Shown here piece by piece: positions 1 through 64,000 of a DNA stretch of 64,000 bases; within the stretch, counting starts at the first letter, position 1, and every line of letters begins with the position of its first letter. The notes below the pieces were generated by a model that did not search any database, was not told the origin of the DNA, and worked only from the letters and a program-made list of their open reading frames with translations. The translations under genes were made by a program, and so were the position numbers. The stretch spans positions 9,023-73,022 of the forward strand of contig JAUSGO010000022.1 of the NCBI GenBank assembly GCA_030649025.1. The letters run 5' to 3'. The DNA is from a bacterium. Its GTDB lineage: Bacteria > Patescibacteriota > Minisyncoccia > JAUYLV01.

Positions 1-1
1 A

Positions 2-1243
2 AAGCATTATGCTGCTCTTGAAATTGGGTCAAGAAAGTTGCGCGGACTTCTTTTTTCCCATGGAGAAGGAGACTCGCTGGTTTTAGAAGAGCTTGTGCAG
101 GTACCCTACGAGGAGCGCAAAGGCCGCGCGACGGGGCTTCTTACAGTGGATGCGGGCGCCATAGAGCGCGCGGCAAAAACGCTTCTGGAAAAACTTCCGA
201 GATTTGCCAAAGTTCGGAATGTCTCGGTAGGGCTTGGAGCGGAGTTTCTCCGCAGTATAACGTTTCGGGCTGTTTTCGAGCGCGATGAGCCGAAAGAAAA
301 GATTGATGCGGCAGAGCTTAAAAATCTTCTGGAAAAAGCGGAGCGGGCAAGTCGCGAGAGTATCGGAGAGAAACTCCTGCGGCAGAATGGCCCAGAGGTG
401 AATTTGCGGCTTGTCTCTTCGCGCCTGGAAGAAATACTCATTGACGGCTATGGCGTGAACGATCCGGTTGGCCTTGCGGGAAAGGAAATAGAAATCGCTC
501 TTTTTAACCTCTACACCGAGGAACCTCATCTCGAATTTCTTCAAGCCATAAAGAAGCTTCTCGGGATTAAGAATCTCTTTCCGCGCTCATTGCCGTACAA
601 CGTGTGTCGCGCCCATGCGTCTTTTGCACCGACAAGTTTGCCCTACTCTGGTATTTTCATCGGCGTTGACGAAGCTCTCACGAGCGTCTCCGTTGTTTCA
701 AAAAACGTGTTTTTAGGGATGAAACTTTTTTCAATCGGCAGAAATCTTTTTACGCGCAGTATTGGGGAAAATCTCGGCTTGGGTTTTAAGGAAGCCGAAG
801 ACATGCAGCGGCAGTATGCAGGAGGGAAATTGAGCGTGCAGGTGAGCCGTAAAATTTCCGGGATTTTGAAACGGGCTTCGTCCGTTTGGGCGACCGGCGT
901 GGAGCTGGCCTTGGAAGAATTTTCACAGGCCTTGGAGATTTTTCCGTCCGCTATATTCGTTTATGGCGAAGGAGCCGATCTGCCGGACCTGATCAGGGTG
1001 CTTAACGAGACCGATCGTTTTGCGCAAATACCGTTTTTGGAAAAAAGAACCCCCGTCGTGCTTGCGCCAGCAGATCTACCGTTTTTTAAGGGAGATAAGG
1101 ATTTGAAAAAGTTTTCCGGAATCTCAACTTCAAGCGCCGATACGCCGATATGCTGTCTGGCCTATGTCTCCCTGTTTGATACGGGTCCGTCTGGCGAACT
1201 GGCACGCATTGTGCAACGCGCAACAAGACTGGCATACTCTTAG
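2..1243 (+). CDS. ftsA: Cell division protein FtsA (actin-like ATPase), 5'-truncated by the window edge
   Basis: The frame is open to the window edge. The upstream in-frame peptide AALEIGSRKLRGLLF matches the FtsA N-terminal phosphate-1 motif (LDIGTSKI). The region SIGRNLFTRSIGENLGLGFKEAEDMQRQYAGG resembles FtsA phosphate-2 / adenosine motifs. Confidence 0.5.
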   Translation, partial: KHYAALEIGSRKLRGLLFSHGEGDSLVLEELVQVPYEERKGRATGLLTVDAGAIERAAKTLLEKLPRFAKVRNVSVGLGAEFLRSITFRAVFERDEPKEKIDAAELKNLLEKAERASRESIGEKLLRQNGPEVNLRLVSSRLEEILIDGYGVNDPVGLAGKEIEIALFNLYTEEPHLEFLQAIKKLLGIKNLFPRSLPYNVCRAHASFAPTSLPYSGIFIGVDEALTSVSVVSKNVFLGMKLFSIGRNLFTRSIGENLGLGFKEAEDMQRQYAGGKLSVQVSRKISGILKRASSVWATGVELALEEFSQALEIFPSAIFVYGEGADLPDLIRVLNETDRFAQIPFLEKRTPVVLAPADLPFFKGDKDLKKFSGISTSSADTPICCLAYVSLFDTGPSGELARIVQRATRLAYS

Positions 1244-1364
1244 AAGAAATTCAAAATGCAAAACTCAAAATGCAAAATTTTGGAATATCGTGAAAGTTTT
1301 TCTTGTAAGAAAAACCTTCACTCCTTAATTTTGATTTTTGACTTTTAATTTTTGAGTTATTTGA
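1244..1364 (+). repeat. Family-2 ~120-bp hairpin element, copy 1
   Basis: A central hairpin GTGAAAGTTTTT-cttgtaag-AAAAACCTTCAC flanked by CAAAATGCAAAA / TCAAAAATCAAAAGTC-type A/T-rich arms. It ends at the start codon of the 1365 gene. Confidence 0.65.
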
Positions 1365-3155
1365 ATGGCTCCCACTCCCCACATTTTATATGCACATCGC
1401 GAAGACGAGATCACCTCATTACTCGACGCTATCGACGCGCAGGATGCCCCGGAAGTGCTTCTTGTAGTTCCTCGGGAGGCGTTGTTGTTCCGCGATCTTC
1501 TGAATCTCAAACTTCTCAAACGCGAATGCGAAAAGCTCAATAAAAAACTCACGATTTCCACCCAGGACCCCTCTGGCGCGGGTCTTGCAAAAAAAGCTGG
1601 TATCGCTGTTGAGGTTATCTCCGAAGGAGAAAAATTCTTTGAAGAATGGCCCACCCAGAGAGGAAGCGGAAAAGGGGGGTCTCTGGTTTCACAGCCTTCA
1701 GAAGTTCCACAAATTGTCAAAGGCCAGCAGATACCCATATCAGTTAACTCCTCACCTTCTATGACTACCAAACCTTCTCCGGACCAGTTTAATTCCTATG
1801 TGCAAAAACCCAGCCTCGACTTGTCTCGGCGAGGCGGGCGAGGCCGGGCGATGGACGTCATGCCGTCGACAAGAGCTACTGATGCTGCGCCGCGAAGATC
1901 TGTCCAAATGCCATCTGCTCCTTTGGCACACGGTGCTTCCGAAGAAAAACCTATAAAGGAAGAGATTTATCAAGAAGAATCTTCCGGGCGTACGCCGCGG
2001 CGCATTGGAAAAAAATTCTTTATTTGGACCTTAAGCGTTCTTTTGGTGCTTGGGATTTTAGGAGCGGGGATCAGATATATAAAGCCTTCGGCTACCGTTA
2101 CCATCTATCCCAAGGAGGATGCCGTAGAATTTGAAATGGACCTTTCGGGCCGCACAGAAATTTCTTCAGTCGACATCGCAAAAGCTGTTTTGCCTCTTGA
2201 ACGATTTCTGGTTGAGGAGACGACCGCAAAAGAATTTCCTTCAAGCGGCGATCGCGAGGTGGTAAGTAAGGCTCATGGCAAACTTACCGTATACAACGCA
2301 TTCAGTTCCTCTCCGCAGCCTATTGTCGCCACGACCCGGTTTCTTTCAGAATCGGGAAAGCTCTTCCGCACGCCCAAAGCCGTTGTTATTCCCGGTGCAA
2401 AGGTAGAGGGCGGAAAATTGACGCCGGGGTCCATAGAGATCGAGGTTGTGGCGGACCAGGCAGGAGCCGAGTACAACATTGCTCCTTCTCGGTTTTCCAT
2501 TCCCGGATTTAGCGGGACGCCCAAGGATGGAAAATTTTATGGAGAATCCCATGAGTCTCTGACGGGAGGGTTCAAGGGTTCCGGGCGCGTGGTCGAGAAA
2601 AAGGATATTGAAGCGGCGCGCTCAAGCCTTATCTCCGGAGAATCAGATCGTATGAAAGAGGTATTGCGCAAGAAATTCCCTCCGGATCTTGTCTATAGCG
2701 AAGGCGCGCTCCTTGTTGCAAGCACTGAAGTAAGCGTCTCTCCAAAGGAAGGAGAGCCGGGTGAGAAATTTACGCTCACGGTTCATACAATCGCTCAAGC
2801 ATATCTTTTTAGAGAGCAGGATGTGTTGGCGATCGTTGAGCCGAATATTACCGAAAACCTTGGCGGAAAGTACCGCACCCTGCCCGATACCCGCAAAATT
2901 TCCTATACGGTTCGGCAGCTTGATGCCGCTCTTGGCCGTCTTGCGCTTACCGCACTGATAAGCGTGCGAAGACAGGCAGTCATCGATGAGGGCGATCTTC
3001 GTTTGCGGCTTATAAATTCCGACATTGATCAGGCAAAAGCCTTTTTTGCCGAGCAGAATCATATTGACCGGGTTAATCTCTCGCTCTGGCCTTTCTGGTC
3101 ACGACAGCTTCCGGCAGATTCAAGCCGTATCAAGGTTATTACGGGGAAGAAATAG
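1365..3155 (+). CDS. Hypothetical membrane-anchored protein (N-terminal cytoplasmic domain, Pro/Ser linker, one TM, large C-terminal domain)
   Basis: 596-aa ORF preceded by a family-2 intergenic element. There is a TM helix (FFIWTLSVLLVLGILGAGI) near aa 225. No family-defining motif was recognised. It sits where ftsZ would usually follow ftsA, but it lacks the tubulin GGGTGSG motif. Confidence 0.45.
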   Translation: MAPTPHILYAHREDEITSLLDAIDAQDAPEVLLVVPREALLFRDLLNLKLLKRECEKLNKKLTISTQDPSGAGLAKKAGIAVEVISEGEKFFEEWPTQRGSGKGGSLVSQPSEVPQIVKGQQIPISVNSSPSMTTKPSPDQFNSYVQKPSLDLSRRGGRGRAMDVMPSTRATDAAPRRSVQMPSAPLAHGASEEKPIKEEIYQEESSGRTPRRIGKKFFIWTLSVLLVLGILGAGIRYIKPSATVTIYPKEDAVEFEMDLSGRTEISSVDIAKAVLPLERFLVEETTAKEFPSSGDREVVSKAHGKLTVYNAFSSSPQPIVATTRFLSESGKLFRTPKAVVIPGAKVEGGKLTPGSIEIEVVADQAGAEYNIAPSRFSIPGFSGTPKDGKFYGESHESLTGGFKGSGRVVEKKDIEAARSSLISGESDRMKEVLRKKFPPDLVYSEGALLVASTEVSVSPKEGEPGEKFTLTVHTIAQAYLFREQDVLAIVEPNITENLGGKYRTLPDTRKISYTVRQLDAALGRLALTALISVRRQAVIDEGDLRLRLINSDIDQAKAFFAEQNHIDRVNLSLWPFWSRQLPADSSRIKVITGKK

Positions 3156-3185
3156 TATAAGGTCTCATCCCAGTGAATTTAAAAA

Positions 3186-3215
3186 AGGACCCTTTTTGGG
3201 GTCCTTTCGGTTTTT
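3186..3215. terminator. Bidirectional intrinsic terminator between the convergent 1365..3155(+) and 3236..3526(-) genes
   Basis: aaaaa-AGGACCC-tttttg-GGGTCCT-ttcggttttt: a perfect 7-bp GC-rich stem with a 6-nt loop, flanked by an A-run and a T-run. Confidence 0.7.
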
Positions 3216-3235
3216 GCGGTATTTCGCGGGGTCTG

Positions 3236-3526
3236 TTATCTTCCGCCGTTTTCAAACTTCGGCGTAAGCACGACGAGGTCTCCCGCCTGAAGCACGGTGT
3301 CGCCATTGGATGCGCGTTCGTTCACCGTAGCGCTTCCGTCCGCCTTTTTGGCGCCGCCCACGGTCTTGAGCGCGTCTTCAACGGTCATTCCCGGGGTAAA
3401 GGGGAGGGCATGTGATTTGTCGCCGATAGTGACCGTTACCGCATTCGAATGCGGAGGAGCGACGGCAGTGGCGAGGGGGATTATGGGGGTTGCAGTTTTC
3501 GGTTCTTCCAATAGTGCCGATCTCAT
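3236..3526 (-). CDS. ThiS/MoaD-family beta-grasp ubiquitin-like protein (Ubl), C-terminal ...FENGG-R
   Basis: The ~65-aa core VTVTIGDK...MTVEDALKTVG...TVLQAGDLVVLTPKFENGG has the ThiS/MoaD pattern (GD-x-V-x-L-x-P-x-x-GG). The diglycine is followed by one extra Arg. There is a 30-aa Pro/Ala-rich N-terminal extension. It is the last gene of a 4-gene operon. Confidence 0.6.
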   Translation of the reverse strand: MRSALLEEPKTATPIIPLATAVAPPHSNAVTVTIGDKSHALPFTPGMTVEDALKTVGGAKKADGSATVNERASNGDTVLQAGDLVVLTPKFENGGR

Positions 3527-3548
3527 AAGGGTTTCTCCTTTTTTGTGG

Positions 3549-4232
3549 TTAGGATTTTTGACGCTCTTCCTGGCGGATGAGCGTCAAATTCTTGAGGTTG
3601 AAAACCAGACGTTGCCAGTAAGGCTCTTGCATGAGCCAATGCGTAAGTTGCGAGCCGATGAGCGAGGCGATTGCCATGTTCACCGGCAGGAATGCGTCGC
3701 AAGCAAGGTCCGGGTCGATGTCTTGCGCCTCGTGAAGATGTTTTTCGTAGAACTCAACATCCTCGAGGCAGGAGGGACGGACAGTATGTATTTCCATCCA
3801 TTGGCCTTTTGTACCCACGCCGGTTCGTGCGTCGAGATAAACTGGAATTTTGCTGTTCCAGGCTACCTTGCTCCAGATGGCTTTGCGGGATTCCATGGAA
3901 TCGACGCCCGAGATGACGATGCCGCTAAGTGTCGGGAGCGATTCGTTTGGAAATGAGCAGGCGTGTTTCTTTATAGCAATTCCGGTCAAGCATAGCACGC
4001 GTTCATGCGCCGTGTCAACCTTCGGTCTGCCCGCGTCCGTCGGTCCCCACAGGAGATGGTTTGGCACGTTATGGTCCTCTATGGCATCCGAATCGATGAG
4101 CGTGATATTCTCAAACCCGATCTTGGCAAGCATCAATGTTGTCGGACTTCCGATGCCTCCTGCGCCGATGACGGTTACGGGAAATACGATGGCGTCTATA
4201 GGCAGGATGCGCTCTTGTCTGAAGTGGTTCAT
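3549..4232 (-). CDS. ThiF/MoeB/HesA-family E1-like adenylyltransferase (minimal E1)
   Basis: Rossmann motif VIGAGGIGS. LIDSDAIEDHNVPNHLL matches the E1 D-x-D-x-(V/I)-E-x-SN-L-x-RQ region. IPVYLDARTGVGTKGQ matches the MoeB/ThiF ...PLVSGAAIRxEGQ ATP-binding segment. It overlaps the upstream JAB gene by 4 nt (ATGA coupling). Confidence 0.75.
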   Translation of the reverse strand: MNHFRQERILPIDAIVFPVTVIGAGGIGSPTTLMLAKIGFENITLIDSDAIEDHNVPNHLLWGPTDAGRPKVDTAHERVLCLTGIAIKKHACSFPNESLPTLSGIVISGVDSMESRKAIWSKVAWNSKIPVYLDARTGVGTKGQWMEIHTVRPSCLEDVEFYEKHLHEAQDIDPDLACDAFLPVNMAIASLIGSQLTHWLMQEPYWQRLVFNLKNLTLIRQEERQKS

Positions 4233-4948
4233 GTCTTTTCCTCCGTTCTTTCGCCAAGAATCTGTTCGACCGGTAAGATGACTGGGTCTCCCTCCGGCAT
4301 TCGGTGAGTGTTTTTACCCAGAATGCTTTTTGGAGAAGGAATGTGAAGGCCGGCTACGCGCCATCCCTCCCGCACATGTTGATTGATGTCGTCTCGGCAC
4401 TGTTCGGTCAGGGTTTCATCTGCTACGTTCATCCGGACAAAAAGCGGCAGAGCTAGGGCAATGCGCAGGGGACGGTACACGTCGAGTCGGCATCGGTAGT
4501 CGCCTTGCTTGTTAAGTACAAGGCTTACCATCCAGTCGTAGTATCCTTCGTAGTCGGCAATCGTTCCGAGGTCCGTATGCGAGAAATATGCCGGCATGGA
4601 AACGTGCGAATGCCATTGAAGGCGTATGTGCGAAGGGTCCTTGCCCTCGCGTATCATGCGGCTCACCAGGCAGTTGTACGCCATAGAGTCTGTTTCGGCG
4701 TGTCCTCCGGAGACGCGCTGGTCAAGGATGAAAGGGTTTGTGATATAGAGGGTGCTTCCTTCAACTTCCACGATGCCAAACCCGTTTATCTCGAGCGGCA
4801 TAAGATCTACGTAGCACTTGATCTTTTGCAGCGCTTCGAGTGTGATGACTGCCCGGGGGAAACCCGTAAGTATCAGGTCTTCTCCCGAAGGAACCGGTGC
4901 TTCAACAAGCGCAGCTCGCGTTACCCTTTCGCCGGATTCAATTTCCAT
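4229..4948 (-). CDS. JAB/MPN (JAMM) metalloprotease
   Basis: Perfect JAMM motif H113-S-H115-VSMPAYF-S123-HT-D126 (HxHx7Sx2D). It overlaps the E1 gene by 4 nt and the upstream gene by 28 nt. Confidence 0.75.
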   Translation of the reverse strand: MEIESGERVTRAALVEAPVPSGEDLILTGFPRAVITLEALQKIKCYVDLMPLEINGFGIVEVEGSTLYITNPFILDQRVSGGHAETDSMAYNCLVSRMIREGKDPSHIRLQWHSHVSMPAYFSHTDLGTIADYEGYYDWMVSLVLNKQGDYRCRLDVYRPLRIALALPLFVRMNVADETLTEQCRDDINQHVREGWRVAGLHIPSPKSILGKNTHRMPEGDPVILPVEQILGERTEEKT

Positions 4949-6438
4949 GGAACCTCCTTAAAATCACGTAATTTATTTTTATCATTTTTGTTGAGGTGCG
5001 TGATGCTCTTGAGTATGTGCACCACCGCCGAGGGGATATCGCGCTCGGCAAGAAGATTATTGATATCGCCCGTGAGATTGCCGAAGCAGAAACCGCCGTC
5101 ACTTCCATAAGGGTAATCTACTTCTCCATCTCCTTTTGCCAGATTGCGGATGTAAATGCCAAACCCCTCGCCAACGTTCCGGATAAAGTCGATGCGGAAG
5201 TTCCCTATCTCAAAGAGGCGTGAGTCGTACATGATGTAGAGCGTATCGGTAAAAACCGATATGCATTCGCCTTCCACGTTTATTGCCATAACATCAGGAA
5301 AATCCTCCAGGAGCCGGAATGCTTCTTCGAAGCGAGAAAGTTTCTCTGGGTCGGGTTTCGGAGGAAGCTTCTCCAGCTCCTCCTGGTCGCGTTGCGCAAC
5401 TGCTTCGTTACGTTGCGCCCCCGCTAGCTTTGTGCCAAGCGACTGAAGGTCGCCTCTGACGCTGCGTATATTCTCCTCAAGGCTCACAGTCGTTCTCCGG
5501 GCCTCCTGGACGCGGTTTGCCGCAAGCATTTTCTGCAGGTCAATATCATACCATCCCAGAATTCTTATCCACTGCTCCCGTATCGCATCGCGCCTTGCGC
5601 GAAGTTGTGAAACGCGCGCGTCGGATGAAATTATTTTTTCACGCCTCTTTGTGTCGGTGCGCGCAAGGGACGATGTTTCCAGGATCGTCTCGGGTTTTTT
5701 TGAGTTTGCAAGCCATCTCGGGCGAGGCAAGTCCTGAAGAGGCGGCACTGGTTCGACTTCCGGGATAGAGAGAATTCTGCCATTAGCGAGTACATGCCGG
5801 AATGTGCGCCTGAAATTCACGAACCATCCTTCTACGTGCCCCCATGTCCACCCCGCGCCGATTATGACAGCGAACACGATTATGGCTCCTATGGTGCCGG
5901 GGAAAAGCACTAATCCCCATGCGTACGGCCAAGGTTTCTTAAGAACATCAGGTTCGGGGCCATCATCGAAAATATACGCCAGGACCACAATAAGCGAAAA
6001 TAGCGGATAGAAAATCCACAAAAGCCACCAGTCGACATTTTTCCAGTATGAGTCCCAAGACGGTTCGGCACGAAACGCTTTTTCATACGGCAGGCGTCCG
6101 CGCATGACAGCGATAACGGTCTGGGTCTCTTCGCGGACTATTTTGCCGTATGCGGTAGTTTCATGCACAAGAGATTTGTCCAGAATGAGGGCAAGCTCAT
6201 TTGCGGAAATCTCTTGAGGAAGCGTTCGAAGGATAGCCGCCACGTTGTATGCATCACTATTCTTTGTTTGCGCTGTCGGCGCTACCAGTTCCTTATAGAA
6301 ATCGTTACGATCTCTGATTGAGGATGCATCTACAAAAAATTTAAAGGCGTAAATTCCAAAGCAGAGCACTGCCACAATAAGAGCGATGAGGCCGCTACGG
6401 ATAAGTTTCTCGAGAAAAGCCCTATGCTCGTTTTCCAT
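4921..6438 (-). CDS. Membrane protein (3 predicted TM helices) with a central coiled coil and a C-terminal UBC/E2-like domain (candidate E2)
   Basis: TM helices at aa ~15-35, ~135-160 and ~170-195. A coiled-coil / charged region spans aa ~250-345. The C-terminal ~110 aa has alpha1, then a 4-strand meander (VMAINVEGECISVF / TLYIMYDS / RLFEIGNFRIDFI / GFGIYIRNL), then YPYGSDGGFCFGNL in the position of the E2 HPN...G-x-I-C-L active-site loop, then a helix. This is UBC-fold topology with a candidate catalytic Cys near aa 451. It is the first gene of the operon, with AGGAG 8 nt upstream of the ATG. Confidence 0.5.
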   Translation of the reverse strand: MENEHRAFLEKLIRSGLIALIVAVLCFGIYAFKFFVDASSIRDRNDFYKELVAPTAQTKNSDAYNVAAILRTLPQEISANELALILDKSLVHETTAYGKIVREETQTVIAVMRGRLPYEKAFRAEPSWDSYWKNVDWWLLWIFYPLFSLIVVLAYIFDDGPEPDVLKKPWPYAWGLVLFPGTIGAIIVFAVIIGAGWTWGHVEGWFVNFRRTFRHVLANGRILSIPEVEPVPPLQDLPRPRWLANSKKPETILETSSLARTDTKRREKIISSDARVSQLRARRDAIREQWIRILGWYDIDLQKMLAANRVQEARRTTVSLEENIRSVRGDLQSLGTKLAGAQRNEAVAQRDQEELEKLPPKPDPEKLSRFEEAFRLLEDFPDVMAINVEGECISVFTDTLYIMYDSRLFEIGNFRIDFIRNVGEGFGIYIRNLAKGDGEVDYPYGSDGGFCFGNLTGDINNLLAERDIPSAVVHILKSITHLNKNDKNKLRDFKEVPWKLNPAKG

Positions 6439-6492
6439 TTCCCAATCTCCTTTTCAGTCTTTCGGAATATAACTCTTGTAAAAGAGCCTTGC

Positions 6493-6521
6493 ATCATAAC
6501 AAAACATAAGTTGAACGTCAA
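6493..6521 (-). promoter_or_regulatory. Sigma70-like promoter of the Ubl/E1/JAB/E2-like operon
   Basis: On the minus strand: TTGACG, a 17-nt spacer, TATGAT, then AGGAG, then the ATG at 6438. Confidence 0.55.
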
Positions 6522-6659
6522 GAGCAACGTGTACTTGCTTTTTTAAGGCCAGGCTGTTAACATATTAATTAACGACAATGGGATAGTAGCGGACTTGAAA
6601 AGCGAAATGTGGGCTTTCTTAGGTAGCAAGAAAGCTCGTTTTCTTTGTTTTTTTGCCGG

Positions 6660-6688
6660 TTGACGGAAAAAGAGAATATTGCTATACT
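6660..6688 (+). promoter_or_regulatory. Sigma70-like promoter upstream of infA, divergent from the Ubl operon promoter
   Basis: TTGACG, a 17-nt spacer (gaaaaagagaatattgc), TATACT, located 17 nt upstream of the infA start. Confidence 0.55.
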
Positions 6689-6704
6689 TCCCCCTGTATT
6701 TTTA

Positions 6705-6920
6705 ATGCCCGAAAACGCACTGACTCGAAAAGAAGGATTAGTTTTAGAGGCCCTTCCGGGGGATCTTTTTAAAGTGCGTTTTGAAGACGGGGCAGAGGCC
6801 TTAGGATATCTCTCGGGGCGCATGCGCATGAACCATATCCGAGTGTTGCCCGGGGACAAGGTTGATGTTGAGTTCTCGCCGTATGACCCGAAGAGGGGGA
6901 GGATCGTGAGAAGAAACTAG
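6705..6920 (+). CDS. infA: Translation initiation factor IF-1
   Basis: [70 protein letters not shown] is colinear with the IF-1 S1-like fold (HISGKMRKNYIRILPGDKV...YDLSKGRI). The start was chosen at the internal Met of the longer ORF. Confidence 0.85.
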
Positions 6921-7023
6921 AGAATCACGAATTTACAGATACTACACGAATGTACAGATTCACGAATATTCGCGAATTCGCGTTATTCGCGTGGTATTCG
7001 CATCATTCGTGATTAGCGCAAGC

Positions 7024-7137
7024 ATGAAAGTTCGTCCGTCTATAAAAAAGATCTGTTCCAAGTGTAAGGTCATTCGTCGCAAAAAAACATTGCGTGTAGT
7101 TTGCGCAAACCCCAAGCATAAACAGAGACAGGGCTAA
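7024..7137 (+). CDS. rpmJ: 50S ribosomal protein L36
   Basis: A 37-aa ORF that is absent from the ORF track: [37 protein letters not shown], with the L36 C-x2-C...C-x4-H zinc ribbon and the KHKQRQG tail. Confidence 0.85.
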
Positions 7138-7223
7138 GACAGCTTATGGCTTCCGGTTCCTAGCTTATAGGAAAGTTTCTTAATTCCTATCGGCTAAAAG
7201 CTAAAAGCTAAAAGCTATACAAC

Positions 7224-7619
7224 GTGGCTGTCGTTCGCATCTCGGGAGCAACGCTTCCTCCCCAAAAACATATCGATGTCGCACTCGCGACGCTATACGG
7301 TGTCGGCAGGCCTCTGGCCCAGCAGATTCTTCGTTCGCTTAATATTCCTTTTAATGTCAAAACTGATGCGCTGGATAACGCCCAAGTCAGCGCGTTGCGC
7401 GAGATTATCGAAAAGAAATATCCGGTTGAAGGAGAGCTTCACCGAAGGATTATGATGAACATTAAACGGCTTAAGGATATTGGTTCATACCGAGGTCTAA
7501 GGCACTCCAAGGGGCTTCCGGTCCGCGGACAGCGGACGAAAACAAATTCCCGAACACGACGGGGTAATGTGCGCCGCACAATGGGAAGCGGCAGGAAGTC
7601 GGCCTCCGAAAAAACCTAA
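7224..7619 (+). CDS. rpsM: 30S ribosomal protein S13 (GTG start)
   Basis: VRISGATLPPQKHIDVALATLYGVGRPLAQQIL... plus the basic C-terminal tail is typical of S13. Confidence 0.85.
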   Translation: MAVVRISGATLPPQKHIDVALATLYGVGRPLAQQILRSLNIPFNVKTDALDNAQVSALREIIEKKYPVEGELHRRIMMNIKRLKDIGSYRGLRHSKGLPVRGQRTKTNSRTRRGNVRRTMGSGRKSASEKT

Positions 7620-7624
7620 AATGC

Positions 7625-7730
7625 TCGTCTGTCCGATTTTTCTCCACCAAGAGGGAGACCGTTTCAACACCCCTAAATTAAAAGTGTAAGACTCCCTCTT
7701 GAGTTCCGAAAAATCAGACAGACTCGATCT
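7625..7730. repeat. Nested long inverted repeat (about 100 nt) in the rpsM-rpsK spacer
   Basis: GTCTGTCCGATTTTTC...CAAGAGGGAGAC ... AGACTCCCTCTTGAG...GAAAAATCAGACAGAC. Confidence 0.55.
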
Positions 7731-7754
7731 CATGTTTTTCTAAATTTTTGATAT

Positions 7755-8213
7755 ATGGGAAAGAAAAAAATTTTTGCGCCGACAACGGAAGAATCGCTGA
7801 AAGAAGGCGAGGCGCTTGAGGCGAAGGCCGCAAGCGTAAAGGAGCGGACGTCTTCGGTCCGACGGTCGTACTCGCAAGGAATTGCTCACGTTCACGCGAG
7901 CTACAACAATACCATTATTTCTTTGACGGACACGGATGGCAACGTTCTGGCGTGGGCTTCAAGTGGCGCGCTCGGGTTTAAGGGTCCGAAGAAAGCAACG
8001 CCGTATAGCGCTATGCGCGTTGCCGATGCGCTTGCTTCAAAAACCATGAAATTAGGATTGCGGGATATTCGAGTGGAGGTCAGTGGCATTGGAGCTGGAC
8101 GGGAGGCGGCTTTGAGAGGGCTTGCTGCTGCCGGATACAATATTCTTTCCATTGAAGATACAACGCCTTTGCCGCATAACGGATGCAAACCGCCAAGACC
8201 CAGAAGGGTATAA
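7755..8213 (+). CDS. rpsK: 30S ribosomal protein S11
   Basis: GIAHVHASYNNTIISLTDTDGNVLAWASSGALGFKGPKKATPYSAMRVA...VRVEVSGIGAGREAALRGL matches the S11 signature. Confidence 0.85.
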   Translation: MGKKKIFAPTTEESLKEGEALEAKAASVKERTSSVRRSYSQGIAHVHASYNNTIISLTDTDGNVLAWASSGALGFKGPKKATPYSAMRVADALASKTMKLGLRDIRVEVSGIGAGREAALRGLAAAGYNILSIEDTTPLPHNGCKPPRPRRV

Positions 8214-8330
8214 ATCAAAAGTCAAAAATCAAAAGTCAAAATTAAGGAGTGAAAGTTTTTCTTGCGAGAAAAACTTTCACGATATTCCAAAGTTTTGCAT
8301 TTTGAATTTTGCATTTTGAACTTGCTAAGT
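8214..8330 (-). repeat. Family-2 hairpin element, copy 2 (inverted orientation)
   Basis: The reverse complement of copy 1 almost base-for-base (GTGAAAGTTTTTCTTGCGAGAAAAACTTTCAC). It sits between rpsK and rpsD and ends at the rpsD ATG. Confidence 0.65.
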
Positions 8331-8960
8331 ATGGCTCGCTATACCGGTCCAAAAGATAAAAAATCGCGCGCAGCTCAAACAAAGCTCTTCCTTCGCGGAG
8401 AGCGGGATTTTTCGCCTAAATCGGGTTTTACCCGCCGCCCTTATCCGCCCGGCATGCACGGATCTAAAAGGAAACGTCCGAAGTCCGAATTCGGAACGCA
8501 ACTTCTGGAAAAGCAAAAAGTAAAATGGGTATATGGAATTTTAGAACGCCAGTTCCGGCGTTATGTGGAAGAAGCAACGCGGCACAAAGGCATAACCGGA
8601 GAGATGCTTGTGCAGAGGCTCGAGCATCGTCTTGATAATGTTATCTATCGTACGGGATTTGCGCCCTCAAGGAACGCAGCGCGTCAATTGGTGAGCCATG
8701 GCCATATTACGGTGAACGGCAAAAAGGTTTCCATACCTTCCTTCGAAGTTCGTATGGGCGACGTTGTCGGCATCCGCACACTAAGCCGGCCAAAGAAGAT
8801 TTTTGGCGAGCTTACACTTCGTTTGAAGAAATATGCACCGCCGTCATGGCTATCTCTGGACAAAGAAAAGCTTGAAGGAACGGTCAGCGGGGCTCCCACA
8901 ATTGCGGATGCGGCCATTCCCGCGGATATTCAGAAGATTATTGAGTTTTACTCTAGATAA
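8331..8960 (+). CDS. rpsD: 30S ribosomal protein S4
   Basis: Begins MARYTGPK (the canonical S4 N-terminus). YGILERQFRRY and an S4 RNA-binding domain (LDNVIYRTGFAPSRNAARQLVSHGHITVNGKKV) are present. The longer upstream in-frame stretch lies inside a repeat element and is discounted. Confidence 0.85.
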   Translation: MARYTGPKDKKSRAAQTKLFLRGERDFSPKSGFTRRPYPPGMHGSKRKRPKSEFGTQLLEKQKVKWVYGILERQFRRYVEEATRHKGITGEMLVQRLEHRLDNVIYRTGFAPSRNAARQLVSHGHITVNGKKVSIPSFEVRMGDVVGIRTLSRPKKIFGELTLRLKKYAPPSWLSLDKEKLEGTVSGAPTIADAAIPADIQKIIEFYSR

Positions 8961-9035
8961 CAAATAACAAAAAACAAATAACAAAAAACAAATCTGCTTC
9001 CTGCTATTTGCTACTTGTTATTTGCTGTTTGAGAT

Positions 9036-10025
9036 ATGCAAATCATTCTTCTTCCCGAGCCTCCAAAAATTGTTAAAAAGAAAGGGAATCGGGCACAGAT
9101 ACATATTACGGGATGTTCTCCCGGTTACGGCATGACGCTGGGAAATGCCCTGCGGAGAGTTTTACTTTCATCGCTTCCCGGGGCAGCCATCACCGGTATT
9201 AAAATAAAGGGTGTTTCGCATGAATTTGTAGCGATCCCGGGAGTTATGGAAGACGCAACCATTCTCATGCTTAACCTAAAACAGGTTCGATTTTTGATGC
9301 ATGCAGAAGAGGGGACTTTTCGCGTTACTCTCTCAAAGAAGGGCAAAGGAGAGGTGAAGGCGGGAGATATCCAGACTTCCTCGGATCTTGAAGTCGCCAA
9401 TCCCGAGCTACATCTTGCAACCCTTACCTCTGGCGATGCGGAGCTGGAAATGGAACTCGAAGTGGAGAAGGGGCTCGGATACGTTCCTGTTGAAGAACAC
9501 CGGAGAGAGAAGGTAGAAGTGGGTCTTATCGCACTGGACGCGCTTTTCTCGCCCATTAAGAGGGTTAATTATGAGGTTGAAAACATGCGAATCGGCGATC
9601 GAACGGATTTCAACCGCATTCGCTTCGATATTGAAACCGATGGCACCATGAGCCCGGAAGCCGCGTTCAGCCGTGCAGTGGAGATCCTTGTCGAACATTT
9701 TGAACGGCTCAGAGAGCTTCGGGGAGCAGATGCGCTTATCGATGTAGCGGGTGCAGAATCTTCTCAGGAAGGCATGGGGCCGAAAGGAGAAACGGAAAAA
9801 CTCCAAGGGGTAAGTTCATCGACTGAGGAAGGAGGAATTGCGGATTTGAAGCTGAAAACAAGAATAGCTCATGCTCTTGAGACTGCGCATCTAAGAACCA
9901 TTCAGGATATAACGGCGAAGACGGAAGACGAATTGCTTGCGACCGAAGGCCTTGGAGAAAAAGCGGTGAAAGAGATTAAGAAAGCCATCGGGAAAATGGG
10001 GTTGACGTTAGCGGAGAAGAAGTAA
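9036..10025 (+). CDS. rpoA: DNA-directed RNA polymerase subunit alpha
   Basis: The N-terminal domain (GYGMTLGNALRRVLLSSLPGAAITGIKIKGVSHEF) and the C-terminal HhH domain (AHALETAHLRTIQDITAKTEDELLATEGLGEKAVKEIK) are both recognisable. Confidence 0.85.
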   Translation: MQIILLPEPPKIVKKKGNRAQIHITGCSPGYGMTLGNALRRVLLSSLPGAAITGIKIKGVSHEFVAIPGVMEDATILMLNLKQVRFLMHAEEGTFRVTLSKKGKGEVKAGDIQTSSDLEVANPELHLATLTSGDAELEMELEVEKGLGYVPVEEHRREKVEVGLIALDALFSPIKRVNYEVENMRIGDRTDFNRIRFDIETDGTMSPEAAFSRAVEILVEHFERLRELRGADALIDVAGAESSQEGMGPKGETEKLQGVSSSTEEGGIADLKLKTRIAHALETAHLRTIQDITAKTEDELLATEGLGEKAVKEIKKAIGKMGLTLAEKK

Positions 10026-10027
10026 AC

Positions 10028-10158
10028 AGCGGAACGAATCCCGTTAGAGGCCGCGGTCGCTAACGAGGGTCTGCATGAAATAAGATTTTTAACGAATTTT
10101 TAATAGTTTATCAAGGTGTTTCGGTTGTAAAAGACCGCGACCTGCCTCTAACGGGATG
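10028..10158 (+). repeat. Family-1 ~131-bp palindromic intergenic element, copy A (MITE-like)
   Basis: Terminal inverted repeats ATCCCGTTAGAGGCCGCGGTC ... GACCGCGACCTGCCTCTAACGGGAT. Its last bases supply the rplQ ATG. It is almost identical to the copy at 23425..23555. Confidence 0.7.
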
Positions 10159-10503
10159 AATAAACGTAAAGTTGGACGGACATTTTCAAGAAAACGAGAC
10201 GTACGCAAGGCTTTCTTGCGCGATCTTTCGCGCTCCATGGTTTTGCATGGAAGAATACAGACAACCGATGCGCGCGCAAGGGAGCTAAGAAGAATTGTGG
10301 AAAGGCTGGTAACGCACGCCAAGAAAGAAACGCTTGCGAGCCGGAGGTATCTCGTTGCGGCTCTCGGCAAAGATGTTGCGAAAAAATTCATTGATGAGAC
10401 GGAAAAAAAGTTTTCAACAAGGAATGGCGGCTACACACGTATCATAAAACAAGAGTCGCGTAAGAGCGATGGGGCAAAGCTCGCTATTATCGAATTTGTT
10501 TAA
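10156..10503 (+). CDS. rplQ: 50S ribosomal protein L17
   Basis: RDLSRSMVLHGRIQTTDARARELRRIVERLVT...NGGYTRIIK is characteristic of L17. Its ATG lies inside the 3' end of family-1 repeat copy A. Confidence 0.85.
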   Translation: MNKRKVGRTFSRKRDVRKAFLRDLSRSMVLHGRIQTTDARARELRRIVERLVTHAKKETLASRRYLVAALGKDVAKKFIDETEKKFSTRNGGYTRIIKQESRKSDGAKLAIIEFV

Positions 10504-10513
10504 ATCATTATTC

Positions 10514-10915
10514 ATGAATTCGGAATCCTCTCAAACTACTATAAACGCTCAAGGGAAAATGCTTGGACGGCTCGCAAGCCGGGTTGCATATCTCCTGCAG
10601 GGCAAAAACCTTCCCGCATACCGGCCCGAAAGAAGAGAAAGCGCAATGCTCACTGTCTATAACGTGGATCAGGTGGGCTTGAGCGGAAAGAAAGCCGCCT
10701 ACGGCGTGCGCATACATCATAGCGGTTATCCCGGTGGCCTTAAGCGTATTTCGGTAAAAAAAATTCTCGAAAAAGATCCCCGCATATTACTGAGACGGGC
10801 GGTACACGGCATGCTCGCGCATAATCGTCTACGTTCTCGACTCATGAGAAGGCTCACGCTTTTGAGGGGGTCTTTGGAAAAATCCCAGGACAAAAAATTT
10901 GATAAGAACCCGTAA
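10514..10915 (+). CDS. rplM: 50S ribosomal protein L13
   Basis: INAQGKMLGRLASRVAYLLQGKNLPAYRPE...VYNVDQVGLSGKK...HSGYPGGLK matches L13. The start was taken at the internal Met after the rplQ stop. Confidence 0.8.
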   Translation: MNSESSQTTINAQGKMLGRLASRVAYLLQGKNLPAYRPERRESAMLTVYNVDQVGLSGKKAAYGVRIHHSGYPGGLKRISVKKILEKDPRILLRRAVHGMLAHNRLRSRLMRRLTLLRGSLEKSQDKKFDKNP

Positions 10916-11554
10916 TTGAGGAAATCACATATGAAAAAAGCGCAGATCAAAATATCTAAAAAACCAGGCCTAGGGAAAGAGTCCAAAAAGGCTTTGCCTA
11001 AAAAAACGGCTGCTTCAAAAAAAACAGCAGAAAAAAAATCTGCTGAAGGATCGGATCTTTCGCAAATTCCGGCGGCAAGCTCTACGGTGAAAAAGGAGGT
11101 TGTGTCGGTTGCTCAAAAGCCTTCTGTAGGATTAAAACCGAAGCCCGAGAAGTATTTTGAGGGATTGGGACGCCGCAAACGGGCAACGGCCCGGGTCCGG
11201 CTCTACACTTCAAATCCGCAGAATTCCGCAGAAGCGGGAAATATTGAGGTAGAAGGCAAACCGTATAAAACATACTTTCCAGGCGAACGGCTTTTCCTCA
11301 TTGTTGAAGATCCACTCAAGAAACTGAAGTCAATGAACCGTTTCCGCGCGACGGTGCGTGTTGCTGGCGGAGGCACTCATGCGCAAGCCGAAGCCGTCCG
11401 GCACGGCCTTTCGCGCGCACTTACTCTTTTTGATCAAAACTTCCGCAAGCGTCTGAAGCGTGCCGGATTTTTGAAGCGCGATCCTCGCGAGAAAGAGCGC
11501 AAGAAATACGGACTGAAGAAGGCTCGGCGTCGTCCGCAGTGGGCAAAGAGGTAG
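10916..11554 (+). CDS. rpsI: 30S ribosomal protein S9 with a Lys-rich N-terminal extension
   Basis: The C-terminal half (GLGRRKRATARVRL...GGGTHAQAEAVRHGLSRAL...KRDPREKERKKYGLKKARRRPQWAKR) is canonical S9. The N-terminal ~90 aa is a K/A/S-rich low-complexity stretch. Confidence 0.8.
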   Translation: MRKSHMKKAQIKISKKPGLGKESKKALPKKTAASKKTAEKKSAEGSDLSQIPAASSTVKKEVVSVAQKPSVGLKPKPEKYFEGLGRRKRATARVRLYTSNPQNSAEAGNIEVEGKPYKTYFPGERLFLIVEDPLKKLKSMNRFRATVRVAGGGTHAQAEAVRHGLSRALTLFDQNFRKRLKRAGFLKRDPREKERKKYGLKKARRRPQWAKR

Positions 11555-11604
11555 AGTAGTTTTTATTGCCCCGTCTTCGCCCATCCATACGAAAAAACAC
11601 AATC

Positions 11605-11633
11605 AAAGCGCCCCAGCGGGCGCTTTGTTGTTT
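11605..11633 (+). terminator. Intrinsic terminator after rpsI
   Basis: aaaGCGCCC-cagc-GGGCGCttt followed by gttgttt. Confidence 0.6.
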
Positions 11634-11918
11634 GGCGCTCGGCATTACTCGTCCCGGAGTACCGGGACACCATGCCCGCAATGCCTCCGCGACATTTTTC
11701 GTTTATGGATAGGCTCGGAGGCAATAAAAACTAAAGAGAGAGGTATGTTTTATAAGGAGTTCCGCTAGCTCACTGCCCTTCGGGCAGATCGGCTTTGCCG
11801 ATTGAGCCAGCGATTTTAGTATTTACAGTCGTTTTTTTAGTTTCCCAACTGCCGATTTTTTGTTTGAAAACAAAAGTGCGGCACAATGGATGTGCCGCGC
11901 TCTCTTTTTCGAGAGTAG

Positions 11919-12143
11919 TTAGGACTTAGCCATGGTCTGGATCTTCTTCCAACGTCTTTCGTTAGATGAAAGCCATAGCAGGAAGAGAGTGAAAGGATAG
12001 AAAACTGTCGCTCTTTTTCCGGATGGCCAGGGCTTTCCCTGCGTGAAAAGAGATGCGGCAATGTGTGGTATGGCGATAATGTAAACCGCAAGACCGCCGA
12101 CGTAAAGACCAAACAAAAACACCAAGATTGTGAAGATTGTCAA
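11919..12143 (-). CDS. Hypothetical small membrane protein
   Basis: 74-aa ORF that is strongly hydrophobic (2 predicted TM helices). It has no motif support. Confidence 0.25.
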   Translation of the reverse strand: MTIFTILVFLFGLYVGGLAVYIIAIPHIAASLFTQGKPWPSGKRATVFYPFTLFLLWLSSNERRWKKIQTMAKS

Positions 12144-12462
12144 GGCATTCTCCTTTCTATCAGCATATGAAACATAGCACGGTGTTTCATTTCTGTCAAA
12201 TTATTAAATTACTGGCTCAATCGCGAAGCGATTCCGCAATATGTGGACGAGTCAGCGGAACTCCTACTTAAAAATATTTTCTTTCTTTTTAGGTTTTGTT
12301 GTATGTGAGCATGGTTATATAAGAAAAGCGTCTCGGAGCGCCGTGAGCATGGCTTCCCGCCAAAGACGGGAATCGCGGCGCGAGAGCCGAGCAGTGTTTT
12401 GTCGCAGGACAAAACGACCGCGACTTTTCGGTGTAACCATGCGAACAACAAACAATAAAACC

Positions 12463-13911
12463 TTACTTCTCTTCCGGTCTCCAGGAGAAGAATGCAAGAT
12501 GTTCCTGGGCCGTGAAGAAAAGGCCTTCACGCGTGATGGAACGAAGCGCGATATCCCCATTGCGCACAAGTTCAATAGTGTTTCGCTTACCTCCCCGATC
12601 GTCCAATTCAATTGCAAAAAGGCCGTCAGGCACGGTGTAAAGAATATAGTCTCCGGATGTTGGGTGCCACTGTGCTTCTTTTACGCCCGTCCCGAATCGC
12701 CCAACAAGCATCACTTCGCCGTTTTTATGAATCGGTTGAGTGAGTATATCGTCAAAATAATGCACCCATAGCTCATTCCATGTTTTCGTAAGCATCTTTT
12801 TCCCGTCCGGAGATATTCTGAAGGATTCTACGCCTTTTTGTACATCCCGAAGCTTGCCGTCCCTATCTGCGAGCCGAACCGTTCCGTCTTTGCTGCCCTC
12901 GGGAATGACGAGAAATGCCAAAGCGTTATCCGGTAGCGTTTCAATAAAAAGTTTCGCGGGGACGGTGCGTCCATCAACAGGCATAGTGGATATCTGGGTT
13001 TTTGCAGTACCATCGGCGGTATACGCAAAGAGCATTGGCGGATATCCCTCTAATGTGTAAAGCCTGTCATTGTGAACGGCAAAACCCCATGCCGACGCGC
13101 TTGCGCGCGTTGGGATCTCACTTGAGAGGTTTTTCCATCGCCAGAGCGTCTGATGGGCATCAAGGAATACTACGTGCTCTTTATCTGTGAAAGCCGCTTT
13201 TTGCAGTTTGTCGGACGGACTGGGGAACTTCGGCATGGCGCGCAGATCATAGGGTTTGTCGAGTGATACCGTAAAAAGAGAAGGTAATGTTCCCTTCCGT
13301 TCCTTTTTGAACATGAGCGTTCGGTCATCCGGAGAGAATGACTCCAGTGTAGTTTTTGGGTTTAGGGAGGCGCGCGTCTGTTTTTTTTCGGCATAAACCG
13401 TATTTTGTTCCGAAGGCTTCTTAGTATTGATAAGTACTATCCAAGAGGTAATACTTCCCTCGCTTACCACGACAGCTTCTTTGGCATCCGGAGAGACGAG
13501 CGAATCGGCAATACTTGTGAAGTACAGGGTTTTTGGTTTGGACTCGGCAAAAAGGAAAATAGAGCGGGCTTCGGTCACCTGGCGGGGACGCACGGTGAGT
13601 TTTTTGACCCACGGCACATAGCCGAGTTTTTCCACGCGGACGTCATACTCGCCCGGTAAGATATTGGAAATGAGACTGGGTTTTGTGAGCACATCTCCAA
13701 AAACACCTGGCGTATAGCCGCGTTTTATGCCATTAACCGAAATAATTGCGCCTTCCGGATCTGATTTTATAAAGATCGCTCCGGTGGCAACGAACTTTTT
13801 TTTGACAAAATCAAACCGATATCCGCGCGCAAAAAGCACGAGTGCGGGGGATGTCACGGCAAATACGATAAAACAGCTCCAAAATAATATTTGTCGGGTC
13901 TTTCGTGTCAT
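12463..13911 (-). CDS. PEGA domain-containing membrane-anchored protein with a C-terminal beta-propeller-like region
   Basis: An N-terminal TM, then IFIKSDPEGAIISVNGIKRGYTPGV, a canonical PEGA motif. The remainder is beta-rich repeats. Confidence 0.6.
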   Translation of the reverse strand: MTRKTRQILFWSCFIVFAVTSPALVLFARGYRFDFVKKKFVATGAIFIKSDPEGAIISVNGIKRGYTPGVFGDVLTKPSLISNILPGEYDVRVEKLGYVPWVKKLTVRPRQVTEARSIFLFAESKPKTLYFTSIADSLVSPDAKEAVVVSEGSITSWIVLINTKKPSEQNTVYAEKKQTRASLNPKTTLESFSPDDRTLMFKKERKGTLPSLFTVSLDKPYDLRAMPKFPSPSDKLQKAAFTDKEHVVFLDAHQTLWRWKNLSSEIPTRASASAWGFAVHNDRLYTLEGYPPMLFAYTADGTAKTQISTMPVDGRTVPAKLFIETLPDNALAFLVIPEGSKDGTVRLADRDGKLRDVQKGVESFRISPDGKKMLTKTWNELWVHYFDDILTQPIHKNGEVMLVGRFGTGVKEAQWHPTSGDYILYTVPDGLFAIELDDRGGKRNTIELVRNGDIALRSITREGLFFTAQEHLAFFSWRPEEK

Positions 13912-13935
13912 TATACCCTATGATACACTAAAACC

Positions 13936-15216
13936 ATGCCGCAAGAGAAATTCGTCATTCGGGGAGGCAAAAACCTTTCCGGAACTATCAGGGTCAAGGG
14001 GGCGAAAAATAACGCCCTCAAAGTTTTAGCCGCATCCCTATTGAGCAAAGAGCTGTGGACGATTACGCGCGTGCCTTTCGTGGAAGACGTCTTGCGGACT
14101 TTGGAGCTTTTGCGGGCGCTCGGCGTTGAGGTAAGCGACACGTTGTCGGGAGGAGATATTGTAACGCTCCGGGCGAAAAACATTATCTCAACAACGCTCG
14201 ATACAGAAGTTTCCAAACGAATCCGCGCCTCCATGGTGCTTACCGGTCCGCTCCTTGCGCGGATGGGTGAAGTCGTGTTTCCGCACCCGGGCGGGTGCGT
14301 CATCGGCGAGCGTCCGATAGACATTTTTTTAAAAGGTTATGAAGCGCTTGGCGCTTCGGTAGAGTTGTCGAAGGGATTCTATCATCTCCGGGCAAAAAAC
14401 GGCCTTCGAGGATCATCCATTTTTTTTCCGGTCGTTTCCGTGACTGCCACGGAAACGCTCATGATGGCTGCCGTTCTTGCCCGCGGCACGACCATGCTGA
14501 AAAATGCCGCAATGGAACCGGAAGTGGCGGCGTTAGCGGATTTCTTGAATGCGTGCGGCGCTCGTATTTCGGGGCACGGCACGCCCCACATCGCCATAGA
14601 AGGCGTTTCGGAACTTGGCGGCGGAACGTTTCAGGTCATTCCTGACCGAATAGAAGCCGGCTCTTTTGCGCTTATGGCGGGGGCAACCCGGAGCCGCCTT
14701 ACCGTTGCCGATTGCAATCCGGCGCATCTTGACGCTCTCATCTCCTTACTGCAAGATACGGGAGTAGAAGTGGAGAAGACGGAATCGAGCTTAACGGTAG
14801 ATGCCACGGGGCGCAAGAACTTAAAAGCAAGGTCAATTATTACACACGAATATCCTGGTTTTGTCACGGACCTGCAGGCGCCTGCCGCGGTATTTCTCAC
14901 ACAACTGGAAGGAGAGAGCCGGGTATTCGAGACTATTTTTGAAGGACGGCTCAACTGGACCCAAGAACTGGTACGCATGGGAGCGCGGATCACGGTCGCC
15001 GACCCGCACCGAATTTTCGTCAATGGTCCGGCACAGCTCCGCGGGCGGGAGATTACCAGCCCCGATATCCGCGCAGGCATGGCATTGATCATAGCCGGAC
15101 TTATCGCGGAGGGAGAAACCACGGTCCATAATATTTACCAAATTGACCGCGGATACGAAAAAATAGAAGAGCGGCTACGAGGGATAGGGGCGGATATACA
15201 GCGAGTGAACGCTTAA
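13936..15216 (+). CDS. murA: UDP-N-acetylglucosamine 1-carboxyvinyltransferase
   Basis: EPSP-synthase fold. GAKNNALKVLAASLL, the active-site Cys loop PHPGGCVIGERPIDIF, and full length (426 aa). Confidence 0.85.
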   Translation: MPQEKFVIRGGKNLSGTIRVKGAKNNALKVLAASLLSKELWTITRVPFVEDVLRTLELLRALGVEVSDTLSGGDIVTLRAKNIISTTLDTEVSKRIRASMVLTGPLLARMGEVVFPHPGGCVIGERPIDIFLKGYEALGASVELSKGFYHLRAKNGLRGSSIFFPVVSVTATETLMMAAVLARGTTMLKNAAMEPEVAALADFLNACGARISGHGTPHIAIEGVSELGGGTFQVIPDRIEAGSFALMAGATRSRLTVADCNPAHLDALISLLQDTGVEVEKTESSLTVDATGRKNLKARSIITHEYPGFVTDLQAPAAVFLTQLEGESRVFETIFEGRLNWTQELVRMGARITVADPHRIFVNGPAQLRGREITSPDIRAGMALIIAGLIAEGETTVHNIYQIDRGYEKIEERLRGIGADIQRVNA

Positions 15217-15342
15217 AAATTCAAAAATCAAAATTCAAAAATAAAAATTTTTGAGTCTTGTGAAAGTTTCAGTTTATCAAAACTTTCACGCCTTCACCGT
15301 TTTGCATTTTACATTGTCATTTTCCATTTTGAGATTTACACT
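15217..15342 (+). repeat. Family-2 hairpin element, copy 3 (diverged)
   Basis: GTGAAAGTTT-cagtttatca-AAACTTTCAC with the same CAAAA-rich arms. It sits between murA and mreB. Confidence 0.55.
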
Positions 15343-16359
15343 TTGAACTTTTTTATGCCAAAAAAACTCGGTATTGATCTTGGAACCGCAAACACGCTGG
15401 TATTCGTGCCCAAAAAAGGCGTGATTATCAATGAGCCTTCCGTTGTTGCGGTTTCCCGAGACGACAATCGCATACTTGCGGTGGGGAATGAAGCCAAAGA
15501 GATGCTCGGCAGATCTCCAGATTTTATCGTGGTTACGCGCCCTATGCGCGATGGAGTTATTGCAAATTATCGGGTTACCGAGGCCATGCTACGTTATTTT
15601 ATCCGCAAAGCATCGGGTCCCATAAGCTTTTTCAAGCCGGAAGTGATCATATCGGTGCCGGCGGGCATTACGTCTACGGAACGAAGGGCTGTTATTGAGG
15701 CTGCTATATCAGCAGGAGCAAAGGCCGCATATATTGTAAAAGAGCCTCTGCTTGCGGCCATCGGGGCGGGACTTCCGGTACAGAATTCCTCCGGACATCT
15801 GGTGGTGAACATCGGTGGCGGAACAAGCGAGGTCGCAGTCATAGCGCTTTCCGGCATTGTTACCTGGGCATCGGTGCGTGTTGCGGGGGATAAAATCGAC
15901 CGCGCCATCGTGGACTATATCAAACACAGCCACAATGTCGCAATCGGTGAGCGGACGGCCGAAGAGGTAAAAATACTCATCGGGGCTGCCGTTGAGAGTT
16001 CGGAGAATAGTGTTGCCGAGATTCGCGGAAGGGATCTTGTTGACGGCCTTCCTAAAACCATAGAGGTTACCACGAACGATATTGTACATGCCATTTCCGA
16101 TGAATTGCATGACATTTTACGGACGGTGAAGCAAGTTCTTGCGCAAACACCCCCGGAACTTTCCGCCGATATTCTCGACAAAGGCATGATGCTTTCGGGA
16201 GGCGGAGCGTTGCTTCGCGGCATAGGTGAATTTTTATCACACGGTACGGGAATCTCTGCAACGGTGGCCCCTGAACCTCTTTTTTGCGTAGCCAAGGGCA
16301 CGGGACATGTACTGAATAACCTTGAACTCTACAAACGTGCGGTGATGACCAAACGCTAG
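15343..16359 (+). CDS. mreB: Rod shape-determining protein MreB (the start may be the Met at 15355)
   Basis: LGIDLGTANTLVFV, DGVIANY and NIGGGTSEVAVIALSGIV actin-fold motifs. Confidence 0.85.
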   Translation: MNFFMPKKLGIDLGTANTLVFVPKKGVIINEPSVVAVSRDDNRILAVGNEAKEMLGRSPDFIVVTRPMRDGVIANYRVTEAMLRYFIRKASGPISFFKPEVIISVPAGITSTERRAVIEAAISAGAKAAYIVKEPLLAAIGAGLPVQNSSGHLVVNIGGGTSEVAVIALSGIVTWASVRVAGDKIDRAIVDYIKHSHNVAIGERTAEEVKILIGAAVESSENSVAEIRGRDLVDGLPKTIEVTTNDIVHAISDELHDILRTVKQVLAQTPPELSADILDKGMMLSGGGALLRGIGEFLSHGTGISATVAPEPLFCVAKGTGHVLNNLELYKRAVMTKR

Positions 16360-16488
16360 ACTTTTGTTTTTGGCGGATTTCTTCGTTGACTGCTTCGGTG
16401 CTCGACGCTGTACTTTCTAAGTACAGCTTACTCTGCTCCTCGCAGGTCGCCTCGAACTCCGCTCAAAAACAAAAGCCTAGAAATCCGT

Positions 16489-17571
16489 GTGCTTATCGGT
16501 ATCCATGCCAAAGCCTTATCTGAAACGTATCCGACGGGCGTAGGGTTCTACACACGGTATCTCTTGCAATACCTTTTGGGTCTTCCTGAAGCGGGCACGC
16601 ACCGCTTTTTATTATATCTTGCCAAGAACGGAGCCGATCAATATCCGGCAAACATCACCAAGAAAATTCTTTCCTCTCCGTTTCTTTGGACCCAGAGTCG
16701 TCTTGCCATAGAACTTTTACTACACAAACCAGATGTGTTTTTTGTTCCCCAGCATGTGTTACCAAAAACCGCGCCGAAAAATTCCGCAGTGACTATCCAC
16801 GGACTTGAATTTGAGCGATTTCCGGATCACTACGCATGGCAAGAGCGCATGTACTTGAGATGGGTGACAAGGGATGCCGTGAAGCGCGCCTCTTGCATCA
16901 TTGCGGTGTCGAACGCGACAAAACAAGACCTTATGGAATTTTATCGCTTGCCGGAAGAGAAGATAACGGTTGTGCATCACGGAGCACCACAAAGAATATC
17001 CAATATCAAATATCCAATATCAAATAAAAGAATGGATACGCCTTATTTTCTTTATATCGGGAGGATTGAGAAAAAAAAGAATGTTGACGGTCTCATTCGG
17101 GCCTTCACGATTGCAAAAGAAAAATACAAATTACCGCATAAGTTGATACTTGCTGGTAGCATCGGCTTTGGATTTAGTTCTAAGAAGCTATCAGCTATAA
17201 GCTATAAGCTGAAAAATCAGATTGAATTTCTCGGTTATATTTCCGAAGAGGCGAAGTGGGAGCTATTACGCAACGCAGAGGCATTCGTATTCCCTTCATG
17301 GTGCGAAGGATTCGGGTTGCCTATTCTGGAAGCACAGCAAGCGGGTGTGCCGGTCATCACTTCAAACATCTCCGCGATGCCGGAAGTGGCAGGCCCTGGA
17401 GGGCTCTTCATTGATCCTTCAAGCCCCGAATCCATTGCCGAAGCCATGCATCGCATTTCCGAAGATAGAAAATTGCGCGAGAATCTTATCGCTGCCGGCT
17501 ATAAGAATGCGCAGCGTTTTTCATGGGAGAAGTGCGCACAGGAAACGCTCAACATATTGATAAAACCATAG
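16489..17571 (+). CDS. Glycosyltransferase family 4 (GT-B fold)
   Basis: The C-terminal EGFGLPILEAQQAGVPVITS is the GT4 E-x7-E region. The coding sequence contains heptanucleotide tandem repeat tracts (see findings). Confidence 0.75.
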   Translation: MLIGIHAKALSETYPTGVGFYTRYLLQYLLGLPEAGTHRFLLYLAKNGADQYPANITKKILSSPFLWTQSRLAIELLLHKPDVFFVPQHVLPKTAPKNSAVTIHGLEFERFPDHYAWQERMYLRWVTRDAVKRASCIIAVSNATKQDLMEFYRLPEEKITVVHHGAPQRISNIKYPISNKRMDTPYFLYIGRIEKKKNVDGLIRAFTIAKEKYKLPHKLILAGSIGFGFSSKKLSAISYKLKNQIEFLGYISEEAKWELLRNAEAFVFPSWCEGFGLPILEAQQAGVPVITSNISAMPEVAGPGGLFIDPSSPESIAEAMHRISEDRKLRENLIAAGYKNAQRFSWEKCAQETLNILIKP

Positions 17572-17580
17572 TCTTGGAAA

Positions 17581-20500
17581 ATGTCTACACTCACAAAATC
17601 TTTCAAACAACTTTCTAAACTTGACGTCTCCTTGGCAGGGGGCAAGGGGGCGTCGTTAGGAGAGATGACGCAAGCGGGGATTTTAGTGCCGCCGGGATTT
17701 GTGGTGCTCGCCTCGGTATTCGACAGGTTCTGCGCCGAGACCGATCTTGGCATCGAGATAGATTCTATTTTGCACAAGGTGGACCACAAGCGTATCAACA
17801 CGGTGGAAGACGCATCGGAAAATATCAAGGCGTTGATTCTGAACGCAAAGATGCCGGGAGACATCGCCTCGGCAATCAAGAAAGAATTCAAGAAGCTTGA
17901 TGCAATTTATGTTGCCGTGCGCTCTTCAGCAACCGCCGAAGACAGCGCTTCTGCCGCGTGGGCGGGACAGCTTGAAAGCTATCTCAATACGACCGAGAAG
18001 GATTTATTGCAAAACGTACAAAAATGCTGGGCGTCACTCTTTACGCCAAGAGCCATATTTTATCGTTTCGAAAAAGGACTTCATGGTTCTCACATTTCTG
18101 TTGCCGTGGTGGTGCAAAAAATGGTGCAGAGCGAGGTTTCGGGTATTGCTTTTTCGGTGCATCCCGTCACCGAGGACCGCAACCAGCTCATTATTGAAGC
18201 CGGGTTCGGCTTGGGAGAGGCGATTGTCTCCGGGCAAATTACTCCCGATAGTTACGTGGTCGAAAAAGAGCCCCGAAGAATCATCGACAAGAACATTGCC
18301 GTGCAGACCCGTGCCATTGTAAGGACAAAAACAAAAACCGATTGGATAGATATTCCCGAATCAAAAGGCGCGCAGCAGGCTCTTTCGGACAAAGAAATTT
18401 TGCAACTTACCGCGCTTATACTTCGCATCGAGGAACATTACGGCTTTCCGTGCGATATTGAATGGGCGCGAGAGAAAGGCAAGTTTTATATCGTGCAATC
18501 ACGGCCAATTACGACTCTAAAATCAACCCGCGGAGCGAAGCAATATAAAAAAACATACACGCGTGAAAACTGTCTTATAGCTATTCAGATCTGGGAAAAG
18601 CAGCAGTGCGAGCTCCTAAAGGAGAAACTTGATTCTGTGGTGCCTTTTTCTGTCTTTGATGCACACGAGGGAGTAGTGGGCATCTACTACGACGAAAAGA
18701 TTTTCGATATATGGGGAGAGCTCATATCTAACAAAGCCAATAGCGACCCGGCGTTTGTGCCCGAAATAATGAAATGGTATGGAAAGCACTTGGATAAACT
18801 GGAAGCTATTTGGAAACGAGGAAGGGTATTATCCGTTCAAGAGCTCGCAGACCTGTTTGATCTTGCATCGTGGGCTTGGGTAGGACTCTCCATCTCTTAC
18901 TTCTTGCCCTCTCTTACAAATGTATCCAAAAAATCGCAAAACCTGGGCATGGCGTTACGAGAACGGTCAGCAGATTTTCTTGAGCTTACGGATCACACAA
19001 TACAAAATACCCTGCACGGTTTATATCCCGACCTTGGAGACCTGGTGAAGTATCTTGCGATAGAAGAAGTAAAAGAAAATGCCCTACCCTCAGTAGAGAC
19101 ATTGCAAGAACGTCAGCGCCATTATATTTATTTTGGATTCAGGCTGTATACTAATAAAAATGTTCATGAATTTGTGCGAGAAAATGCCATTGTTATTGAG
19201 GAAGAAAAAGTTCCTATGGGCGCTACGGAGTTTGCAGGTCAAACTGCTATGGGCGGTAAAGCGCAGGGGCGAGTTCGTATTTTGCGGAAAAAATCAGAAA
19301 TACCTTTTCTCCAAAAGGGAGAGATCTTGGCAACCGCAATGACAACCCCTGATTATTTGCCTGCCATGCGTAATGCAGTGGCATTTATTACCGATGAAGG
19401 AGGCATTACTTGCCATGCTGCCATAGTCGCAAGAGAGCTGGGAAAACCCTGCATTATTGGCACAAAGATCGCCACCCAGGTGTTAAAAGACGGCGACTTG
19501 GTAGAAGTGGATGCGAATCATGGAATAGTCAAGATATTAAAAAGAGCCGTGCGAGATCTCGAGCAATCACGGCCGATTACGACGTCGCAATCGGTTGGCA
19601 TAGAAGAATCTTTGGAAAAGAGGTTTCTTAATGCTCTGGGAGAAGACGAGCTCTTTAAAGTAGAGGGGGATTTTTTGTTGTTACTGGTGGCGATTGACTG
19701 GTTTAACTACTATGATGAAAAAGGGAAGGTGAAAAATGTGTATCCGGCGCTGTGCCTTAAGAGCGGTTCCACCCTCAACATTTATTGGAGTCTTAGCAAG
19801 TATCGGGAAGTTTCTAAAATGATGTTTCGGATGTATCTGGACAAAAAACTAGACCTAAAGGATTTTCATGAAAAGTATCATGTGCTCAAGCATGAGATAG
19901 ATGATTTTTATCACGCATATTATATCAGCGGCCACACTGATGAGTCGGCATTGCTTGCCAAACTTGGTCGCACACACACTTTCTTGCGGGAGATAGACCT
20001 GCAGACACTCTTTTTAGATGCGCTCGACCAGCGGGCCATAGAAGAAGTGTTAAAGGAAAGAAGCATAGAGATTGATTTAGCTAAAGTATGGCGGGTATCG
20101 CACATACTCGACTCGTATTCCTTCCATACCAAGAATAAGGATGATATTTTGGCGTCCTACAAGAAAAGACCAGAGTCACTTCAGTACGTCTACTCTAATT
20201 ACGTGCACATATGTTCACCAAGCGAGGTTCGAAAGAAGGTGCGCCTGCTCGATATCTCCGCGTTGAAAGGCGAGCTTGAAAAAAATAAAAAAGAAGCCAA
20301 AGAAAATTTAGTGGCAAAGCGGAAAGAAGTTTCAAAACTCTCGCCATTCGAGCGGAAGATATTAGTCTTTGTGGATCTAGCCGGCTATTTGCGCGATGAC
20401 CGTAAGACGCTTATTACGAAGTGCGATGTGCTTTTGTTTAACCTCACATCAGATCTTTACAAGCTTTGGGGCATACGCAAGGAGCTGGTTCCCGTGTCAC

Positions 20501-21066
20501 TGGTGAGCGACGTCCTCAAGGGGAGGGAACGCATAAGGGCTCTTGTACCCACTCTCACGGCCAGATTAAATAAAACGGTACTATTCACGACGGATGGGAA
20601 AAACTATAAAGAGAGCATGGAGGAAGCTGCAGAGGAGATAGAAGCAGCTTACCAGCGTCAGCATGCGCCTAAAGACGCCTCAGTGTTGAGGGGCGAGTCG
20701 GCTTCGACGGGCCTGGCGCGGGGAAGAGTACGCGTGATTATAAAAAAGAAGGATTTCTATATGTTTCGGGACGGAGAGATCCTCGTTGCGGCAATGACCC
20801 GGCCTGAATTTGTGCCGTTAATGAAAAAAGCAAAGGCGATTGTAACTGACGAAGGCGGTATCACAAGCCACGCGGCCATAGTATCTCGCGAGCTTGGGAA
20901 GCCCTGCATCATCGGAACGCGCGTCGCCACCAAATTACTGAAAGACGGCGACTTGGTGGAAGTGGATGCGGAGCGCGGCGTCGTTCGTATTTTAGAGAAG
21001 AAGCCAAGCGAAGTCCCGCCCAGCGGGACGGACAGGGGAGTGGTGAGGATTTTAAAAAAACTATGA
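17581..21066 (+). CDS. PEP-utilizing enzyme family protein (PEP synthase / rifampicin phosphotransferase-like) with a duplicated phosphohistidine swivel module
   Basis: The N-terminal PPDK_N ATP-grasp domain has LAGGKGASLGEMTQAGILVPPGFVV. Two PEP-utilizer mobile domains are present: ...ITDEGGITCHAAIVARELGKPCIIGT... (aa ~600-655) and ...VTDEGGITSHAAIVSRELGKPCIIGT... (aa ~1085-1140). There is no C-terminal PEP-binding TIM barrel. Confidence 0.75.
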   Translation: MSTLTKSFKQLSKLDVSLAGGKGASLGEMTQAGILVPPGFVVLASVFDRFCAETDLGIEIDSILHKVDHKRINTVEDASENIKALILNAKMPGDIASAIKKEFKKLDAIYVAVRSSATAEDSASAAWAGQLESYLNTTEKDLLQNVQKCWASLFTPRAIFYRFEKGLHGSHISVAVVVQKMVQSEVSGIAFSVHPVTEDRNQLIIEAGFGLGEAIVSGQITPDSYVVEKEPRRIIDKNIAVQTRAIVRTKTKTDWIDIPESKGAQQALSDKEILQLTALILRIEEHYGFPCDIEWAREKGKFYIVQSRPITTLKSTRGAKQYKKTYTRENCLIAIQIWEKQQCELLKEKLDSVVPFSVFDAHEGVVGIYYDEKIFDIWGELISNKANSDPAFVPEIMKWYGKHLDKLEAIWKRGRVLSVQELADLFDLASWAWVGLSISYFLPSLTNVSKKSQNLGMALRERSADFLELTDHTIQNTLHGLYPDLGDLVKYLAIEEVKENALPSVETLQERQRHYIYFGFRLYTNKNVHEFVRENAIVIEEEKVPMGATEFAGQTAMGGKAQGRVRILRKKSEIPFLQKGEILATAMTTPDYLPAMRNAVAFITDEGGITCHAAIVARELGKPCIIGTKIATQVLKDGDLVEVDANHGIVKILKRAVRDLEQSRPITTSQSVGIEESLEKRFLNALGEDELFKVEGDFLLLLVAIDWFNYYDEKGKVKNVYPALCLKSGSTLNIYWSLSKYREVSKMMFRMYLDKKLDLKDFHEKYHVLKHEIDDFYHAYYISGHTDESALLAKLGRTHTFLREIDLQTLFLDALDQRAIEEVLKERSIEIDLAKVWRVSHILDSYSFHTKNKDDILASYKKRPESLQYVYSNYVHICSPSEVRKKVRLLDISALKGELEKNKKEAKENLVAKRKEVSKLSPFERKILVFVDLAGYLRDDRKTLITKCDVLLFNLTSDLYKLWGIRKELVPVSLVSDVLKGRERIRALVPTLTARLNKTVLFTTDGKNYKESMEEAAEEIEAAYQRQHAPKDASVLRGESASTGLARGRVRVIIKKKDFYMFRDGEILVAAMTRPEFVPLMKKAKAIVTDEGGITSHAAIVSRELGKPCIIGTRVATKLLKDGDLVEVDAERGVVRILEKKPSEVPPSGTDRGVVRILKKL

Positions 21067-21346
21067 ATAAAAAATACACAGTTCCTGCTATAGCCGACGA
21101 CAACCTTGTTTATTTTGGTCAACGAGTGGAGCTATACTTCGCGTCGGCAATGGTAGCGGGAGGCATGACGGATAAAAAGTTACTCAAACGTGGTTATTTT
21201 TGACAGTGCCGATCGTCAAAAAACAGGAGAAACTCTCGGACTGGATCTCAAAAAACTTACGGAGCTCCGGGAAGAGTATATGAAACGTTACCACGTCAGA
21301 TACAAAGAAGAACCACGCTAGAGGATTGTAATGAGTCTTATCGTGT

Positions 21347-22459
21347 ATGGCATCCGAACTTTCTAATAGAAACATCGCATTCGTCCACGACTACCTGCTC
21401 AATCCCGGCGGAGCAGAGCGGGTTTTAGGCGCGATGGCAGGAGTTTTTCCTGAAGCACCGATTCATGCTCTATTGTATGATGAGGAAAAGATCGGGCATC
21501 TTTTTCCGAAGGAACGCGTGATAATATCATTTCTTCAGCGCTTTCCAAAATTTTTTCAAAATCGACCAAAGTATCTTGCACCGCTTCTTCCCATTGCCGC
21601 AGAATCGTTTGATTTGCGTGATTACGAGTTGGTCATTTCCTCTTCAAGCGCATTTGCAAAAGGCGTTGTGACGCGCGCAAGAACGACACATATCTGCTAC
21701 TGCCACAGCCCCATGCGCTACGCGTGGGATTTTACGCACGAATACCAGACCGACACGCGTGAGAAACGAACAATCCGTTTTCCGGTAAGACTTATACAGC
21801 ACTATCTGCGGCTCTGGGACCGCACAGCCGCAGACCGCGTACATTATTTCATTGCCAATTCAAAAACGGTCTCCGCCCGCATAAAAAAATATTATCGTAG
21901 AGATGCTGCGGTCATATACCCTCCCGTTGCCGTTGACGCGTACCGCCCGACAGAAGCACATGACGGTTATTTTCTCATCGTATCCCGCCTCGTTCCTTAT
22001 AAACGCGTTGATTTGGCCGTTCAGGCGTTCAACAAGCTCCAACTTCCACTGGTGGTAGCGGGAGATGGGGTGGAGCGCAAGAACCTCGAACGTATCGCAG
22101 GACCTACCGTACAATTTCTTGGTCCTGTTTCTGAGGAGAAAAAAAGTGAATTGATGGAACGATGCAGGGCATTTATTTTCCCCGGCGAAGACGATTTCGG
22201 CATTACGGCAGTGGAGGCTATGGCGGCCGGAAAGCCGGTACTTGCGTATCGCAAAGGAGGTGTTTGCGAGACGGTTATTGAAGGAGTGACGGGAGAGTTC
22301 TTTGATGACCCGGCTCCCGAGGCGCTTGCGGATGGCGTTCGCCGTCTTCGCGAGAATCTGCAAAGTTACGATCATGCGCTCATACGGAAGCGAGCGGAAG
22401 AATTTCGCACGGAGCGTTTCCAAAAGGAGTTCAGAGCCTATCTCAAAAATACTTTTTAG
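21347..22459 (+). CDS. Glycosyltransferase family 4
   Basis: FPGEDDFGITAVEAMAAGKPVLAYRKGG (GT4 E-x7-E) and a GT-B N-terminal domain. Confidence 0.75.
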   Translation: MASELSNRNIAFVHDYLLNPGGAERVLGAMAGVFPEAPIHALLYDEEKIGHLFPKERVIISFLQRFPKFFQNRPKYLAPLLPIAAESFDLRDYELVISSSSAFAKGVVTRARTTHICYCHSPMRYAWDFTHEYQTDTREKRTIRFPVRLIQHYLRLWDRTAADRVHYFIANSKTVSARIKKYYRRDAAVIYPPVAVDAYRPTEAHDGYFLIVSRLVPYKRVDLAVQAFNKLQLPLVVAGDGVERKNLERIAGPTVQFLGPVSEEKKSELMERCRAFIFPGEDDFGITAVEAMAAGKPVLAYRKGGVCETVIEGVTGEFFDDPAPEALADGVRRLRENLQSYDHALIRKRAEEFRTERFQKEFRAYLKNTF

Positions 22460-22629
22460 GCGAAATTACAGATTTTGAGGCGAGAGCCGCGCCACAGAAG
22501 CGAGGCGTATTACAGAGTAATACGGTGAGTCTTCGAGAAGCGGCTCGCAGCCCAAAATCTGGGGTTGCAGGCAAGAAGAATTTTTGAGATAGGCTCTCGA
22601 GGAATATGTGGCGAAAGTGTCCGTTTTTT

Positions 22630-22643
22630 GATACCATGGTATC
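22630..22643. promoter_or_regulatory. 14-bp perfect palindrome GATACCATGGTATC immediately 5' of the holB ATG (candidate operator)
   Basis: A perfect dyad ending 1 nt before the start codon. A related CAACCATGGTTG dyad lies at 47503..47514. Confidence 0.3.
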
Positions 22644-23423
22644 ATGAACACCCCTTCTCAATTATATGAGCGGCTTCTCAAGACACATGAAAAGGGGAGA
22701 GTTGCGCATTGTTATCTTTTTACGGGACCCAGGGGAGCTGGGAAAATGGATGTTGCAATGGATCTAGCCGGTACCCTGCTTAATACTCCAAGAGAGCGCC
22801 TTTCTCTGCATCCCGACATGTTAGTGTTAGAACGCTCTTGCGATACAGACGAGCACAAAGAAATCAGTATTAACGAAGTACGCACGCTCAAGCAACGGCT
22901 TTCGTTCACCGCGGGGATGGGAGGATGGAAAGTAGCTATTCTCGAGGGAGCGGAACTGCTCTCAAAGGAAGCGGCTTCTGCGCTTCTTAAGGTTTTGGAA
23001 TCGCCGACGGGGAAAACTGTTATTGTGCTTATTGCGGAACGATATGGCGCTGTGCTGCCGACCATACGTTCGCGCGCAGTCCGCGTCTCGTTTCCACCGC
23101 CGGGCGCCGCGTCAGAAAAGAAAGAGTTCTCCGAAGAACAGACCGTGGAATTTAAAAAGTTTTTCAGCGAGGTCTCGCACATACCGTATGCATTGCGCTT
23201 CAAGGCAAGCGAGCGTTATGCTAAAAGCGCCGGGGATCGTCAAGCTCTCTTGCGATACGCCGCCCTGTTGTTCCATACAGAACTGCTTGAGTGCGCTCGC
23301 GAGTCTATAGTGGCCAGGAAATGCTGTGCGCGCGTCCGAGCACTTATTCGCACCGATGCATTGCTTATGCATACGAACGCGAACCCCAGATTGTTGTTGG
23401 ATGTTTTTCTTATGAATTTATAG
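22644..23423 (+). CDS. holB: DNA polymerase III subunit delta-prime
   Basis: AHCYLFTGPRGAGKMDVAMDLAGTLL (AAA+ Walker A), DEHKEISINEVR, and a sensor / SRC-like region (PTIRSRAVRVSFPPP). Confidence 0.75.
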   Translation: MNTPSQLYERLLKTHEKGRVAHCYLFTGPRGAGKMDVAMDLAGTLLNTPRERLSLHPDMLVLERSCDTDEHKEISINEVRTLKQRLSFTAGMGGWKVAILEGAELLSKEAASALLKVLESPTGKTVIVLIAERYGAVLPTIRSRAVRVSFPPPGAASEKKEFSEEQTVEFKKFFSEVSHIPYALRFKASERYAKSAGDRQALLRYAALLFHTELLECARESIVARKCCARVRALIRTDALLMHTNANPRLLLDVFLMNL

Positions 23424-23424
23424 T

Positions 23425-23555
23425 AGCGGTATGAATCCCGTTAGAGGCCGCGGTCGCTAGCGAGGATTTAAATGAAACAAACTTTTTAGTGAATTCTTAC
23501 TAATTTATCAAGGTATCACGGTCTCAAAAGACCGCGACCTGCCTCTAACGGGATG
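23425..23555 (+). repeat. Family-1 ~131-bp palindromic intergenic element, copy B
   Basis: The same termini and the internal TTTATCAAGGT...AAAAGACCGCG core as copy A. Its 3' end supplies the ATG of 23553..24677. Confidence 0.7.
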
Positions 23556-24677
23556 AAGGCCACTATCGTCATCGTAATTACCATTGGTATTGTGGTCGTT
23601 GGAGCCATTGTCGGCCTTACGTTGCTTTTCGGGCGCTCGAAAAATGGCGCTCCAGCGGACGCAGGCATGACATTGAACCTCGGCAAGACCGGAGCCGATG
23701 GCGGCGTATTTGTAACGGAAGACGGCGGAGTCAATTGGAAGCAACGGGTGAAATTCAGCGAAAAATCTAACATTGGCAGTATTGATGTCAATGATATCGT
23801 TTTTCATCCACAAAATAAGACAAAAATATTTCTTGCCTCAACGGGAAACGGTCTTTTTACCTCCACAAGCGGTTCGGAACCCTGGGTTCGGGTAACCGAT
23901 GAAAAGAACGTTCTTACGCAAGACACCACGGTCCATCAGATCGCGTTTGACCCCAAAGACCCGCAGTATTTTTATCTTGCGGTTGCGCGCGGGGAGGTAG
24001 GTAGGGTTTTGAGGACCGAGGACGGAGGGAAATCGTTCAAAGAAGTATACCAGACGCCAAAATCAAAATCGGCCGTCTACGCCGTTTCTGTGGATCCCGA
24101 TGTTTCGGAGCGTCTTTATATTGGCACCGCGGAAGGTGGCTTATTTGTGAGCCAAAACCGGGGAGAAAGTTGGAGCGTAGTAAAGTGGTTCCCCAGCCCA
24201 GTTCGGCGTATCAATATTCATCCGCAGGATGCGAACTTCATGTATCTTACGTTCCTGGGCAAGGACCTTCCCAAAATCCAGCGCTCCTACGACCACGGCG
24301 GAACGTGGGGAGAGCTTAAAGTGAATCCCCCGAAAGGACAGCGCCTCACGGGCATTTTTGGGCTCACATTCCATCCTACGGACGCCAATGTGCTGTACTT
24401 GGCAACATCTGCGGGGGTGTTTAAGACCCCGGATGCCGGGGCGACCTGGCAGGAGTTTCCGCTTATTATTCCTCCTTCACTTTTACCCGTTTTTTCGGTT
24501 TTGGTAGATCTGAAAAATCCGGAAAACGTTTATGTTGCGGCCACCTCGCAAATATACAAAAGCAGGGATAGCGGCGTAAGCTGGGAAGTGCATAGGGTGC
24601 CTACGACCAAGAACGTGCGTGTGCTCGTGTTCTCGCCCGTGTCCAGCGATATTCTGTGGGCAGGGTTAAGAAAGTAA
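23553..24677 (+). CDS. BNR/Asp-box repeat beta-propeller protein, membrane-anchored
   Basis: An N-terminal TM plus six S-x-D-x-G-x-(T/S)-W Asp-box repeats (TEDGGVNW, TEDGGKSF, SQNRGESW, SYDHGGTW, TPDAGATW, SRDSGVSW). Its ATG lies inside family-1 repeat copy B. Confidence 0.65.
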   Translation: MKATIVIVITIGIVVVGAIVGLTLLFGRSKNGAPADAGMTLNLGKTGADGGVFVTEDGGVNWKQRVKFSEKSNIGSIDVNDIVFHPQNKTKIFLASTGNGLFTSTSGSEPWVRVTDEKNVLTQDTTVHQIAFDPKDPQYFYLAVARGEVGRVLRTEDGGKSFKEVYQTPKSKSAVYAVSVDPDVSERLYIGTAEGGLFVSQNRGESWSVVKWFPSPVRRINIHPQDANFMYLTFLGKDLPKIQRSYDHGGTWGELKVNPPKGQRLTGIFGLTFHPTDANVLYLATSAGVFKTPDAGATWQEFPLIIPPSLLPVFSVLVDLKNPENVYVAATSQIYKSRDSGVSWEVHRVPTTKNVRVLVFSPVSSDILWAGLRK

Positions 24678-24722
24678 GGGGTGTCTGCTCGTTCTCCGGG
24701 CTTCAAATAGAATATAAGATTT

Positions 24723-25274
24723 ATGGAGCATTCACACGAGAAATCAATTTCTTTTTGGCTTATTTCTTTGCTCATTCCTTCTATTGTTATAGCAGTGGGG
24801 ATTTCCTTCTTATCAAGGCCACCACATGATTATGGGTGTCCTTCGGATAAGGTAGAAAAAAGAGAAATACGTCTTAAAACGGACTTACCTGGTCCTTACG
24901 CAAAATCAAATATTCTTAAACCTGGGAGTTCTGGATCGAATGATTGGGAAGAAACTGGATTTTCTATTCTCATTCCATTTAACGAATATGAACAAGAAAT
25001 TAAAAAAACACTCGATTTTAATGTAACCTTCTTAGAAGAGAAGAGGGTTGAGGCTGTGGCAAGAGGGGTGGTTGACGTAACAAAGTTTAGCCCAAGTACA
25101 TATTTTTATTTTCTAACACGTATGTCTAAAGGGGAAGCTACTCTTCTCGATGCTAATTCAAATAGAATACCCAAAATTTATGATATTGTAAGTACTTCGT
25201 CTTGCGGTCATGCGCACTGCGGCGAATATGAGATCAACGGGATGTTAATGGGCCAGGAATGTGTAGTATCGTGA
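24723..25274 (+). CDS. Hypothetical membrane-anchored protein with a Cys-rich C-terminus, in an AT-rich islet
   Basis: An N-terminal TM (ISFWLISLLIPSIVIAVGISFL) and a C-terminal CGHAHCGEYEINGMLMGQEC. GC is markedly lower than in the flanking genes. Confidence 0.4.
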   Translation: MEHSHEKSISFWLISLLIPSIVIAVGISFLSRPPHDYGCPSDKVEKREIRLKTDLPGPYAKSNILKPGSSGSNDWEETGFSILIPFNEYEQEIKKTLDFNVTFLEEKRVEAVARGVVDVTKFSPSTYFYFLTRMSKGEATLLDANSNRIPKIYDIVSTSSCGHAHCGEYEINGMLMGQECVVS

Positions 25275-25322
25275 GTAGATATAATCTTCAAACGGATAGC
25301 GCCATTCGGAATAAGTCACTTA

Positions 25323-25895
25323 ATGTCCAATTTTCTTATGGAAAATCAATTCCTCACCGATTGCAAAAAGAAGTTTGAACATGTGCTGGATATCTTTGTG
25401 AAAGATATTGCTTCTTTGCGCACGGGAAGGGCAAGCCCTGCGCTCGTAGAGGATATTGAGGCGGATTATTACGGCACAAAAACCCCTATCAAGCACATGG
25501 CCGCTATCAATGTTTCGGGTCCTACAGAAATTCTCATACAGCCCTGGGACAAGGCCGCGTTGAAGCCCATTGAAGAGGCTATCCAAAAATCGAAGCTCGG
25601 CATCAATCCCATCGTGAATGCCGATGGCATCCGGTTAAGCCTCCCGAAACTTTCACAGGAGCGCCGGGAGCAACTGGTGAAATTATTGAAGGAGAAAGCG
25701 GAGGAGGCGCGCATCGGGCTCCGCAAAGAACGCGAAGATACCTTGCGCGTGGTTTCTCGGCTTTTTGATGAAAAGAAACTCGGGGAAGACGAGAAGTTCA
25801 GGGCGAAAGATGACGTGCAAAAACTCGTTGATGAATTCAACAAGAAAATAGAGGAGACGGTCGTAAGAAAGGAAGGGGACATCATGACCATTTGA
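25323..25895 (+). CDS. frr: Ribosome recycling factor
   Basis: VKDIASLRTGRASPALVEDIEADYYGTKTPIKHMAAINV... and IRNIRRD-like REQLVKLLKEKAEEARIGLRKERED match the RRF fold. Confidence 0.85.
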   Translation: MSNFLMENQFLTDCKKKFEHVLDIFVKDIASLRTGRASPALVEDIEADYYGTKTPIKHMAAINVSGPTEILIQPWDKAALKPIEEAIQKSKLGINPIVNADGIRLSLPKLSQERREQLVKLLKEKAEEARIGLRKEREDTLRVVSRLFDEKKLGEDEKFRAKDDVQKLVDEFNKKIEETVVRKEGDIMTI

Positions 25896-25924
25896 GAGGC
25901 TTGTTCATGGAACATATTTGAAAT

Positions 25925-25953
25925 AAAAAATCGGCAGGAACGCCGATTTTTTG
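25925..25953. terminator. Bidirectional intrinsic terminator between convergent frr and the GT39-like gene
   Basis: aaaaaATCGGC-aggaac-GCCGATtttttt. Confidence 0.6.
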
Positions 25954-25970
25954 CTTTTTAGATTTTATGA

Positions 25971-27929
25971 CTATTCAACGTAAAACACATAGATAGAGTG
26001 CCCGATGGTGGCAACAAGTTTATCGGGAGTAAGCCATAATCGGTAGTCCTCCTTCGGATTTTGTCGGCTTCCCTGGTAGAACGACGCGGAAACGGCTACC
26101 CACCCCTTTTTGGGTCCGTCGCTGCTCGAAAGCCACTTGCGTTTTTCTTTCAGGTAGTAATAGGGATCTGCCCAGCCGAAATAGTCGAACCAAATTTCTT
26201 TAATGTCTCGTTCCTCGACGAACTGTGCGAGACGCTTTAAATCTTGACCCCAGTCAAGATTGGAGTCCGTAACATATTCGGCTCCGCCATCAGGTCCGCC
26301 GGCCATCTCATTGAAGTAGGCAAGATAGAACGGATGGACTCGTAAGACCGAAAGCGCCTGCCAGAGCATGAGCGCTCCCAGAATCATGTGCAATCCCCAC
26401 CGTATTAGAACCATGCTGTTTTTTGGCACCGGCATTGTTGCTGGAATTGCCCCTATGGCAGGGTCGGTTTTCGGTGGGGATGCGATTTTTTTATAAAGCG
26501 TGATTATTTGCTGACTTACCACTATATAGATAAAAGGGAAGGCCGGAAGAATATGCCGTACGCCGATGTTGAGAATGGCCCGCACGCTCGTCCACCAGTA
26601 GAATGCCGCAACCAACAAAAAGGCGATCTCGGTAAAGTGCGCTCGTAACCACGCTCTTCCCTTCAGAAGGCCTCGCACGCCCGTGAGCGCGAAGATAAGC
26701 GCTATAATCGTGAGCAGATGGATTGTTAAAGGTTCTTTTAGCGCATAGACGACGGGGAAATACCAAGGTGATCCATATTTGGAAACCTCTCCAAGAAAAT
26801 AGGTAGTATTTCCGCCCGCAACGCGCTGGAACACCATGAGAAGCCCCAGGAAATATTCGGCGTAGGGCTTAAGAAGCAGTTTATCCGAACCCCATATGAC
26901 AAGATTTTTCGGAAAATCAAGGACATATGGAGCATATTGAGGGTAGATATCCTTTTCTTGCATGAGGGCGGCGAGTCCTCGCATGGCGCCAACTGAATAT
27001 GTGGTGAGTATCTGCGTGGTATCCGCTTTCTGGCGCTCGTTGGGGTAGTTGCGCGTGTGATGCCAATAAAGCGGGTATATGGCAATGTACGCCACGATGA
27101 CCACGGCAATAAACTTAAAAAGCATCGGCCAGAAATGCGCATGGCGTTCCGCTTCGTCCTCGAAGTGCTCTTCAGCATGTGTTTCTCCGCGTCCACTGAA
27201 TGGCAGGTGTGCATGCTGGGAGGGCGGTATGTGCGAGACATGCCGCTTTTTATAGGCGATAACCCAAAGCACCATCATAATGAAAAAAATGGGAAGGAGC
27301 ATGAACGTGTTGAATTTGACCAGGAACGCAAACCCCAGCGCAAGTCCCGCCCAAAGCACGTTTCCGTCGGTTGGGTTTTTCAAAAATCTCAGGAAGGCGA
27401 TAGTCGCTACAAAAAAACCGGCGCTGGCGCCAACGTCGGTGGTGACGAATCTTCCGTGCGCAAGGAACGTGGGGGAGAAGGCATAGAAGAACGTGGCCAG
27501 CAACGCAGTTTTTTCTCCGAATTCTTTTTTTGTCCACAAAAAGATGATAAGACCCAGAAACAGCGTGAAAAGCATCATCGGTATCTTAACTGCCTGGGTG
27601 ATGGCGTCGGCATCATTGCCCGACCCGAATATAAGAGCCCGTCCAAATTCCCACTGCCCGTTGATATCGCTTACCCAGCTTTTGTGGCCCCAGGGTTCTT
27701 TCAGGTTCATCCAGAGGAGCGGCAAGGCCCCAAGGTCCTTCATGAGCGGAGGATGTTCGGGGTTTAATCTAAAATCTCCTGTGCGCAAGTAGCTATAGCC
27801 TGCGCCAATGTGCGGATCCTCGTCGATAATGATGGCATCATCCTCGATGCTCAAAAACATCAAGCCACCCATGACCGCGAGCATGGCAAGGGCTATACCA
27901 TTGACGATTAACTTTTTTCTTGGTAGCAT
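25971..27929 (-). CDS. Membrane glycosyltransferase, GT39/GT83-like (PMT/ArnT family)
   Basis: A polytopic membrane protein with an N-terminal DEDPHIGAGYSYL...NPEHPPLMK motif, typical of dolichyl/undecaprenyl-phosphate-sugar dependent transferases. Confidence 0.6.
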   Translation of the reverse strand: MLPRKKLIVNGIALAMLAVMGGLMFLSIEDDAIIIDEDPHIGAGYSYLRTGDFRLNPEHPPLMKDLGALPLLWMNLKEPWGHKSWVSDINGQWEFGRALIFGSGNDADAITQAVKIPMMLFTLFLGLIIFLWTKKEFGEKTALLATFFYAFSPTFLAHGRFVTTDVGASAGFFVATIAFLRFLKNPTDGNVLWAGLALGFAFLVKFNTFMLLPIFFIMMVLWVIAYKKRHVSHIPPSQHAHLPFSGRGETHAEEHFEDEAERHAHFWPMLFKFIAVVIVAYIAIYPLYWHHTRNYPNERQKADTTQILTTYSVGAMRGLAALMQEKDIYPQYAPYVLDFPKNLVIWGSDKLLLKPYAEYFLGLLMVFQRVAGGNTTYFLGEVSKYGSPWYFPVVYALKEPLTIHLLTIIALIFALTGVRGLLKGRAWLRAHFTEIAFLLVAAFYWWTSVRAILNIGVRHILPAFPFIYIVVSQQIITLYKKIASPPKTDPAIGAIPATMPVPKNSMVLIRWGLHMILGALMLWQALSVLRVHPFYLAYFNEMAGGPDGGAEYVTDSNLDWGQDLKRLAQFVEERDIKEIWFDYFGWADPYYYLKEKRKWLSSSDGPKKGWVAVSASFYQGSRQNPKEDYRLWLTPDKLVATIGHSIYVFYVE

Positions 27930-27964
27930 ATGATTCTGATTAGATGAATCTCTAAGGAGGCTAC

Positions 27965-28363
27965 GTGGAAGAAAAACAAGTTCCTTTTCACCGTTTGGGA
28001 TTTTCCGTCGGTTCTTTGCATCTTGTGGCTGTTTACAACATGCATCCTGGGAAGCCGGAAGTTATATTACAAGTCCGAGATCCGCTTGTTACGACGGAGA
28101 TGTTCCGCCTCTCCGCCAATGAACTCCGGACGCTGGCGAATTTTATTTCCGCAGAATCCCGGAACAGCGAGATTGCGTTTGATGACGATCACTGCACGCT
28201 CTTTCTGGAGCGGCAGAATGAGGCGCTTCATTATGAAGTGCGCCGTCACGGCAATTACCATCTTCTTTATCGGCACGATCTGACCATGGCGGAAAGAGAA
28301 CTGTTCGGCATATTCGTAGCTACGATCACCCTGCGTCTTTCCGGAAAGGAACTGGCTTTCTGA
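27965..28363 (+). CDS. Hypothetical protein
   Basis: 132-aa ORF with coding-like composition and no recognised motif. Confidence 0.35.
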   Translation: MEEKQVPFHRLGFSVGSLHLVAVYNMHPGKPEVILQVRDPLVTTEMFRLSANELRTLANFISAESRNSEIAFDDDHCTLFLERQNEALHYEVRRHGNYHLLYRHDLTMAERELFGIFVATITLRLSGKELAF

Positions 28364-28417
28364 CCGGAAGCGCAACTGATATTCCGGCTCCGCAAACTTG
28401 CGGAGTTTTTATATTAC

Positions 28418-30094
28418 TCATTCCACGATTCCTACCTCAAAATACTGGAATTTCAGGACGGAAACTTCAGTGCCACGCTTCCGGAGGTTTTCAAAAAGTT
28501 TTTCGTCTTTCTTGAGCGGCGCGATAACACTCCCCACGGGGAATGTGTAATTTTCTATCTCTTTCGGCAAAAGGTAGGTGATAGGAGCTTGCTTCAGCGA
28601 AAGGTACATCACGGTCTGGGCGGGCATAGGGATGAGTTTTCTCTCCCCGTTTGGATTTATATGCGGCACAAGCGTGCCTCCTTCGTTCACTATAACATAC
28701 TTTGTAGCAGAAGGCGGAAGGGAATTCAAATAGCGCACAATCTCTACGTAGGGTTTTGCGAACGCATATGGAGTGTTGATGTGATGGGCCCAAACGCCAA
28801 AATAGCGATAAGGCTCTATAATCCCACTGACCATAACGATGACAATAACCATGACAGGAACCACCTTTTTATTTGAAAACTTTTCTAGCAAATAGTTTAC
28901 ACCGAGAGCCGTGAGCATGAACACTGGGGGAATGATGCCGATGGAACGCAATGCGTGCGGAATGCCCTCCCAGGTGAGGAGTTCCGGACCCAAAAGAAAG
29001 CCGAGCCATGCGATAAGCAGCCAAGAGGCGGTAGATGCCGGTATTTTTTGGCGAATATTTTTTATTAGAATCCAAAGACCAATAAGGAAAAAGATGCCGA
29101 CCGGAAAGAGCAATTGCGGAGAGCAAGCCATATTGTGCCGCCAGTTACAGTCACCGCGGATGTTGAACATGCCCAGCGTCTGCACAAGAACTTTTCCGAA
29201 TGTGCGGATGGGGGAATCAGTTGCAAAAATGGAAACACCGCCCGCCCTTCCAATAAAATCCTGCGGGTGAGCGAGGAAGTAAAGTCCAATGGGGAGCGCT
29301 GTAAGAAACGCGGCTATTAGCCACCATGCGGTACGGGTAAGGAACGAACGGAGGCCGATGCGCGCTGTGCGTATGCGCAAGTATTCTATAGCGAACAACA
29401 CCAGTGCCACAAAGGGAGCAAAGCGGAACGCTATATAGGTATGAAAGCCGAGGCCGAAGAGTGCTCCGCCAATGACGGCAAATATGGCAGAGCGCCATGC
29501 ATGCGCTCTGCGCCAGGCCAGGAGCAGAAAATAAAAACTCCACACCATGAGCATGGGCACCATGATGGCGCGGAAGGCAATGCGGGAGAAATTGAGATGC
29601 CAAAAAGATGTCGCAAGAAAAAAGGCGGCAAGCAGCGCGATGCGGTCAGGATGCTCTTTTTCCCGGAAGAGTTCCCGGGTAAGTAAAAATAGGCCAAGAA
29701 CGGTCAGTGTTCCAAATAACGCCGGCCAAAACCTCAAAGAAAACTGGTTTGTGCCGAATGAACGCACCGCAAGGCCGATGAGGTTTATCCAAAGTCCTTC
29801 ACGGCCGTTATTCGTTTCGTAGAACAATTTGAAATTCCCGGTTTCAACGGCCTCAAGTCCCTCAATACCCTTAATGGCCTCATCCGGGTATATGCCTGGC
29901 GGGATGCGGTCGAGCGCGGCAAATCGCAATATGGCCGCAAATACAACGATGGCAAGTAGTGTAATTTTTACGTTTTTTTGCACATACATAGTATAGTATT
30001 TCCCTCCACAACATGCATGGGATAAAGCGCAAAAGTATGCTATAATAAGATAATATGGTTGAATTCGATCCGCCATTCGATAAAGAAGGCTCAA
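28418..30094 (-). CDS. Membrane glycosyltransferase, GT39/GT83-like (PMT/ArnT family). It is a paralog of 25971..27929; the start may be the internal Met at ~29989
   Basis: A polytopic membrane protein: IPPGIYPDEAIKGIEG...NNGREGLWINLIGLAV..., with an ArnT/PMT-like N-terminal loop. The longest ORF overlaps the downstream + gene by 40 nt, which favours the later start. Confidence 0.55.
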   Translation of the reverse strand: MSLLYRMADRIQPYYLIIAYFCALSHACCGGKYYTMYVQKNVKITLLAIVVFAAILRFAALDRIPPGIYPDEAIKGIEGLEAVETGNFKLFYETNNGREGLWINLIGLAVRSFGTNQFSLRFWPALFGTLTVLGLFLLTRELFREKEHPDRIALLAAFFLATSFWHLNFSRIAFRAIMVPMLMVWSFYFLLLAWRRAHAWRSAIFAVIGGALFGLGFHTYIAFRFAPFVALVLFAIEYLRIRTARIGLRSFLTRTAWWLIAAFLTALPIGLYFLAHPQDFIGRAGGVSIFATDSPIRTFGKVLVQTLGMFNIRGDCNWRHNMACSPQLLFPVGIFFLIGLWILIKNIRQKIPASTASWLLIAWLGFLLGPELLTWEGIPHALRSIGIIPPVFMLTALGVNYLLEKFSNKKVVPVMVIVIVMVSGIIEPYRYFGVWAHHINTPYAFAKPYVEIVRYLNSLPPSATKYVIVNEGGTLVPHINPNGERKLIPMPAQTVMYLSLKQAPITYLLPKEIENYTFPVGSVIAPLKKDEKLFENLRKRGTEVSVLKFQYFEVGIVE

Positions 30095-30984
30095 ATAGGG
30101 AAGCGCCTCGGGAGTACAACGACATTATACCGTCACAGAAAACACCAGAAACCTCGGCAAGCGACGCCGAGGCGTATGCCACATGGCGAGCACGCATCGA
30201 AAATTCCTTTGCACTGGCAGACGCCAGTTTGGATTATGCAGAAAGCCTTCTTCGCGAACATAACCCGGAGGGGTATAGGATTACGCGTGAAGCGGCAGAA
30301 AATAGTCTTGGCGAGCTTAGTGATGAACTGAAAAGGCAGGGACTGACCACAGATCCCGGAGCTAAAGAACTTATAGCTTGGTGGATGGAACGAGAAGGCC
30401 AACGGGCGGAGCGCATTGAAGAGATGGATGAACGCGCGAAAAGAGAATCGCGGGAGTTATCTGACAAGGAGCAAGGTATAGCCGACTCCACAGAAAACGT
30501 TCCGGCAGAGGAAGCTTCATTTGAAAACGAAGAAGGTGGACAATCGCGAAGCATCGCCTCGGAAGCACGGCCGGCAAGTGCCAATCAGGAAGGCGTTACG
30601 GCAGAAGTAGAAAAAGCCGCAGAAGAAGTCGGAAAAATTATAGTGAGCGGCAAAGAATTAACACCGGGACAGGTTACCAAAGTTGAACAGACAGTGGAAG
30701 TATTGGAAGCATCGAGTCCTGAAGTGAAAAGATTGGCGGAAGCAGCAAAGAAAGAAATAAAGGCAGTGCAAAAGGATCCGTCGCGGTGGGAACGGATGAG
30801 AAACTGGCTAAAGTCGAAAGATGAGACCTTCAAAAAAGATGTAAAAGCAGAAGGTGGAATTGGCGCGGTTGTAAAGAAAGGTAAACTTGGAAAACTGTTT
30901 GAGTACGGTTTCATGGTCCTTCTTTTTGCAATATCGAACCTGCTGTCTAAGAGGATTGAAAAGATCGATAAAAAACGGCATTAA
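30055..30984 (+). CDS. Hypothetical acidic coiled-coil protein with a C-terminal TM anchor
   Basis: 309 aa, E/K-rich, with a C-terminal hydrophobic segment (LFEYGFMVLLFAISNLL). Confidence 0.4.
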   Translation: MVEFDPPFDKEGSNREAPREYNDIIPSQKTPETSASDAEAYATWRARIENSFALADASLDYAESLLREHNPEGYRITREAAENSLGELSDELKRQGLTTDPGAKELIAWWMEREGQRAERIEEMDERAKRESRELSDKEQGIADSTENVPAEEASFENEEGGQSRSIASEARPASANQEGVTAEVEKAAEEVGKIIVSGKELTPGQVTKVEQTVEVLEASSPEVKRLAEAAKKEIKAVQKDPSRWERMRNWLKSKDETFKKDVKAEGGIGAVVKKGKLGKLFEYGFMVLLFAISNLLSKRIEKIDKKRH

Positions 30985-30996
30985 AGCAGAACATCT

Positions 30997-32022
30997 GTGT
31001 CGCACGAACATTCTCATCATGCGGGTGAAGGAAGCGGCAATGTGAACCCCGTTAGAAGTAGGATGCGGACTCGCCTCACCAGAGATCCGGTTCCGGAGGA
31101 TCCTATATCTGCCGAAGATAAAGCTCTCTCTGACGGGGCAAGAGCGTCCGTGACTTCTAACGGGGTGAAGATAGCGGCGATTCTTAATATCGCTTTTACG
31201 GTCGTCGAATTTATCGGAGGAGCTTTGACAAACAGTCTTGCGGTAATGGCCGATGCGCTCCACGACCTTGGCGACAGCATGGTACTGCTCTCATCCTGGA
31301 AGATTGAAAGCCTCTCGCAGCGTTCGCCGGATTGGAAACGTACGTTCGGATACCGGCGGATGTCGCTTCTTGCGGCATTTTTAAACGCTGTAGTGCTTCT
31401 GGGGGGTTCGGTAATCATTTTCTTTCAAGTCATCGGACGCCTTGTAAACCCTCAGCCGGTGCATGCGGTTGGTATTATATGGCTTGCCGTTCTGGGTATC
31501 GTTGTAAACACTGCAGGAAGTCTAAAATTGAAAAAAGGCGGGAGCCTGAATGAGCGGATGATATCGTGGCATCTCCTTGAAGATGTTTTGGGGTGGGTGG
31601 GCATTCTGCTTGCGGGAATTATTATGCACTTTACTGGATTTTACAGAATTGACCCCGTCATCACCATAGGATTTACCGTATTTGTGCTTTGGGGCGTATG
31701 GCGGAATTCCAAAGAGCTTCTGAATGTATTTCTTGAAGGAGTGCCCTCGAATGTTTCGCTTAAAGAGCTTCTTCGGGAATTAGGAACGATTACGGACGTG
31801 CGGGAAATTTGTGATATTCATGTATGGTCGCTGGATGGCAAACAACATCTCTGCGCGCTCAAAGTAATTGTTAAGCCCGGCGCCATGAAGGATTGCGCGG
31901 TGTTGCAGGGGGCCATTCGGAAGAAATTAGAAAACTATCACATCGTGCACTCTACCATTGAATTGCAGGAAGAACAGTTCCACGTTCACACGCAGCACGA
32001 CCAGGCTTTTTTAACGAATTAA
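30997..32022 (+). CDS. Cation diffusion facilitator (CDF) family transporter
   Basis: A His-rich N-terminus (HEHSHHAG), six TM helices with HDLGD and DPV motifs, and a C-terminal cytoplasmic domain. Confidence 0.75.
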   Translation: MSHEHSHHAGEGSGNVNPVRSRMRTRLTRDPVPEDPISAEDKALSDGARASVTSNGVKIAAILNIAFTVVEFIGGALTNSLAVMADALHDLGDSMVLLSSWKIESLSQRSPDWKRTFGYRRMSLLAAFLNAVVLLGGSVIIFFQVIGRLVNPQPVHAVGIIWLAVLGIVVNTAGSLKLKKGGSLNERMISWHLLEDVLGWVGILLAGIIMHFTGFYRIDPVITIGFTVFVLWGVWRNSKELLNVFLEGVPSNVSLKELLRELGTITDVREICDIHVWSLDGKQHLCALKVIVKPGAMKDCAVLQGAIRKKLENYHIVHSTIELQEEQFHVHTQHDQAFLTN

Positions 32023-32031
32023 TAATCCAGT

Positions 32032-32493
32032 ATGGATGCAGTAAACGGGAAACCACAAGAACAACAGCCCTTCGCCGACGAAGAGGAAATCAAAATATTG
32101 GAAAAGCGACTTCAGCTTTTACGAGAAGGATTACGTCCGCCCGGTTCCGCAGAGAGCGTAAAGGAGGCCAAAGAGGCCGGAGAAATTCTTGAAGGATCTT
32201 CGCAGGGAAAGGGTCCCGGGGGAGTGCCTCCGCCACCAACCGCAATACCCGCACCATCTTCTATGGATGTGCATTTTCATGATGTGAAAGCGGAAGAATT
32301 GAAGGGATACGAGACCGATAGGCAACTCAAAGCACTTGTTGAAGTAGCTCTTGAGCGGAGCCTAGGGGATGCTGTTGACATTGCCAGGCGCCTGGACGAT
32401 GCATATTTGCTTGATGCGTTCCACGATGTGCTTTGTGACGATACGGAACTGAATAGGCAACTCGTCGAACGAGGGAAATTAAAGGAATTATGA
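32032..32493 (+). CDS. Hypothetical acidic protein
   Basis: 153 aa. Its stop overlaps the start of the downstream ATPase by 4 nt. Confidence 0.35.
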   Translation: MDAVNGKPQEQQPFADEEEIKILEKRLQLLREGLRPPGSAESVKEAKEAGEILEGSSQGKGPGGVPPPPTAIPAPSSMDVHFHDVKAEELKGYETDRQLKALVEVALERSLGDAVDIARRLDDAYLLDAFHDVLCDDTELNRQLVERGKLKEL

Positions 32494-34994
32494 CCGCATT
32501 TTTTCTTACCATCTTTATCGTTATCATCGTGCTCGTTATCATCGGGCTTATACTTTTTATGTTGCTGGAGATGAAGCGCGAGAAAGCACGTCTCATAAAA
32601 TCTCTCAACATGGCGCTGTTCCTGGTGCGTCTGCCCAAGGAAGATATTTCGGGAGAAGAGCGCAAACAGGACAAGGAACGTATCGCGGTGATGGAACAGC
32701 TTATCTCGTCATTTGCGACGATGCATGAGGGTGGATGGAAGGGCGTCGTATCCGGACAGCCTGCCGTAGTGCTCGAGATGGCCGTGCATCACATTGGGGA
32801 AGAGATACATTTTTATATCGCAGGACCCGTGCGTTCGGCCGAGCTTATTCAGAGGACCGTACATGGGTTTTACTCTGCCGCTTCGGTGGAACGGGTACAG
32901 GATTATAATATTTTCAATCCGCACGGCACGCACGCGGGTTCCGTTCTTACGCTTGCAAAGAGATATTTTCTGCCTCTGCGTTCCTATGTCACGCTGGAAA
33001 GCGATCCGCTGAACAATATCTCCAACGCTCTTTCGAAACTGGAACGGGAAGGCGAGGGGGCCGCGATACAAGTGGTCATGCAGCATGCGGGTAATAGCTG
33101 GAACAAGAAGGCTTTTGCGGTCGCGCGTCTCATGCAGCGGGGCAAGTCGTATGAAGCTGCCGTGTCCGAAGCGGCCGGAGGATTTTTAGGATTTTTGAAG
33201 GAACTATCCGGTGGCGTAGGCGGGGAAGATAAAAAGAAGAAAGAGGCCGACGAGAAAGCAAAAACCTCGCTTACGCCTCTGGCTCAGGAGACCATTAAGG
33301 GTATAGAAGGGAAAGCGAGCAAGGCGGGATTTTCGGTCAATGTTCGGCTTATCGCTTCCGCTCCGGACGCACTTCGGGCAGAACGCATTCTTGAACAACT
33401 TGAGAATGCATTTGCGCAATTCTCTCATCCGGCATGGAACGGTTTTAAGCCCAGACGCGTCAAAGGCCGTGCGCTTAGAAATCTTCTTTATAACTTTTCT
33501 TTCCGTGTGTTTTCCGAAGATGAGGCGATGTTGCTCAATACCGAAGAGATCTCGAGTCTCTATCACTTTCCTATCTCAACGCTGCAGACTCCCCGAATCG
33601 GGTGGCTTAAGGCAAAGACCGCTCCTCCGCCAGAAAATCTTCCCGAGGCGGAGGAGGGAGACGGCGTTACCATCGGCGATAGTCTTTTTCGCGGCCAGGC
33701 GCGCGCGGTGCGCATGCTGCGAGAAGACCGGCGGAGGCATCTCTACGTTGTGGGACAGACCGGCACCGGAAAATCAACGCTACTTTCCGAGATGATACGG
33801 CAGGACATTGAAAAAGGGGAGGGCGTGGGCATTATTGACCCGCACGGAGATCTTGCGGAGCTTGCGCTTAGCCTTGTGCCTCGTGAGCGCATAAAGGACG
33901 TGGTGTACTTCAACCCGGGAGATATGGAGCGGCCCGTCGGGCTTAATATGCTGGAAGCTAAAGGAGAAGACCAGCGGGATTTTGCGGTTCAGGAAATGAT
34001 AGCGATATTCATGAAGCTTTTTCCACCCGAGGTTGTGGGTCCCATGTTCGAGCACAACATGCGCAATGCCATGCTCACGCTCATGGCCGACCCGGAAAAT
34101 CCCGGCACTATCGTGGAAATTCCGCGCATATTTACGGACGAGGCTTATGTGCGTTCGCTTCTGCCAAAAGTTCAGGACCCTGTTGTTCGGGCATTCTGGG
34201 AAAAAGAGATGGCCAAGACCAGCGAATTCCATAAATCCGAGATGCTCGGGTATTTGGTCTCGAAGGTCGGTAGGTTTGTGGAGAATGAAATGATGCGCAA
34301 TATCATTGGGCAACCCCGAAGCGGCTTCAATATCCGTGATATTATGGATAATCGCAAGATACTCATTGCGAATCTCTCCAAGGGCAAAATGGGGGAAGTG
34401 AATTCCTCGCTTTTAGGCATGATACTTGTTTCCAAACTTCAGATGGCCGCTATGGCCAGGGGCGATATAACCCAGGAAGGCCGCGCCGACTTCTATTTGT
34501 ATATTGACGAATTTCAGAATTTTACGACCGATTCCATTGCAACTATTCTTTCCGAAGCGCGGAAATATCGCCTCAATCTTATTATGGCTCACCAGTTCAT
34601 CGCGCAACTTCCGGAGAATATTAAGAACGCGGCTTTTGGCAATGTCGGGTCGCTGTGTGCGCTGCGCGTCGGCGCGGATGATGGTGAGTATCTGGCCAAA
34701 CAATTTGAGCCGGCTTTTTCGCAGCAGGACCTTTTGAATCTTGACAACTTCAATGCGGTGGTAAAGCTCATGATACGCGGACAGACCTCCCGCCCCTTCA
34801 ACACGCTTGTACATAAACCATGGGAGCGGGGTGTGAAGCCGGATCTACAAGCCGCCCAGGCACTCAAAGAATTCTCGCGTCTCACGTACGGCAGAGCGCG
34901 AGAGGTGGTGCAAAAAGAGATCCTGGAGCGTTCCCAGCTTGCCCGCCCTGTTGCTGCGCCATCGGCGATGACTCCCGGGGAAAGTAATAAATAA
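32490..34994 (+). CDS. VirD4/TraG/TraD-like type IV coupling-protein-family ATPase (membrane-anchored), an orphan
   Basis: An N-terminal TM, Walker A (HLYVVGQTGTGKST), Walker B (FYLYIDEFQNF) and IMAHQFIAQLPENIKNAAFGNVGSLCALRVGADD, typical of T4SS-DNA_transf / TraG-D_C coupling ATPases. No other T4SS genes are nearby. Confidence 0.5.
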   Translation: MTAFFLTIFIVIIVLVIIGLILFMLLEMKREKARLIKSLNMALFLVRLPKEDISGEERKQDKERIAVMEQLISSFATMHEGGWKGVVSGQPAVVLEMAVHHIGEEIHFYIAGPVRSAELIQRTVHGFYSAASVERVQDYNIFNPHGTHAGSVLTLAKRYFLPLRSYVTLESDPLNNISNALSKLEREGEGAAIQVVMQHAGNSWNKKAFAVARLMQRGKSYEAAVSEAAGGFLGFLKELSGGVGGEDKKKKEADEKAKTSLTPLAQETIKGIEGKASKAGFSVNVRLIASAPDALRAERILEQLENAFAQFSHPAWNGFKPRRVKGRALRNLLYNFSFRVFSEDEAMLLNTEEISSLYHFPISTLQTPRIGWLKAKTAPPPENLPEAEEGDGVTIGDSLFRGQARAVRMLREDRRRHLYVVGQTGTGKSTLLSEMIRQDIEKGEGVGIIDPHGDLAELALSLVPRERIKDVVYFNPGDMERPVGLNMLEAKGEDQRDFAVQEMIAIFMKLFPPEVVGPMFEHNMRNAMLTLMADPENPGTIVEIPRIFTDEAYVRSLLPKVQDPVVRAFWEKEMAKTSEFHKSEMLGYLVSKVGRFVENEMMRNIIGQPRSGFNIRDIMDNRKILIANLSKGKMGEVNSSLLGMILVSKLQMAAMARGDITQEGRADFYLYIDEFQNFTTDSIATILSEARKYRLNLIMAHQFIAQLPENIKNAAFGNVGSLCALRVGADDGEYLAKQFEPAFSQQDLLNLDNFNAVVKLMIRGQTSRPFNTLVHKPWERGVKPDLQAAQALKEFSRLTYGRAREVVQKEILERSQLARPVAAPSAMTPGESNK

Positions 34995-35026
34995 AACTCC
35001 TTTTTATTAATTAAGAGAACGTTTTT

Positions 35027-35704
35027 ATGGAAAATGCTTCATCGATTCCGGTGACGCCCGTAGGCGCGGGGCAGCCTGTTGCATCCCGGGGGCTTAAGCT
35101 TTCGGACACCATTGCAATTCTTGTTATAGGAGAATTATTCGCCTGGCTTCTTATGGTGGTGCGCAAGGGCGCGGAACTTGCTGTGCCGCAGGCCATCATG
35201 TATTCCCTGCCCATCGTGATGCCGCTTGTGGCACTTGGGTGTTTGTGGGTTATGGCAATCCTGGGGCGAAGACGGCCGACGCTCTTCCAGCTCGGCAAAT
35301 ATGCGGCAATCGGTTTTTTTAACACGGCGCTTGATTTTGCGATTTTTAATTCCTTGGTGCTCTTAACGAATATCGAACCAAGGGGCGCACGTGCGGGGCT
35401 TCTTACCACGATTTCATTTACGATAGCGGTCATAAACTCATATCTCTGGAATAAATACTGGACATTCCGCTCAAAAGGTCCTGCGCGGGTTGGTGAGTTC
35501 GCGCAATTCGTGGTTGTGGCGCTTGTCGGGCTTGTTCTGGTGAGCGGATTTCTCACGGTAATGACTAAGTTTATCGAACCGCCCTACGGGCTCAACATCC
35601 GCCAGTGGGCTAATGCCGTGAAAGTAATGTCTATTTTCATCAGCCTTGCCTGGAACTTTTCCGGATACAAATTCATAGTGTTCCGCACGAAGAAAGTGGT
35701 TTGA
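35027..35704 (+). CDS. GtrA-family membrane protein (polysaccharide synthesis / flippase-associated)
   Basis: FNTALDFAIFNSLVLL and YLWNKYWTFR GtrA signature, 4 TM helices. Confidence 0.7.
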   Translation: MENASSIPVTPVGAGQPVASRGLKLSDTIAILVIGELFAWLLMVVRKGAELAVPQAIMYSLPIVMPLVALGCLWVMAILGRRRPTLFQLGKYAAIGFFNTALDFAIFNSLVLLTNIEPRGARAGLLTTISFTIAVINSYLWNKYWTFRSKGPARVGEFAQFVVVALVGLVLVSGFLTVMTKFIEPPYGLNIRQWANAVKVMSIFISLAWNFSGYKFIVFRTKKVV

Positions 35705-35749
35705 AGATTGTCAAAACCGCCCATCGGTAAGCCGAGGAGCGGTTTTGGT

Positions 35750-35794
35750 ATTAAAAAATATGGGCTACACCGTTCGTCTGGTGTAGCCCTTTGG
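35750..35794. terminator. Bidirectional terminator (10-bp perfect stem)
   Basis: ttaaaaaatat-GGGCTACACC-gttcgtct-GGTGTAGCCC-tttgg. Confidence 0.55.
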
Positions 35795-35801
35795 CCCACA
35801 G

Positions 35802-36209
35802 TCAACTGGTCTCGGTCGTTTGCGCCACTCGAAGAAAAACCATCCGATTGTGCGCCTCGGCGAGGCCGATGCGAAATTTTTGAATGTACACTCCTGCGGT
35901 GAGGGAGTCCCCAAAGATTTTCTCCGCCAAGGATTTCTCAAGCGCTCCAACCTCGGCCTTCAAAGCCGTGATGGCAGACTCGATCTTCCCGACATCTGCG
36001 GCCTCGCTTGCTGCGACCAGAGATTCGAATAACCTCTGTCCGGCAAGCAAACACTCCTTTTCGGATGGCGAGTATGACTCCTTGTGGCGCCACACCATTC
36101 GCCCCTTCCCCCCACATATCAGTCTCACAGGGATCATTGGCGTGCCACAGCGGCAAATGGACTCACCGGAGCTGACAGAATCGATGATTCTTCCTACCTT
36201 TCTTCCCAT
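35802..36209 (-). CDS. Hypothetical protein (the ATG start with GAAAGGAG RBS is preferred over the longer TTG-start ORF)
   Basis: ORF MGRKVGRIIDS..., with a minus-strand promoter TTGACA-17-TATACT at 36255..36283. Confidence 0.4.
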   Translation of the reverse strand: MGRKVGRIIDSVSSGESICRCGTPMIPVRLICGGKGRMVWRHKESYSPSEKECLLAGQRLFESLVAASEAADVGKIESAITALKAEVGALEKSLAEKIFGDSLTAGVYIQKFRIGLAEAHNRMVFLRVAQTTETS

Positions 36210-36355
36210 GTCCGATCTCCTTTCAGGGCAAAATGAGAGCAATTCTTATTTACTAGTATAATCTACTTTATAATAATTGTCAAGGTCTGGCGCTTTTCTA
36301 AGGAGAAGTGACAAATCCATGTTATCTGCGCACACAATGAGGTACAATACGAGCT

Positions 36356-37912
36356 ATGAAAAAAGTACTGTTTTTCGGCATATTGGTTGTCGTTCTTGCA
36401 ATAACCGGCGTGGCAGGAATTATCCTATATCATAAATATATTCGTGGTGCTCTGCCCGCTTTCAAAAATCCCTCCAAGGACATTGCGGAGCTTATCGAGA
36501 AAGCTGCGAAAGAACCGCAAAACCTCACGGGAATGCCGCTTACAATTCCTGCCGGATTTTCCATTTCTATTTTTGCAAAGAACCTTCCCGGAGCGCGCGT
36601 GATGGCGCAAGACCGTTTCGGGAATTTTTGGGTAAGCCAAACGGGGAAAGGAAAAATTTCTTTTCTAGAAGTTGCCGAAGGGAAAGTGGTAAGAGTCGCC
36701 GAAATGTTAAAAGGGCTTAAGAGTCCCCACGGGCTTGCATTCGATCCCGAGAACGGCACGATGCTCTACATCGCCGAAGAGGACAAGATCTCGCGCCTGC
36801 CGACATACTCCGATGGCCACTTGGAAAAAGTCATTGACCTCCCTTCGGGCGGCAGACATTTCACGCGCACGCTCGGCTTCGGACCCGACAATAAGCTATA
36901 TGTTTCCATCGGCTCCACCTGCAATGTGTGCCACGAAGAAGATCCTCGAAATGCAAAAATTTTTTCTCTTAACCGCGACGGAAGCGATTTCAAAGAGTTC
37001 GCGCGTGGTTTGCGGAACGCCGTCTTTTTCACCTGGAGCTATGTCGACGGAAAGATGTGGGCAACCGAGATGGGCCGGGACGGGCTGGGAGACAATCTGC
37101 CGCCGGATGAGATAAACATCGTAGAGCAGGATAAAAACTACGGCTGGCCGACCTGTTACGGCAAAAACATCCACGACACCGAATTCGACAAAAATACGTA
37201 TATCCGGAATCCCTGTATGGATCCGTTTGAAATGCCTTCAGTTGTCGATCTACCGGCACATTCTGCGCCATTGGGTCTTGCATTCGTCCCGGAAGAAGGC
37301 TGGCCGGAAGAGTATTGGTATAACCTTCTTGTCGCCTACCACGGCTCATGGAACCGCACCCAGCCCACCGGATACAAAGTGGCGCGCATAAAACTCGATG
37401 CGAAGGGAGCGTACCTGGGAACGGAAGATTTTATTACGGGCTGGCTTACAGCCGACAACGAAGCGCTTGGCCGTCCCGTTGATATACTTACAGTGCCCGG
37501 CGGTATTGCATACATTTCAGACGATAAGGCAGGCGTGATATATAAGCTTAGCTATCTTCGCAATGAAGAGCCCGGAGATGCTTCTGATAAATCGAGCCTT
37601 ATTCGCCTTGATAATCCTCTTTCCGGCAGTATCGTGAAAAATCCCCTTACAGTTTCAGGTGAAGCGCGAGGCTATTGGTTTTTTGAAGCATCATTTCCCG
37701 TAAAGCTCCTCGATGGCAACGGAAAACTTCTTGTCGTACTGCCTGCGCAAGCCCAAGAAGAATGGATGACAGAAAATTTTGTTCCTTTCCGCGTAACCCT
37801 GGAGTTTGAAACCCCTGAAACCGAAACAGGAACGCTTGTGCTTGAGCGCGATAACCCCTCCGGCCTTCCGGAACACGCGGATGAATTAAGAGTCCCTATT
37901 CGGTTTCGTTAA
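36356..37912 (+). CDS. PQQ-dependent sugar dehydrogenase (soluble glucose/sorbosone dehydrogenase family), membrane-anchored
   Basis: An N-terminal TM, GSDH beta-propeller motifs (SPHGLAFDPENGTMLYIAE, NYGWP) and an extra C-terminal domain. Confidence 0.7.
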   Translation: MKKVLFFGILVVVLAITGVAGIILYHKYIRGALPAFKNPSKDIAELIEKAAKEPQNLTGMPLTIPAGFSISIFAKNLPGARVMAQDRFGNFWVSQTGKGKISFLEVAEGKVVRVAEMLKGLKSPHGLAFDPENGTMLYIAEEDKISRLPTYSDGHLEKVIDLPSGGRHFTRTLGFGPDNKLYVSIGSTCNVCHEEDPRNAKIFSLNRDGSDFKEFARGLRNAVFFTWSYVDGKMWATEMGRDGLGDNLPPDEINIVEQDKNYGWPTCYGKNIHDTEFDKNTYIRNPCMDPFEMPSVVDLPAHSAPLGLAFVPEEGWPEEYWYNLLVAYHGSWNRTQPTGYKVARIKLDAKGAYLGTEDFITGWLTADNEALGRPVDILTVPGGIAYISDDKAGVIYKLSYLRNEEPGDASDKSSLIRLDNPLSGSIVKNPLTVSGEARGYWFFEASFPVKLLDGNGKLLVVLPAQAQEEWMTENFVPFRVTLEFETPETETGTLVLERDNPSGLPEHADELRVPIRFR

Positions 37913-37921
37913 CAGGTAAAC

Positions 37922-37951
37922 TTGACAAAAAGCATAACTATGTGCTATATT
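37922..37951 (+). promoter_or_regulatory. Sigma70-like promoter for 37968..38558
   Basis: TTGACA, an 18-nt spacer, TATATT. Confidence 0.4.
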
Positions 37952-37967
37952 ATCTTTGTAGTATACT

Positions 37968-38558
37968 TTGACAACTCGGAGGTGCGCCTTGCAGGAATAC
38001 ATAGGCAAAATCGGCGGTTTCGTCGTTTTTTGCGCGCACTTTCCGCTCTATGTAGCGATAGTGCGCAAAACAGTTAGGCCAAGTTTGGCCACGTGGGGCA
38101 TGTGGTCTGTTCTGGCCAGCGCCATGGTAGCCAGCCAGATAGCGGCGGGTAAAAAAGATGTTTGGGGAATGCTCGCGGCGGCCACAGGAACAATCGTGGT
38201 CTTCATTCTTCTTCTGTTCTACGGGGAGAGAAAATGGACCGCGTTTGATACGCGTTGCTTGCTTCTATCAGCTCTGGGCGTGGTTGCCTGGGCAGTGTCT
38301 GGACCAGCAACGGCACAGATCGCATTTCTCGCATCGCTATTTATCGCAGGAGCATCGACGGTGAGAAATGCGTGGCAGAACCCGCAAAATGAGAGCAGGC
38401 TGGCTTGGGGAATGTTCGCTCTGGGTTTTGGCCTGACGGTCATAGCCATCACTAACTGGCACAGTCTGACGATGTGGGTACAGCCAGTATCGAGCACGAT
38501 TTTTAATCTCGTGGTTTTTCTTCTGGCGCTTCGGTGCAAGGGGAAAGCCAAGGCATAA
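37968..38558 (+). CDS. Multi-pass membrane protein, paralog of 41233..41811
   Basis: Six hydrophobic segments. It shares patterns such as ...T.RP..ATWGMW... and a conserved acidic / W-rich loop with the minus-strand gene at 41233. Confidence 0.45.
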   Translation: MTTRRCALQEYIGKIGGFVVFCAHFPLYVAIVRKTVRPSLATWGMWSVLASAMVASQIAAGKKDVWGMLAAATGTIVVFILLLFYGERKWTAFDTRCLLLSALGVVAWAVSGPATAQIAFLASLFIAGASTVRNAWQNPQNESRLAWGMFALGFGLTVIAITNWHSLTMWVQPVSSTIFNLVVFLLALRCKGKAKA

Positions 38559-38664
38559 AGCCCGGACTCGCTATCACGCGATGCTCCGGGCTTCACTATT
38601 TTAAAGGACTAGAAAACCGCTCCATACAGGAAGCGGCCTTCTTTTTTTATGTCTTGTATTCCGC

Positions 38665-41061
38665 TTACTGCAAATCAAGCTGTTTTACCTTCTGCCAGGT
38701 TTTCTCGTCGAATACCGTAATACGCTGGGGTGAAAGGATGTAGAGATAATCGTCCAGGTACACTGCCCGCTCGGCTTGAACCTCGGCAAGCGTGGCAACA
38801 AGTTTGAGTTCATCGTTGTCGTAGGAGAACACGTACCCGCCGCGCGACCCGGGCAGGAAGAACACCTTGTGTTTTTGGTCGGCAAGGAACGCATGATGCG
38901 TTTGCGATACGCCGGACCAGTATTCGTTAAGATTGTACTTCGCTTTCTCCACAGGGTTTGCCGGATCCGACACATCGAACAGCGAAACTTTTACCTGTGA
39001 TTGCTCCTGCCCAACGCCAAGCACCCTTGCGGGTGCAAGCGGATGGAGGTAAGAGGAAAATCCGGGAATTTTCAGCTCTCCGGCCTTCTTTGGATTTTTA
39101 GGATCGGAAAGGTCCAGCACGTAGAACGGGTCTATCTGCCGGAACGTGACTACGTACCCCCTGTCTTCTACGAACCGCGCGGAGTAAATGCGCTCGCCAA
39201 GACCCATGTCTTTCACCGACCCGATGATATTAAGACTCCCATCAAGTACATAGACGTCGTTTATGCTTTCAATTCCGGAACCGAATCCCAGACCGAAGGA
39301 ATTGTTCCCTTCAACAGTGATTGCCACCCGAAGATTGCCTTTATATTCATCAAGAGAGAATTGATTCAGAAGCTGGCCCGGAATCTCTCCCGATGCGACG
39401 ACCGAAAATTCCGCGATATCGATTTTTACAACAGCGGTTTTACTCAAATCGCGAGCGTGTTCTTTGAAGTAATCTTTAGCGCGATTCTGAAGTTCGTTTT
39501 CGAGCTTGAGCCGTATATCCTTATCGGAGCTTTCCAGCCGCTGCAGAATAAGCGCAAGCTCGGTCATTTTCGAGGTCTGGCTGATGTCGTAATCTTTGAG
39601 CTTCCTAATTTTTTCGAGAACTTCTCCTGGAATAAGATCTTTCCCTTTTTCGTTGAAAAAATTATAGACAATCTCCACGAAATCTGTCTCCAGAGGATGG
39701 GTGAGATACAGTGCATTTGGCGACATGGAAAGAATAGTTTGAGCGCTTGAGCCCACGACAGAAATACGGCCTTCTATGTTTCCGTCGGCGGGATTTACGG
39801 CCATCGCCGTGAAGGTAACATCCGCAGGCGCGGGACCCACAGGCCGCCAGATTTCAAAACACGGGATGGAAAGGGGACTGCCTTTTACAATCATCGGTAC
39901 GACGGGACAGGGGTTATCGTATGCGATACCGGTGCGGGTTATTACGTAGAGTTTATCTTTATAGAGACGGGCATCCACCATGCCGGTGCTTTCCTTGAAT
40001 TCAAGTTTCCAGACTTCTTTGGGACTTGAGGGATTTGAAATGTCGTAACCCCGGATATCTTCCGATTTTTGATACCCATAGCCATAATACTGCCCATGCG
40101 ACTGCGGCAGAACAACAAGAACATTTTTAGAAACCAGCAAGGTGCCGTTTTTTTCAATTTTTGCGTAAGTTACAAGTTCGCTTGGCGGAAAAGCTTTGAT
40201 GATTTTCGTGTGAGCCGGCGCGGGAGTCGGATAAGGAATAGGCATCCCTATTTCCGGGGAAATCATTTTGGCGTCTGGAGCCGGCATTCCCTGAACATCG
40301 GTCGGTGGCATCTCGAGAGTTTCGCGTATCATAGGCATCGGATAATACCGGGAAAATTGCTGGGAATAATATATTTCTTTGCCGTTCGTTTTTACGATAT
40401 CGGGCTCGTCTATGCCCTGTACTTGTACGTTAGTTTGAGATACGCGTTCGGCTTGTCCACCCCCGCCGCCCTCGCTAAGCGGCATCGCGGCTGGCATGAG
40501 TGCATCTGTTGCGCCTACCATTCTTCCTGCGCTCAAAAATGATTTCATTCCAAATCCTTGTTGTTCTATAGCATCCAAAATATAGGATTTGAACTCTTCG
40601 TCGGAGGCAAATTTTTTAAGTCCTGCCTTTTGAAAAACCGGTGAAACACCAGGAGTTTGAGATTGAGAAGGATCGGCGCTTGCCGAGGGAGAAACTTGGG
40701 GAGCCATTGAAAACGGCCAGGTGTGAAGGTAAAATTTTGCGGACGTAGCATATCCTCCGGCAAGCACGATCGCCACGCCAAAGCCGGTGAGTAGAAGCTT
40801 CATGGAGACCGACGAGGATGCGGTTTCGTACGACTGTACCGCCGGCACAATCGTTGCTCGGTTTACTTGTCCCGAGTATTCCCGGGGGGCTTGCGCCGAG
40901 GAAGCACCCTCCTGTGTGCCGGATACGTCATAAGTTGCCAGAGCGTCTTTGATATCCGCTTCCGGCCAGCCCGCACCTAAAAGATCCTGGCGGATTGCTT
41001 CATCCGCAGTACCTGAGTTTTTTGCCTGCTTAATATAGTCTAACAATTTTTGATTTGGCAT
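38665..41061 (-). CDS. Membrane-anchored protein with a C-terminal beta-propeller domain (Beta_propel / COG4880-like)
   Basis: An N-terminal cytoplasmic domain, a TM (LLLTGFGVAIVLAGGYA) and a Pro/Ser-rich linker. The C-terminal ~450 aa have beta-propeller-type repeats (YVVTFRQIDPFYVLDLSDPKNPK...). Confidence 0.5.
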   Translation of the reverse strand: MPNQKLLDYIKQAKNSGTADEAIRQDLLGAGWPEADIKDALATYDVSGTQEGASSAQAPREYSGQVNRATIVPAVQSYETASSSVSMKLLLTGFGVAIVLAGGYATSAKFYLHTWPFSMAPQVSPSASADPSQSQTPGVSPVFQKAGLKKFASDEEFKSYILDAIEQQGFGMKSFLSAGRMVGATDALMPAAMPLSEGGGGGQAERVSQTNVQVQGIDEPDIVKTNGKEIYYSQQFSRYYPMPMIRETLEMPPTDVQGMPAPDAKMISPEIGMPIPYPTPAPAHTKIIKAFPPSELVTYAKIEKNGTLLVSKNVLVVLPQSHGQYYGYGYQKSEDIRGYDISNPSSPKEVWKLEFKESTGMVDARLYKDKLYVITRTGIAYDNPCPVVPMIVKGSPLSIPCFEIWRPVGPAPADVTFTAMAVNPADGNIEGRISVVGSSAQTILSMSPNALYLTHPLETDFVEIVYNFFNEKGKDLIPGEVLEKIRKLKDYDISQTSKMTELALILQRLESSDKDIRLKLENELQNRAKDYFKEHARDLSKTAVVKIDIAEFSVVASGEIPGQLLNQFSLDEYKGNLRVAITVEGNNSFGLGFGSGIESINDVYVLDGSLNIIGSVKDMGLGERIYSARFVEDRGYVVTFRQIDPFYVLDLSDPKNPKKAGELKIPGFSSYLHPLAPARVLGVGQEQSQVKVSLFDVSDPANPVEKAKYNLNEYWSGVSQTHHAFLADQKHKVFFLPGSRGGYVFSYDNDELKLVATLAEVQAERAVYLDDYLYILSPQRITVFDEKTWQKVKQLDLQ

Positions 41062-41232
41062 AATTTGACCTTAAGGATTATAAACGTGAATTCTACATAT
41101 ATAATACATCATTTTAAAAAAACGTACACGATGTATCCCAGTAAGAAATACGGCGCACCGTCGTGCCAGCCAGGATCGAACAAATAAAACTGGTCGCAGA
41201 AGCTACTTGGAGAGGAACCATTCTTTGAACGG

Positions 41233-41811
41233 TCAGTGGGCCAGCCGGGAACGCCGTATGACCAGCATCAGCACGAAAATCGCATTGGCAAGCACCAGGT
41301 AGGAGGGGTAAAGAGCCGTAACAAGAGAAAATTGTTTCAAGGCAACCAAGCCGATGGCAAATTTGACCACGCTAAGGAAGAAGGTGAGTAATGTTTCCTC
41401 ATGGGGTTTTGTAAATGATTTGCGGAACGTCGGAACAAACCCAAGTGCGTCAATGATGGTGACCAGAACGATCGAAAGCAGAGGGCTCTTCGTGATAAAC
41501 CACAAGACTAACGCCATAGCCGCGCCGAGCAAACTTGCCCAGTCTATCGGCAGAATGTTCTTTTTGCTTTGTTTCAGCGCAAAGAAAAAAATAATGAAAT
41601 TTACGAAAGCAGAAAATCCGGTTACCCATGCGCCAGGTCCCCCGCCACCCGCCAACTGGCCGGCGCACCCGATGGATGACAACGTTCCCCACACAAGCCA
41701 CGTAAAAGCATGCGGTTTTGTAGTACCGAGAAAAACATCTCGGAAGTAGGGAATGTAGCTTACAAACGCTACGAGAGTCGCGATAGCGCCAAGAATAATC
41801 TTATAGTCCAT
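41233..41811 (-). CDS. Multi-pass membrane protein, paralog of 37968..38558 (start taken at MDYKIIL)
   Basis: See the paralog. Six hydrophobic segments. Confidence 0.45.
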   Translation of the reverse strand: MDYKIILGAIATLVAFVSYIPYFRDVFLGTTKPHAFTWLVWGTLSSIGCAGQLAGGGGPGAWVTGFSAFVNFIIFFFALKQSKKNILPIDWASLLGAAMALVLWFITKSPLLSIVLVTIIDALGFVPTFRKSFTKPHEETLLTFFLSVVKFAIGLVALKQFSLVTALYPSYLVLANAIFVLMLVIRRSRLAH

Positions 41812-41941
41812 GGATGCTGAAATTCTCTTACAACAACTCTGCCATGCGCACTCCGAAGAAGCGCCCAAATAACTTTTCTCCTGCATCGCCGACCCCTTTC
41901 GGTTCTACGATACGTTCTTGCCAAGATGTCCCCGCACACGC

Positions 41942-42181
41942 CTAGTTAGCACGGATACTTAAGCCAGGTATCTCAAATATTTTCTGCCGCGAGGCAAAGC
42001 CGGAGACAAGCTTCACGCGCGAGGAAGCAATCCCAAAATGCCGGGCAAGCGCCCGCGCGATCGCATTATTTGCCCGGTCTTCTTTCGGAGGCTCTTTCAC
42101 CAAAACCTTGAAGTGGGTCTTGTCGGCCTGTTCCACCCGCTCATTTTTCGCGTTCGGTTTCGCTCTCACAAATATTTTCAT
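41942..42181 (-). CDS. DUF167 / YggU-family protein
   Basis: MKIFVRAKPNAKNERVEQ...FKVLVKEPPKEDRANNAIARALARHFGIASSRVKLVSGFASRQKIFEI matches the UPF0235 pattern. Confidence 0.65.
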   Translation of the reverse strand: MKIFVRAKPNAKNERVEQADKTHFKVLVKEPPKEDRANNAIARALARHFGIASSRVKLVSGFASRQKIFEIPGLSIRAN

Positions 42182-42212
42182 ATTCCTAAGAATTTACCAA
42201 TCCGTTTCCCAA

Positions 42213-42545
42213 TCAGTTCAAACTAAGCAAAAGCACGAAAAGCGTCATAACGGTGAACGCAAAAAAGATCGCGAGGGTTGAGAAAAGAAGGGAAAGCGCT
42301 TCTTTTTTATTGCCGTCAAGGTACCACAAAATCGGCCTGCCAAAGAGCGCAAGACCCATGAAAGCCGCCGAAAACACAAGCAATAGGAGCATTGCGATAG
42401 GAACAAGAACTGTTTTTTGAGGTCCAAAATTTTTCGGCGCATAGAACATGAACGAGGCCACGGCGATAACATAGAGAGCCGCCCCTAGCGCGTTGAGCAA
42501 GGCGTTTATGATAATTGCGTGTTTTGTATCTTTATGAAAAAACAT
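42213..42545 (-). CDS. Hypothetical small membrane protein (3 TM)
   Basis: A hydrophobic 110-aa ORF. Confidence 0.35.
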   Translation of the reverse strand: MFFHKDTKHAIIINALLNALGAALYVIAVASFMFYAPKNFGPQKTVLVPIAMLLLLVFSAAFMGLALFGRPILWYLDGNKKEALSLLFSTLAIFFAFTVMTLFVLLLSLN

Positions 42546-42590
42546 ACGTTCTGCGATTTTTTAATACTTATATTGTGGCACAAGAATTCT

Positions 42591-43490
42591 TTATAAGGTC
42601 CCGTCTGAACTCCCTGTACCCTGGCTGGGTGTTGAAACGGGCATTCCTGTTGGAGGCGGTGATTCTTCAGGCGGATTGGGTAACGCCGCAGAAGAGCTTG
42701 CGGTCATTGCCCTTGGCGTTGTAATTACAGGGTCTGCCGGATTTAAGGTCTGCGTTTTGGATGGCGTGGGGGACGGTCCCTTTGATGGTTCTGCGGTTGG
42801 CTGTGGGGATGGGATCGGAGAGGAAATCGGCGAGATGCTTGGCAATTCTTCCACTCCGATTACGGCAGGGGAGGAACCTATATTTTCCGAATCCACATTG
42901 GCGGTGCCGCAGGTCATTTTACAATACCCAAGCCCCGCCGCCCCGGCCACTCCCGCTACCGCAAGCAAAGCCAATATGTTTTTTAAGATATCCTGGAGAC
43001 GCTTTTGTGACGCGGCCTCTTTCTTCTTTTTCTCTTCATCCTCTTTCTTTTCACTCTCTTCCTCAAGCTCAAGCTCTATCGGTTCTTCAAAATCAAGGCT
43101 TGCCGAATTGATGCGATACTGTACCCGGCCTTCTTTGGCCGGGTCCTTCACCACATAGCCCAAATGACTGCCGCACTCTTTACACGACACCTCTTTTTGT
43201 ATCTTGCCCGCAGGCATCACAGGGGTTAGCGTAAGGCGCTTGATATCCACGGGCTCCTTGAAACTCGGCCAGCCGGTGTTCGAATCAAATTTGGCATCGG
43301 AAGAAAAAAGCACGCTGTTACAGGCAGCGCACACGTATGTCCCCTTCGCTTCGCTATCCCAATACTTGCCGGTATAGGGCCGCTCCTCTCCTTTCTCGCG
43401 CATGACCCTATATTGTTCGGGATTCAATTTCTTTCTGAATCCTTGTTCGTCCATAAGAACATTAGATGTTTTAACTGTGATTTTTGCCAA
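42591..43490 (-). CDS. msrB: Peptide-methionine (R)-S-oxide reductase MsrB, fused to a TM anchor and a Pro/Ser/Thr-rich tail
   Basis: An N-terminal SelR domain: CAACNSVLFSSDAKFDSNTGWPSF...CKECGSHLGYVVKD...RYCINSASL, with two CxxC pairs and a catalytic Cys. This is followed by an E/K-rich linker, a TM (ILALLAVAGVAGAAGLGY) and a P/S/T-rich C-terminus. Confidence 0.75.
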   Translation of the reverse strand: MAKITVKTSNVLMDEQGFRKKLNPEQYRVMREKGEERPYTGKYWDSEAKGTYVCAACNSVLFSSDAKFDSNTGWPSFKEPVDIKRLTLTPVMPAGKIQKEVSCKECGSHLGYVVKDPAKEGRVQYRINSASLDFEEPIELELEEESEKKEDEEKKKKEAASQKRLQDILKNILALLAVAGVAGAAGLGYCKMTCGTANVDSENIGSSPAVIGVEELPSISPISSPIPSPQPTAEPSKGPSPTPSKTQTLNPADPVITTPRAMTASSSAALPNPPEESPPPTGMPVSTPSQGTGSSDGTL

Positions 43491-43550
43491 GAAATAGGAC
43501 CAAAAGGCACTTGCAATACTCCGAAACTCCCAGCATTTTTGATCCTTGTT

Positions 43551-44465
43551 TTAAAACCAGTTCTTTCTTTTGAAGAATATAAGGGAGATTGCGGCCAATG
43601 CGGACATCAATGCAAATACGATAAAGAACGAATGGGCAGATTGTTGGAACGGAAGCGGGATATTCATGCCATACATTCCGGTTACAATGATGAAGGGAAG
43701 AGCAATCGTGCCATAGACCGTCAGCACCTTTGATATCTCGTTGGTGCGTTGTGCCATGGTAGAGGCATAAACTTCAAGCGAACCGTTAAGCACGTCGCGG
43801 TATGTTTCAACGAATTCAATGACGCGGATAACGTGTTCATAGAGATCGCGGTAATAATTCTCAAGATCGCCATCGGTTTTAACGCGCGGATGCCTGATAA
43901 GCGTACTCACTACCTCGCGCATACCTCCGGCATTGCGGCGAAAGTCAATAAGGGTGCGCCTAATCTTGAATATTCGCTCAAGCGTTTGCGGTGTGGGATT
44001 CTTCCATGCGTCAGACTCAACGGCCTGGATGCCCTCTCCAATCCTATCAAGTGTTATCAGATAGTTATCGATAATCTCGTCGAGGATCGCATATACAAGA
44101 TGATGCGTATCGGTCGCGTCAACATCGGCGGACTGGGAAAAACGTTCGCGAACGTGCTCGGCCAATGCTCCGGAACGTTCCTCAACCGTCACCAGCGATT
44201 CTGGTTTAATGAACATGTTGAAATCGTCAAAATGGAGCTGATTGATTTTTACCTCAAAACGGGCAATTTTAGCCACTACGAAAACGTAATTTTTGCGCTC
44301 AACGACTTTGGCGATCTGCCGCTTATGATAACAATCCTCTATATCGAGCTTATGGTATCCCTCTGCCTTGGCGAAGTCCTTAAACCGTTCATCGGGAGAT
44401 ACGATGATTGTACGCCAGGGGATGCCCGGCATCGGCTCACTAATAAATTTTTCAGATGAGTTCAT
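43551..44465 (-). CDS. corA: Magnesium/cobalt transporter CorA
   Basis: A C-terminal 2-TM region with the YGMNIPLPF (GMN) motif. Confidence 0.8.
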   Translation of the reverse strand: MNSSEKFISEPMPGIPWRTIIVSPDERFKDFAKAEGYHKLDIEDCYHKRQIAKVVERKNYVFVVAKIARFEVKINQLHFDDFNMFIKPESLVTVEERSGALAEHVRERFSQSADVDATDTHHLVYAILDEIIDNYLITLDRIGEGIQAVESDAWKNPTPQTLERIFKIRRTLIDFRRNAGGMREVVSTLIRHPRVKTDGDLENYYRDLYEHVIRVIEFVETYRDVLNGSLEVYASTMAQRTNEISKVLTVYGTIALPFIIVTGMYGMNIPLPFQQSAHSFFIVFALMSALAAISLIFFKRKNWF

Positions 44466-44584
44466 ATGAATGGCCCTAGTAATAAAATGCTCGACGGAGC
44501 GGTAAAAACTACCTTAATTAGCATACCACAAACTTCCTCGACATGCTTGGAACAAGAATATAACCCATAGGGTGCTTATATCCT

Positions 44585-45226
44585 TCAGAATACCGGCGTG
44601 GAGCAGTCTTGCAGGTCTTCTCGCGTAAGCGGCTGGCCGAGTCTTGCCCGCTCACTCATGAGCGAGCAGGGGAGCGCAAGGGGTGATGGGGTGAACCCCA
44701 TCTCAAATTGCTGGGTCGAAAGCCCTCCTCGATGTTCAAAATGGGGGTCGTCAACCTGCTCCAGGGCGCAATATTGACCGATCTTTGCAAGCCGCTTCCA
44801 ATTGATATCAAACCCCTTCCACCGGTCCACCACATCCACCGCATATCCGTAGTTATGAATGCTCTTGCCCGCTTCAGCCCAGCTTACAATATGCCCATCT
44901 ACGGTCCGTCCTTGTTGATATAATTCGGCTTGTTCCTTTATGGTACGAAAACCGGATGTGATGCGCAGGGTATATCCGTAAACGGCGGCGACAGGAATAA
45001 AACATTCGTTCACTTGGGTTATAAAGTTCGCGTTCAGTTCTGTCGGCATGGGAGGCGGGGTGGGGCGGATATACGGTTCCGATGACGAAAATTCTTTGAG
45101 TAGCCGGTTGTGCTGAAAAGTCAGAACCGCTCCGCCAAAAACCACAAATAAAAAGATCGCCACGATAGGTCCTCGATTCGTTTTCTTTTTTTTGAAAAAT
45201 TTTAGCATAAAAAAGATTCTTTGCAC
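44585..45226 (-). CDS. Peptidase M15 family (D-Ala-D-Ala carboxypeptidase / VanY-like)
   Basis: An N-terminal TM, SGFRTIKEQAELY, HNYGYAVDVVD and DDPHFEH zinc-ligand motifs. Confidence 0.65.
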   Translation of the reverse strand: MQRIFFMLKFFKKKKTNRGPIVAIFLFVVFGGAVLTFQHNRLLKEFSSSEPYIRPTPPPMPTELNANFITQVNECFIPVAAVYGYTLRITSGFRTIKEQAELYQQGRTVDGHIVSWAEAGKSIHNYGYAVDVVDRWKGFDINWKRLAKIGQYCALEQVDDPHFEHRGGLSTQQFEMGFTPSPLALPCSLMSERARLGQPLTREDLQDCSTPVF

Positions 45227-45371
45227 GCGGGGGCTCCAACCCTCATTTTAACCGTTCGATGATATCCCGTCTAGAACTCATGTCTTTTTATGCGTGTTAA
45301 GATAAACAAAAACAGCCCACAGGGAGCCATTCAGGGTATTTGGACGAGTTTATCTCCGGTAACTACGCAAG

Positions 45372-46073
45372 TTAAGATGTAAGATCAACTTCTATAAGAA
45401 TAAAACGAGAAGCTTCTTTTGCTTTGATGTTCAGCATGCCTTCCTCGGATATTCTTGCCTGGTCACCCGGTAAGAGTTCGCTTCCATGGATCTCAAGTGT
45501 CCCTTGTGTAACATACACGAAGGCGCCGTGCGAAGGCCGGACATTGAAGGTAGCCAAGCCGGCTTTCTTAAGTGTTCCAAGATACACGGTTGCATCGGCT
45601 GTAATGGGAATTGCGCCGGGAAGACTCTCGCCCGAGGCCACCGGCAGAAGCCCACTCTCTTCTTTACTCGGTAAGAACGTTTGCTGATGATATGCGGGAG
45701 TAATTTGCTGTTTTCTTGGTCCGAGCCATATCTGATACAGATGCACCGAGGTTTTCCCATGGTTGAATTCCGAATGGACAACCCCTTTGCCTGCCGACAT
45801 GTGCTGAACATCACCCGGACGCACAATCCCTTTGTTCCCGGCATTATCCTCGTGCGCGAGCTCTCCTTCAAGAACGACGGTCACTATCTCCATGTTTGCG
45901 TGCGGATGCGGCGGGAAACCCGTTTTTGCTGCGACAATGTCATCATTGAACACGCGCAGGTTCCCGAAGTTCATGTTCTCCGGGTCATGGTACGTATCAA
46001 AAGAAAAAAGCCAGTAGGTTCTGAGCCACTCCAGGTCGGTATAATGTCGATTCTTGGCTTTAATAATGCGCAT
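45372..46073 (-). CDS. Pirin-family cupin protein
   Basis: FPPHPHANMEIVTVVLEGELAHEDNAGNKGIVRPGDVQHMSAGKGVVHSE, a bicupin. Confidence 0.75.
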   Translation of the reverse strand: MRIIKAKNRHYTDLEWLRTYWLFSFDTYHDPENMNFGNLRVFNDDIVAAKTGFPPHPHANMEIVTVVLEGELAHEDNAGNKGIVRPGDVQHMSAGKGVVHSEFNHGKTSVHLYQIWLGPRKQQITPAYHQQTFLPSKEESGLLPVASGESLPGAIPITADATVYLGTLKKAGLATFNVRPSHGAFVYVTQGTLEIHGSELLPGDQARISEEGMLNIKAKEASRFILIEVDLTS

Positions 46074-46088
46074 GGTCGCGGATGAAGT

Positions 46089-46340
46089 CTATTTCGTTCT
46101 CTTGGAATGGATGAATTCCAATTTCTTATCCCGTCTTAAACTTTTTAGCCGGGCTTCTTTTTTTAACGCCGTGCTTCGAGAACCGCAACGCTCGGCATAT
46201 AAAATTTTTTTAACCCCATGCGACCTGGTATAGCGTCCCCCTTTGCCCTCTTTATGCTCGGCAAATCTCCGCCTGACGTCGGTGGCGATACCGGTGTAAA
46301 TACTGCCGTCTTTGCATCGAATAAGATAGACGGAATACAT
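46089..46340 (-). CDS. GIY-YIG nuclease-family small protein (UPF0213/YhbQ-like)
   Basis: YSVYLIRCKDGSIYTGIATDVRRRFAEH...R...K...E. Confidence 0.65.
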   Translation of the reverse strand: MYSVYLIRCKDGSIYTGIATDVRRRFAEHKEGKGGRYTRSHGVKKILYAERCGSRSTALKKEARLKSLRRDKKLEFIHSKRTK

Positions 46341-46344
46341 ACTT

Positions 46345-47307
46345 TTATTTTTCCGACTTTATCTTGTTAAGTATCTTTTTTACTTTTTCCACGCTATCCC
46401 AATCATAAATAGAGAGCGGTAACACGTTTTTTTGTATTTTTTTGAGCAAAGCTATTTTCTTTTTCATTTCTGCTGCGCCTATCGTGTCGCTTTTGGAGAG
46501 GAAGAGGAATTCGGTTTTCTTTGCCAACATTTTGTTATGAGCGGCAAGTTCTTTTTTTATTGTTTTATAATCCCGTACTACGTTAGAAGATTCCGCCGAC
46601 AGCAGATGAAAAAGGACCTTTGTTCGCTCAATGTGGCGCAGAAATTTTGTGCCGAGACCCTTCCCATCCGACGCCCCTTCGATGAGCCCCGGAACGTCCG
46701 CCAAGATAAGCTCCCAGTAGGCCCCCAGATTTGGTTCCAGGGTCGTGAACGGATAATTCGCAACCTTGCTTTTTGCCCGCGTAAGTTCGTTAAGCAGGCT
46801 TGATTTTCCGGCATTGGGCAGGCCGATCAATCCCACATCGGCAATAAACTTAAGTTCCAGGCGCAGAGTAAAATGTTCGCCGGGCCGGCCTTCTTGGTAC
46901 TGGGTGGGCGTGGTGTTGCGTGCCGAACGGAAATGAAAATTTCCCTTTCCGCCAATGCCTCCCTTGGCAACGAGTATCTTCTGCCCTATTTTCAACACCT
47001 CTTGGGCTCTGTCCGTTCCAATTTCTCGGATAACCGTTCCGATGGGAACTTTCAATATCAGGTCGTCTCCGTTGGAACCATCGCGGAATTGCGGCATACC
47101 GGTGCCGCCATGTTCCGTTACCACATCTTTCGCGTATCGGAATTGGCCCAATGCGTTCAGGTCCGACACGCCTTCAAAATAAATACTGCCGCCTCTGCCA
47201 CCAGACCCGCCGGCTGGACCCAAGCTCATAAGATTTTTGTTGAACGCAACAGCGCCCTTTCCGCCATTGCCGGCCTTCACTTTAACTTTGACATCGTCAA
47301 TGAGCAT
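46345..47307 (-). CDS. obgE: GTPase Obg
   Basis: An Obg fold N-terminus (MLIDDVKVKVKAGNGGKGAVAF... glycine-rich repeats) and G-domain motifs GLPNAGKSS, DVPG, LSKSD. Confidence 0.85.
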   Translation of the reverse strand: MLIDDVKVKVKAGNGGKGAVAFNKNLMSLGPAGGSGGRGGSIYFEGVSDLNALGQFRYAKDVVTEHGGTGMPQFRDGSNGDDLILKVPIGTVIREIGTDRAQEVLKIGQKILVAKGGIGGKGNFHFRSARNTTPTQYQEGRPGEHFTLRLELKFIADVGLIGLPNAGKSSLLNELTRAKSKVANYPFTTLEPNLGAYWELILADVPGLIEGASDGKGLGTKFLRHIERTKVLFHLLSAESSNVVRDYKTIKKELAAHNKMLAKKTEFLFLSKSDTIGAAEMKKKIALLKKIQKNVLPLSIYDWDSVEKVKKILNKIKSEK

Positions 47308-47333
47308 AGGTTTGTTTTTTGGATGGGTCCTTC

Positions 47334-47359
47334 AAAAACCGCCCGAAGGGCGGTTTTAA
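47334..47359. terminator. Hairpin plus T-run (terminator-like) 28 nt upstream of the obgE start codon
   Basis: aaaaaCCGCCC-gaag-GGGCGGtttta, a GNRA-type tetraloop. Confidence 0.45.
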
Positions 47360-47733
47360 ATACAAAGTAGTGTTAGGCGGCCATGCTTTTTAGCTTCTCC
47401 GCGGAAAGCGAGGTAAGCCACAGAAGAAAAGGTCTGCGAAGCCTGTCGGTAGGCCACAGGTCATTTTTGAACAATGACGCTTTTTCTATCCGGAAGGAAG
47501 ATAGCGCAACCATGGTTGTCTGCAAATTTGGCGGCGATAGCCTGTTATGGTCTGCTAAAAATTGCTCCTTGTTTGTCATAGGGAATTGCCGATTTTGAAT
47601 CTTTTGCTTCTGTACCCATCATACACGTATCCTGCGAATAATCAAGCTCGTAAGCACCCCAACAGCCATTCCGCCTAAAGTATCCGAGGGATAATGCACC
47701 CTCGCAATGTTGCGTCTGGCTCTGTGGCTTTTT

Positions 47734-48990
47734 CTACGCCCTGATGTTGCCTATGATGCTCTTGGCTGTCTCGTGCATCATTTTGGAAATAGTGCTGAGC
47801 ATCTGCAGGGTCCGCGACTGTTTCTGCAGCATGTTTTGAAGGTCGATATCCGCAAGCTGGGTATCGTCCTGGGCACTCCCCGAACCCGCTTCCCGCACCT
47901 GCGTTTGCATCGTCTGTTTCACGCCGCCCAGGCCCTTCTCAACTTCCGTCTGGATGTCGGCCGCCGTCACGGGCTTGCTGAAGAAAAACGAGAGCCAGGG
48001 AAAACGCACCTTCACGCGGTCCGCATCAACCCCAATCTCCGCCGTAAGAGACGAATTGAATATCCCGAGGAATTTCGCGGGCATCTGGTAGGAGAGCTCC
48101 ACCACATGCTCCTTTATCTTGATGCCTTTGATGGCCGGATCATTCAGTACGACCGCGCCGGTATACACTTCCAGGTCCGAAGGGGTTTTCACGTCTCCGG
48201 AACGGGAGAGTATCTCTTCTTTTTTCTTGGGGTCCCAGCCGCGCACCCCAACCCTTCCTGCCTGTTCCAAGGCATTCAAACGGGCGCGGAATGCTTCCAA
48301 ATCGCCTTCGGTGTACTCCAGTCCCTGGAACATTGAGTCTCTTTCCGCGCTTCCCGATCGGATCTTATCGCTTGTTTCTCCCACACCGCCGTCACCCCCT
48401 TGTATTCGCAGGAGATCAAAATCCGGATCGCCGGGCGGCAAACTGGGTTGAGGTTTTATGCGTAAAAGATCAAAATCCGGATCTCCTATCATAACATCAT
48501 CTAATCCATCTCGATCAAGGTCTCCTATTACGGGATTCTCCTTTGCGGCTGATGACGGCGATGGACTTGATTCCACGATCTGGCCGTTCGATTCCTTGCC
48601 GCATCCCCAATGGTCTCCTCCGACCGGAATGCACATCATGGAATATCCGGTGGGACAATCAAGGGCCGGTTTTGCCTGGCCGTCGCAATTGGTGCGTTCG
48701 TTAACGCCCGAAGGGGTAGGCGTCGCCTTTGCATCCTGTGTGGGTGAAGGCTGGGGCGTAACAGCCGTTAGAGTGTCATTACCGGGAGTAGCTTTTGGGG
48801 TCGGGGTGGGGGCAGGTGTTTGGCTTGGGAAGGCGATTGTTCCCGCTGTCGGCTCTGCGGTGGGAAGTTCTGATGGGTAGGGCGTAGGAGTCGCGATGGG
48901 GCGGTTGAGCGAATCATACATATACTCCTCCGCAAACACCGGAAGACCGACAAGAAGCGCTACACACATTGCGATGATTGTTTTTTTCAT
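47734..48990 (-). CDS. Secreted hypothetical protein (signal peptide, Pro/Thr-rich linker, tandem DPDFDLLRI repeats)
   Basis: MKKTIIAMCVALLVGLPVFA signal peptide. A P/T-rich region. The 9-aa repeat GDPDFDLLRI appears twice. Confidence 0.45.
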   Translation of the reverse strand: MKKTIIAMCVALLVGLPVFAEEYMYDSLNRPIATPTPYPSELPTAEPTAGTIAFPSQTPAPTPTPKATPGNDTLTAVTPQPSPTQDAKATPTPSGVNERTNCDGQAKPALDCPTGYSMMCIPVGGDHWGCGKESNGQIVESSPSPSSAAKENPVIGDLDRDGLDDVMIGDPDFDLLRIKPQPSLPPGDPDFDLLRIQGGDGGVGETSDKIRSGSAERDSMFQGLEYTEGDLEAFRARLNALEQAGRVGVRGWDPKKKEEILSRSGDVKTPSDLEVYTGAVVLNDPAIKGIKIKEHVVELSYQMPAKFLGIFNSSLTAEIGVDADRVKVRFPWLSFFFSKPVTAADIQTEVEKGLGGVKQTMQTQVREAGSGSAQDDTQLADIDLQNMLQKQSRTLQMLSTISKMMHETAKSIIGNIRA

Positions 48991-49123
48991 ATAAAACATA
49001 TAATCAAATAAGTTCTTCCAGCATAACAAAATTCCGGGACTTATGCGAGCTCCGGAATCTTAAGAGCATGCACCACGCATGCCGCGCAGATAAGCCCGAT
49101 ATCCTTGTCATGCTGCACCGATC

Positions 49124-50182
49124 TTATTTCCCGCACGTGAAATCCAACGTGCTTTGTTTGCATGAGCAGAAATATTTGATGCCCTGGTCCGATGTCTGCC
49201 CCAGGCAGTATCCTGTGTTGCACTCTCCCCCGTGCGCGCATTCCTGCCCGGCCTTCTTGGTGGGCCCCGTTTTAGTATCCACGGTGATGGTTTCGGTGCA
49301 GAAATCAAGCGGAGGTGCCTGGTTTCCGCGCGGACGGTCTCCGTCAAATGCGCACCGCTGGGGTTTCAATTCCTGCGGATTTGTTTTGCAGGGCTTGGCG
49401 CAAACAACGAGGCCGTTATCCTGGCACAACACGGCGGTGGCAAAACGCGAATCCATGGCGGTAACGCAAAAGTGGTCTGCCGCGGCAAGCGCTCCGCACG
49501 TCACCAGTTTCTTGTTCTGCTGGTAGAATTCGCATACATACGAGTCCACCGGCACATCCGTTTCAACCGTGCCCTGCGGTCCCTGCACTTTCACGGTTAC
49601 ATGCTTCTCTTGTTTTATGGTAAGGCGTGCGAGCTTTTCTCGGAAGAAGTCAAAAGCGCGCGCGACCGTACTACGGAAACTTCCCCACCATCTTCCCGGG
49701 ACATTCCATAAATTTTTTGTGCCACCTGCTGGCTTCACAACCTCAACGACCTCATCTCCCGGAGTGCACTCAACATACATCTCCCGATACAAATCTCCTA
49801 TCTGCGTTGCGCAGTCCGCGTTCACATTACAATTCGGGCATATGTGGCAGGTATTTTTCTCGTTTCCGCACACGCCCCCCTGCGGTGCGCCATCGCAATA
49901 AAACCCAGCCTTGCTCCCATTCATATCGCTCTTTTTTGCCGCACCAGGATGCGTAGCCATACACACGTCGGACGTAAGGGCCGTATACCCAACACAGGTT
50001 TTTCCTAATGCGACACAGACTTCGTTGCCCGAATCCATCGTGGCATCCTGGGAAGTTACCACATAATACGTCTTGCCGTTATACGGCACCGACTGGGGCT
50101 CGGCCTGGGCCAAAAACCCGATGCCCAGCACCCCAATAAGAACAATAAAAACAAAACTGGCAAACCAAAATGTTTTTTTCAT
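49124..50182 (-). CDS. Secreted cysteine-rich hypothetical protein
   Basis: A signal peptide (MKKTFWFASFVFIVLIGVLGIGFLAQA) and more than 30 Cys in a 352-aa mature region. Confidence 0.45.
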   Translation of the reverse strand: MKKTFWFASFVFIVLIGVLGIGFLAQAEPQSVPYNGKTYYVVTSQDATMDSGNEVCVALGKTCVGYTALTSDVCMATHPGAAKKSDMNGSKAGFYCDGAPQGGVCGNEKNTCHICPNCNVNADCATQIGDLYREMYVECTPGDEVVEVVKPAGGTKNLWNVPGRWWGSFRSTVARAFDFFREKLARLTIKQEKHVTVKVQGPQGTVETDVPVDSYVCEFYQQNKKLVTCGALAAADHFCVTAMDSRFATAVLCQDNGLVVCAKPCKTNPQELKPQRCAFDGDRPRGNQAPPLDFCTETITVDTKTGPTKKAGQECAHGGECNTGYCLGQTSDQGIKYFCSCKQSTLDFTCGK

Positions 50183-50320
50183 AATACCGAGGATAAATAA
50201 TATATGATTATATATGCCAGTATAGCAGACCGTGCATCCTTAAGCAATGAGGAAAACTATAAAAAAAGCCGGGCTTTCGCGACCCGGCTTTCGGAATTAC
50301 AAAAATCTCAACAAAAGACA

Positions 50321-50773
50321 TTAGAACATTTTCTTGCCAAACGCATTCCAGCGCTGCCAGAGGTGCCACGCCGTAGCAAGATACAAAAGTCCGACAACAA
50401 AAAAGATGATGCGGCCCGATACAATCGACATGCCGAGGTTCTTTCCCATAAGACCTGTCAAACCCAAATTAATGCCCGATACAACACTCACAAAAAATGC
50501 GATTTTATCTTTTTGATCCGTTTCGCCAAAAAGCTTCATACCACTCGTGTTCCAGCGAAACAGCATATACGCCGATGCCGCGCCCGATACTATCCACGCC
50601 AGGGTTAAAAGCGAACTCAAGGGGCTATAGAGGCCGGGAAAAGGGTTAAATGCCAGTAAGGGCGGAACTCCGCCGATAAAAAGAGCTAGAGACGCTACAA
50701 CAAGACGCGCCTCCGACCACATGAAGCTGTAGTATTCAAGCTTCGCCGGATGCGTAAGTTCTTTAATGTTCAT
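50321..50773 (-). CDS. Hypothetical membrane protein (4 TM)
   Basis: A hydrophobic 150-aa ORF. Confidence 0.35.
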   Translation of the reverse strand: MNIKELTHPAKLEYYSFMWSEARLVVASLALFIGGVPPLLAFNPFPGLYSPLSSLLTLAWIVSGAASAYMLFRWNTSGMKLFGETDQKDKIAFFVSVVSGINLGLTGLMGKNLGMSIVSGRIIFFVVGLLYLATAWHLWQRWNAFGKKMF

Positions 50774-50855
50774 ATATATGTATTATGAAATAATGTTCCC
50801 CATGATAGCACGCGCACCCACACCTCTGTCTACTCCGGAATGTTGTACAAGACTT

Positions 50856-51608
50856 CTAGAAATTTCCGGCAGTCGGCAACGCGGAACTCTCAACTGCAGG
50901 ACGAAAACTTTTGCCTACGGCAAGGCCCGCGATCGAGCCGAAGATGGCTCCCGCAAGAAACTCCGAAAACCAATGGATGCCGACAGTGGCAACCCCGATG
51001 CCGACATAGAACGCATAGAGAAGAGCAAGAATGCGGACCATCCGGTTTTTCGGAAAAAGCGCGATAAGCGCGCAAGCGACCGCGAAAGAAACCGTGGTGT
51101 GGCTCGACGGCCAACCCCAGAACACTCCTCCCCGTAGAAATCCGAACCTAAAATTTTCGCTGATGTCCACCAGAGCGCTTCCATCAAAAAATTTCGGTTG
51201 CATCCGGCCGGTGAATGCCTTGTAGAACCAAGAAAGAAAAAGTCCTACAAGCGCCGCCTGTCCCATGGCGCCCGCAATAAGCACAATGCCGCTTCTCTCT
51301 CGCCATTTTCCATAGAAGTACATGCTAAGCGGAACAATAATGGGGAGAAGGCCGCCAAGTACCAGTGCGGGCACGAAATACGATCGAACGCTTGCATGCT
51401 GTGCTGCCACGTAATAGTTCCAGTCAAACCCCGAGGTGACGCATATCCATGTAAGCGCTATCGCAAGAGCGTGCCACGGCAGAATCCGCGGACGGAAGCA
51501 CGCGGCAGCATTTCTCCAGAAGCCCCGGAAGAGAGTGCGAAAGAGGAAAAATTCTTTCGGCAATTCATTCGGCCTTCCGTGTTCATTTAGTTTACCGTTG
51601 TTGTCCAT
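50856..51608 (-). CDS. PAP2-superfamily phosphatase (membrane)
   Basis: A PSSHTT (PSGH-like) motif and a C-terminal HWFSEFLAG (SRx5Hx3D-like) motif, about 6 TM. Confidence 0.6.
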   Translation of the reverse strand: MDNNGKLNEHGRPNELPKEFFLFRTLFRGFWRNAAACFRPRILPWHALAIALTWICVTSGFDWNYYVAAQHASVRSYFVPALVLGGLLPIIVPLSMYFYGKWRERSGIVLIAGAMGQAALVGLFLSWFYKAFTGRMQPKFFDGSALVDISENFRFGFLRGGVFWGWPSSHTTVSFAVACALIALFPKNRMVRILALLYAFYVGIGVATVGIHWFSEFLAGAIFGSIAGLAVGKSFRPAVESSALPTAGNF

Positions 51609-51726
51609 ACCACACAGTGTATCTCTTTTCCCCTGCCCGAACAACGTGATGCTCTAAAACGCGGGCGAGGCGAGTGTGGCCCATGCCGTGAAGGAAAAGT
51701 TCGAAAAGCGGATCCGCGATCAGCTA

Positions 51727-51755
51727 TTGACTAATATATTAAGATGCGGTATAAT
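51727..51755 (+). promoter_or_regulatory. Consensus sigma70 promoter (TTGACT-17-TATAAT) plus AAGGAGG RBS for 51794..52402
   Basis: TTGACT at 51727..51732, a 17-nt spacer, TATAAT at 51750..51755, AAGGAGG about 8 nt before the ATG. Confidence 0.65.
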
Positions 51756-51793
51756 CTTATCAGCAGTACGTTGAAACTGATAAGGAGGCTGAA

Positions 51794-52402
51794 ATGCGAC
51801 GGATAATCGCAACAATCGCTGTTTTGTTTTTTATTCAGATTGCCGTAGCATTTCCCGCGAAGGCGGAAAAACTGCGGCATACCACCACCCCGGCCACTCC
51901 CGTCTGGAAGCAGGTCGGACGTCAGGCTCTTTGGCTGGTGAATTGGGACTGGAAATTGGCTCTGGGCGGATGGACCGTGCGGTTTCATCCTGGGCGGCTC
52001 GACGTTCTCGGCATTACTACGCTGGACGAGAGCCGAGTGGATATTTGGGTCCGGCGAAAGCAATCACCGGAGTCGGTGGCAGGGACGATAGTGCATGAAC
52101 TTGCGCATGCATTCGACCACAAGTATCTTACTTTCGATATGCGCAAGGCTTGGATTGCTGCGCGAAATTTGCCGCCGGACACCCGGTGGTATACGCCGTG
52201 CAGCGGTTGCCGCGACCGCGGTTTATGCGACGATTGCGCGGACTATCATTTTGGGTCCGGCGATTTCGCGGAATGCGTAAGTTGGACACTGCAGGGACCA
52301 GCTTACGAATTTCAGAGTCTCCTTGGGCCGCCGCCGAACGAAGCGCAACAGGCGCTTATCCGGCAGTGGCTTACGGAATTGCCTCAAGCGGGCGGAAAGT
52401 AA
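51794..52402 (+). CDS. Secreted putative zinc metallopeptidase-like protein (HExxH)
   Basis: A signal peptide (IAVLFFIQIAVAFPAKA) and GTIVHELAHAFDHKY. Several Cys are present (CSGCRDRGLCDDC). Confidence 0.45.
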   Translation: MRRIIATIAVLFFIQIAVAFPAKAEKLRHTTTPATPVWKQVGRQALWLVNWDWKLALGGWTVRFHPGRLDVLGITTLDESRVDIWVRRKQSPESVAGTIVHELAHAFDHKYLTFDMRKAWIAARNLPPDTRWYTPCSGCRDRGLCDDCADYHFGSGDFAECVSWTLQGPAYEFQSLLGPPPNEAQQALIRQWLTELPQAGGK

Positions 52403-52505
52403 TTCTCCGCCCGTTTTTTATTGAGGTTCTCTTTACTTTCTTATTTAACAAAATAAGCAAGTAAAGAGATGAACAATGGTCTGGCGGATAATGGGAAAGG
52501 CAATA

Positions 52506-53759
52506 TCAGGCATGACTGCCCGCCACGTATCCGGTGGTCCAGCACAATTGCAAAGAGTAGCCGCCGGAGGGACGGCGCACGTGCAGAAGGTCTCCGGTGA
52601 TGTAGAGATTATCGAAAAGCAGTGAGCGCATGGTCTTCATATCCATCTCTTCCAGCACCACGCCTCCATCCGCCACGACAGCCCGGTCAAACCCCATAAG
52701 ATGGGTGATGGTAAGCGGCAAGGCTTTCAGCGTGCGTGCTATCAGCTTTCGTTCTTCTTTGGTCACGCTGTGTACTTTTTTCTTCTCATCTATTTTGGAA
52801 AGAAGTTTTAAAAGATGGGTAGATGTGCCTGGGGGCGCTATCTCTTTAAAAACATTCTTCAGGTCCCTGTTCTTGTTCGCATCAAACGCCTTCCGTATGC
52901 GCTCATCCAACGCCCCCAAGTCGAGCTCCGGAAATGCATCAATGATGGCGGTTGCCGTTCCTGCCTGAAGCATATCTCCTACTTTGTCGGCGCTATTTAA
53001 TATGATGGGGCCGGAAATTCCAAAATGCGTGAATAGCAAACTGCCAGTGCGCGAAAACTGTTTTTTGCCTTCCACAGAGAACGTGATTTTCATGGATTTG
53101 AGCGTTACGCCCGCAAGCGCCTTCACCCATGCCTCGCGGACTGCCAGAGGCACAATAGTGGGCGTTGGCGCCTTCACTTTGTGCCCCAGGTCTCTTAACC
53201 ACGCAAAGCCGTCTCCCGTTGAGCCCGTCTCGGCGTGCGACATGCCGCCTGTAGCAAGAATGATCGCTCCTGCTGTATACGAAACCGAGCCGCACTGTAC
53301 GCCCAAAACCTTCCGGCCATCCGTATTAATACGCGTTGTCTTCGCTTCCGTGCACACCGTCACCTTACCGTCGCGAAGATATGTTTCGAGCACCCGGAAT
53401 ATATCAAGCGCTTTTTGCGTCTTGGGGAAAGCGCGTTTGCGGTCTTCCACAACTAACGGAAGCCCCCGCGATTCAAAAAACTTGAAAGTGCTCTCAACGC
53501 CAAATTGCGAAAATGGCGAGGGCAGAAAACGCCCGCCGTTGCCGTAGTGCGCGAGAAGCTTGTGCGTATCAAATTCCGCGTTGGTGACGTTGCATCTGCC
53601 TCCGCCCGTGATTTTTAGTTTTTCACCAAGACGCTTATTCTTTTCCAGAAGCAACACGCGCTTGCCTCTTTCGGCCGCGCGTCCGGCCGCCATCATGCCC
53701 GATGCCCCGCCTCCAATGACAATGACATCGAATATTTCCTGTCTCATTTTTATCAGCAT
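52506..53759 (-). CDS. HI0933/YhiN (BaiN)-family FAD-dependent oxidoreductase
   Basis: DVIVIGGGASGMMAAGRAAERGKRVLLLEKN (dinucleotide-binding) and GGGRCNVTN motifs, and an HI0933-like C-terminal domain. Confidence 0.7.
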   Translation of the reverse strand: MLIKMRQEIFDVIVIGGGASGMMAAGRAAERGKRVLLLEKNKRLGEKLKITGGGRCNVTNAEFDTHKLLAHYGNGGRFLPSPFSQFGVESTFKFFESRGLPLVVEDRKRAFPKTQKALDIFRVLETYLRDGKVTVCTEAKTTRINTDGRKVLGVQCGSVSYTAGAIILATGGMSHAETGSTGDGFAWLRDLGHKVKAPTPTIVPLAVREAWVKALAGVTLKSMKITFSVEGKKQFSRTGSLLFTHFGISGPIILNSADKVGDMLQAGTATAIIDAFPELDLGALDERIRKAFDANKNRDLKNVFKEIAPPGTSTHLLKLLSKIDEKKKVHSVTKEERKLIARTLKALPLTITHLMGFDRAVVADGGVVLEEMDMKTMRSLLFDNLYITGDLLHVRRPSGGYSLQLCWTTGYVAGSHA

Positions 53760-53809
53760 ACGCTCATCTCTACTACTTGCCTATTTAACAATATAAGCAA
53801 GTAGATGAA

Positions 53810-55261
53810 TTAGGCTTCCAGGTCGAGCGTTTGGTCAATACGTATCTGACTCACAAATTCCGGTACGTGGCTTACCAGTATCATGGCTCCCGTGTAGGCA
53901 TCTAAAGCCTTGGCAATAACGGGCAAGTGGCGGAAGTTCATATGATTCGTAGGCTCATCCAGGATAAGCAGTCCCGGTTTCTGCAGTACCAGCCGTGCCA
54001 GCGACACCAAGCCTTTCTGGCCCTCCGAGAGACTGCCTACTTTGGCCTTAATGGCCTCCGAGTTTATTAAAAATCCCGCGGCAACGGAGCGGAGCTTTTC
54101 TTCGTCCACTTCATTTGTTGCCGACGCGAGCGACTGATATACCGTGTCTTCCGGCTTCAGCATAGAGAAATCCTGGCGGTAATATCCCACTTTCACGCCC
54201 GAAGTAATATGGGCCCCTTTTGCCGTGCCGTGCGCCAGAGACTCAAGCAGAGTGGACTTACCAATGCCGTTGGGACCTATAAGAAGCAGATGTTCATTTC
54301 TGCGAAGCGAAATATTAGTTTTCTTTGTGACCACTTTGTGGTTTTTCATGAGAGAAAACGAAGTCACCGACAAAAGCTCCCCTGAAACTTCAATGTCTGC
54401 CGGAATGGCGAAGGGACGGATGGTTTTGTCTTCCTTGCGCACATCAACCTGCTCTTCTTCAAGTTCCGCGGCTTTCTCGCGCATACGTTTGGCAAGCAAT
54501 CGCAATCGTCCTCCCTTCATGGCAAAAAAGTTTGCCTTCTCTTTTTTCTCTATTGCCTCCTTGGCAAGTCGCGCATTCTTGCTGTTCTCTTTTTCGATGC
54601 GCACAGCTATTTGCGCCACCACATCGAAATAGTTTCCAATATAATTTTCCAGAAAGTGCGTGAATACATCCAGATAGAGCACGCCCTGGGTGAATGCATT
54701 CAAGAAATCAGCGTCATGTGAGATGACAATGCATGTGTTGGGGTAGCCAATAATGAACTTGGTGAGATGCGCAATGCCCGCCTTATCCAGATTGTTGGTC
54801 GGCTCGTCCAAAAGCAGAACATCCGGTTCCTGGATAAGTGCCGCGGCAAGTAGCAGCCGCGCCTGCTGGCCCCCGGAGCACGCCGTAATCCGCCGCTCAA
54901 GGGGTACCGATAAATTCACTGCCTCCAGCGCCGAGGCTATGCGCGGATCGATATCGTATATTTTTTTTGGGAACGACCTCTCAAAAAATTCCCGTATCGT
55001 GAGCTTCAAATATTCATGCGGCATGGCCTGCTTTGCTAGGGCGACAGTAAGTTCGGAGTCCACAATAACCTTGCCACGGTCCGGACGGAGTTCTTTCGTG
55101 ATGAGATGGAACAGCGTGCTTTTGCCCGCCCCATTCTGTCCCATCAGGGTCAACTTCGCGCCGCGTCTCACGCTAAAACTCACCCCTTCCAAAATGGGTT
55201 TATGTGGCCCTCGCTCGAACGAGACCTCTTCAAATCGCATAATAACTTCGTTTTTAGCCAT
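53810..55261 (-). CDS. ABC-F family ATPase (tandem ABC domains with no TMD; an EttA/Uup/YheS-like translation factor)
   Basis: Two Walker A motifs (GQNGAGKST; GPNGIGKST), two signatures (CSGGQQARLLLA; LSEGQKGLVSLARL), and a charged inter-domain linker. Confidence 0.75.
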   Translation of the reverse strand: MAKNEVIMRFEEVSFERGPHKPILEGVSFSVRRGAKLTLMGQNGAGKSTLFHLITKELRPDRGKVIVDSELTVALAKQAMPHEYLKLTIREFFERSFPKKIYDIDPRIASALEAVNLSVPLERRITACSGGQQARLLLAAALIQEPDVLLLDEPTNNLDKAGIAHLTKFIIGYPNTCIVISHDADFLNAFTQGVLYLDVFTHFLENYIGNYFDVVAQIAVRIEKENSKNARLAKEAIEKKEKANFFAMKGGRLRLLAKRMREKAAELEEEQVDVRKEDKTIRPFAIPADIEVSGELLSVTSFSLMKNHKVVTKKTNISLRRNEHLLLIGPNGIGKSTLLESLAHGTAKGAHITSGVKVGYYRQDFSMLKPEDTVYQSLASATNEVDEEKLRSVAAGFLINSEAIKAKVGSLSEGQKGLVSLARLVLQKPGLLILDEPTNHMNFRHLPVIAKALDAYTGAMILVSHVPEFVSQIRIDQTLDLEA

Positions 55262-55484
55262 ACAGGATTGCCGCTGTAGACAGCAAACTCTATAGTTCTA
55301 GACTCCCAGTTCTGAACCGCAAAAAACGGCAGTTTTTGAATTTCATACTTCAGAACCCAATTTTAAATCAAAAAGCCCGTGTTTACGCTGAAACCGGTGT
55401 TTGCGGGTATAGTAAAAGCACATCAAATACCGTTTTATATATCTCCTTTTACGAGCGGGGGTCTGGGACTATGCTAAAATGGGA

Positions 55485-58436
55485 CTATGCGGCTACTGCT
55501 TCCAGCGATTTGTCCGAAGGCATACTAAATAAATCTGGCCTTGCATCCCGCAATTGTTTAAGCGCGAGGTTCGCCGCCGTGAGGGTGGCGTAGTTTCTGA
55601 ATGGCGCGGAAGCATCTGCCGCGCCTCCGGTATTATGGTGAGCTTTTTCATGTATGTATACATCAGCAGCATGCTCCATGCCTGCAGCCAGAGTAGACCT
55701 GTGAAGATGGATTGAAAATCCATCGCTAAAACCAGCGGCAACGACCTGACCGGCCTTTTTTGCTTTATATACTCTGATCTCCGATGGCCGGTTATTGGGC
55801 AGGTAGACATCAATGGCAGTAAGTGTTTCTAAAAGTTCTTTTTCTTCTGTGCTTAATTCTTCGTTCGGAATATGTTCCACATCGGTCATTTCACGTAGTC
55901 GATCCATATAGGTTGGAAGGCCAACTGTCTCAAGCGCCGAACAAACCGCCGAGGGGAAAGTAACAAGTTCCAGTCCCACGTGTTGATTCTCATGCATTGC
56001 GTCAAAGTCTTGGGATCGGACATCGCGTATGGCGGTATTTTTTCCAAACATTTCTTGAAAAACACGTTTCCATGTCTCCCCATCTTTTGGCCAGAACTTT
56101 GTTTCGAATTCGAGTTTTTCCGCACCGCTCCAATTTTGACCTGCGGAATTTGCTTTGAATAAAAACTGTCTGATGGCATCCGGCGCGCTAAGTTCTGATA
56201 ACGCATTCCCGATGAGTGGTTCCAATTCATCTTTTGCAACCTGCCGACGATCCCGATTTTTTATCTCAAGGTTAGGGAAATGATAGCTGAAGAGTAAGCT
56301 ATGCTGGCCTGGTATAAGAATCTGCTTGACATAGAGCATTCCTCCGTCGAGAGATAATATATCTCCCACAGATGTCCTTTGTACCGGCTGGAGTCGTTCA
56401 AAAGAAAGTATCTTTGTATCTATGTTACGGAACTCTTGAACAAGTTTTTGCGTTGGGTTTTCGAAAGTTGTAGAGCTCGACTGATACCGTTGCTCTGTAT
56501 CATCGTCGGGCAATTTACCCTTTACGCCATGCGTTATCCGGTACACCACTCGGTCTACGCGTTTATCGCCAATTTCCTGTTGCTGGACTTCTGGTTTGGC
56601 AACCCATTGCTGGGAACGAAGCACCATCTCGTTGCCGCTTCGGAGTGCCGCGGCAGACACCATTTTAAGTCCTTCACCGAATTTTCCTGCACTTTCTGAT
56701 CCTCCCTTGGTTGATTGTAATACACCGAGCCAGCGGTAGTCGTAGCCCCGTCCGTCATCGTATATCTTCAGGGCCGCTATCTGATCGCTAGCATAATCTT
56801 TAAATTCGTCATGGGAGTGCCATTTATTATCTCTTGTTTTAAAGCGGAGACCGAACATCGTTCCTCCCGAATCTCTTGGAAGGTGATTCTGCGCAGCGTC
56901 AAGTAACATGCGCTCCTCGTTCCATAATTCTTTTCCGTATTCAAGCGTCAAAGAGGTCGGCAGTATCTCCTCATATGAATCGGGTGTAGACTCCTTGTCG
57001 CTCTTAACGCCGGCTACAAGAAGCGCGTTTTTTAGTGCGTATGGGAAATTTATCCTTTTTAGGGGCTTATTCTTGAAAATCTCCGGAATTTCGTAATCAG
57101 TCTCAATAACCGCATCTTCACCAAATGCTTCATGGAAAGCAGTTTTCCATGCTTCCGGGTATTGTGGCTTGAGATGGTATAAGGAGCACTCCAGCGCATT
57201 CGGATTGAGCTGGCTTTTCTTAAGGAGGGTTTTAATAATGTTCTTGCGTGAAAGTTCCGACAAAACCGTTGCTATTTTTCTATCAAGGTTATCTGTGATG
57301 ATGGCATCCCGATCGCGATTTGTTTCTGCGTCATCAAAGTTATAGGAGAGCAGGGAGTCCTCGGTTGTCACCTGAATGCCTTTTACAAAAAATCCGCCTG
57401 GTTCCGTATCCACAATCTGCCCTGTCGTACCGATAAATGCCGGCCGATAATTTTCCCGAAGAGCGAGGACCTTTTTCTCCATGCCCAGAACCTCGCGCAC
57501 AAAAGGTTTCGTAGGATGTCGAAAGGTCGTTCGGGAACCGACCATGGGCTTTCCATCAAGATATTGGACGCCGAAGGAAAGCTGCTCTACCGGCTGTTGT
57601 TTTTGATGCCGCGTATCGTGGAAAGTAACCGGCTTGGCCATTGGTTTTGCGAGCCAATTCTGGGATTCATACTCCAAGTTGAGTCCCTCCCGAAGCGCTG
57701 CTGCCGCTACCATTTTCATTCCTTCGCCAAATTGCCCACGCGATTCTTGTTCGCCAGATTTTGTTGAATAGAGTAATGCAAGGCTCTTTGCATCAAAGCC
57801 CACACCATCGTCCACGAAACGCACGGCTTCAATTTTCTCCGGTTCAGCCCTAGCTTCTACCAAAGAAACCCACTCGCCATCTATCTGGCATTGCACCCAC
57901 ACGCGCTCACCCTTGGAATCGGTTGGCAAGTGGTTTTGTACGCCATCAAGACAGACTCTCTCAACTCCCCAATGCTTTTTCTCATAATCAAGCGTGAGAG
58001 AAGTATCGAGCGTTTCTTCACGCTCGATTTTTTCAGGCCTTTTTTGATTCAGAATTTCGTCATCAGCAAATTCCGGTGCATGTTCTACGACACGATCAAT
58101 ATGCCGCAGTTGCCGTAATGTGGCGACAGCTTTTTCTGCCAAAAGATAAGAACGGCTAGAGACGCCGTACTGCGGTATAGACTCTCTCCTTCTTCTAAAA
58201 GGCGGGATTGAGCGAAGCGTTGTTTCGAGATACGACTTCCACCTTTCCAGAGCAGTTTCCTCTTTCTCGCGATGTTCGGGTGCGTAACGATCGGTAAGTT
58301 GCAGTACGCGAGTTAAGCGCAAACGGTCCCGATCGTCAAGGTTGCCATGCTCAAGAAATTCCAGCATTTCAGTTCGTGATGACTCAAGCGTTTTTTGAGC
58401 TTCAAAAAATTGAGCTTCTGTGCGTGAATTTTCCAT
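55485..58436 (-). CDS. Large protein with two tandem Hsp90/MORC-type GHKL ATPase modules and a C-terminal HExxH motif
   Basis: Module 1: LDGVQNHLP (N-box-like), VRFVDDGVGFD (G1) and TKSGEQESRGQFGEGMKMVAAAALR (G2). Module 2 repeats this with LDAAQNHLP, IYDDGRGYD and TKGGSESAGKFGEGLKMVSAAALR. YIHEKAHH lies near the C-terminus. A terminator lies upstream, so it is probably monocistronic. Confidence 0.5.
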   Translation of the reverse strand: MENSRTEAQFFEAQKTLESSRTEMLEFLEHGNLDDRDRLRLTRVLQLTDRYAPEHREKEETALERWKSYLETTLRSIPPFRRRRESIPQYGVSSRSYLLAEKAVATLRQLRHIDRVVEHAPEFADDEILNQKRPEKIEREETLDTSLTLDYEKKHWGVERVCLDGVQNHLPTDSKGERVWVQCQIDGEWVSLVEARAEPEKIEAVRFVDDGVGFDAKSLALLYSTKSGEQESRGQFGEGMKMVAAAALREGLNLEYESQNWLAKPMAKPVTFHDTRHQKQQPVEQLSFGVQYLDGKPMVGSRTTFRHPTKPFVREVLGMEKKVLALRENYRPAFIGTTGQIVDTEPGGFFVKGIQVTTEDSLLSYNFDDAETNRDRDAIITDNLDRKIATVLSELSRKNIIKTLLKKSQLNPNALECSLYHLKPQYPEAWKTAFHEAFGEDAVIETDYEIPEIFKNKPLKRINFPYALKNALLVAGVKSDKESTPDSYEEILPTSLTLEYGKELWNEERMLLDAAQNHLPRDSGGTMFGLRFKTRDNKWHSHDEFKDYASDQIAALKIYDDGRGYDYRWLGVLQSTKGGSESAGKFGEGLKMVSAAALRSGNEMVLRSQQWVAKPEVQQQEIGDKRVDRVVYRITHGVKGKLPDDDTEQRYQSSSTTFENPTQKLVQEFRNIDTKILSFERLQPVQRTSVGDILSLDGGMLYVKQILIPGQHSLLFSYHFPNLEIKNRDRRQVAKDELEPLIGNALSELSAPDAIRQFLFKANSAGQNWSGAEKLEFETKFWPKDGETWKRVFQEMFGKNTAIRDVRSQDFDAMHENQHVGLELVTFPSAVCSALETVGLPTYMDRLREMTDVEHIPNEELSTEEKELLETLTAIDVYLPNNRPSEIRVYKAKKAGQVVAAGFSDGFSIHLHRSTLAAGMEHAADVYIHEKAHHNTGGAADASAPFRNYATLTAANLALKQLRDARPDLFSMPSDKSLEAVAA

Positions 58437-58508
58437 ACAGTTATAGTATAGCAGAAATTCAATAATATTTCCAGCGGCGATTCAAAGGTAGTGGCCCCTT
58501 TGTCGGAT

Positions 58509-58543
58509 CAAAAACCAAAAACAGTCTCCAAGAGGCTGTTTTT
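58509..58543 (-). terminator. Intrinsic terminator after the NDT-like gene (minus strand)
   Basis: Minus-strand reading: AACAGCCTC-ttgg-GAGACTGTT-tttggttttt. Confidence 0.5.
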
Positions 58544-58592
58544 CATCGTGCGCGCGGAGAAGACGCCGGAAAAATCATAGGGCACCGATGAT

Positions 58593-59054
58593 TTATGCGC
58601 GGACAAGTGACACGATGTGGTCTATCGCAGTGGCAAGGTCCGAATACTGCGGAATGCCGTACCGCTCGCAGACGATGTCGACATTGCCCTTCCGCCAAAA
58701 GCCGTCGGGACAGACGACCATCAGTTTGCCGCTTTGCGCATAGAGCCCCATTTCCAAAAGCGAAATGGGAGATTTGGTATTCGGGTCAAAATACATGACA
58801 ATATGATCGCTTTTTGCAAGAGCATCAAGTTCCCACTCGACTTGCGCGCGAAAAGCAGGATTGTCTTTTCGCTGTTCCCAGGTTGCGTCCCAACCATCCC
58901 GCCGCGGGTTCAGCAGAACCACCATTTCATCCGTAAGTTTTTGCACGACCATAGCCTGCCAATGTTCCGCAGTATCCATTTCAATGCTTCCTGCAAGAAA
59001 AATCTTGGGGTCGGTGGTTTCCGGTATCTGCTGTAGTGGTTTTATTTCAAGCAT
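58593..59054 (-). CDS. Nucleoside 2-deoxyribosyltransferase-like (DNPH1/Rcl-like) protein
   Basis: KIFLAGSIE (compare YFCGSIRG) and SPISLLEMGLYAQSGKLMVVC (compare the catalytic-Glu motif S.G.GYELG.A...K.I). Confidence 0.45.
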   Translation of the reverse strand: MLEIKPLQQIPETTDPKIFLAGSIEMDTAEHWQAMVVQKLTDEMVVLLNPRRDGWDATWEQRKDNPAFRAQVEWELDALAKSDHIVMYFDPNTKSPISLLEMGLYAQSGKLMVVCPDGFWRKGNVDIVCERYGIPQYSDLATAIDHIVSLVRA

Positions 59055-59169
59055 AGTACCTATGAAGCCCGATTGTAAGCTTTCTTTAAGCCCCCAATAA
59101 ATTTCTTAATTTTAATTACTTTTAAGTTTCCGTCTATGCTGCGGGAACCATTTTGAGAGAAATAATCGC

Positions 59170-60066
59170 TCATCTTAAGAGATTATGAGGAAAATTACCG
59201 AATCTTCTTTTGATGAACATCGGTACGGAGTGAAAGAAATGGATCCATGCCCTGAGATAGTGCTTTTTAACATAGATATTCTCGTTGCGCATGACCAGGA
59301 GACCGAATATCGCCAGGATTGTTTCTCGATAACGATCATGGTTATTTGTGCGCAGAGTTTCCCGCCATAGCGTTATAACCCTTTCGTTTTCAGGAATATC
59401 GAGAATGGTTTCTACGGAAAAAAGAGACTTCGTTCCCAGTACGCTGAATATTTCATGTGCATCCGGGTTGCCGATGGTGAGGTACTTGCCTTTGTAGGTG
59501 CAAAATATTCTTGGAAAAGGATCGTTCCCCGTTCGATCCTCTATAAAAAACGGAAGGTTAATGCGGCGCTCATCCAATTCTTTCTTTAAGCGCTTAATTT
59601 GTTTCTTCCCGTAATAATCGACGACGAAATGCTTGGGATGCGGGACAATGATTATCATCTCTCGCTTGTGCGAAATGTAATCCAGGAGCTCTCCTTCGGT
59701 AAGATTCGCGAAAATTTCTTTATTGGGCAGAATCCGATGATGAAGTTTTTCGATACTGGCCTTCAAGTCGTCATGATCTCCAAAAGTCAGCAATTCCCTT
59801 CTTGTCACCAGCTTCAATATGCCGTCGGCTAGCCCCTTTTTTATTTTCCACTGAATGCCCGGGACGACAAGTACCTTTTTTGTGGAAAAACTCATTGCCT
59901 GGTCTATCAATAACGGAACTACATTGTGGTCCGATATCCCCAAAATCGCATATTCATTTTCCTTTAATATTTTTTCTAAATATGCCACATACTCCTGAAC
60001 GGTAGTCGAGCTGTCATGAGATCTATCCGAGTGAACATGAAAAAGAAAAAAGAGACGCTGATTCAT
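59170..60066 (-). CDS. PHP-domain (polymerase/histidinol-phosphatase-like) metal-dependent phosphoesterase, in an AT-rich region
   Basis: An N-terminal FLFHVHSDRSHD (HxH...D, PHP motif I) and later His/Asp ligands (VPHPKHF, GNPDAHE). Confidence 0.5.
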   Translation of the reverse strand: MNQRLFFLFHVHSDRSHDSSTTVQEYVAYLEKILKENEYAILGISDHNVVPLLIDQAMSFSTKKVLVVPGIQWKIKKGLADGILKLVTRRELLTFGDHDDLKASIEKLHHRILPNKEIFANLTEGELLDYISHKREMIIIVPHPKHFVVDYYGKKQIKRLKKELDERRINLPFFIEDRTGNDPFPRIFCTYKGKYLTIGNPDAHEIFSVLGTKSLFSVETILDIPENERVITLWRETLRTNNHDRYRETILAIFGLLVMRNENIYVKKHYLRAWIHFFHSVPMFIKRRFGNFPHNLLR

Positions 60067-60209
60067 GAAATAATTCTATCATGGTCTCATAAATATGTTT
60101 ATGTTTGTCAACTGCGCTGACTCATGCGGGCGATTTAGGACGGTGCGGGAAAATTCTTGATGACCACAATGGATTTATTCAAAATAAAAAGTGCCGGTAT
60201 TGGTGGCAC

Positions 60210-60419
60210 TCACAGGCGTCCGTAGCGTCTGTAGATAGCATTTCGAGGGATACCGAAGAATGGGGTTGCGCCAGGCTTTAGTGTCACGGGGATCTCGTTT
60301 CGAATAACCCCGAACGTGTGTCCTTCGAATTTGTAGACCACAGTTCCGGCCCGAAGGTCTTTCTTTAAGCCGGATTCTTCTTTGGCGACTTTACGCAAAA
60401 GAACTAGTTTTTCCGCCAC
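60210..60419 (-). CDS. Hypothetical small protein (GTG start with GAGGAG RBS)
   Basis: 69-aa ORF lying downstream of a consensus minus-strand promoter at 60623..60651. Confidence 0.3.
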   Translation of the reverse strand: MAEKLVLLRKVAKEESGLKKDLRAGTVVYKFEGHTFGVIRNEIPVTLKPGATPFFGIPRNAIYRRYGRL

Positions 60420-60582
60420 GGGATTTCTCCTCTCGATGAATTTTTTAGGATTTCAATTTTATTTTTAGAATAGCAGACATTGTAAGTCCCGTAAAGCTCC
60501 CTGTAGATATTTTTTTCGAGCAGGGGAATGGAATAGAACAAAATGGGAACCTTTTTAACGCCCTTTCTCTAAAAAGTTTTTA

Positions 60583-60622
60583 CCCCGTCCAGCGCTAGCA
60601 GCCGGACGGGGTTTTTGTTTTT
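60583..60622. terminator. Bidirectional terminator-like hairpin
   Basis: aaaaagttttta-CCCCGTCCAGC-gctagca-GCCGGACGGGG-tttttgttttt. Confidence 0.55.
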
Positions 60623-60651
60623 ATTATACTCCTCCTTCTAAAATTTGTCAA
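60623..60651 (-). promoter_or_regulatory. Consensus sigma70 promoter on the minus strand (TTGACA-17-TATAAT)
   Basis: The reverse complement reads TTGACA-aattttagaaggaggag-TATAAT. The transcript would begin in the adjacent hairpin. Confidence 0.55.
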
Positions 60652-60702
60652 GGTCTTAAGGTGCCGGATTTAAACTCGAATATAAATTATAGATTGCCAT
60701 AT

Positions 60703-61482
60703 TTAGAGCATGGATGCGGGTGTTCGCGTAAAGCGCCAGGGCAAAAAGATTTCTAGGCCGACAAGAATCAGGAACGATCCGAGCGCGCCCCAAAAACCCG
60801 CATATCGCATAGTATGTGCAAGACCGTTGCCCTTCTTGAGGATTTCAATATCGGTAACATAGACGACTTCACAGGCGCCATTGCCGGTGTCGGTGCGCGT
60901 AGTGCTGGTGTTTCTTGTGTAGAGCGTCTGGCCGCCTTTCATCTGTACGCGATAGTCTGCCAGGTACCCTTGCACGCGAACCTGGTCCCCGATGATTACG
61001 TTTCGTATGCGGTGGGCGACGTTCTCATCGGCAGGAATAAGATGGTTATTGGACCCCGAAAGACCGCTAAATGGAGGGGAGAAATCCTGTTCCCAGCGCC
61101 CAAAACAAGTAAACTCTCCGCTCGAGAACTTCACTTTTTTGTACGCCCCGCTTTTGATATTATCACCCCATACGACGCAAATATCTTTCATATTCCCCGG
61201 ATCGTTCTTATGCGTAAAATCAAAAATATTGTCGGCATCGTACAGCGATACTACCAATCCATAGAGCTCATAGCTGTAGTGCGGCATGAGCGTGTAGGCA
61301 TATCCTTTGATATCAATCTTGTTCGGCTCCACGACAACCGCCTCCTGTTTTGGCTCGTTCTCAAGCACCGCCGGAAGAATCTCGGCAGTACTGGGAAGGG
61401 CGGGTTTATAAAAGAAAGAGCCTGCGTAAGCAAGGAGCGAGATGTAAAGCATGCCTTTAAATGCCCGCGTGAGAAATTTCAT
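60703..61482 (-). CDS. Hypothetical exported protein (N-terminal signal/TM, C-terminal TM)
   Basis: 259-aa ORF. It overlaps the upstream gene by 4 nt. Confidence 0.4.
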   Translation of the reverse strand: MKFLTRAFKGMLYISLLAYAGSFFYKPALPSTAEILPAVLENEPKQEAVVVEPNKIDIKGYAYTLMPHYSYELYGLVVSLYDADNIFDFTHKNDPGNMKDICVVWGDNIKSGAYKKVKFSSGEFTCFGRWEQDFSPPFSGLSGSNNHLIPADENVAHRIRNVIIGDQVRVQGYLADYRVQMKGGQTLYTRNTSTTRTDTGNGACEVVYVTDIEILKKGNGLAHTMRYAGFWGALGSFLILVGLEIFLPWRFTRTPASML

Positions 61483-62060
61483 TTAGAGATTTGTTGTGAA
61501 CTGCGCAGCGTCCGGATCGCAATTGCACCGTCTATAAGATACACCACCAACAACCCATTCACGGCCAGGTTCCCTCCGGACAGCATCTCTGGTGTCGTGA
61601 GAAACACATATATCTTATTTCCGACAAGATACGCAATGAGCGCAATGGCGCTTGCAAGGTTCCGCCTGTATATGCCGTAGGCAAGCGCAAGAATAATAAA
61701 CGCATCAACGGCCGCATAGGATTCGATATATCCCGTCACAACAGCTCCGAGCATGACAAGCCCGGCAAGCACCGCGGCAATGAATGCATTTCTGACTTTC
61801 TTCTCAAGCTTTCTCTGATTCACCTGGTCTAGGGCAGATGTGTCGCTTTCCCCGCCCGTCAACGTCGGCGCGCGGCTTGCAAGGCGTACCCCGAAATCTG
61901 CATGCTCTTGGGTGAGTTGAGGCGAAAGCGGGCTCGGTGCTGAAAATGTCGCCGGGGGCTCTGGTGCCAAAGTCTGAAGAAAAGGGTCTACCATCTTGCC
62001 GCAACTCCAACATTCCTCGCCCGCCCGCTTGATAACTACTCCGCAGTTGTTGCAATTCAT
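61479..62060 (-). CDS. Hypothetical membrane protein with an N-terminal zinc-ribbon (CxxC...CxxC)
   Basis: MNCNNCGVVIKRAGEECWSCG, then 3 TM helices. Confidence 0.4.
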   Translation of the reverse strand: MNCNNCGVVIKRAGEECWSCGKMVDPFLQTLAPEPPATFSAPSPLSPQLTQEHADFGVRLASRAPTLTGGESDTSALDQVNQRKLEKKVRNAFIAAVLAGLVMLGAVVTGYIESYAAVDAFIILALAYGIYRRNLASAIALIAYLVGNKIYVFLTTPEMLSGGNLAVNGLLVVYLIDGAIAIRTLRSSQQISK

Positions 62061-62146
62061 ATTTGTTTAGGCCCCACTATTTAATATTTATGATATCAAT
62101 ACTCCTCGAACGCACTCACCTATCACAAGTTGGCTTCCACGGACGG

Positions 62147-63655
62147 CTATTCGAGCGGGATTCCTGTCAGGTATGAATCTCTGTCGAAGCTATTAATCTC
62201 GTATACGGCGTCCCAATCATACCCAAGCCTCACAAAAGCTTCTGCCGTTTTAATCCATCGCTTTTCTCCAATATCTCCGCTTGGATACAGCCTGTACACC
62301 TTGGGGTCTTGCGCAACCGTTGCCCGTACAAGATCGGAGATTGCAAATGTATCCACCGCTGTCCGTGTCACCGTGATGACATTTTCCCAACGAAGATGCC
62401 CGTAACTATTAAATACTTTTGGGCTCAAGATAAGACGTTTGAATTGTTTGCCATTTTTATACTTCACGATATATACGTCTATATCCCCGGCCGCTCGTAT
62501 CAATGCACCTTCCGTAATAGCGGGAGAACTGCTTGTCCAAAGGGGGTGGGCCGCAATAAATGCCCGCGTTGCGCTCCCGTAGTGTCCGTCCGGCGGAGAG
62601 ATGCCCGCCGCCACCTGAAATTCCACGAGAGCCGCTTTCGTTATCACGCCAAAATAACCGGTCGCACCCGCGTCGGCAAGGCGCAAGGCGGCAACACCCG
62701 AATCAGCTTGTATCAAATATTTCTGGAGCGCCACGACCGCGGCGCCCGATGAGCCAATATCCAAATCGCTTATAGGAAGAGAGCCTCCCACACTTCCCGT
62801 CGTCGGTATGAACGCGAGAGCGTCCATAATAAGCAGGGGCAACGTAATATTGCCGGCGATGGCGCTGATAAATACGCCACGGAAGTTCGTCACAAGAAAC
62901 CGCGACAGTGCAATACTGTCGGAAGTTTGCGCGAGAATTACGGAGAGATACCCTATTTTTTCTTGAAGCGAGAATTCTCCCGTCAGGCGCGGGAACGGGT
63001 CCACCGGCGTGCCGGAGCTGTTGTGTATCTCAAAGTGGAGATGCGCCGGTCCGCCCGAAGCGTTGCCGGTATTGCCTACATAGCCGATAAGAGACCCTTG
63101 AGCGAGTACCAGTCCGGAAACCACGCCCTCCCCGATGCGATCGAGATGATAATAAACAAATGTCTCGCCTCCGGGATTTGCCGTGTACACCGCGATTCCC
63201 TCGCTTGCGCCCGCATTCGTGCTTGTGTGCGTAACGACGGCATTGGTCGGCGAAATAATGGGCGTACCCTTAACGGCCATGATGTCTTCGCCTTCGTGCG
63301 TGCGTGCGCCGCCGTCACGCGGGTCACCAAAGTTCGGCTCGATGTCTTGGACCCCCACGCCAAAAAGTACCGGCATCATCACAACGGTACTGGCCGTGTC
63401 GCCTAACGCGCTGATTTTTTGCTGTAAACCGCCCGACTGCTCCCGATATTCCCGTATTCTTCGCTGGCGATCGCCTAAGGGCTCGCTTGAACCATCATAC
63501 TGCAACCATGTTTTTGAAGTGGTCGCGGTATAGCTTGATGAACGTCTTGTCCGTGCCGCCGTCACTGCAGGCAGCACCGCAAACGCGAACAACAGGATCA
63601 CAACCGCATAACACGCGGCATGCTTCAGAAATTTTCCATTGAGAGGGACCCTCAT
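62147..63655 (-). CDS. Peptidase M23 (LytM-type) with a peptidoglycan-binding domain
   Basis: HEGEDIMAVKGTPIISPTNAVV...GNTGNASGGPAHLHFEIH (M23 HxxxD / HxH motifs). GAAVVALQKYLIQ...YFGVITKAALVEFQ (PG_binding_1-like). An N-terminal signal anchor. Confidence 0.7.
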   Translation of the reverse strand: MRVPLNGKFLKHAACYAVVILLFAFAVLPAVTAARTRRSSSYTATTSKTWLQYDGSSEPLGDRQRRIREYREQSGGLQQKISALGDTASTVVMMPVLFGVGVQDIEPNFGDPRDGGARTHEGEDIMAVKGTPIISPTNAVVTHTSTNAGASEGIAVYTANPGGETFVYYHLDRIGEGVVSGLVLAQGSLIGYVGNTGNASGGPAHLHFEIHNSSGTPVDPFPRLTGEFSLQEKIGYLSVILAQTSDSIALSRFLVTNFRGVFISAIAGNITLPLLIMDALAFIPTTGSVGGSLPISDLDIGSSGAAVVALQKYLIQADSGVAALRLADAGATGYFGVITKAALVEFQVAAGISPPDGHYGSATRAFIAAHPLWTSSSPAITEGALIRAAGDIDVYIVKYKNGKQFKRLILSPKVFNSYGHLRWENVITVTRTAVDTFAISDLVRATVAQDPKVYRLYPSGDIGEKRWIKTAEAFVRLGYDWDAVYEINSFDRDSYLTGIPLE

Positions 63656-64000
63656 ACAACTCAATTGTAGCACAGTAATGCAACTGACATAAGATGTTAT
63701 CACTTCTTGGCGCTTTTCACATAAGCGGGAGATTCTACTTTTTCCATTATATTGCGCGATTACAAAAATAGCGTTATATCTCTCAACAAAACACCCACCT
63801 ACATATATAAACCCAATTTTGCCGCAGTTGGCCAGAATGGTTTTCAGCGATATGTGATTTTAGGATTTACAGATAAAAATCTTTATGTGTTAGAAAGTCT
63901 TTTTTTATGGGAATGCGACCTATGTGTTTGGTGAGCGCTGGGAAGAACTCTCTAAGAAGACAAAAGCCGAAATTTTAAATGAGGGATCTCATCAGGAAAG

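What the first reader, a model, noticed from the sequence alone, without database searches (positions are those of the whole stretch)
3236..6521. Four-gene membrane-anchored ubiquitin-like conjugation operon: E2-like membrane/coiled-coil protein, JAB, E1 and Ubl
Four minus-strand genes form a complete unit. The four proteins are the multi-pass membrane / coiled-coil protein with the C-terminal UBC-like domain (YPYGSDGGFCFGNL loop), the JAB protease (H113-x-H115-x7-S123-x2-D126), the minimal E1 (VIGAGGIGS; IPVYLDARTGVGTKGQ) and the ThiS/MoaD Ubl. The JAB-E1 junction shows ATGA coupling. A promoter (TTGACG-17-TATGAT + AGGAG) lies at one end and a bidirectional terminator at the other. Ubl+E1+JAB trios are known from sulfur-carrier pathways (CysO/MoeZ/Mec+, QbsE/QbsC/QbsD) and from Bil/Bub-type antiphage conjugation systems. 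A polytopic membrane protein carrying the E2-like domain on a coiled-coil stalk is not an architecture I recognise from described systems. It suggests Ubl conjugation targeted at the membrane or envelope, for example incoming phage or secreted substrates. The operon is wedged between ftsA and the ribosomal alpha operon, and it is divergent from the infA promoter.
Basis: partly seen in the sequence, partly recalled or inferred. Interest (0 to 1): 0.85.

Follow-up and report, generated by a model that had tools for sequence, protein, structure and literature searches.

The report
Membrane-anchored ubiquitin-like tagging operon
Four adjacent genes encode a complete ubiquitin-like protein-tagging kit whose E2-type enzyme belongs to an uncatalogued family, is anchored in the membrane here, and is shared between uncultivated bacteria and large phages.

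Summary
Four co-directional minus-strand genes (3236-6438) encode a SAMP2/ThiS-type Ubl ending ...NGGR, a minimal 227-aa E1, a JAMM peptidase with an intact E...HxH...S..D motif, and a 505-aa protein. That protein has three TM helices, a disordered linker, a helical stalk and a 131-aa C-terminal domain.

Relatives of this E1 almost always sit next to this E2-like gene (32/33 genome loci, 38/38 viral loci). Generic ThiF genes never do (0/19). No sulfur-pathway neighbours were found.

The cassette is common on large IMG/VR phage contigs, where the E2-like protein is soluble. It is also common in CPR and other bacteria, where it is often membrane-anchored.

It has the gene complement of Bil systems but different E1 and E2 architectures. 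I found no published description.

Verdict: a real, probably undescribed variant of prokaryotic/viral ubiquitin-like conjugation systems. Its targets and biological role are unknown.

The parts
6493..6521 (-). Sigma-70-like promoter TTGACG-17-TATGAT (extended -10 TG) upstream of the operon
   Evidence: (10/12 match). This is a consensus match only. It lies in the 206-nt divergent intergenic region shared with infA.
6447..6451 (-). AGGAG ribosome-binding site, 8 nt before the ATG of the 505-aa gene
   Evidence: Read directly from the sequence.
4921..6438 (-). Gene for the 505-aa membrane-anchored E2-like protein (E2L)
   Evidence: ORF. It is identical to NCBI hypothetical protein Q7S09_02790. 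211 homologues were found by exhaustive phmmer. The full-length model has pLDDT 80.8.
5782..6438 (-). N-terminal membrane module (aa 1-219): TM1, a roughly 60-aa helical loop domain, TM2, a WPW-containing short loop, and TM3
   Evidence: Hydropathy. Model helices 2-52, 61-121, 128-159 and 179-219. The module is conserved in 48 family members with 3 TM segments. K+R enrichment after TM3 favours a cytoplasmic C-terminus (inference).
5677..5781 (-). Predicted disordered Pro-rich linker (aa 220-254)
   Evidence: pLDDT is below 50 for residues 220-254. Sequence checked.
5350..5676 (-). Helical stalk (aa 255-363) carrying the conserved L..LG..I...Q..LA motif
   Evidence: Model helices 255-281, 283-327 and 334-356. 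L331, G335, Q342 and A346 are nearly invariant.
4948..5349 (-). C-terminal E2-like (UBC/RWD-fold) domain, aa 364-497. The YPYGSDGGFCFGNL loop is at nt 5074-5115 and the invariant Cys451 codon is at 5086-5088.
4229..4948 (-). JAMM/MPN+ (JAB) metallopeptidase gene, 239 aa. Glu53 codon is at 4790-4792 and the HxH...S..D motif is at 4571-4612. The gene overlaps the E2L gene by 28 nt and the E1 gene by ATGA.
   Evidence: Prok-JAB E=8.6e-4, below threshold. The best PDB match is the Caldiarchaeum Rpn11-like protein 6fju, E=8.5e-4. E53, H113, H115, S123 and D126 are invariant in 17 orthologues.
3549..4232 (-). Minimal E1 (ThiF/MoeB-type adenylation domain only), 227 aa. The invariant Cys178 codon is at 3699-3701.
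   Evidence: Pfam ThiF 84.6 bits against a cut-off of 28.1. PDB profile hits to ThiF, Uba1, UBA3 and MccB at about 1e-14 to 1e-16. Conserved RQ, GxGxxG, DxD, K71, D111 and C178.
3236..3526 (-). Ubl gene, 96 aa: a SAMP2/ThiS-type beta-grasp with the C-terminal tail ...FENGGR
   Evidence: The profile of 23 orthologues matches P. furiosus SAMP2 at E=4.4e-13, with the terminal Gly aligned. The Gly is nearly invariant, with 0-5 extra residues after it.
3184..3207 (.). Hairpin AAAGGACCC-TTTT-GGGTCCTTT flanked by T-runs on both strands. It is a shared terminator-like element for the operon and the convergent 596-aa gene.
   Evidence: pattern match only.

Best explanation
The four genes form a self-contained ubiquitin-like conjugation cassette.

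1. The JAMM peptidase trims the one or two residues after the conserved C-terminal glycine of the 96-aa SAMP2-like Ubl (...NG|GR). It probably also reverses conjugates.
2. The minimal, presumably homodimeric E1 adenylates that glycine and takes the Ubl onto its conserved crossover-loop Cys178.
3. The Ubl is passed as a thioester to Cys451 of the UBC-fold domain at the C-terminus of the 505-aa protein.
4. That E2-like domain is held at the cytoplasmic face of the membrane by a three-helix anchor, a flexible linker and a helical stalk. It transfers the Ubl to amino groups of targets close to the membrane without a separate E3. The variable N-terminal part of the E2-like protein acts as the localisation or targeting module (an E2/E3 hybrid).

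Proposed role: an accessory conflict module exchanged between large phages and their, mostly CPR, bacterial hosts. In this genome it is most likely host-side defence or superinfection exclusion acting at the membrane. The direction of benefit is not established.
For: Components:
- The E1 is a true ThiF-superfamily member with conserved ATP/Mg residues and an invariant Cys at the ThiF C184 / MoeB C187 position.
- The Ubl profile matches the protein modifier SAMP2 at E=4e-13, with the C-terminal Gly aligned.
- Ubl tails end exactly at Gly or carry 1-5 extra residues.
- The JAMM catalytic residues are invariant.
[quoted passage not shown] Its invariant Cys plus HP[H/Y] motif align in register with the E2 active site.

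Linkage:
- Family E1s scoring at least 150 bits are adjacent to E2L in 32/33 genome loci and 38/38 viral loci.
- JAB is present in 26/33 genome loci and 38/38 viral loci.
- Generic ThiF genes show neither partner in 0/19 loci.
- The same gene order is seen in loci reached from the E2L side.

Membrane anchoring:
- The 3-TM module is conserved in 48 representatives.
- Positive charge is enriched after TM3.
- The architecture is seen in the full-length model.

Conflict role:
- Distribution is patchy across CPR phyla, NC10, Bacteroidota, Planctomycetota, Proteobacteria bins and one archaeon.
- There are 109 relatives on IMG/VR contigs of up to 223 kb whose flanks carry large-phage genes.
- Flanking genes are variable. 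They include a T4SS coupling protein and a transposase, and no neighbour is conserved.
- E2L paralogues and whole cassettes are duplicated in tandem.
- The E2L N-terminal regions are very variable, 143-831 aa in total protein length, with no known domain.
Against: - No biochemical step is shown.
- No Pfam E2 model matches.
- The window protein has YPY where most members have HPY or HPH.
- The E1 lacks the Arg of the NLxRQ motif and the zinc CxxC pairs.
- The E1 has no ubiquitin-fold or other known E2-recruiting domain, so how E1 and E2L meet is unknown.
- The topology rests on hydropathy and a weak charge bias.
- In this window the cassette sits among housekeeping genes (infA/rpsM operon) with no defence or phage genes beside it, and its GC content is like the flanks. 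A housekeeping role in this organism is therefore not excluded.
- Some operons lack JAB although their Ubl carries an extension (L014, L015).
Confidence: 0.7

Rival explanations
1. The cassette has the same biochemistry but a housekeeping role. It would be a membrane-protein regulation or quality-control tag, analogous to ER-anchored Ubc6/UBE2J in ERAD or to SAMP/Pup tagging. It would mark membrane or envelope-assembly proteins for AAA+ unfoldases or proteases, or for altered activity.
For: - In the window the operon lies between core genes (a cell-division-region gene set and infA-rpsM-rpsK-rpsD-rpoA) and has its own promoter and terminator.
- GC content is similar to the flanks.
- The closest homologue (L002) is also among housekeeping genes: pth, mfd, lepB, hisS.
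- Clp/AAA+ ATPase genes occasionally lie beside the cassette: L090 ClpB-like, and L022, L108, L163, L051, L052 and L078 AAA.
- Many CPR genomes carry the cassette.
Against: - The flanking genes differ in every locus.
- Distribution across phyla is sporadic, with heavy presence on phage contigs.
- AAA+ neighbours occur in only about 6 of about 160 loci.
- No proteasome or Pup-type genes were seen.
Confidence: 0.15
2. The cassette is phage-derived and serves the phage. It would be a prophage remnant or moron used for host takeover, counter-defence or virion and assembly modification. The copy in this window would be a domesticated or decaying leftover rather than a host defence.
For: - There are 109 E1 relatives on IMG/VR contigs, and 38/38 strong ones carry the full E2L-JAB-E1 set.
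- Their flanks carry RNA ligase, RNR, UvsX-like recombinase, DNA ligase and SbcC.
- The BFVD fold search finds uncharacterised phage proteins with the same domain (probability 1.0).
Against: - The window copy has all catalytic motifs intact and its own promoter and terminator.
- No phage genes flank it.
- The membrane-anchored HPY subfamily to which it belongs is almost absent from viral contigs, where 0-TM HPH types dominate.
- No match exists in 50,697 deposited phage genomes.
- IMG/VR calls are predictions, and no structural hallmark gene was seen in the flanks held here.
Confidence: 0.25
3. The set is a sulfur-carrier system of the ThiS/MoaD/CysO/QbsE type. The E1 would adenylate the small protein to make a thiocarboxylate for cofactor, cysteine or tRNA thiolation chemistry. 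JAB would only unmask the GG tail, and the 505-aa protein would be unrelated or a scaffold.
For: - The Ubl is of the ThiS/MoaD/SAMP2 class.
- The E1 resembles ThiF and MoeB as much as it resembles ubiquitin E1s.
- JAB + E1 + Ubl trios do this job in Mec+/CysO and QbsD/QbsE.
Against: - All NCBIfam equivalog scores are far below cut-off, for example ThiF 60 against 275 and MoeZ 40 against 647.
- There is no rhodanese domain.
- No cysM/cysK, thi, moa or tRNA-thiolation gene occurs in any of the loci inspected.
- The E2-like gene with an invariant Cys is nearly obligatory.
- The cassette occurs in phages.
Confidence: 0.04
4. The C-terminal domain is a non-catalytic UBC-fold scaffold (RWD/UEV-like) that binds the Ubl or the E1. 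Conjugation, if any, would be E2-independent as in archaeal SAMPylation.
For: - SAMP2, the closest characterised Ubl, is conjugated without a known E2.
- The window protein lacks the His of HPN.
Against: - The Cys is invariant in 43 diverse domain sequences and in 39 full-length sequences. It sits exactly at the E2 catalytic position in two independent profile alignments.
- The HP[H/Y]...C.G motif is conserved family-wide.
- RWD and UEV domains characteristically lack this Cys (Iyer 2006, read).
Confidence: 0.1

Closest known systems
Bil (BilABCD, bacterial ISG15-like) antiphage systems, types I and II (Iyer 2006 operon types 6d/6c)
   Same: It has the same four functions in one operon: Ubl, E2, JAMM peptidase and E1. 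Cysteines are conserved in E1 and E2, there is no E3 gene, and distribution is sporadic and mobile. Some relatives of this cassette also have multi-beta-grasp Ubls, as Bil and Bub Ubls do (PMC11601596, PMC10557695).
   Different: - BilD is a multidomain E1 (inactive + active adenylation domains + mobile Cys domain; PMC11601596). Here the E1 is a single 227-aa adenylation domain.
- The type 6d E2 lacks the classical His and has a His after the Cys. The type 6c E2 is 'CEHH' (PMC10557695). This family keeps HP[H/Y] before the Cys.
- There is no extra alpha-helical protein gene.
- No PADLOC model other than the CBASS Cap2 E1 region matches.
- The E2 here carries long variable N-terminal regions, membrane-spanning in this window.
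Archaeal SAMP2 / UbaA / JAMM1 SAMPylation
   Same: The Ubl profile is most similar to P. furiosus SAMP2 (E=4e-13). Both have a small beta-grasp ending in Gly-Gly, a minimal MoeB-like E1, and a JAMM peptidase that cleaves conjugates or precursors (PDB 5lda is the JAMM1-SAMP2 complex).
   Different: SAMPylation has no E2, and its E1 also serves sulfur transfer. Here an E2-like gene is nearly obligatory and there is no sulfur-pathway context.
Caldiarchaeum subterraneum-type E1/E2/RING/Rpn11 ubiquitin operon
   Same: It is an operon with separate Ub-like, E1, E2 and Rpn11-like JAMM genes. The window JAB's best solved relative is the Caldiarchaeum Rpn11-like protein (6fju, E=8.5e-4).
   Different: There is no RING E3 gene. 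The Ubl is ThiS/SAMP-like rather than ubiquitin-like. The E2 is far more diverged from eukaryotic E2s (no Pfam UQ_con match). The E1 is much smaller.
Bub (6E/DUF6527) and type II CBASS Cap2/Cap3 systems
   Different: Bub has Ubl-E2 and JAB-E1 or E2-E1 fusions, a DUF6527 serine protease, and Ser rather than Cys chemistry (PMC11601596). Cap2 is an E2-E1 fusion that conjugates a CD-NTase rather than a Ubl. None of these features is present here.
Eukaryotic membrane-anchored and hybrid E2s (Ubc6/UBE2J1-2; Pex4-Pex22; UBE2O/BIRC6 E2/E3 hybrids) and viral E2s (ASFV I215L)
   Different: Those proteins are tail-anchored or bound to a partner, with the UBC domain N-terminal. Here a polytopic N-terminal anchor precedes a C-terminal UBC-like domain. 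No sequence-level relationship was found beyond the shared fold.

Membership tests
E2 / UBC-fold conjugating enzymes (superfamily level) | UBC/RWD alpha-beta fold: N-terminal helix, antiparallel sheet, C-terminal helices | tested here: met
E2 / UBC-fold conjugating enzymes (superfamily level) | Catalytic Cys at the conserved position after the HPN loop | tested here: met
   The Cys is invariant in A2 (43 sequences) and A6 (39 sequences).
E2 / UBC-fold conjugating enzymes (superfamily level) | HPN motif | tested here: inconclusive
   The family has HPH or HPY, with the Pro nearly invariant. The window protein has YPY. Asn is replaced throughout.
E2 / UBC-fold conjugating enzymes (superfamily level) | Match to a curated E2 sequence model (Pfam UQ_con, Prok-E2_A to E) | tested here: not met
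   No hit was found for the window protein or for 32 or 43 family members. There was a single UQ_con hit at E=0.093.
E2 / UBC-fold conjugating enzymes (superfamily level) | Forms a Ubl thioester and transfers the Ubl | not testable with these tools
   Requires biochemistry.
Bil (BilABCD) systems | Operon with Ubl + E2 + JAMM + E1 | tested here: met
Bil (BilABCD) systems | Multidomain E1 (IAD-AAD-Cys domain), as described in PMC11601596 | tested here: not met
   The E1 is 227 aa with a single ThiF domain covering residues 19-212. Orthologues are 213-260 aa.
Bil (BilABCD) systems | E2 of the BilB type (6d: no His before the Cys and a conserved His after it; or CEHH) | tested here: not met
   The motif here is HP[H/Y]-x(3-9)-C-[FLW]-G. 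The 6c/6d features were read. No PADLOC hit was found for E2L, JAB or Ubl.
Bub (6E/DUF6527) systems | DUF6527 BubE protease; Ubl-E2 and JAB-E1 (or E2-E1) fusions; E1 and E2 without catalytic Cys | tested here: not met
   There are four separate genes and no DUF6527 hit. Cysteines are conserved in both E1 and E2L.
Type II CBASS / Cap2-Cap3 | E2-E1 fusion next to a CD-NTase and an effector | tested here: not met
   Only the E1 region matches the Cap2 HMMs (best 5.4e-11, partial). No CD-NTase lies in the operon or its flanks.
Sulfur-carrier ThiS/MoaD-ThiF/MoeB pathways (including CysO/MoeZ/Mec+ and QbsCDE) | E1 reaching equivalog scores or carrying a rhodanese domain; cys/thi/moa/qbs neighbours | tested here: not met
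   NCBIfam scores are 4-16x below cut-offs. The E1 has no additional domain. No such neighbours occur in the window or in the related loci examined.
ThiS/MoaD/SAMP beta-grasp Ubl | Beta-grasp homology with a C-terminal Gly | tested here: met
   The profile of 23 orthologues matches SAMP2 at E=4.4e-13, MoaD at 4.5e-7 and ThiS at 3e-5, end-to-end through the terminal Gly. The single window sequence alone is sub-threshold (ThiS E=0.12).
JAMM/MPN+ metallopeptidase | E ... HxH-x7-S-x2-D zinc/catalytic motif | tested here: met
   E53, H113, H115, S123 and D126 are invariant in 17 orthologues. Pfam Prok-JAB scores 19.6 bits, below the 25-bit cut-off. The Rpn11-like 6fju match is E=8.5e-4.
E1 / ThiF superfamily | Adenylation domain with a Gly-rich loop, Mg-binding Asp, ATP-binding Lys, and a crossover-loop Cys | tested here: met
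   Pfam ThiF scores 84.6 bits against a cut-off of 28.1. G23/G25/G28, D47/D49, K71, D111, R116 and C178 are invariant. C178 shares a column with ThiF C184 and MoeB C187. The Arg of NLxRQ and the CxxC zinc site are absent.

The most novel reading that the evidence does not exclude
This operon would represent an undescribed major lineage of ubiquitin-like conjugation systems, with three features:
1. It has its own E2 family. That family keeps a classical-type HPx...Cys active site but is fused to long, highly variable N-terminal targeting modules, making an E3-independent E2/E3 hybrid.
2. It pairs that E2 with the smallest known type of E1.
3. It is shared between uncultivated large phages and CPR/Patescibacteria.

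In the membrane-embedded subfamily seen here, the enzyme would conjugate the Ubl at the inner face of the membrane. Targets could be incoming or assembling phage proteins, envelope machinery, or conceivably amine-containing lipids in an Atg8/Atg3-like reaction.
Probability: 0.4. Interest if true: 0.85.

Novelty: new variant of a known kind. Interest (0 to 1): 0.72.

Why it matters
Prokaryotic ubiquitination-like systems (CBASS Cap2/3, Bil, Bub) have recently been shown to be working conjugation machines. They bear on antiviral defence and on the origin of eukaryotic ubiquitin signalling.

This cassette would add three things:
- An E2 family invisible to current databases. It has at least 211 clusters at 50% identity but no Pfam, NCBIfam, PADLOC or PHROG model.
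- A minimal E1-E2-JAMM-Ubl set small enough (3.3 kb) for direct reconstitution.
- The first case I am aware of, with none found in the literature searched, of a polytopic membrane-anchored E2 in prokaryotes.

It would also show that large phages commonly carry full Ubl-conjugation kits. That opens the question of what phages ubiquitinate.

CPR bacteria have tiny genomes and few recognised defence systems, so a widespread conflict or regulatory module there is of separate interest.

Tried and rejected
- Word-index homology searches with the full 505-aa protein and with its C-terminal 141 aa found only the protein itself. With the domain alignment they found one extra protein. The family became visible only with the exhaustive phmmer search.
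- A genome-contig scan with the single JAB protein found nothing.
- The E2L domain alignment was too diverse for pattern-based locus scans. The E1 alignment was used instead.
- Foldseek against the PDB gave no significant match.
- The afdb50 library was unavailable.
- tblastn of the window E2L, the window JAB and a viral E2L against 50,697 deposited phage genomes gave no match.
- Pfam scans of ten long E2L proteins found no domain in their N-terminal regions.
- A recurrent AAA+ neighbour was considered as a functional partner. It occurs in only about 6 of about 160 loci, so it is not treated as part of the system.
- PRTRC membership was considered because of weak NCBIfam hits (PRTRC_ThiF 30.8 bits against 144.75; PRTRC_A E=0.13). 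It was rejected as far below threshold.
- Rfam and tRNA scans of the window were empty.
- The Burroughs et al. 2015 NAR paper was not held. The 6a-6e operon definitions were taken from Iyer 2006 and from the Corbett-lab preprints.
- The taxonomy of the window's organism could not be determined with the tools left.

Full report
**1. What is in the window**

Four co-directional ORFs occupy the minus strand between 3236 and 6438. In order of transcription they are:
- a 505-aa protein (6438-4921);
- a 239-aa protein (4948-4229);
- a 227-aa protein (4232-3549);
- a 96-aa protein (3526-3236).

The first two genes overlap by 28 nt. The second and third overlap by ATGA. The last gene follows after 22 nt.

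Upstream lie a sigma-70-like TTGACG-17-TATGAT site with an extended -10 TG (6521-6493) and an AGGAG 8 nt before the ATG. Downstream, a perfect 10-bp hairpin at 3184-3207 is flanked by T-runs on both strands. It is shared with the convergent 596-aa gene. These regulatory matches are consensus hits only, at about twice the shuffled expectation.

The divergent neighbour is infA (PF01176). GC content of the operon (0.51-0.55) is close to that of its flanks.

**2. The three recognisable components**

*E1 (227 aa).* It is a ThiF-superfamily adenylation domain (Pfam 84.6 bits against a cut-off of 28.1). It has no additional domain and reaches no NCBIfam equivalog threshold. In an alignment with six orthologues the following are invariant: an N-terminal RQ, the Gly-rich loop, D47/D49, K71, D111, R116 and one cysteine, C178.
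- C178 falls in the column of ThiF C184 and MoeB C187, the crossover-loop cysteine.
- The CxxC zinc pairs and the Arg of NLxRQ are absent.
- Solved relatives are equally distant: ThiF, Uba1, UBA3 and MccB at 1e-14 to 1e-16.

*JAB (239 aa).* It is below Pfam's Prok-JAB threshold, and its best solved relative is the Caldiarchaeum Rpn11-like protein. However, E53, H113, H115, S123 and D126, the JAMM catalytic set, are invariant in 17 orthologues.

*Ubl (96 aa).* On its own it is only weakly ThiS-like. A profile of 23 orthologues matches Pyrococcus SAMP2 at E=4.4e-13, and also MoaD and ThiS, end-to-end through the terminal glycine. Orthologues end exactly at ...NG or ...GG, or carry 1-5 further residues. 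The window protein ends ...NGGR.

**3. The 505-aa protein**

It has no match in Pfam, NCBIfam, PADLOC or PHROGs. The word-index search found only itself.

The exhaustive search of 1.84 billion representatives found 211 relatives, 39 of them below 1e-10. All 150 listed relatives carry the same roughly 131-aa domain at their C-terminus. The domain has an invariant Gly and Cys and the motif HP[H/Y]-x(3-9)-C-[FLW]-G. None of 32 or 43 members matches any Pfam or NCBIfam model.

Evidence that this domain is E2-like:
- AlphaFold2 on the domain alignment gave pLDDT 92.3 and pTM 0.86.
- Foldseek against the PDB was not significant.
- The family profile's nine best PDB sequence hits are all UbcH7 (E=0.11). 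The alignments run from the N-terminal helix to the active site and place HP on HPN and the invariant Cys on C86.

I conclude that the domain is a diverged UBC-fold domain with an E2-type active site. Confidence is good but not crystallographic.

Upstream of the domain, the full-length model (pLDDT 80.8) shows:
- a long TM1;
- a small helical domain (aa 61-121);
- TM2;
- a short Trp/Pro-rich loop;
- TM3;
- a disordered Pro-rich linker (220-254);
- a helical stalk (255-356).

This 3-TM module recurs in 48 representatives. Charge bias (K+R 3.7 per 15 residues after TM3, with an acidic N-terminus) favours an N-out / C-in topology. That would put the E2-like domain, and the E1 and ATP it needs, in the cytoplasm (inference).

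**4. Is it one system?**

Six loci reached from E2L homologues all have an E1 and a small Ubl directly downstream. Four of them have the JAB in between.

I also scanned one genome per GTDB species, and IMG/VR, with the E1 alignment, then scored all ORFs with family HMMs. The census gives the following, among loci with enough upstream sequence:

| E1 class (score against family HMM) | Loci | E2L adjacent | JAB adjacent |
|---|---|---|---|
| At least 150 bits, genome loci | 33 | 32 | 26 |
| At least 150 bits, viral loci | 38 | 38 | 38 |
| Below 100 bits (generic ThiF; Sphingomonads, Methanobacteria) | 19 | 0 | 0 |

No gene outside the four is conserved. Flanks include hypothetical proteins, SecA, a kinase, a T4SS coupling protein, a transposase and AAA+ ATPases. 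No cys, thi or moa genes were seen.

**5. Distribution**

Cellular carriers include:
- Saccharibacteria, Uhrbacteria, Buchananbacteria and Paceibacterota;
- Methylomirabilota/NC10;
- Bacteroidota and Ignavibacteriales, where the Ubl comes first;
- Planctomycetota, which carry a diverged form;
- bins labelled Gammaproteobacteria;
- one Thermoplasmatota archaeon.

One degenerate pattern also retrieved 109 relatives on IMG/VR contigs, many of 100-223 kb. Their flanks carry RNA ligase, ribonucleotide reductase, UvsX-like recombinase, DNA ligase, SbcC-like and ParB-like genes. BFVD contains uncharacterised phage proteins of 470-590 aa with the same fold (probability 1.0). Deposited phage genomes have none.

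Viral E2Ls are almost all soluble HPH-type proteins. The TM-anchored HPY-type, to which the window protein belongs, is found in cellular contigs.

E2L lengths range from 143 to 831 aa, with unannotatable N-terminal regions. Tandem E2L paralogues and tandem whole cassettes occur.

**6. How it most likely works**

Shown here by computation only:
- conserved catalytic residues in the JAMM peptidase, the E1 and E2L;
- a Gly-terminated SAMP2-like Ubl;
- obligate gene linkage;
- membrane anchoring of a subfamily.

Inferred:
- JAB exposes the terminal Gly and probably reverses conjugates.
- The E1 dimer adenylates the Ubl and forms a C178 thioester.
- The Ubl is transferred to C451 of E2L.
- E2L, held at the membrane's inner face on a flexible stalk, modifies nearby targets without an E3. 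Its variable N-terminal region provides localisation or specificity.

The patchy distribution, the phage carriage, the variable neighbourhoods and the paralogue expansion point to a conflict system. Whether the window copy defends the host, excludes superinfecting phage, or is a domesticated phage module cannot be decided. A housekeeping membrane-protein tagging role is the main alternative in this genome, because the operon sits among core genes.

**7. Comparison with known systems**

The gene complement equals that of Bil systems. Three things differ:
- BilD is a multidomain E1.
- BilB-type E2s have different active-site signatures.
- No PADLOC model matches.

Bub (fusions, DUF6527, Ser chemistry) and Cap2/Cap3 (E2-E1 fusion, CD-NTase substrate) are excluded by architecture.

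The Ubl and JAB are closest to archaeal SAMP2 and Rpn11-like proteins, but SAMPylation lacks an E2. None of the Iyer 2006 operon types 6a-6e fits.

Five full-text literature searches found no description of this E2 family, of a polytopic membrane E2 in prokaryotes, or of phage-borne E1-E2-JAMM-Ubl cassettes. The library lacks many subscription papers, so prior description cannot be excluded.

**8. Verdict**

The system is best filed as a new variant of a known kind (prokaryotic/viral ubiquitin-like conjugation operons) built on an uncatalogued E2 family. Interest is 0.72.

Noticed in passing
L089-L168 (IMG/VR contigs; e.g. L089 2946-8006, L090 5518-7639): The same E2L-JAB-E1(-Ubl) cassette is frequent on predicted viral contigs of up to 223 kb whose flanks carry large-phage replication and repair genes. 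Viral E2Ls are almost all soluble.
   Followed up: partly
L022 3386-7657; L089 2946-5804; L108 4753-6289; L027 1798-6478; L032 2052-11201: E2L genes are duplicated in tandem: three in a row in a Uhrbacteria scaffold, two in several phage contigs. Two complete cassettes lie side by side in two Saccharibacteria contigs. Two of the three L022 copies lack the Cys motif.
   Followed up: no
L090 7947-10466; L022 1484-3277; L108 2404-4173; also L163, L051, L052, L078: An 839-aa ClpB/ClpA-like ATPase lies directly downstream of the E1 in one large phage contig. AAA+ ATPases lie near the cassette in a few other loci. This is only about 6 of about 160 loci, so it is a hint of a link to unfoldases rather than a conserved partner.
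   Followed up: partly
L004 5824-6747; L005 2838-3803; L039 7744-8403; L040 7742-8401; L095 7918-8334: In some cassettes the Ubl gene is 138-321 aa, with two or more beta-grasp units (ThiS plus Ub-Mut7C hits, internal ...PKIQGN junctions) and coiled-coil-like spacers. This recalls the multi-domain Ubls of Bil and Bub operons.
   Followed up: partly
window 5890-5935 (aa 169-180 of the 505-aa protein) and 5398-5448 (aa 331-346): Two conserved motifs lie outside the E2-like domain. One is a WPW...W.YP motif in the short TM2-TM3 loop (P169, W170, W174, P180). The other is L..LG..I...Q..LA in the helical stalk (L331, G335, Q342, A346). Their function is unknown. The stalk motif is a candidate E1 or Ubl docking site.
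   Followed up: no
The 596-aa gene that actually abuts the operon has one predicted TM segment and only a weak GlxA beta-barrel hit (E=0.0024).
   Followed up: partly
window 6645-6920 (+): The listed infA ORF (TTG start, 91 aa) is probably too long. The IF-1 domain starts at residue 30, the Logan gene call is 71 aa, and a plus-strand promoter-like site (TTGACG-17-TATACT, 6660-6688) lies inside the listed 5' end. The real start is therefore probably Met21 (about 6705).
   Followed up: partly
L044 58-2536 (Thermoplasmatota archaeon MAG): An archaeal contig carries E2L (434 aa, 139 bits), a long JAB (327 aa) and the start of the E1. The first 60 E1 residues are 52% identical to the window E1. The cassette therefore crosses domains, or the contig is mis-binned.
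   Followed up: no
L019 3372-4706; L099 7646-8701: A T4SS coupling protein (TraG/TrwB-like) lies next to the cassette in a Bacteroidetes chromosome, and a transposase lies next to it in a viral contig. Both are consistent with mobility.
   Followed up: no
L009 and L010: Identical cassette proteins occur on short contigs binned to 'Gammaproteobacteria' and to 'Saccharibacteria'. Some taxonomic labels of the MAG contigs are therefore unreliable.
   Followed up: no
window 1-64000: No Rfam family reached its gathering threshold and no tRNA or tmRNA gene was found in the whole 64-kb window.
   Followed up: no

Follow-up and report, generated by a model that had tools for sequence, protein, structure and literature searches.

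The window, by which we mean the whole 64,000-nucleotide stretch of patescibacterial DNA analysed here, carries four adjacent minus-strand genes that encode an E2-like protein, a JAB/JAMM metallopeptidase, a single-domain E1 and a ubiquitin-like protein (Ubl), in that order of reading (Table 1). The genes are tightly packed, with a 28-nt overlap between the E2-like and JAB genes, a 4-nt overlap between JAB and E1, and a 22-nt gap between E1 and Ubl. Translation of the first gene would begin at an ATG that has AGGAG 7–11 nt upstream, and its 505-aa product (hereafter the query) is an exact match to a protein predicted from a metagenome-assembled genome, MDO8558089.1. Because there are 181 homologous clusters and the synteny is conserved, we conclude from these comparisons that the ORF is a real gene and not a chance ORF. 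At the other end of the cassette, a palindromic hairpin could possibly serve as a bidirectional terminator.

Table 1. Coordinates of the cassette and its features in the window
Feature	Position	Strand	Basis or remark
Candidate promoter upstream of the cassette	6493..6521	-	sigma-70-like TTGACG-17-TATGAT, TG extended; consensus match, nothing more
E2-like gene, 505-aa predicted membrane-anchored protein	4921..6438	-	ORF list; NCBI MDO8558089.1 "hypothetical protein"
TM1 (aa 15-36)	6331..6396	-	Kyte-Doolittle peak 2.48; within predicted helix 2-52
Small helical domain between TM1 and TM2 (aa 37-134)	6037..6330	-	helices 61-72, 79-88, 96-112, 118-121; pLDDT 78-96
TM2 (aa 135-157), Trp/aromatic-rich	5968..6036	-	Kyte-Doolittle peak 2.38; within predicted helix 128-159
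Acidic loop (aa 158-172), start of WPWxKxWxYP motif	5923..5967	-	2 K+R vs 4 D+E
TM3 (aa 173-197)	5848..5922	-	Kyte-Doolittle peak 2.55; within predicted helix 179-219
Disordered Pro-rich tether (aa 220-250, 31 residues)	5689..5781	-	pLDDT <50, about 42; sequence GRILSIPEVEPVPPLQDLPRPRWLANSKKPE
Heptad-rich helical stalk (aa 251-357)	5368..5688	-	predicted helices 251-281, 283-327, 334-357
UBC/E2-like predicted catalytic domain (aa 364-496)	4951..5349	-	AlphaFold model, pLDDT 91
YPY (aa 442-444), counterpart of family HP[HY]	5107..5115	-	aligned on HPN of classical E2s
Cys451 codon, predicted catalytic cysteine	5086..5088	-	near-invariant; aligned on E2 catalytic Cys
JAB/JAMM metallopeptidase gene, 239 aa	4229..4948	-	Pfam Prok-JAB E 8.6e-4, under gathering cut-off
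JAMM motif HSHVSMPAYFSHTD of JAB	4571-4612	-	sequence motif
Single-domain E1 gene, ThiF/MoeB-type adenylyltransferase, 227 aa	3549..4232	-	Pfam ThiF E 7.7e-24
Ubl gene, 96 aa, SAMP2/ThiS-type beta-grasp, ends ...FENG-GR	3236..3526	-	profile of 13 cassette Ubls
Palindromic GC-rich hairpin between the Ubl gene and the converging plus-strand gene ending at 3155	3184..3207	.	pattern match

Hydrophobic segments were called by the Kyte-Doolittle method in 19-residue windows, with maxima at aa 18–36, 139–157 and 175–193 of the query, and the full-length AlphaFold model covers all three with helices 2–52, 128–159 and 179–219, bearing out the original prediction of three transmembrane (TM) helices. All of these are N-terminal (aa 15–197), nothing hydrophobic lying downstream of the UBC domain; TM1 is matched in position in 33 TM-type homologs, and hydrophobic helices occur at all three positions in 33–34 representatives. 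TM2 and its flanks (VDWWLLWIFYPLF; KKPWPYAWG) are Trp/aromatic-rich, as had been predicted, and the WPWxKxWxYP motif runs from the aa 158–172 loop to Pro180 within TM3, with P169, W170 and W174 near-invariant and P180 invariant in 40 TM-type homologs. Across 33 homologs, the 25 residues past TM3 contain 0.22 K+R per residue, compared with about 0.11 in the other loops, an enrichment that supports a cytoplasmic location for the C-terminal side; a C-in orientation of the C-terminal domain is probable, and the aa 158–172 loop is probably extracytoplasmic. If the topology is N-out/C-in, the aa 37–134 helical domain, for which we sought structural relatives and found none, would be cytoplasmic.

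Between the membrane module and the C-terminal domain, the model places a disordered tether and a stalk. The stalk has a mean heptad score of 0.61, higher than all 300 composition-preserving shuffles (0.40 ± 0.05), so that the charged, heptad-rich segment of roughly 100 aa foreseen from the sequence is recovered at about 105 aa, and its RVSQLRARRD...QEELEKL portion (aa 275–357) falls within the predicted stalk helices. Among TM-type homologs, the stalk motif LSxLGxxIxxxQRxLA is conserved, with L331, Q342 and A346 near-invariant. The accompanying idea that the stalk would set the Cys at one constant distance from the membrane was not supported, because the tether is flexible and the stalk is broken into three helices with no single rod; on the strength of these features of the AlphaFold model we rejected a rigid coiled-coil spacer.

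The C-terminal domain is a compact alpha/beta unit in which one helix is followed by six strands, a loop and three helices. This arrangement of a helix, an antiparallel beta-meander, a long loop and C-terminal helices is that of a UBC-like fold, in agreement with the proposed resemblance to an E2; START/Bet v1 and PilZ folds were ruled out, being absent from the hit lists. Cys451, which directly precedes helix 453–464, is present in 147 of 149 representatives and invariant in further family alignments, and it aligns with the catalytic Cys of both UbcH7 (Cys86, by HMMER) and UBE2D2 (Cys85, by hhalign), in line with the proposal of a Cys at the E2 position that homologs conserve. G412 is also invariant, and conservation reaches 90% or more at T397, N432, P443 and G453. 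Cys392 was ruled out as the active Cys, as it is not conserved. The family signature, HP[HY]-x(6,7)-C-x-G, is in register with the HPN...Cys of classical E2s and places the motif about 8–9 residues ahead of the Cys: His occupies position 442 in 129 of 148 members and Pro position 443 in 143 of 148, and position 444 is His in 92 and Tyr in 47. The query has YPY at these positions, and the catalytic Asn of HPN is absent throughout the family.

We compared the domain with E2 models by several routes. A family profile searched against PDB sequences matched UBE2L3 at E about 0.6, its HPH falling on HPN and its invariant Cys on Cys86, and hhalign against four human E2s gave the same register (E 6.2e-5, probability 65%). 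Pfam UQ_con (PF00179) was matched by one of 104 family members (E 7.1e-5) and not by the query even at E <= 1; Prok-E2_A to Prok-E2_E gave no match for the query at E <= 1 and none for the 104 members at E <= 0.01, and neither NCBIfam nor PADLOC matched the 505-aa protein or any of 32 domain sequences. A phmmer search of the query against PDB sequences returned enterotoxin B as its sole match (E 0.2), which we rejected as spurious. In a word-indexed protein database we retrieved only the query itself, and nothing with the domain alignment, and hence no annotated relatives there. The domain nevertheless defines a predicted E2-like family that curated models miss, comprising 181 representative clusters that match it at E <= 1e-3, all of them unnamed or "hypothetical"; one 3252-aa protein (P0037) was dropped as a false match. 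Roughly one family member in three has the three-TM module, and the majority of the family is soluble.

The partner proteins look competent for Ubl chemistry, judging from their conserved residues. Among PDB sequences, the JAB protein is matched best by 6fju, an Rpn11-like protein of Caldiarchaeum (E 8.5e-4). In the E1, the ThiF domain (residues 19–212) is the sole domain, cassette E1s ranging from 215 to 291 aa, and its PDB sequence matches are UBA3, ThiF, MccB, UBA5 and MoeB. Conserved across 22 cassette E1s are G23/G25/G28, D47, D49, N55, K71, D111, R116 and R136, and Cys178 (codon 3699–3701) is found in 22 of 22; an E2-binding ubiquitin-fold domain is absent. PADLOC recognises the E1 alone among the cassette proteins, through weak E1-E2 matches over the nucleotide-binding part. 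For the Ubl, a profile of 13 cassette members matches PF1061 (5.5e-10), SAMP2 (9.1e-10), MoaD, ThiS and TtuB. Gly94 (codon 3245–3247) is the only invariant Ubl column and is the final residue in 12 homologs, the query having two residues more. None of the four cassette proteins matches DUF6527. The conserved linkage of the E2-like gene to an E1 with an invariant Cys and to a Gly-ending Ubl gives indirect support to a putative thioester between Cys451 and Ubl delivered by the E1.

To locate the cassette elsewhere, we used a hand-built degenerate DNA pattern, and 22 of its 46 genome matches were chance. The pattern covers 68 of 149 representatives, and the taxonomic picture is therefore a sample. 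The full order E2-like > JAB > E1 > Ubl occurs in 19 loci from several phyla, confirming the Ubl-system operon context; four further loci are truncated after E1, and three that have no JAB keep E2-like > E1 > Ubl. At every locus examined the E2-like gene comes first, and in most JAB is second. The taxa are patchily distributed and include Patescibacteria, NC10, Omnitrophica, one archaeon and jumbo-phage-like contigs. On phage-like contigs of 63–193 kb, family members lie beside phage replication genes; a single array can comprise as many as five E2-like ORFs, there being several E2-like paralogs to one E1. Locus L031 carries a tandem duplication. In the window and other Patescibacteria loci, the neighbours are core genes such as infA, those for ribosomal proteins, MurA and MreB; Mur ligases, DivIC and FtsEX; or Pth, Mfd and HisRS, and we saw neither an integrase nor restriction or other defence genes around the cassette. 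In the literature searched, which comprised papers available without subscription, we found no earlier description of the cassette or of a membrane-anchored bacterial E2. As far as could be found, the cassette is undescribed so far, and the membrane location, as anticipated, is unusual.

We think it probable that the query serves as the E2 in a four-gene cassette for Ubl conjugation, which most likely encodes an E1-E2 cascade sited at the cytoplasmic face of the membrane. The fold of the C-terminal domain, the catalytic-type residues conserved in each of the four proteins, the order of the genes, the TM segments and a probable C-in orientation are read directly from the locus, its homologs and the models; from them we infer each chemical step, the homodimeric state of E1 and the independence from an E3. 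The JAMM peptidase would trim GR from the 96-aa Ubl to expose Gly94, which the ThiF-type E1, presumably a homodimer, would adenylate before holding the Ubl as a thioester on Cys178. The Ubl would then be handed on to Cys451 of the UBC-like domain, from which the E2-like protein would pass it to targets, no dedicated E3 being needed; its N-terminal part would give localisation and probably target choice as well. Because this N-terminal part consists of a conserved three-TM module joined through the flexible Pro-rich tether to the stalk, the catalytic domain would be cytoplasmic and lie near the inner membrane face. The JAMM peptidase may also undo the modification.

Several features of the locus speak against an E2: no curated model detects the domain, the query has YPY where the family has HPH, and the catalytic Asn is missing. 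Ubl and E1 pairs of the ThiS/MoeB/SAMP type can also function without an E2, as in sulfur transfer and sampylation, and this E1 has no ubiquitin-fold domain. The C-terminal domain might be a non-catalytic RWD/UEV-type module that only binds the Ubl or E1, making the protein a membrane adaptor or scaffold of an E2-independent, sampylation-like E1/Ubl/JAMM system. RWD and UEV domains, however, are missing the active-site Cys, whereas here it is retained almost without exception within a motif in register with HPN...Cys; such conservation is unexpected for pure binding, and we therefore consider this reading very improbable. The cassette could also be a sulfur relay, in which the E1 makes a Ubl thiocarboxylate and the Cys451 protein acts as a persulfide carrier or as a sulfur acceptor or donor. 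The Ubl profile does match MoaD, ThiS and TtuB, the E1 matches the ThiF and MoeB families, and the E1 and E2-like proteins each have a single invariant Cys. Yet the cassette contains no rhodanese, cysteine desulfurase, ThiG/ThiH, MoaE or TtuA-type partner, a JAMM isopeptidase is its usual second gene, and the protein bearing Cys451 is of UBC fold, for which we know of no precedent as a sulfur carrier. The several E2-like paralogs per E1 on phage-like contigs likewise suit target diversification better than cofactor synthesis, and we hold a sulfur relay to be very improbable.

The remaining alternatives concern the role of the cassette. It may be a Bil-like system of virus-host conflict that tags phage or host proteins, the membrane form acting at a site of phage entry or assembly, as opposed to a housekeeping modifier of envelope proteins; such a role could go together with the E2 mechanism. 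To date, every bacterial E1/E2 system characterised by experiment is antiphage (PMC11601596; PMC10557695), and the E2-like arrays next to phage replication genes, the patchy taxa and the duplication at L031 fit this picture. In the window and other Patescibacteria loci, by contrast, the cassette sits among core genes with no defence genes in view, and the PADLOC recognition of E1 is weak, so we regard a conflict role as a possibility that is rather doubtful. We would propose with similar reserve that the cassette is a distinct, unclassified ubiquitination-like class, built of a SAMP2/ThiS-type Ubl, a minimal E1, an HPH-type E2 with an N-terminal targeting module and usually a JAMM peptidase. 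It might then represent a living intermediate between E2-less sampylation or sulfur-carrier systems and full E1-E2 cascades. Its membrane branch might act at the inner membrane face of organisms with very small genomes, on proteins of the envelope, of division or of the membrane, or conceivably on a membrane lipid (compare Atg8-PE). The cassette is spread over bacteria of candidate phyla, over jumbo phages and over a small number of other uncultured lineages.

Bacterial E1/E2/Ubl systems (CBASS Cap2, Bil and Bub) were established only recently as genuine relatives of eukaryotic ubiquitination, and every one characterised is soluble and tied to defence against phages. The E2 family described here escapes curated models yet retains a classical-looking His-Pro...Cys signature. 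That it is paired with an E1 of the simplest possible kind and with a SAMP2-like Ubl bears on how the E2 step joined E1-only systems. In one branch the E2 is predicted to be an integral membrane protein, and bacterial Ubl conjugation may therefore be spatially organised. Its sites among core genes in reduced-genome Patescibacteria, together with the E2 arrays on jumbo-phage-like contigs, hint at roles on either side of the conflict between viruses and hosts. Because the cassette comprises four small proteins with simple predicted chemistry, the proposal is readily testable by reconstitution.

Compared with classical E2s (UQ_con; UbcH7/UBE2L3, UBE2D2, Ube2W), the cassette family shares the fold class (helix, beta-meander, loop, helices), a His-Pro-x motif that lies 8–9 residues ahead of the conserved Cys and aligns in register, and the company of an E1, a Gly-ending Ubl and a JAMM partner. 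It differs in having no significant UQ_con match, in HP[HY] (YPY in the query) where classical E2s have HPN, so that the catalytic Asn is missing, in a sheet of six strands where classical E2s have four, in the 360-residue N-terminal extension with three TM helices that the query adds, and in a partner E1 of only 227 aa in a single domain. Alike in gene content is Bil (BilABCD, class 6d of Iyer et al. 2006), which also encodes Ubl, E2, JAB and E1 as separate genes with no E3, its E2 being thought to choose targets directly (PMC11601596; PMC10557695). The E1 BilD, however, is multidomain (IAD-AAD-CYS), whereas the cassette E1 is a single adenylation domain; class 6d E2s have no His ahead of the Cys and a conserved His past it (PMC1779556), whereas the cassette family has HPH ahead of the Cys and C-x-G-N from the Cys on. 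The Bil Ubl is ISG15-like and the cassette Ubl SAMP2/ThiS-like; the alpha-helical protein that accompanies Bil is absent here, and PADLOC gives the E2 no match. Bub (class 6e) has an E2 with a catalytic Ser, the DUF6527 protease BubE and Ubl-E2 or E2-E1 fusions (PMC11601596), in contrast to the invariant Cys, separate genes and lack of DUF6527 here. In Type II CBASS (Cap2/6A-MBL), Cap2 is an E2-E1 fusion and there is no Ubl, whereas the cassette has separate genes and a Ubl.

Archaeal sampylation (SAMP2/UbaA/JAMM) and the Thermus TtuB/TtuC system resemble the cassette in Ubl and E1: SAMP2/PF1061 (~1e-9) and TtuB match the cassette Ubl, and a small MoeB/ThiF-type E1 and a JAMM deconjugase are common to all. 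These systems have no E2, whereas the cassette has, as the first gene in every locus examined, a UBC-fold protein with an invariant Cys. The Caldiarchaeum and Asgard ubiquitin operons (Ub, E1, E2, RING E3, Rpn11) share a content of Ubl, E1, E2 and Rpn11-like JAMM, the cassette E2 family retaining the His-Pro motif ahead of the Cys and the JAB being nearest the Caldiarchaeum Rpn11-like protein; unlike them, the cassette has no RING E3, its E1 is minimal and not Uba1-like, its Ubl is ThiS/SAMP-like and not ubiquitin-like, and its E2 is missed by UQ_con. Among eukaryotic E2s, Ubc6, UBE2J1 and UBE2J2 are tail-anchored by one C-terminal TM helix, whereas the cassette anchor is an N-terminal three-helix module with conserved motifs of its own, followed by a tether and a stalk, and the likeness in membrane attachment is one of analogy, not homology.

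The C-terminal part of the 505-aa protein had been proposed to be an E2-like domain with a catalytic cysteine, and both the predicted fold and the conservation of that residue stand up in the wider family. None of the curated libraries scanned with the protein recognises it; its sequence exactly matches a MAG protein named 'hypothetical protein [bacterium]', all named members of the family are likewise 'hypothetical protein', and we found no description of the family or its cassette in the accessible literature. When aa 355-505 were run exhaustively through HMMER against 1.84 billion cluster representatives, 181 clusters matched at E <= 1e-3, mostly of 350-550 aa with the domain C-terminal. 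In the family alignment G412 and C451 are invariant and T397, N432, P443, and G453 are conserved at 90% or more; the signature reads ...VFTDTIYI...YEIGxFxIxI...NL...HP[HY]-x3-G-x2-C-[FL]-G-N, and the HPH of most members is YPY in the 505-aa protein. Modelled from 32 sequences, the domain is predicted with confidence (pLDDT 91.2, pTM 0.84), and the best Foldseek matches of the model are Ube2W, UbcH7, and UBE2L6 (TM about 0.5), with no competing fold among the matches. Searching PDB sequences with the family profile led to UBE2L3 at an E value of only about 0.6, in an alignment that pairs HPH with HPN and the invariant Cys with catalytic Cys86. Comparison with four human E2s by hhalign gave the same register (E 6.2e-5, probability 65%). 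One family member independently matched Pfam UQ_con (E 7.1e-5), and none of the members scanned with Pfam matched Prok-E2_A to E. As judged from sequence and model, the domain has a divergent UBC fold and carries an active-site signature of the E2 type.

The E2-like gene belongs to a tightly packed cassette of four genes, all on the minus strand, in the order E2-like > JAB > E1 > Ubl (ubiquitin-like protein). Housekeeping genes surround the cassette: infA, rpsM and other ribosomal proteins, a PEGA protein, MurA, MreB, and a GT4 glycosyltransferase. At E <= 0.001 Pfam matches neither of the two genes at the Ubl end, 38-1243 (+; 401 aa) and 1365-3155 (+; 596 aa), and an Rfam scan of the 64-kb window at gathering thresholds returned zero RNA families, tRNA included.

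Features of the E2-like cassette and of the protein that heads it
Feature	Position	Strand	Remarks
E2-like gene	4921..6438	-	ORF, 505 aa; heads the cassette; ATG start preceded by AGGAG
Sigma-70-like site	6521-6493	-	Pattern match upstream of the E2-like gene
JAB gene	4229-4948	-	239 aa; 28-nt overlap with the E2-like gene
E1 gene	3549-4232	-	227 aa; 4-nt overlap with the JAB gene
Ubl gene	3236-3526	-	96 aa; 22-nt gap after the E1 gene
Palindromic hairpin	3184-3207		Between the cassette and the converging gene
WPWxKxWxYP motif, TM2-TM3 loop	5899-5967 (aa 158-180)		Nearly invariant in TM-type homologs
Alpha/beta domain	aa 364-496		AlphaFold full-length model

The partner proteins resemble components of Ubl pathways. 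Pfam assigns the 227-aa protein to the ThiF family of adenylyltransferases (E 7.7e-24), and its relatives among PDB sequences are UBA3, ThiF, MccB, UBA5, and MoeB. Nucleotide-binding and catalytic residues are conserved in 22 cassette E1s, including Cys178 in all 22, and motif context would place Cys178 at the site of the active Cys in MoeB, ThiF, and UBA5. The JAB protein carries the JAMM motif HSHVSMPAYFSHTD, and its nearest match is a Caldiarchaeum Rpn11-like protein; four JAB homologs from other loci (L002:4266-5024, L006:1286-2026, L007:6846-7580, and L047:3664-4389; E 1e-54 or better) fail the simple pattern HxH-x(5,12)-S-x2-D, and in these the metal site may be variant or lost. Thirteen small cassette proteins, combined in a profile, gave matches to Pyrococcus PF1061 and SAMP2 (both about 1e-9), followed by MoaD, ThiS, and TtuB; the sole invariant column of the profile is a Gly, the final residue in 12 homologs. 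The Ubl of the window runs two residues past this Gly (...FENG-GR), making maturation a plausible task for the JAMM peptidase here. The fourth gene of cassettes with soluble E2-like proteins (L002:5824-6747, L006:2802-3803 (= L026), L012:1435-2094, and L043:2870-3676) encodes 219-333 aa, matches the Ubl profile, and has no terminal Gly-Gly; these products look like Ubl fusions or precursors with an additional part.

Gene order was the same in the contexts of four representatives and in 24 true matches obtained by scanning one genome per GTDB species with a degenerate DNA pattern. The full order occurs at 19 loci, 4 further loci are cut off after E1, and 3 (L001, L020, L028) have E2-like > E1 > Ubl with no JAB. 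The Ubls of these three already terminate at the conserved Gly. One MAG labelled Gammaproteobacteria has two complete tandem cassettes (L031:2-6456), with E2-like proteins of 416 aa and 485 aa, each accompanied by JAB, E1, and Ubl. Hosts of the pattern-scan loci are mainly Patescibacteria (Paceibacterota, Parcubacteria, Saccharibacteria, Minisyncoccales, and Vogelbacteria), with others in Methylomirabilota/NC10, Omnitrophica, Chloroflexi, MAGs labelled Gammaproteobacteria, and one Thermoplasmatota archaeon, whose binned contig (L032:1175-2479) encodes a 434-aa E2-like protein, a 327-aa JAB, and the start of an E1.

Three TM segments are the layout of about a third of the representatives, and over half lack any; among the genomes sampled, the TM form is seen in Patescibacteria-type MAGs and in one 'Gammaproteobacteria' MAG. 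The three TM helices of the original prediction were recovered as Kyte-Doolittle peaks (aa 18-36, 139-157, and 175-193), each coinciding with a helix (2-52, 128-159, and 179-219) in a full-length AlphaFold model built from 40 TM-type homologs (mean pLDDT 81.2). A small helical domain (aa 61-121), well predicted, lies between TM1 and TM2. Among TM-type homologs P180 never varies and W128, P169, W170, and W174 hardly do, and the near-invariance of WPWxKxWxYP suggests that the module has a role beyond anchoring, such as partner or lipid binding. The stalk is modelled as three long helices (251-281, 283-327, and 334-357) with a conserved LSxLGxxIxxxQRxLA motif, and the heptad regularity of the helical region exceeds that of all 300 shuffles; the proposed heptad-rich character is thus borne out, and the region is a candidate coiled coil. 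A fixed distance between the catalytic Cys and the membrane, also proposed, gives way to a flexible tether: aa 220-250 are Pro-rich and disordered (pLDDT about 42). In 33 three-TM homologs, K+R density in the 25 residues past TM3 is 0.22 per residue versus about 0.11 in every other loop, so by the positive-inside rule the stalk and C-terminal domain are probably cytoplasmic; the orientation of the N-terminal parts we infer.

The analyses above show the fold, residues, synteny, and probable orientation; the reading they best support is a minimal E1-E2 cascade, for which we infer the chemistry and targets. The JAMM peptidase would mature the Ubl, which would be adenylated, form a thioester on E1 Cys178, and be handed on to Cys451 of the E2-like protein; transfer would occur without an E3, with the N-terminal part of the E2-like protein choosing or approaching targets, and the JAMM peptidase would reverse the modification. 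That part anchors the 505-aa protein in the membrane, so its catalytic domain would work near the inner membrane face, on its flexible tether. An E2-less system of the sampylation type, in which the domain is a non-catalytic RWD-like or UBC-like adaptor, is unlikely, because RWD-like domains have no active-site Cys, whereas C451 is invariant in this family. A sulfur-relay pathway in place of Ubl conjugation is a further rival, also unlikely.

Role is a separate question, and here a conflict system competes with a housekeeping modifier. Applied to IMG/VR, the same DNA pattern picked out the family on phage-like contigs of 63-193 kb (L054, L056, L057, L058, L059, and L061), three of which (L054, L056, and L058) carry full cassettes; L056 has one JAB-E1 pair amid five E2-like and three Ubl-like ORFs. 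Genes of phage-type replication and NAD salvage lie nearby, and the neighbors include DNA polymerase exonuclease, SNF2 helicase, primase, Dam methylase, NAMPT, and a PNKP-type ligase. All viral E2-like copies are soluble, and several short paralogs fail a simple HPH...C pattern search and may not have the motif. These phage-borne copies favor a conflict role, but the core-gene neighborhoods of cassettes in Patescibacteria argue against it.

Known from sequence and models, the cassette appears to belong to an established kind, the prokaryotic E1/E2/Ubl/JAB conjugation systems; its E2 family, minimal-E1 pairing, membrane anchor, and phage-borne arrays would be of specialist interest and are readily testable. 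It has Ubl, E1, and JAMM in common with sampylation, which is not known to use an E2. Caldiarchaeum-type operons differ by their RING E3 and Uba1-like E1, and tail-anchored Ubc6/UBE2J are analogous merely in membrane attachment. Gene content is identical to that of Bil (class 6d) (PMC11601596, PMC10557695), but the cassette E1 is single-domain rather than IAD-AAD-CYS (PMC11601596), the His precedes the Cys in its E2-like family and follows it in the class 6d E2 (PMC1779556), and its Ubl, unlike that of Bil, is SAMP2-like. Bub (class 6e) and Cap2 of Type II CBASS are set apart from the cassette by fusions, a catalytic Ser, and BubE (PMC11601596).

Follow-up and report, generated by a model that had tools for sequence, protein, structure and literature searches.

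Tandem GHKL ATPase modules followed by a predicted zincin peptidase domain in a widespread protein family of Patescibacteria, DPANN archaea and viruses

Introduction

What does a soluble protein of an ultra-small candidate phyla radiation (CPR) bacterium do with two ATPase modules in tandem and a metallopeptidase-like HExxH motif? The question is raised by a 983-aa open reading frame in the 64,000-nucleotide stretch of DNA analysed here (the window). An initial annotation described two Hsp90/MORC-type GHKL modules and a terminal HExxH, likened the protein to sacsin and to MORC/GHKL proteins of bacterial defence islands, and called the combination unusual. We analysed the domains of this protein, its orthologs and relatives, and the neighbourhoods of their genes.

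Results

Gene layout

The encoded protein, which is 100% identical to the MAG entry "hypothetical protein Q7S09_03035 [bacterium]", contains no detectable transmembrane segment or signal peptide. Its gene had been regarded as monocistronic, lying between a terminator and a 223-bp gap before an ABC-F gene. The gap was correct (ABC-F ATG at 55,261). The hairpin on the other side was absent from the list of a consensus terminator scan, and is likely a terminator that isolates the ORF transcriptionally. A promoter-like site ends 9 nt 5' of the ATG, suggesting a very short leader or none. Monocistronic expression is plausible. The upstream gene product was confirmed as nucleoside 2-deoxyribosyltransferase-like (Pfam Nuc_deoxyri_tr2, E 1.6e-35); for the neighbour annotated as PHP, one weak match was obtained and nothing more. 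The coordinates of all features are given in Table 1.

Table 1 Features of the ORF and its flanks, in window coordinates
Feature	Residues	Position	Strand	Basis or properties
Whole ORF, 983 aa + stop	1–983	55485..58436	(-)	ATG start; 112 kDa, pI 5.7
N-terminal helical region, four helices	1–130	58047..58436	(-)	AF2 secondary structure, lower pLDDT
GHKL (Bergerat-fold) domain 1	137–310	57507..58028	(-)	Motif conservation, fold matches, HATPase_c_3 in orthologs
Middle domain 1, small beta unit + helical bundle	311–480	56997..57506	(-)	AF2, conservation
GHKL domain 2	487–660	56457..56978	(-)	Motif conservation
Middle domain 2	661–841	55914..56456	(-)	Conservation
Minimal zincin metallopeptidase domain	842–983	55488..55913	(-)	AF2 model, Foldseek, profile
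Predicted zinc site H929-E930-K-A-H933-(x7)-D941, motif HExxHxxT(G)GAxD	929–941	55614..55652	(-)	Conservation, GtgA spacing
Hairpin + U-tract, after upstream NDT-like gene		58509..58543	(-)	Fold -12.1 kcal/mol, z -2.3
Promoter-like site TGGAAA-17-TATACT, TG extension (extended -10)		58445..58473	(-)	Consensus match only

Two GHKL ATP-binding modules

Comparison of the two halves of the protein (BLASTP, aa 1–480 against aa 481–983) revealed an internal duplication, in which aa 140–477 align with aa 488–840 at 36% identity over 359 columns (E 2e-52); at the level of sequence this similarity is far above chance. Each repeat consists of a Bergerat-fold (GHKL) ATP-binding domain and a middle domain of ~170 aa, and the motif triplet quoted in the initial annotation was complete in both copies: motif I (LDGVQNHLPTD with N168; LDAAQNHLPRD with N517), motif II (DDGVGFD at 209; DDGRGYD at 560) and the third motif (STKSGEQESRGQFGEGMKMVAAAALR; STKGGSESAGKFGEGLKMVSAAALR). 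Residue by residue, domain 1 carries D164/N168, D209-x-G211-x-G213, a lid with S224-x-K226, motif III G234-x-x-G237-E-G239-x-K241 and motif IV S301-x-T303; domain 2 carries D513/N517, D560-x-G562-x-G564, S575-x-K577, G584-x-x-G587-E-G589-x-K591 and S654-x-T656. Analysis of 32 orthologs showed that both repeats keep every nucleotide-binding motif; the motif I Asn is present in 32/32 in both modules, and the glycines of motifs II and III (DxGxG; G234-Q-F-G-E-G239 and G584-K-F-G-E-G589) are invariant. When conservation was compared by region, the two GHKL domains were the most conserved parts of the protein.

The 983-aa protein itself gave sub-threshold matches or none in Pfam, NCBIfam and PADLOC (Pfam HATPase_c, E 0.09 only). 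Its orthologs exceeded the gathering cut-off of Pfam HATPase_c_3 (31.2, 30.5, 28.6 and 55.9 bits vs 25), and PHROG 6077 matched both modules (E 1.4e-24). A Foldseek search of the PDB with the full-length AF2 model, which had a pLDDT of 82.6 and a pTM of only 0.56, placed the Hsp90 N-domain first (E 3.8e-4, probability 0.99), followed by sacsin SR1, TRAP1 and MutL. The motif I Asn with its upstream acid, motifs II and III, and the profile and fold matches via orthologs and Foldseek place both modules in the GHKL superfamily, in agreement with the annotation of two tandem modules unlike those of histidine kinases. In the AF2 model the lid segments between motifs II and III had low pLDDT; the low-confidence segment at ~aa 227–229 may represent a mobile ATP lid.

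N-terminal region and middle domains

The N-terminal 130 residues are the least conserved part of the protein, and the single-module relatives examined start directly at the GHKL domain, without a counterpart of this region. Invariant residues were found in both middle domains: Y365, D375 and R376 in the first, located in an NRDRN loop (Y...DR motif), and Y718, D729 and R730 in the second. Comparison of the middle-domain profile with PDB sequences returned nothing meaningful, and no relation to the Hsp90 middle domain or to the S5-fold transducer was detected.

A C-terminal zincin domain

The AF2 model of the C-terminal 142 aa (pLDDT 94.4, pTM 0.84) is composed of a backing helix, a three-stranded sheet, an active-site helix and a C-terminal helix. 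The top 22 PDB matches of this model in Foldseek were all zinc metallopeptidases, with proabylysin as the best (E 1.6e-2, probability 0.99), and the zincin folds matched include selecase, BepA, HtpX, ZMPSTE24 and serralysin. The zincin profile against PDB sequences gave Aip56 (E 0.092, marginal), proabylysin and WLM, and the HExxHxxTGAxD motif aligns with the Aip56 sequence HEIVHHVTGSSD. The E-values of the fold searches were modest for both the GHKL (3.8e-4) and the zincin (1.6e-2) parts.

HEKAH (929–933) lies within helix 920–935 of the full AF2 model, and the predicted site is conserved in the 32 orthologs (H929 in 31; E930, H933 and D941 in all). The Asp follows the second His at +7 in 114 of 182 relatives and at +8 in 32, including the 983-aa protein; the zinc site of GtgA (H182/H186/D193) belongs to the same class of HExxH-to-Asp spacing (PMC6166728). 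An HExxH in a helix on a beta-sheet, a third ligand downstream and conserved H/E/H/D residues assign the domain to the zincin superfamily, and the proposal that the HExxH is a zincin motif was borne out. The protein had been said to end with YIHEKAHH; the motif is present (aa 926–934), located inside the compact domain ~50 residues from the C-terminus rather than at its literal end. A GHKL match, superimposable modules and a conserved, ordered HExxH, on which the initial annotation had made its reading depend, were thus all obtained.

By chance, 0.064 HExxH motifs would be expected in the protein, and two were observed. The other one, HENQH (815–819) in middle domain 2, was rejected as a zinc site and is regarded as a chance match, since E816 is Gln in 20/32 orthologs. 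In a Peregrinibacteria relative the C-terminus appeared transglutaminase-like, below the Pfam cut-off (22.1 vs 23 bits); this was not used as evidence for an alternative peptidase.

Proposed mechanism

We propose, with a probability of roughly 0.45, that the protein is a self-contained cytoplasmic single-chain enzyme, in which an ATP-driven GHKL clamp formed by the two modules and their middle domains drives or gates a C-terminal zinc endopeptidase. Observation supplies the domain identities, the conserved catalytic motifs in both ATPase modules and the peptidase, the fixed order of the domains and the lack of partner genes; what we infer is that ATP is hydrolysed, that the clamp closes and that a substrate is cut in a way coupled to ATP. 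ATP would bind both Bergerat sites, with N168 and N517 as candidates for holding Mg2+ and D209 and D560 as candidates for contacting adenine. The GxxGEGxK lids would close over the nucleotide, D164 and D513 being the candidate general bases, and R376 and R730 of the middle domains might sense the gamma-phosphate, by analogy with R380 of Hsp90 and the transducer Lys of MutL and GyrB. The two GHKL domains would close on each other in a manner comparable to the N-terminal gate of dimeric GHKL ATPases. Because the module is duplicated, we propose closure within one chain; in the single-module relatives from phages and DPANN archaea, closure would take place between the two chains of a homodimer. 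This conformational cycle would capture a substrate protein or expose the zincin active site, where H929, H933 and D941 would bind Zn and E930 would serve as general base in cleavage of the substrate. Since the putative general base of the ATP sites is Asp and not the canonical GHKL Glu, ATP hydrolysis may be slow or absent.

Family architectures and distribution

A search with the family profile retrieved 4,662 cluster representatives at E ≤ 1e-3, of which 428 reached E ≤ 1e-30. The sampled genomes with members belong mainly to CPR/Patescibacteria, DPANN, Omnitrophota and Elusimicrobia, and phages and archaeal viruses are also included. A scan of IMG/VR with family patterns found 3 loci, a count that says little on viral abundance because the search was limited by its patterns. 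As the basic unit, a single GHKL-middle module is followed by the zincin (~450–600 aa), a form that occurs in phages, archaeal viruses and DPANN archaea. For example, a Moorella phage protein of 446 aa (WPA89660) aligns to module 2 and the zincin domain (hhalign probability 99.9, E 8.7e-32). Phages with a copy of the gene include Moorella phage MTATph1 and Erwinia phage pEp_SNUABM_01. The two-module form, to which the 983-aa protein belongs, is typical of Patescibacteria. The zincin was present in 182 of 210 relatives, in every case as the final domain and behind a middle domain; among these 182, 43 had one module, 102 had two and about 21 had three. The fixed order, (GHKL-middle)n then zincin, is obligatory. 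The combination singled out as unusual is therefore not a one-off, since the cassette is widespread with one, two or three ATPase modules.

PF25856 (MPN635_N) is a precomputed "faint" or "weak" match for nearly all orthologs. MPN635 was mentioned in the literature only as a non-essential gene of M. pneumoniae. Literature on PF25856, MPN635, GHKL with zincin or peptidase domains, and sacsin-like bacterial proteins contained no description of this architecture, and the family is large and, as far as found, without a name or literature.

The cassette also occurs inside multi-enzyme proteins of 6,439–6,481 aa in Omnitrophota and Elusimicrobia; fragments clustering with the Elusimicrobiota giant protein bear the NCBI names M3 peptidase, GNAT and LOG family. 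These giant proteins are consistent with a different reading, in which the GHKL modules are the functional end, as a chaperone-like or nucleic-acid/protein-remodelling ATPase, and the zincin is only an autoprocessing or maturation peptidase acting on its own chain. Among the hub domains of phage and plasmid polyvalent proteins, zincin-like peptidases are the most frequent, and they have been proposed to process these proteins (PMC5512222). However, the stand-alone forms of 500–1000 aa contain no further part that could be set free, the zincin always follows the last module and is never interspersed among other domains, and neither a conserved linker nor a cleavage motif was observed. We consider autoprocessing an unlikely explanation of the family.

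Genomic neighbourhoods

To survey the genomic context, 10 loci were inspected individually and neighbours were clustered over 70 loci. No neighbour family recurred in more than 7 of the 70 loci and no conserved operon partner was found; both a conserved operon and a defence island were rejected on this survey. The flanks consist mostly of housekeeping genes, such as those for DnaB, RecR, L21, GatB and ribosomal proteins. Synteny was missing even between orthologs 60–75% identical, and the distribution of the family is patchy. GmrSD, NERD, MazE-PIN, patatin and NUDIX were occasional neighbours. NUDIX genes lay nearby in 7/70 loci, at most about two-fold over expectation by rough reasoning, and their proximity is therefore not taken as evidence. 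PADLOC-DB v2 returned 0 families at E up to 1 for the 983-aa protein. The defence-island context suggested initially was thus not supported in 70 loci.

That suggestion can be recast for a single gene: the protein would act in anti-phage defence or abortive infection in cells and in counter-defence in phages, with the GHKL clamp sensing infection and releasing the zincin, whose effect would be either toxic or protective. This proposal concerns the role and is compatible with a clamp-protease mechanism. The patchy, non-syntenic distribution, the relatives in phages and an archaeal virus, and the occasional neighbours listed above all fit it. So does the resemblance in fold to phage rIIA, described as a GHKL ATPase that varies in its C-terminal domain and takes part in counter-defence (PMC7824862); a fold search of viral models returned many rIIA proteins (E 1e-7 to 1e-4). 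However, T4 rIIA showed no sequence relation to the family profile (hhalign probability 0.3%), the likeness being at the fold level only, and the lack of a PADLOC match, the mostly housekeeping flanks and the absence of any enriched neighbour family all speak against a defence gene, a role that seems to us rather improbable. For the preferred reading, an ATP-driven clamp coupled to a protease, a role in conflict between host and parasite or virus and host is more probable than one in core proteostasis, given that the cassette is scattered without synteny over phages, archaeal viruses, giant multi-enzyme proteins and the genomes of episymbiotic CPR, DPANN and Omnitrophota.

Discussion

Conservation of the active sites bears on whether the protein is an enzyme at all. 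The acidic residue four positions before the motif I Asn, usually Glu, is Asp in 31/32 (D164) and 30/32 (D513) orthologs, and D560 is replaced by Asn in 4/32. The replacement of the canonical Glu base in both modules and the variation at D560 would suit a degenerate scaffold that is inactive at one ATP site or at both, or at the zincin site. However, even among proteins of only about 20–30% identity no change is seen in the Mg2+-binding Asn, the glycine-rich loops, HExxH or D941, which is hard to explain otherwise and favours catalysis or at least ligand binding; a pseudo-enzyme is thus quite improbable. A GHKL signalling protein of the histidine-kinase or protein-kinase type, to which weak HATPase_c matches and the annotation of a Luteibacter phage relative as "histidine kinase" might point, is highly improbable, since no HisKA/DHp or H-box domain was matched and no response regulator was found in the neighbourhoods, both the G2 box (GxFGEGxK) and the lid with its S-x-K are like those of Topo VI-B, MORC and Hsp90, and kinase fold matches were much weaker (probability 0.13–0.23 vs 0.99 for Hsp90).

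If the GHKL clamp does work on the zincin, the family may have a wider meaning. To our knowledge, the ATP-dependent proteases characterised so far all join a peptidase to an unfoldase of the P-loop AAA+ type; permanent fusion of a zincin to a GHKL clamp would, if true, achieve energy-controlled proteolysis in a different way. Tentatively, and as a possibility that we would not yet call probable, (GHKL-middle)n-zincin proteins could form a so far unrecognised class among the ATP-dependent proteases, with a GHKL clamp in place of the AAA+ ring. They would be homodimers in viruses and DPANN archaea and single-chain pseudo-dimers in Patescibacteria, and ultra-small episymbionts and their viruses would use them to cut specific host, rival or invader proteins. 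Since the family is found, among the sampled genomes, mainly in the least understood cells (CPR, DPANN, Omnitrophota and Elusimicrobia) and also in viruses, its function may bear on the dealings of these episymbionts and their viruses with hosts. Forms with one, two and three modules occur side by side in nature and offer a direct route to asking whether GHKL dimerisation is the working stroke.

Comparison with known systems revealed partial likenesses to several of them. Like the Hsp90 N-domain and sacsin, which gave the best PDB fold matches, the protein has a Bergerat ATP site with a G-x-F-G-x-G lid. The SRR of sacsin (sr1+sr2) carries an ATPase and a following conserved-Arg domain in tandem within one chain (PMC3629688), and the 983-aa protein also repeats an ATPase and a conserved-Arg domain in one chain. 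However, the match to the sacsin model NF047352 stayed at 16.8 bits (E 0.007), below the cut-off of 50, and covered aa 203–245 only, the fold match to sacsin SR1 (5v46) had an E of 4.5e-3 and a TM of 0.38, and no HSP90 family model of Pfam or NCBIfam matched. The protein has no Hsp90 C-terminal dimerisation domain and its middle domain is unrelated to that of Hsp90 by sequence, whereas Hsp90 and sacsin lack the C-terminal zincin; its general-base candidate is Asp, not Glu.

With the Topo VI-B/MORC/MutL branch, the protein has in common the pattern DxGxG ... S-x-K ... G-x-F/Y-G-x-G-x-K over the lid, and HATPase_c_3 is the Pfam model that the orthologs passed. The whole-family and GHKL profiles came nearest to Topo VI-B (E 0.08–0.14) and MORC2 (E 0.9) among PDB sequences, both non-significant. 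No S5-fold transducer (judged by secondary structure only), Toprim, CW or endonuclease domain was detected; the protein differs from MORC and paraMORC in a middle domain made of a small beta unit and a helical bundle, and in having no restriction-modification or defence partners. The specific Hsp90/sacsin/MORC assignment thus did not hold, and the protein is a member of a separate GHKL family, outside Hsp90, sacsin, MORC, rIIA and histidine kinases. We know of no zincin domain in rIIA.

On the peptidase side, NleC, GtgA and Aip56, which we take to be MEROPS M85-like, have the same HExxH helix and an Asp 7–8 residues after the second His (HExxH-x6/7-D); this Asp lies in the loop that leads to the following helix and is the proposed third zinc ligand. 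Here motif and spacing agree; Aip56 was matched at E 0.092, and no NleC or GtgA chain was among the top 40 fold matches. Proabylysin and selecase have the minimal zincin fold of about 110–130 residues in common with the 983-aa protein. In contrast to the latter, none of these secreted effectors and stand-alone peptidases of archaea is known to be fused to an ATPase.

FtsH unites an AAA+ ATPase and an M41 zincin in one chain, with the ATPase N-terminal, and is a precedent for ATP-coupled metalloproteolysis. FtsH is a P-loop AAA+ hexamer with a membrane anchor and a zincin of another family, whereas the 983-aa protein would be a GHKL clamp, and the two are not homologous; the likeness is a functional analogy only, an ATPase and an HExxH peptidase in one polypeptide with the ATPase at the N-terminal side.

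Internal duplication and GHKL modules of the window protein

BLASTP comparison of the N-terminal and C-terminal halves of the window protein aligned aa 140–477 with aa 488–840 (36% identity, 359 columns, E 2e-52) and therefore revealed an internal duplication far beyond chance. The ORF proposed in the initial annotation is real, and the ATPase motifs quoted there were all found in two copies, within modules that match each other as predicted. The window protein stayed below threshold for every family model it matched: HATPase_c was hit at E 0.09, and the model of the sacsin ATP-binding domain scored 16.8 bits where 50 are required. A database search retrieved 64 full-length relatives of 970–1090 aa, nearly all unnamed MAG proteins of Patescibacteria/Parcubacteria; several scored above the gathering cut-off of HATPase_c_3 in Pfam, and the most divergent one reached 55.9 bits in three matched stretches.

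Alignment of 32 orthologs revealed that both repeats keep an acidic residue followed by Asn at +4 (D164/N168 and D513/N517), DxGxG (D209, G211, G213 and D560, G562, G564), an S-x-K element, GxxGEGxK (234–241 and 584–591) and S-x-T (301–303 and 654–656); the two GHKL (Bergerat-fold ATP-binding) domains are the most conserved regions of the protein. The middle domain of ~170 aa after each GHKL domain, with no relative detectable by sequence, carries an invariant Tyr and Asp-Arg (Y365, D375, R376; Y718, D729, R730). An AlphaFold2 model on this alignment had a mean pLDDT of 82.6 and a pTM of 0.56, with low confidence exactly in both lid segments. In a Foldseek search of the PDB, the full model matched the Hsp90 N-terminal domain (E 3.8e-4, probability 0.99), as well as sacsin SR1, TRAP1 and MutL, whereas histidine and PDK kinases gave far weaker matches. 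The nearest solved proteins by profile were Topo VI-B (E 0.08–0.14) and MORC2 (E 0.9), with the match spanning the DxGxG...SxK...GxFGxGxK lid. The fold matches and the profile matches across the lid thus identify the modules as GHKL domains of the type seen in Hsp90, MutL, MORC and Topo VI-B rather than of histidine kinases, in agreement with the GHKL identity and the non-kinase G2 box initially proposed; the modules lie outside each of these named families.

A conserved C-terminal zincin domain

The window protein contains two HExxH motifs, against 0.064 expected from composition. HENQH (815–819) was rejected as a functional motif, since E816 is not conserved, being Gln in 20 of the 32 orthologs. 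HEKAH (929–933) keeps H929 in 31/32 orthologs; E930 and H933 are present in 32/32, as is D941 beyond the motif. The protein had been said to end with YIHEKAHH; the motif is present, but ~50 residues before the C-terminus and in a folded domain rather than a tail. The last 142 residues, modelled alone from a 29-sequence alignment, reached pLDDT 94.4 and pTM 0.84, with the order helix, three strands, HExxH helix and long C-terminal helix, and the motif thus sits in a conserved zincin helix. The best 22 PDB fold matches of this model were all zinc metallopeptidases; fold matches included proabylysin (E 1.6e-2, probability 0.99), selecase, BepA, HtpX, ZMPSTE24 and serralysin. Of 182 relatives carrying the domain, 169 had an Asp after HExxH; counted from the second His, this Asp is at +7 in 114 relatives and at +8 in 32, the window protein among them.

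Architectures and distribution of the family

Searching 1.84 billion cluster representatives with a profile yielded 4,662 proteins with E ≤ 1e-3, of which 2,191 also had E ≤ 1e-10 and 428 had E ≤ 1e-30. When 210 retrieved relatives were scored with one HMM each for GHKL, middle domain and zincin, two modules (GHKL plus middle domain) with zincin were found in 102, one module with zincin in 43, and three modules in about 21. The zincin directly followed the last middle domain in nearly all of these, with no module beyond it, and a few long proteins had extra sequence C-terminal to it. Giant proteins carry the two-module cassette mid-protein: P0115/P0205 (6,439 aa; locus L037, Omnitrophota) and P0209 (6,481 aa; locus L033, Elusimicrobia). 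P0115 has a signal-peptide-like N-terminus, and fragments clustered with P0209 (Elusimicrobiota) bear the NCBI names M3 peptidase, GNAT and LOG family proteins.

Both modules also hit PHROG 6077 (unknown function) at E 1.4e-24. Moorella phage MTATph1 encodes a one-module, 446-aa hypothetical protein amid helicase, dUTPase and SSB genes, and its alignment to module 2 plus zincin (hhalign probability 99.9, E 8.7e-32), including LIHETLHKYSGARD, points to one GHKL-middle module plus zincin as the ancestral unit. The best matches in a viral structure library were uncharacterised phage proteins of 307–595 aa (E 9e-22 to 7e-9), with one from a Sulfolobales filamentous virus, and many rIIA proteins ranked next (E 1e-7 to 1e-4). 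Kinship with T4 rIIA was rejected, as a sequence relation was absent (hhalign probability 0.3%).

Among GTDB species representatives, a scan resting on motif patterns, in which several automatic taxon labels look unreliable, located the family in Patescibacteria, DPANN archaea (Woese-, Pace- and Micrarchaeota), Omnitrophota, Elusimicrobia, some Clostridia, Melainabacteria, Desulfofundulus and an Aneurinibacillus megaplasmid. Proteins from 'uncultured Gammaproteobacteria' MAGs (L013, L019, L021, L063, L067) are 56–60% identical to Patescibacteria orthologs, and the label 'uncultured Methanosarcinales' is attached to many DPANN-like loci; both labels look unreliable.

Genomic context

The gene is flanked on one side by a nucleoside 2-deoxyribosyltransferase-like gene, correctly recognized at the outset, and on the other by an ABC-F gene, at the 223-bp distance originally reported.

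Features of the window around the GHKL-zincin gene
Feature	Position	Strand	Description
Window protein ORF	55485..58436	(-)	983 aa, ATG start
Nucleoside 2-deoxyribosyltransferase-like protein	58593..59054	(-)	Upstream neighbour; Pfam Nuc_deoxyri_tr2, E 1.6e-35
ABC-F protein	53810..55261	(-)	Downstream; best NCBIfam model 'ribosomal protection-like ABC-F', 322 vs cut-off 380 bits
298-aa ORF	59170..60066	(-)	Inside AT-rich stretch ~59000-60500 (GC 0.41-0.43)
518-aa protein	62147..63703	(-)	Peptidase_M23 + peptidoglycan-binding domain

Folding of the segment upstream of the ORF gave a 5' hairpin with a U-tract at ~58509–58543 (−12.1 kcal/mol, z −2.3). Within window 58436..58473 (-), a TATACT −10-like site with a TG extension ends 9 nt 5' of the ATG, and no Shine-Dalgarno sequence was evident before this codon, which suggests a leaderless or near-leaderless mRNA; the hairpin and the promoter-like site make separate transcription of the gene plausible. 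The window protein lacks transmembrane segments and a signal peptide. The 298-aa ORF, annotated as a PHP protein, had no Pfam match; its sole, weak match was to the N-terminus of the NCBIfam TrlF model (E 1.3e-4, 20.9 bits, aa 9–78), presumably a PHP domain, which supports that annotation weakly at best. The 518-aa protein is a cell-wall hydrolase unrelated to the GHKL-zincin gene. Across the 64-kb window, searches for tRNA, tmRNA and Rfam families returned nothing at gathering threshold.

Ten loci inspected singly had wholly different neighbours, even with orthologs 60–75% identical, and their flanking genes were mostly housekeeping (DnaB/RecR/L21, GatB, L32/PlsX, RecG). Clustering of all ORFs within 4–10 kb of the gene at 70 loci placed every neighbour family at 7 loci or fewer (NUDIX 7, ABC ATPases 6, RecG 5). 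These results, with no PADLOC match for the window protein, lend no support to the suggested defence-island context; the family gene is a stand-alone, single-gene, cytoplasmic system. NUDIX hydrolase genes lie ≤5 kb from family members in 7/70 other loci, some directly adjacent; together with the deoxyribosyltransferase-like neighbour they may tie the family weakly to nucleotide-processing enzymes, or may be coincidental. At four Clostridia MAG loci (L022–L025), a conserved 114–167-aa ORF directly downstream abuts or overlaps the stop codon of the two-module homolog and may be a lineage-specific partner. Locus L009 encodes a 650-aa GatB homolog (3929..5881) in which two GatB_N segments appear to be separated by a PDDEXK_3 nuclease-like insertion.

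Proposed mechanism and comparison with known systems

In the well-studied non-kinase GHKL ATPases (GyrB, MutL, Hsp90, MORC and Topo VI-B), Bergerat domains dimerise ATP-dependently, and the domain behind them supplies a residue that contacts the gamma-phosphate, a Lys or, in Hsp90, an Arg. Sacsin retains this Arg (PMC3629688). We propose that the window protein would act as an ATP-driven GHKL clamp gating a zinc endopeptidase, with the R376/R730-type invariant middle-domain Arg, one per module, as candidate gamma-phosphate contact. The natural occurrence of proteins with one, two and three modules is consistent with a unit that dimerises and has become joined into one chain. Three features argue that proteolysis would be the output, coupled to the ATPase cycle: an invariant zinc site, its constant placement behind the last middle domain, and the absence of partner genes. 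Weak points of the proposal are the putative Asp general base, the middle-domain fold and the low pTM (0.56). In the main rival explanation, the zincin cuts its own chain only, as self-processing by zincin has been proposed for polyvalent proteins (PMC5512222). The distribution of the family, which lacks synteny and extends to viruses, episymbionts and giant multi-enzyme proteins, favours a conflict-related function over core proteostasis.

Existing database labels are all 'hypothetical protein', a faint Pfam MPN635_N match or a PHROG without annotation, and no description of a GHKL-zincin fusion was found in the searchable library; the two parts belong to known superfamilies, and their combination and the family are undescribed. 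In Aip56, an NleC-like toxin, ALIHEIVHHVTGSSDT aligned with the family profile DVYvHEKTHxNTGAxDAS (E 0.092). GtgA, described as an effector related to Aip56, uses H182, H186 and D193 as zinc ligands, with the Asp, seven residues past the second His, in the loop that follows the active-site helix (PMC6166728).
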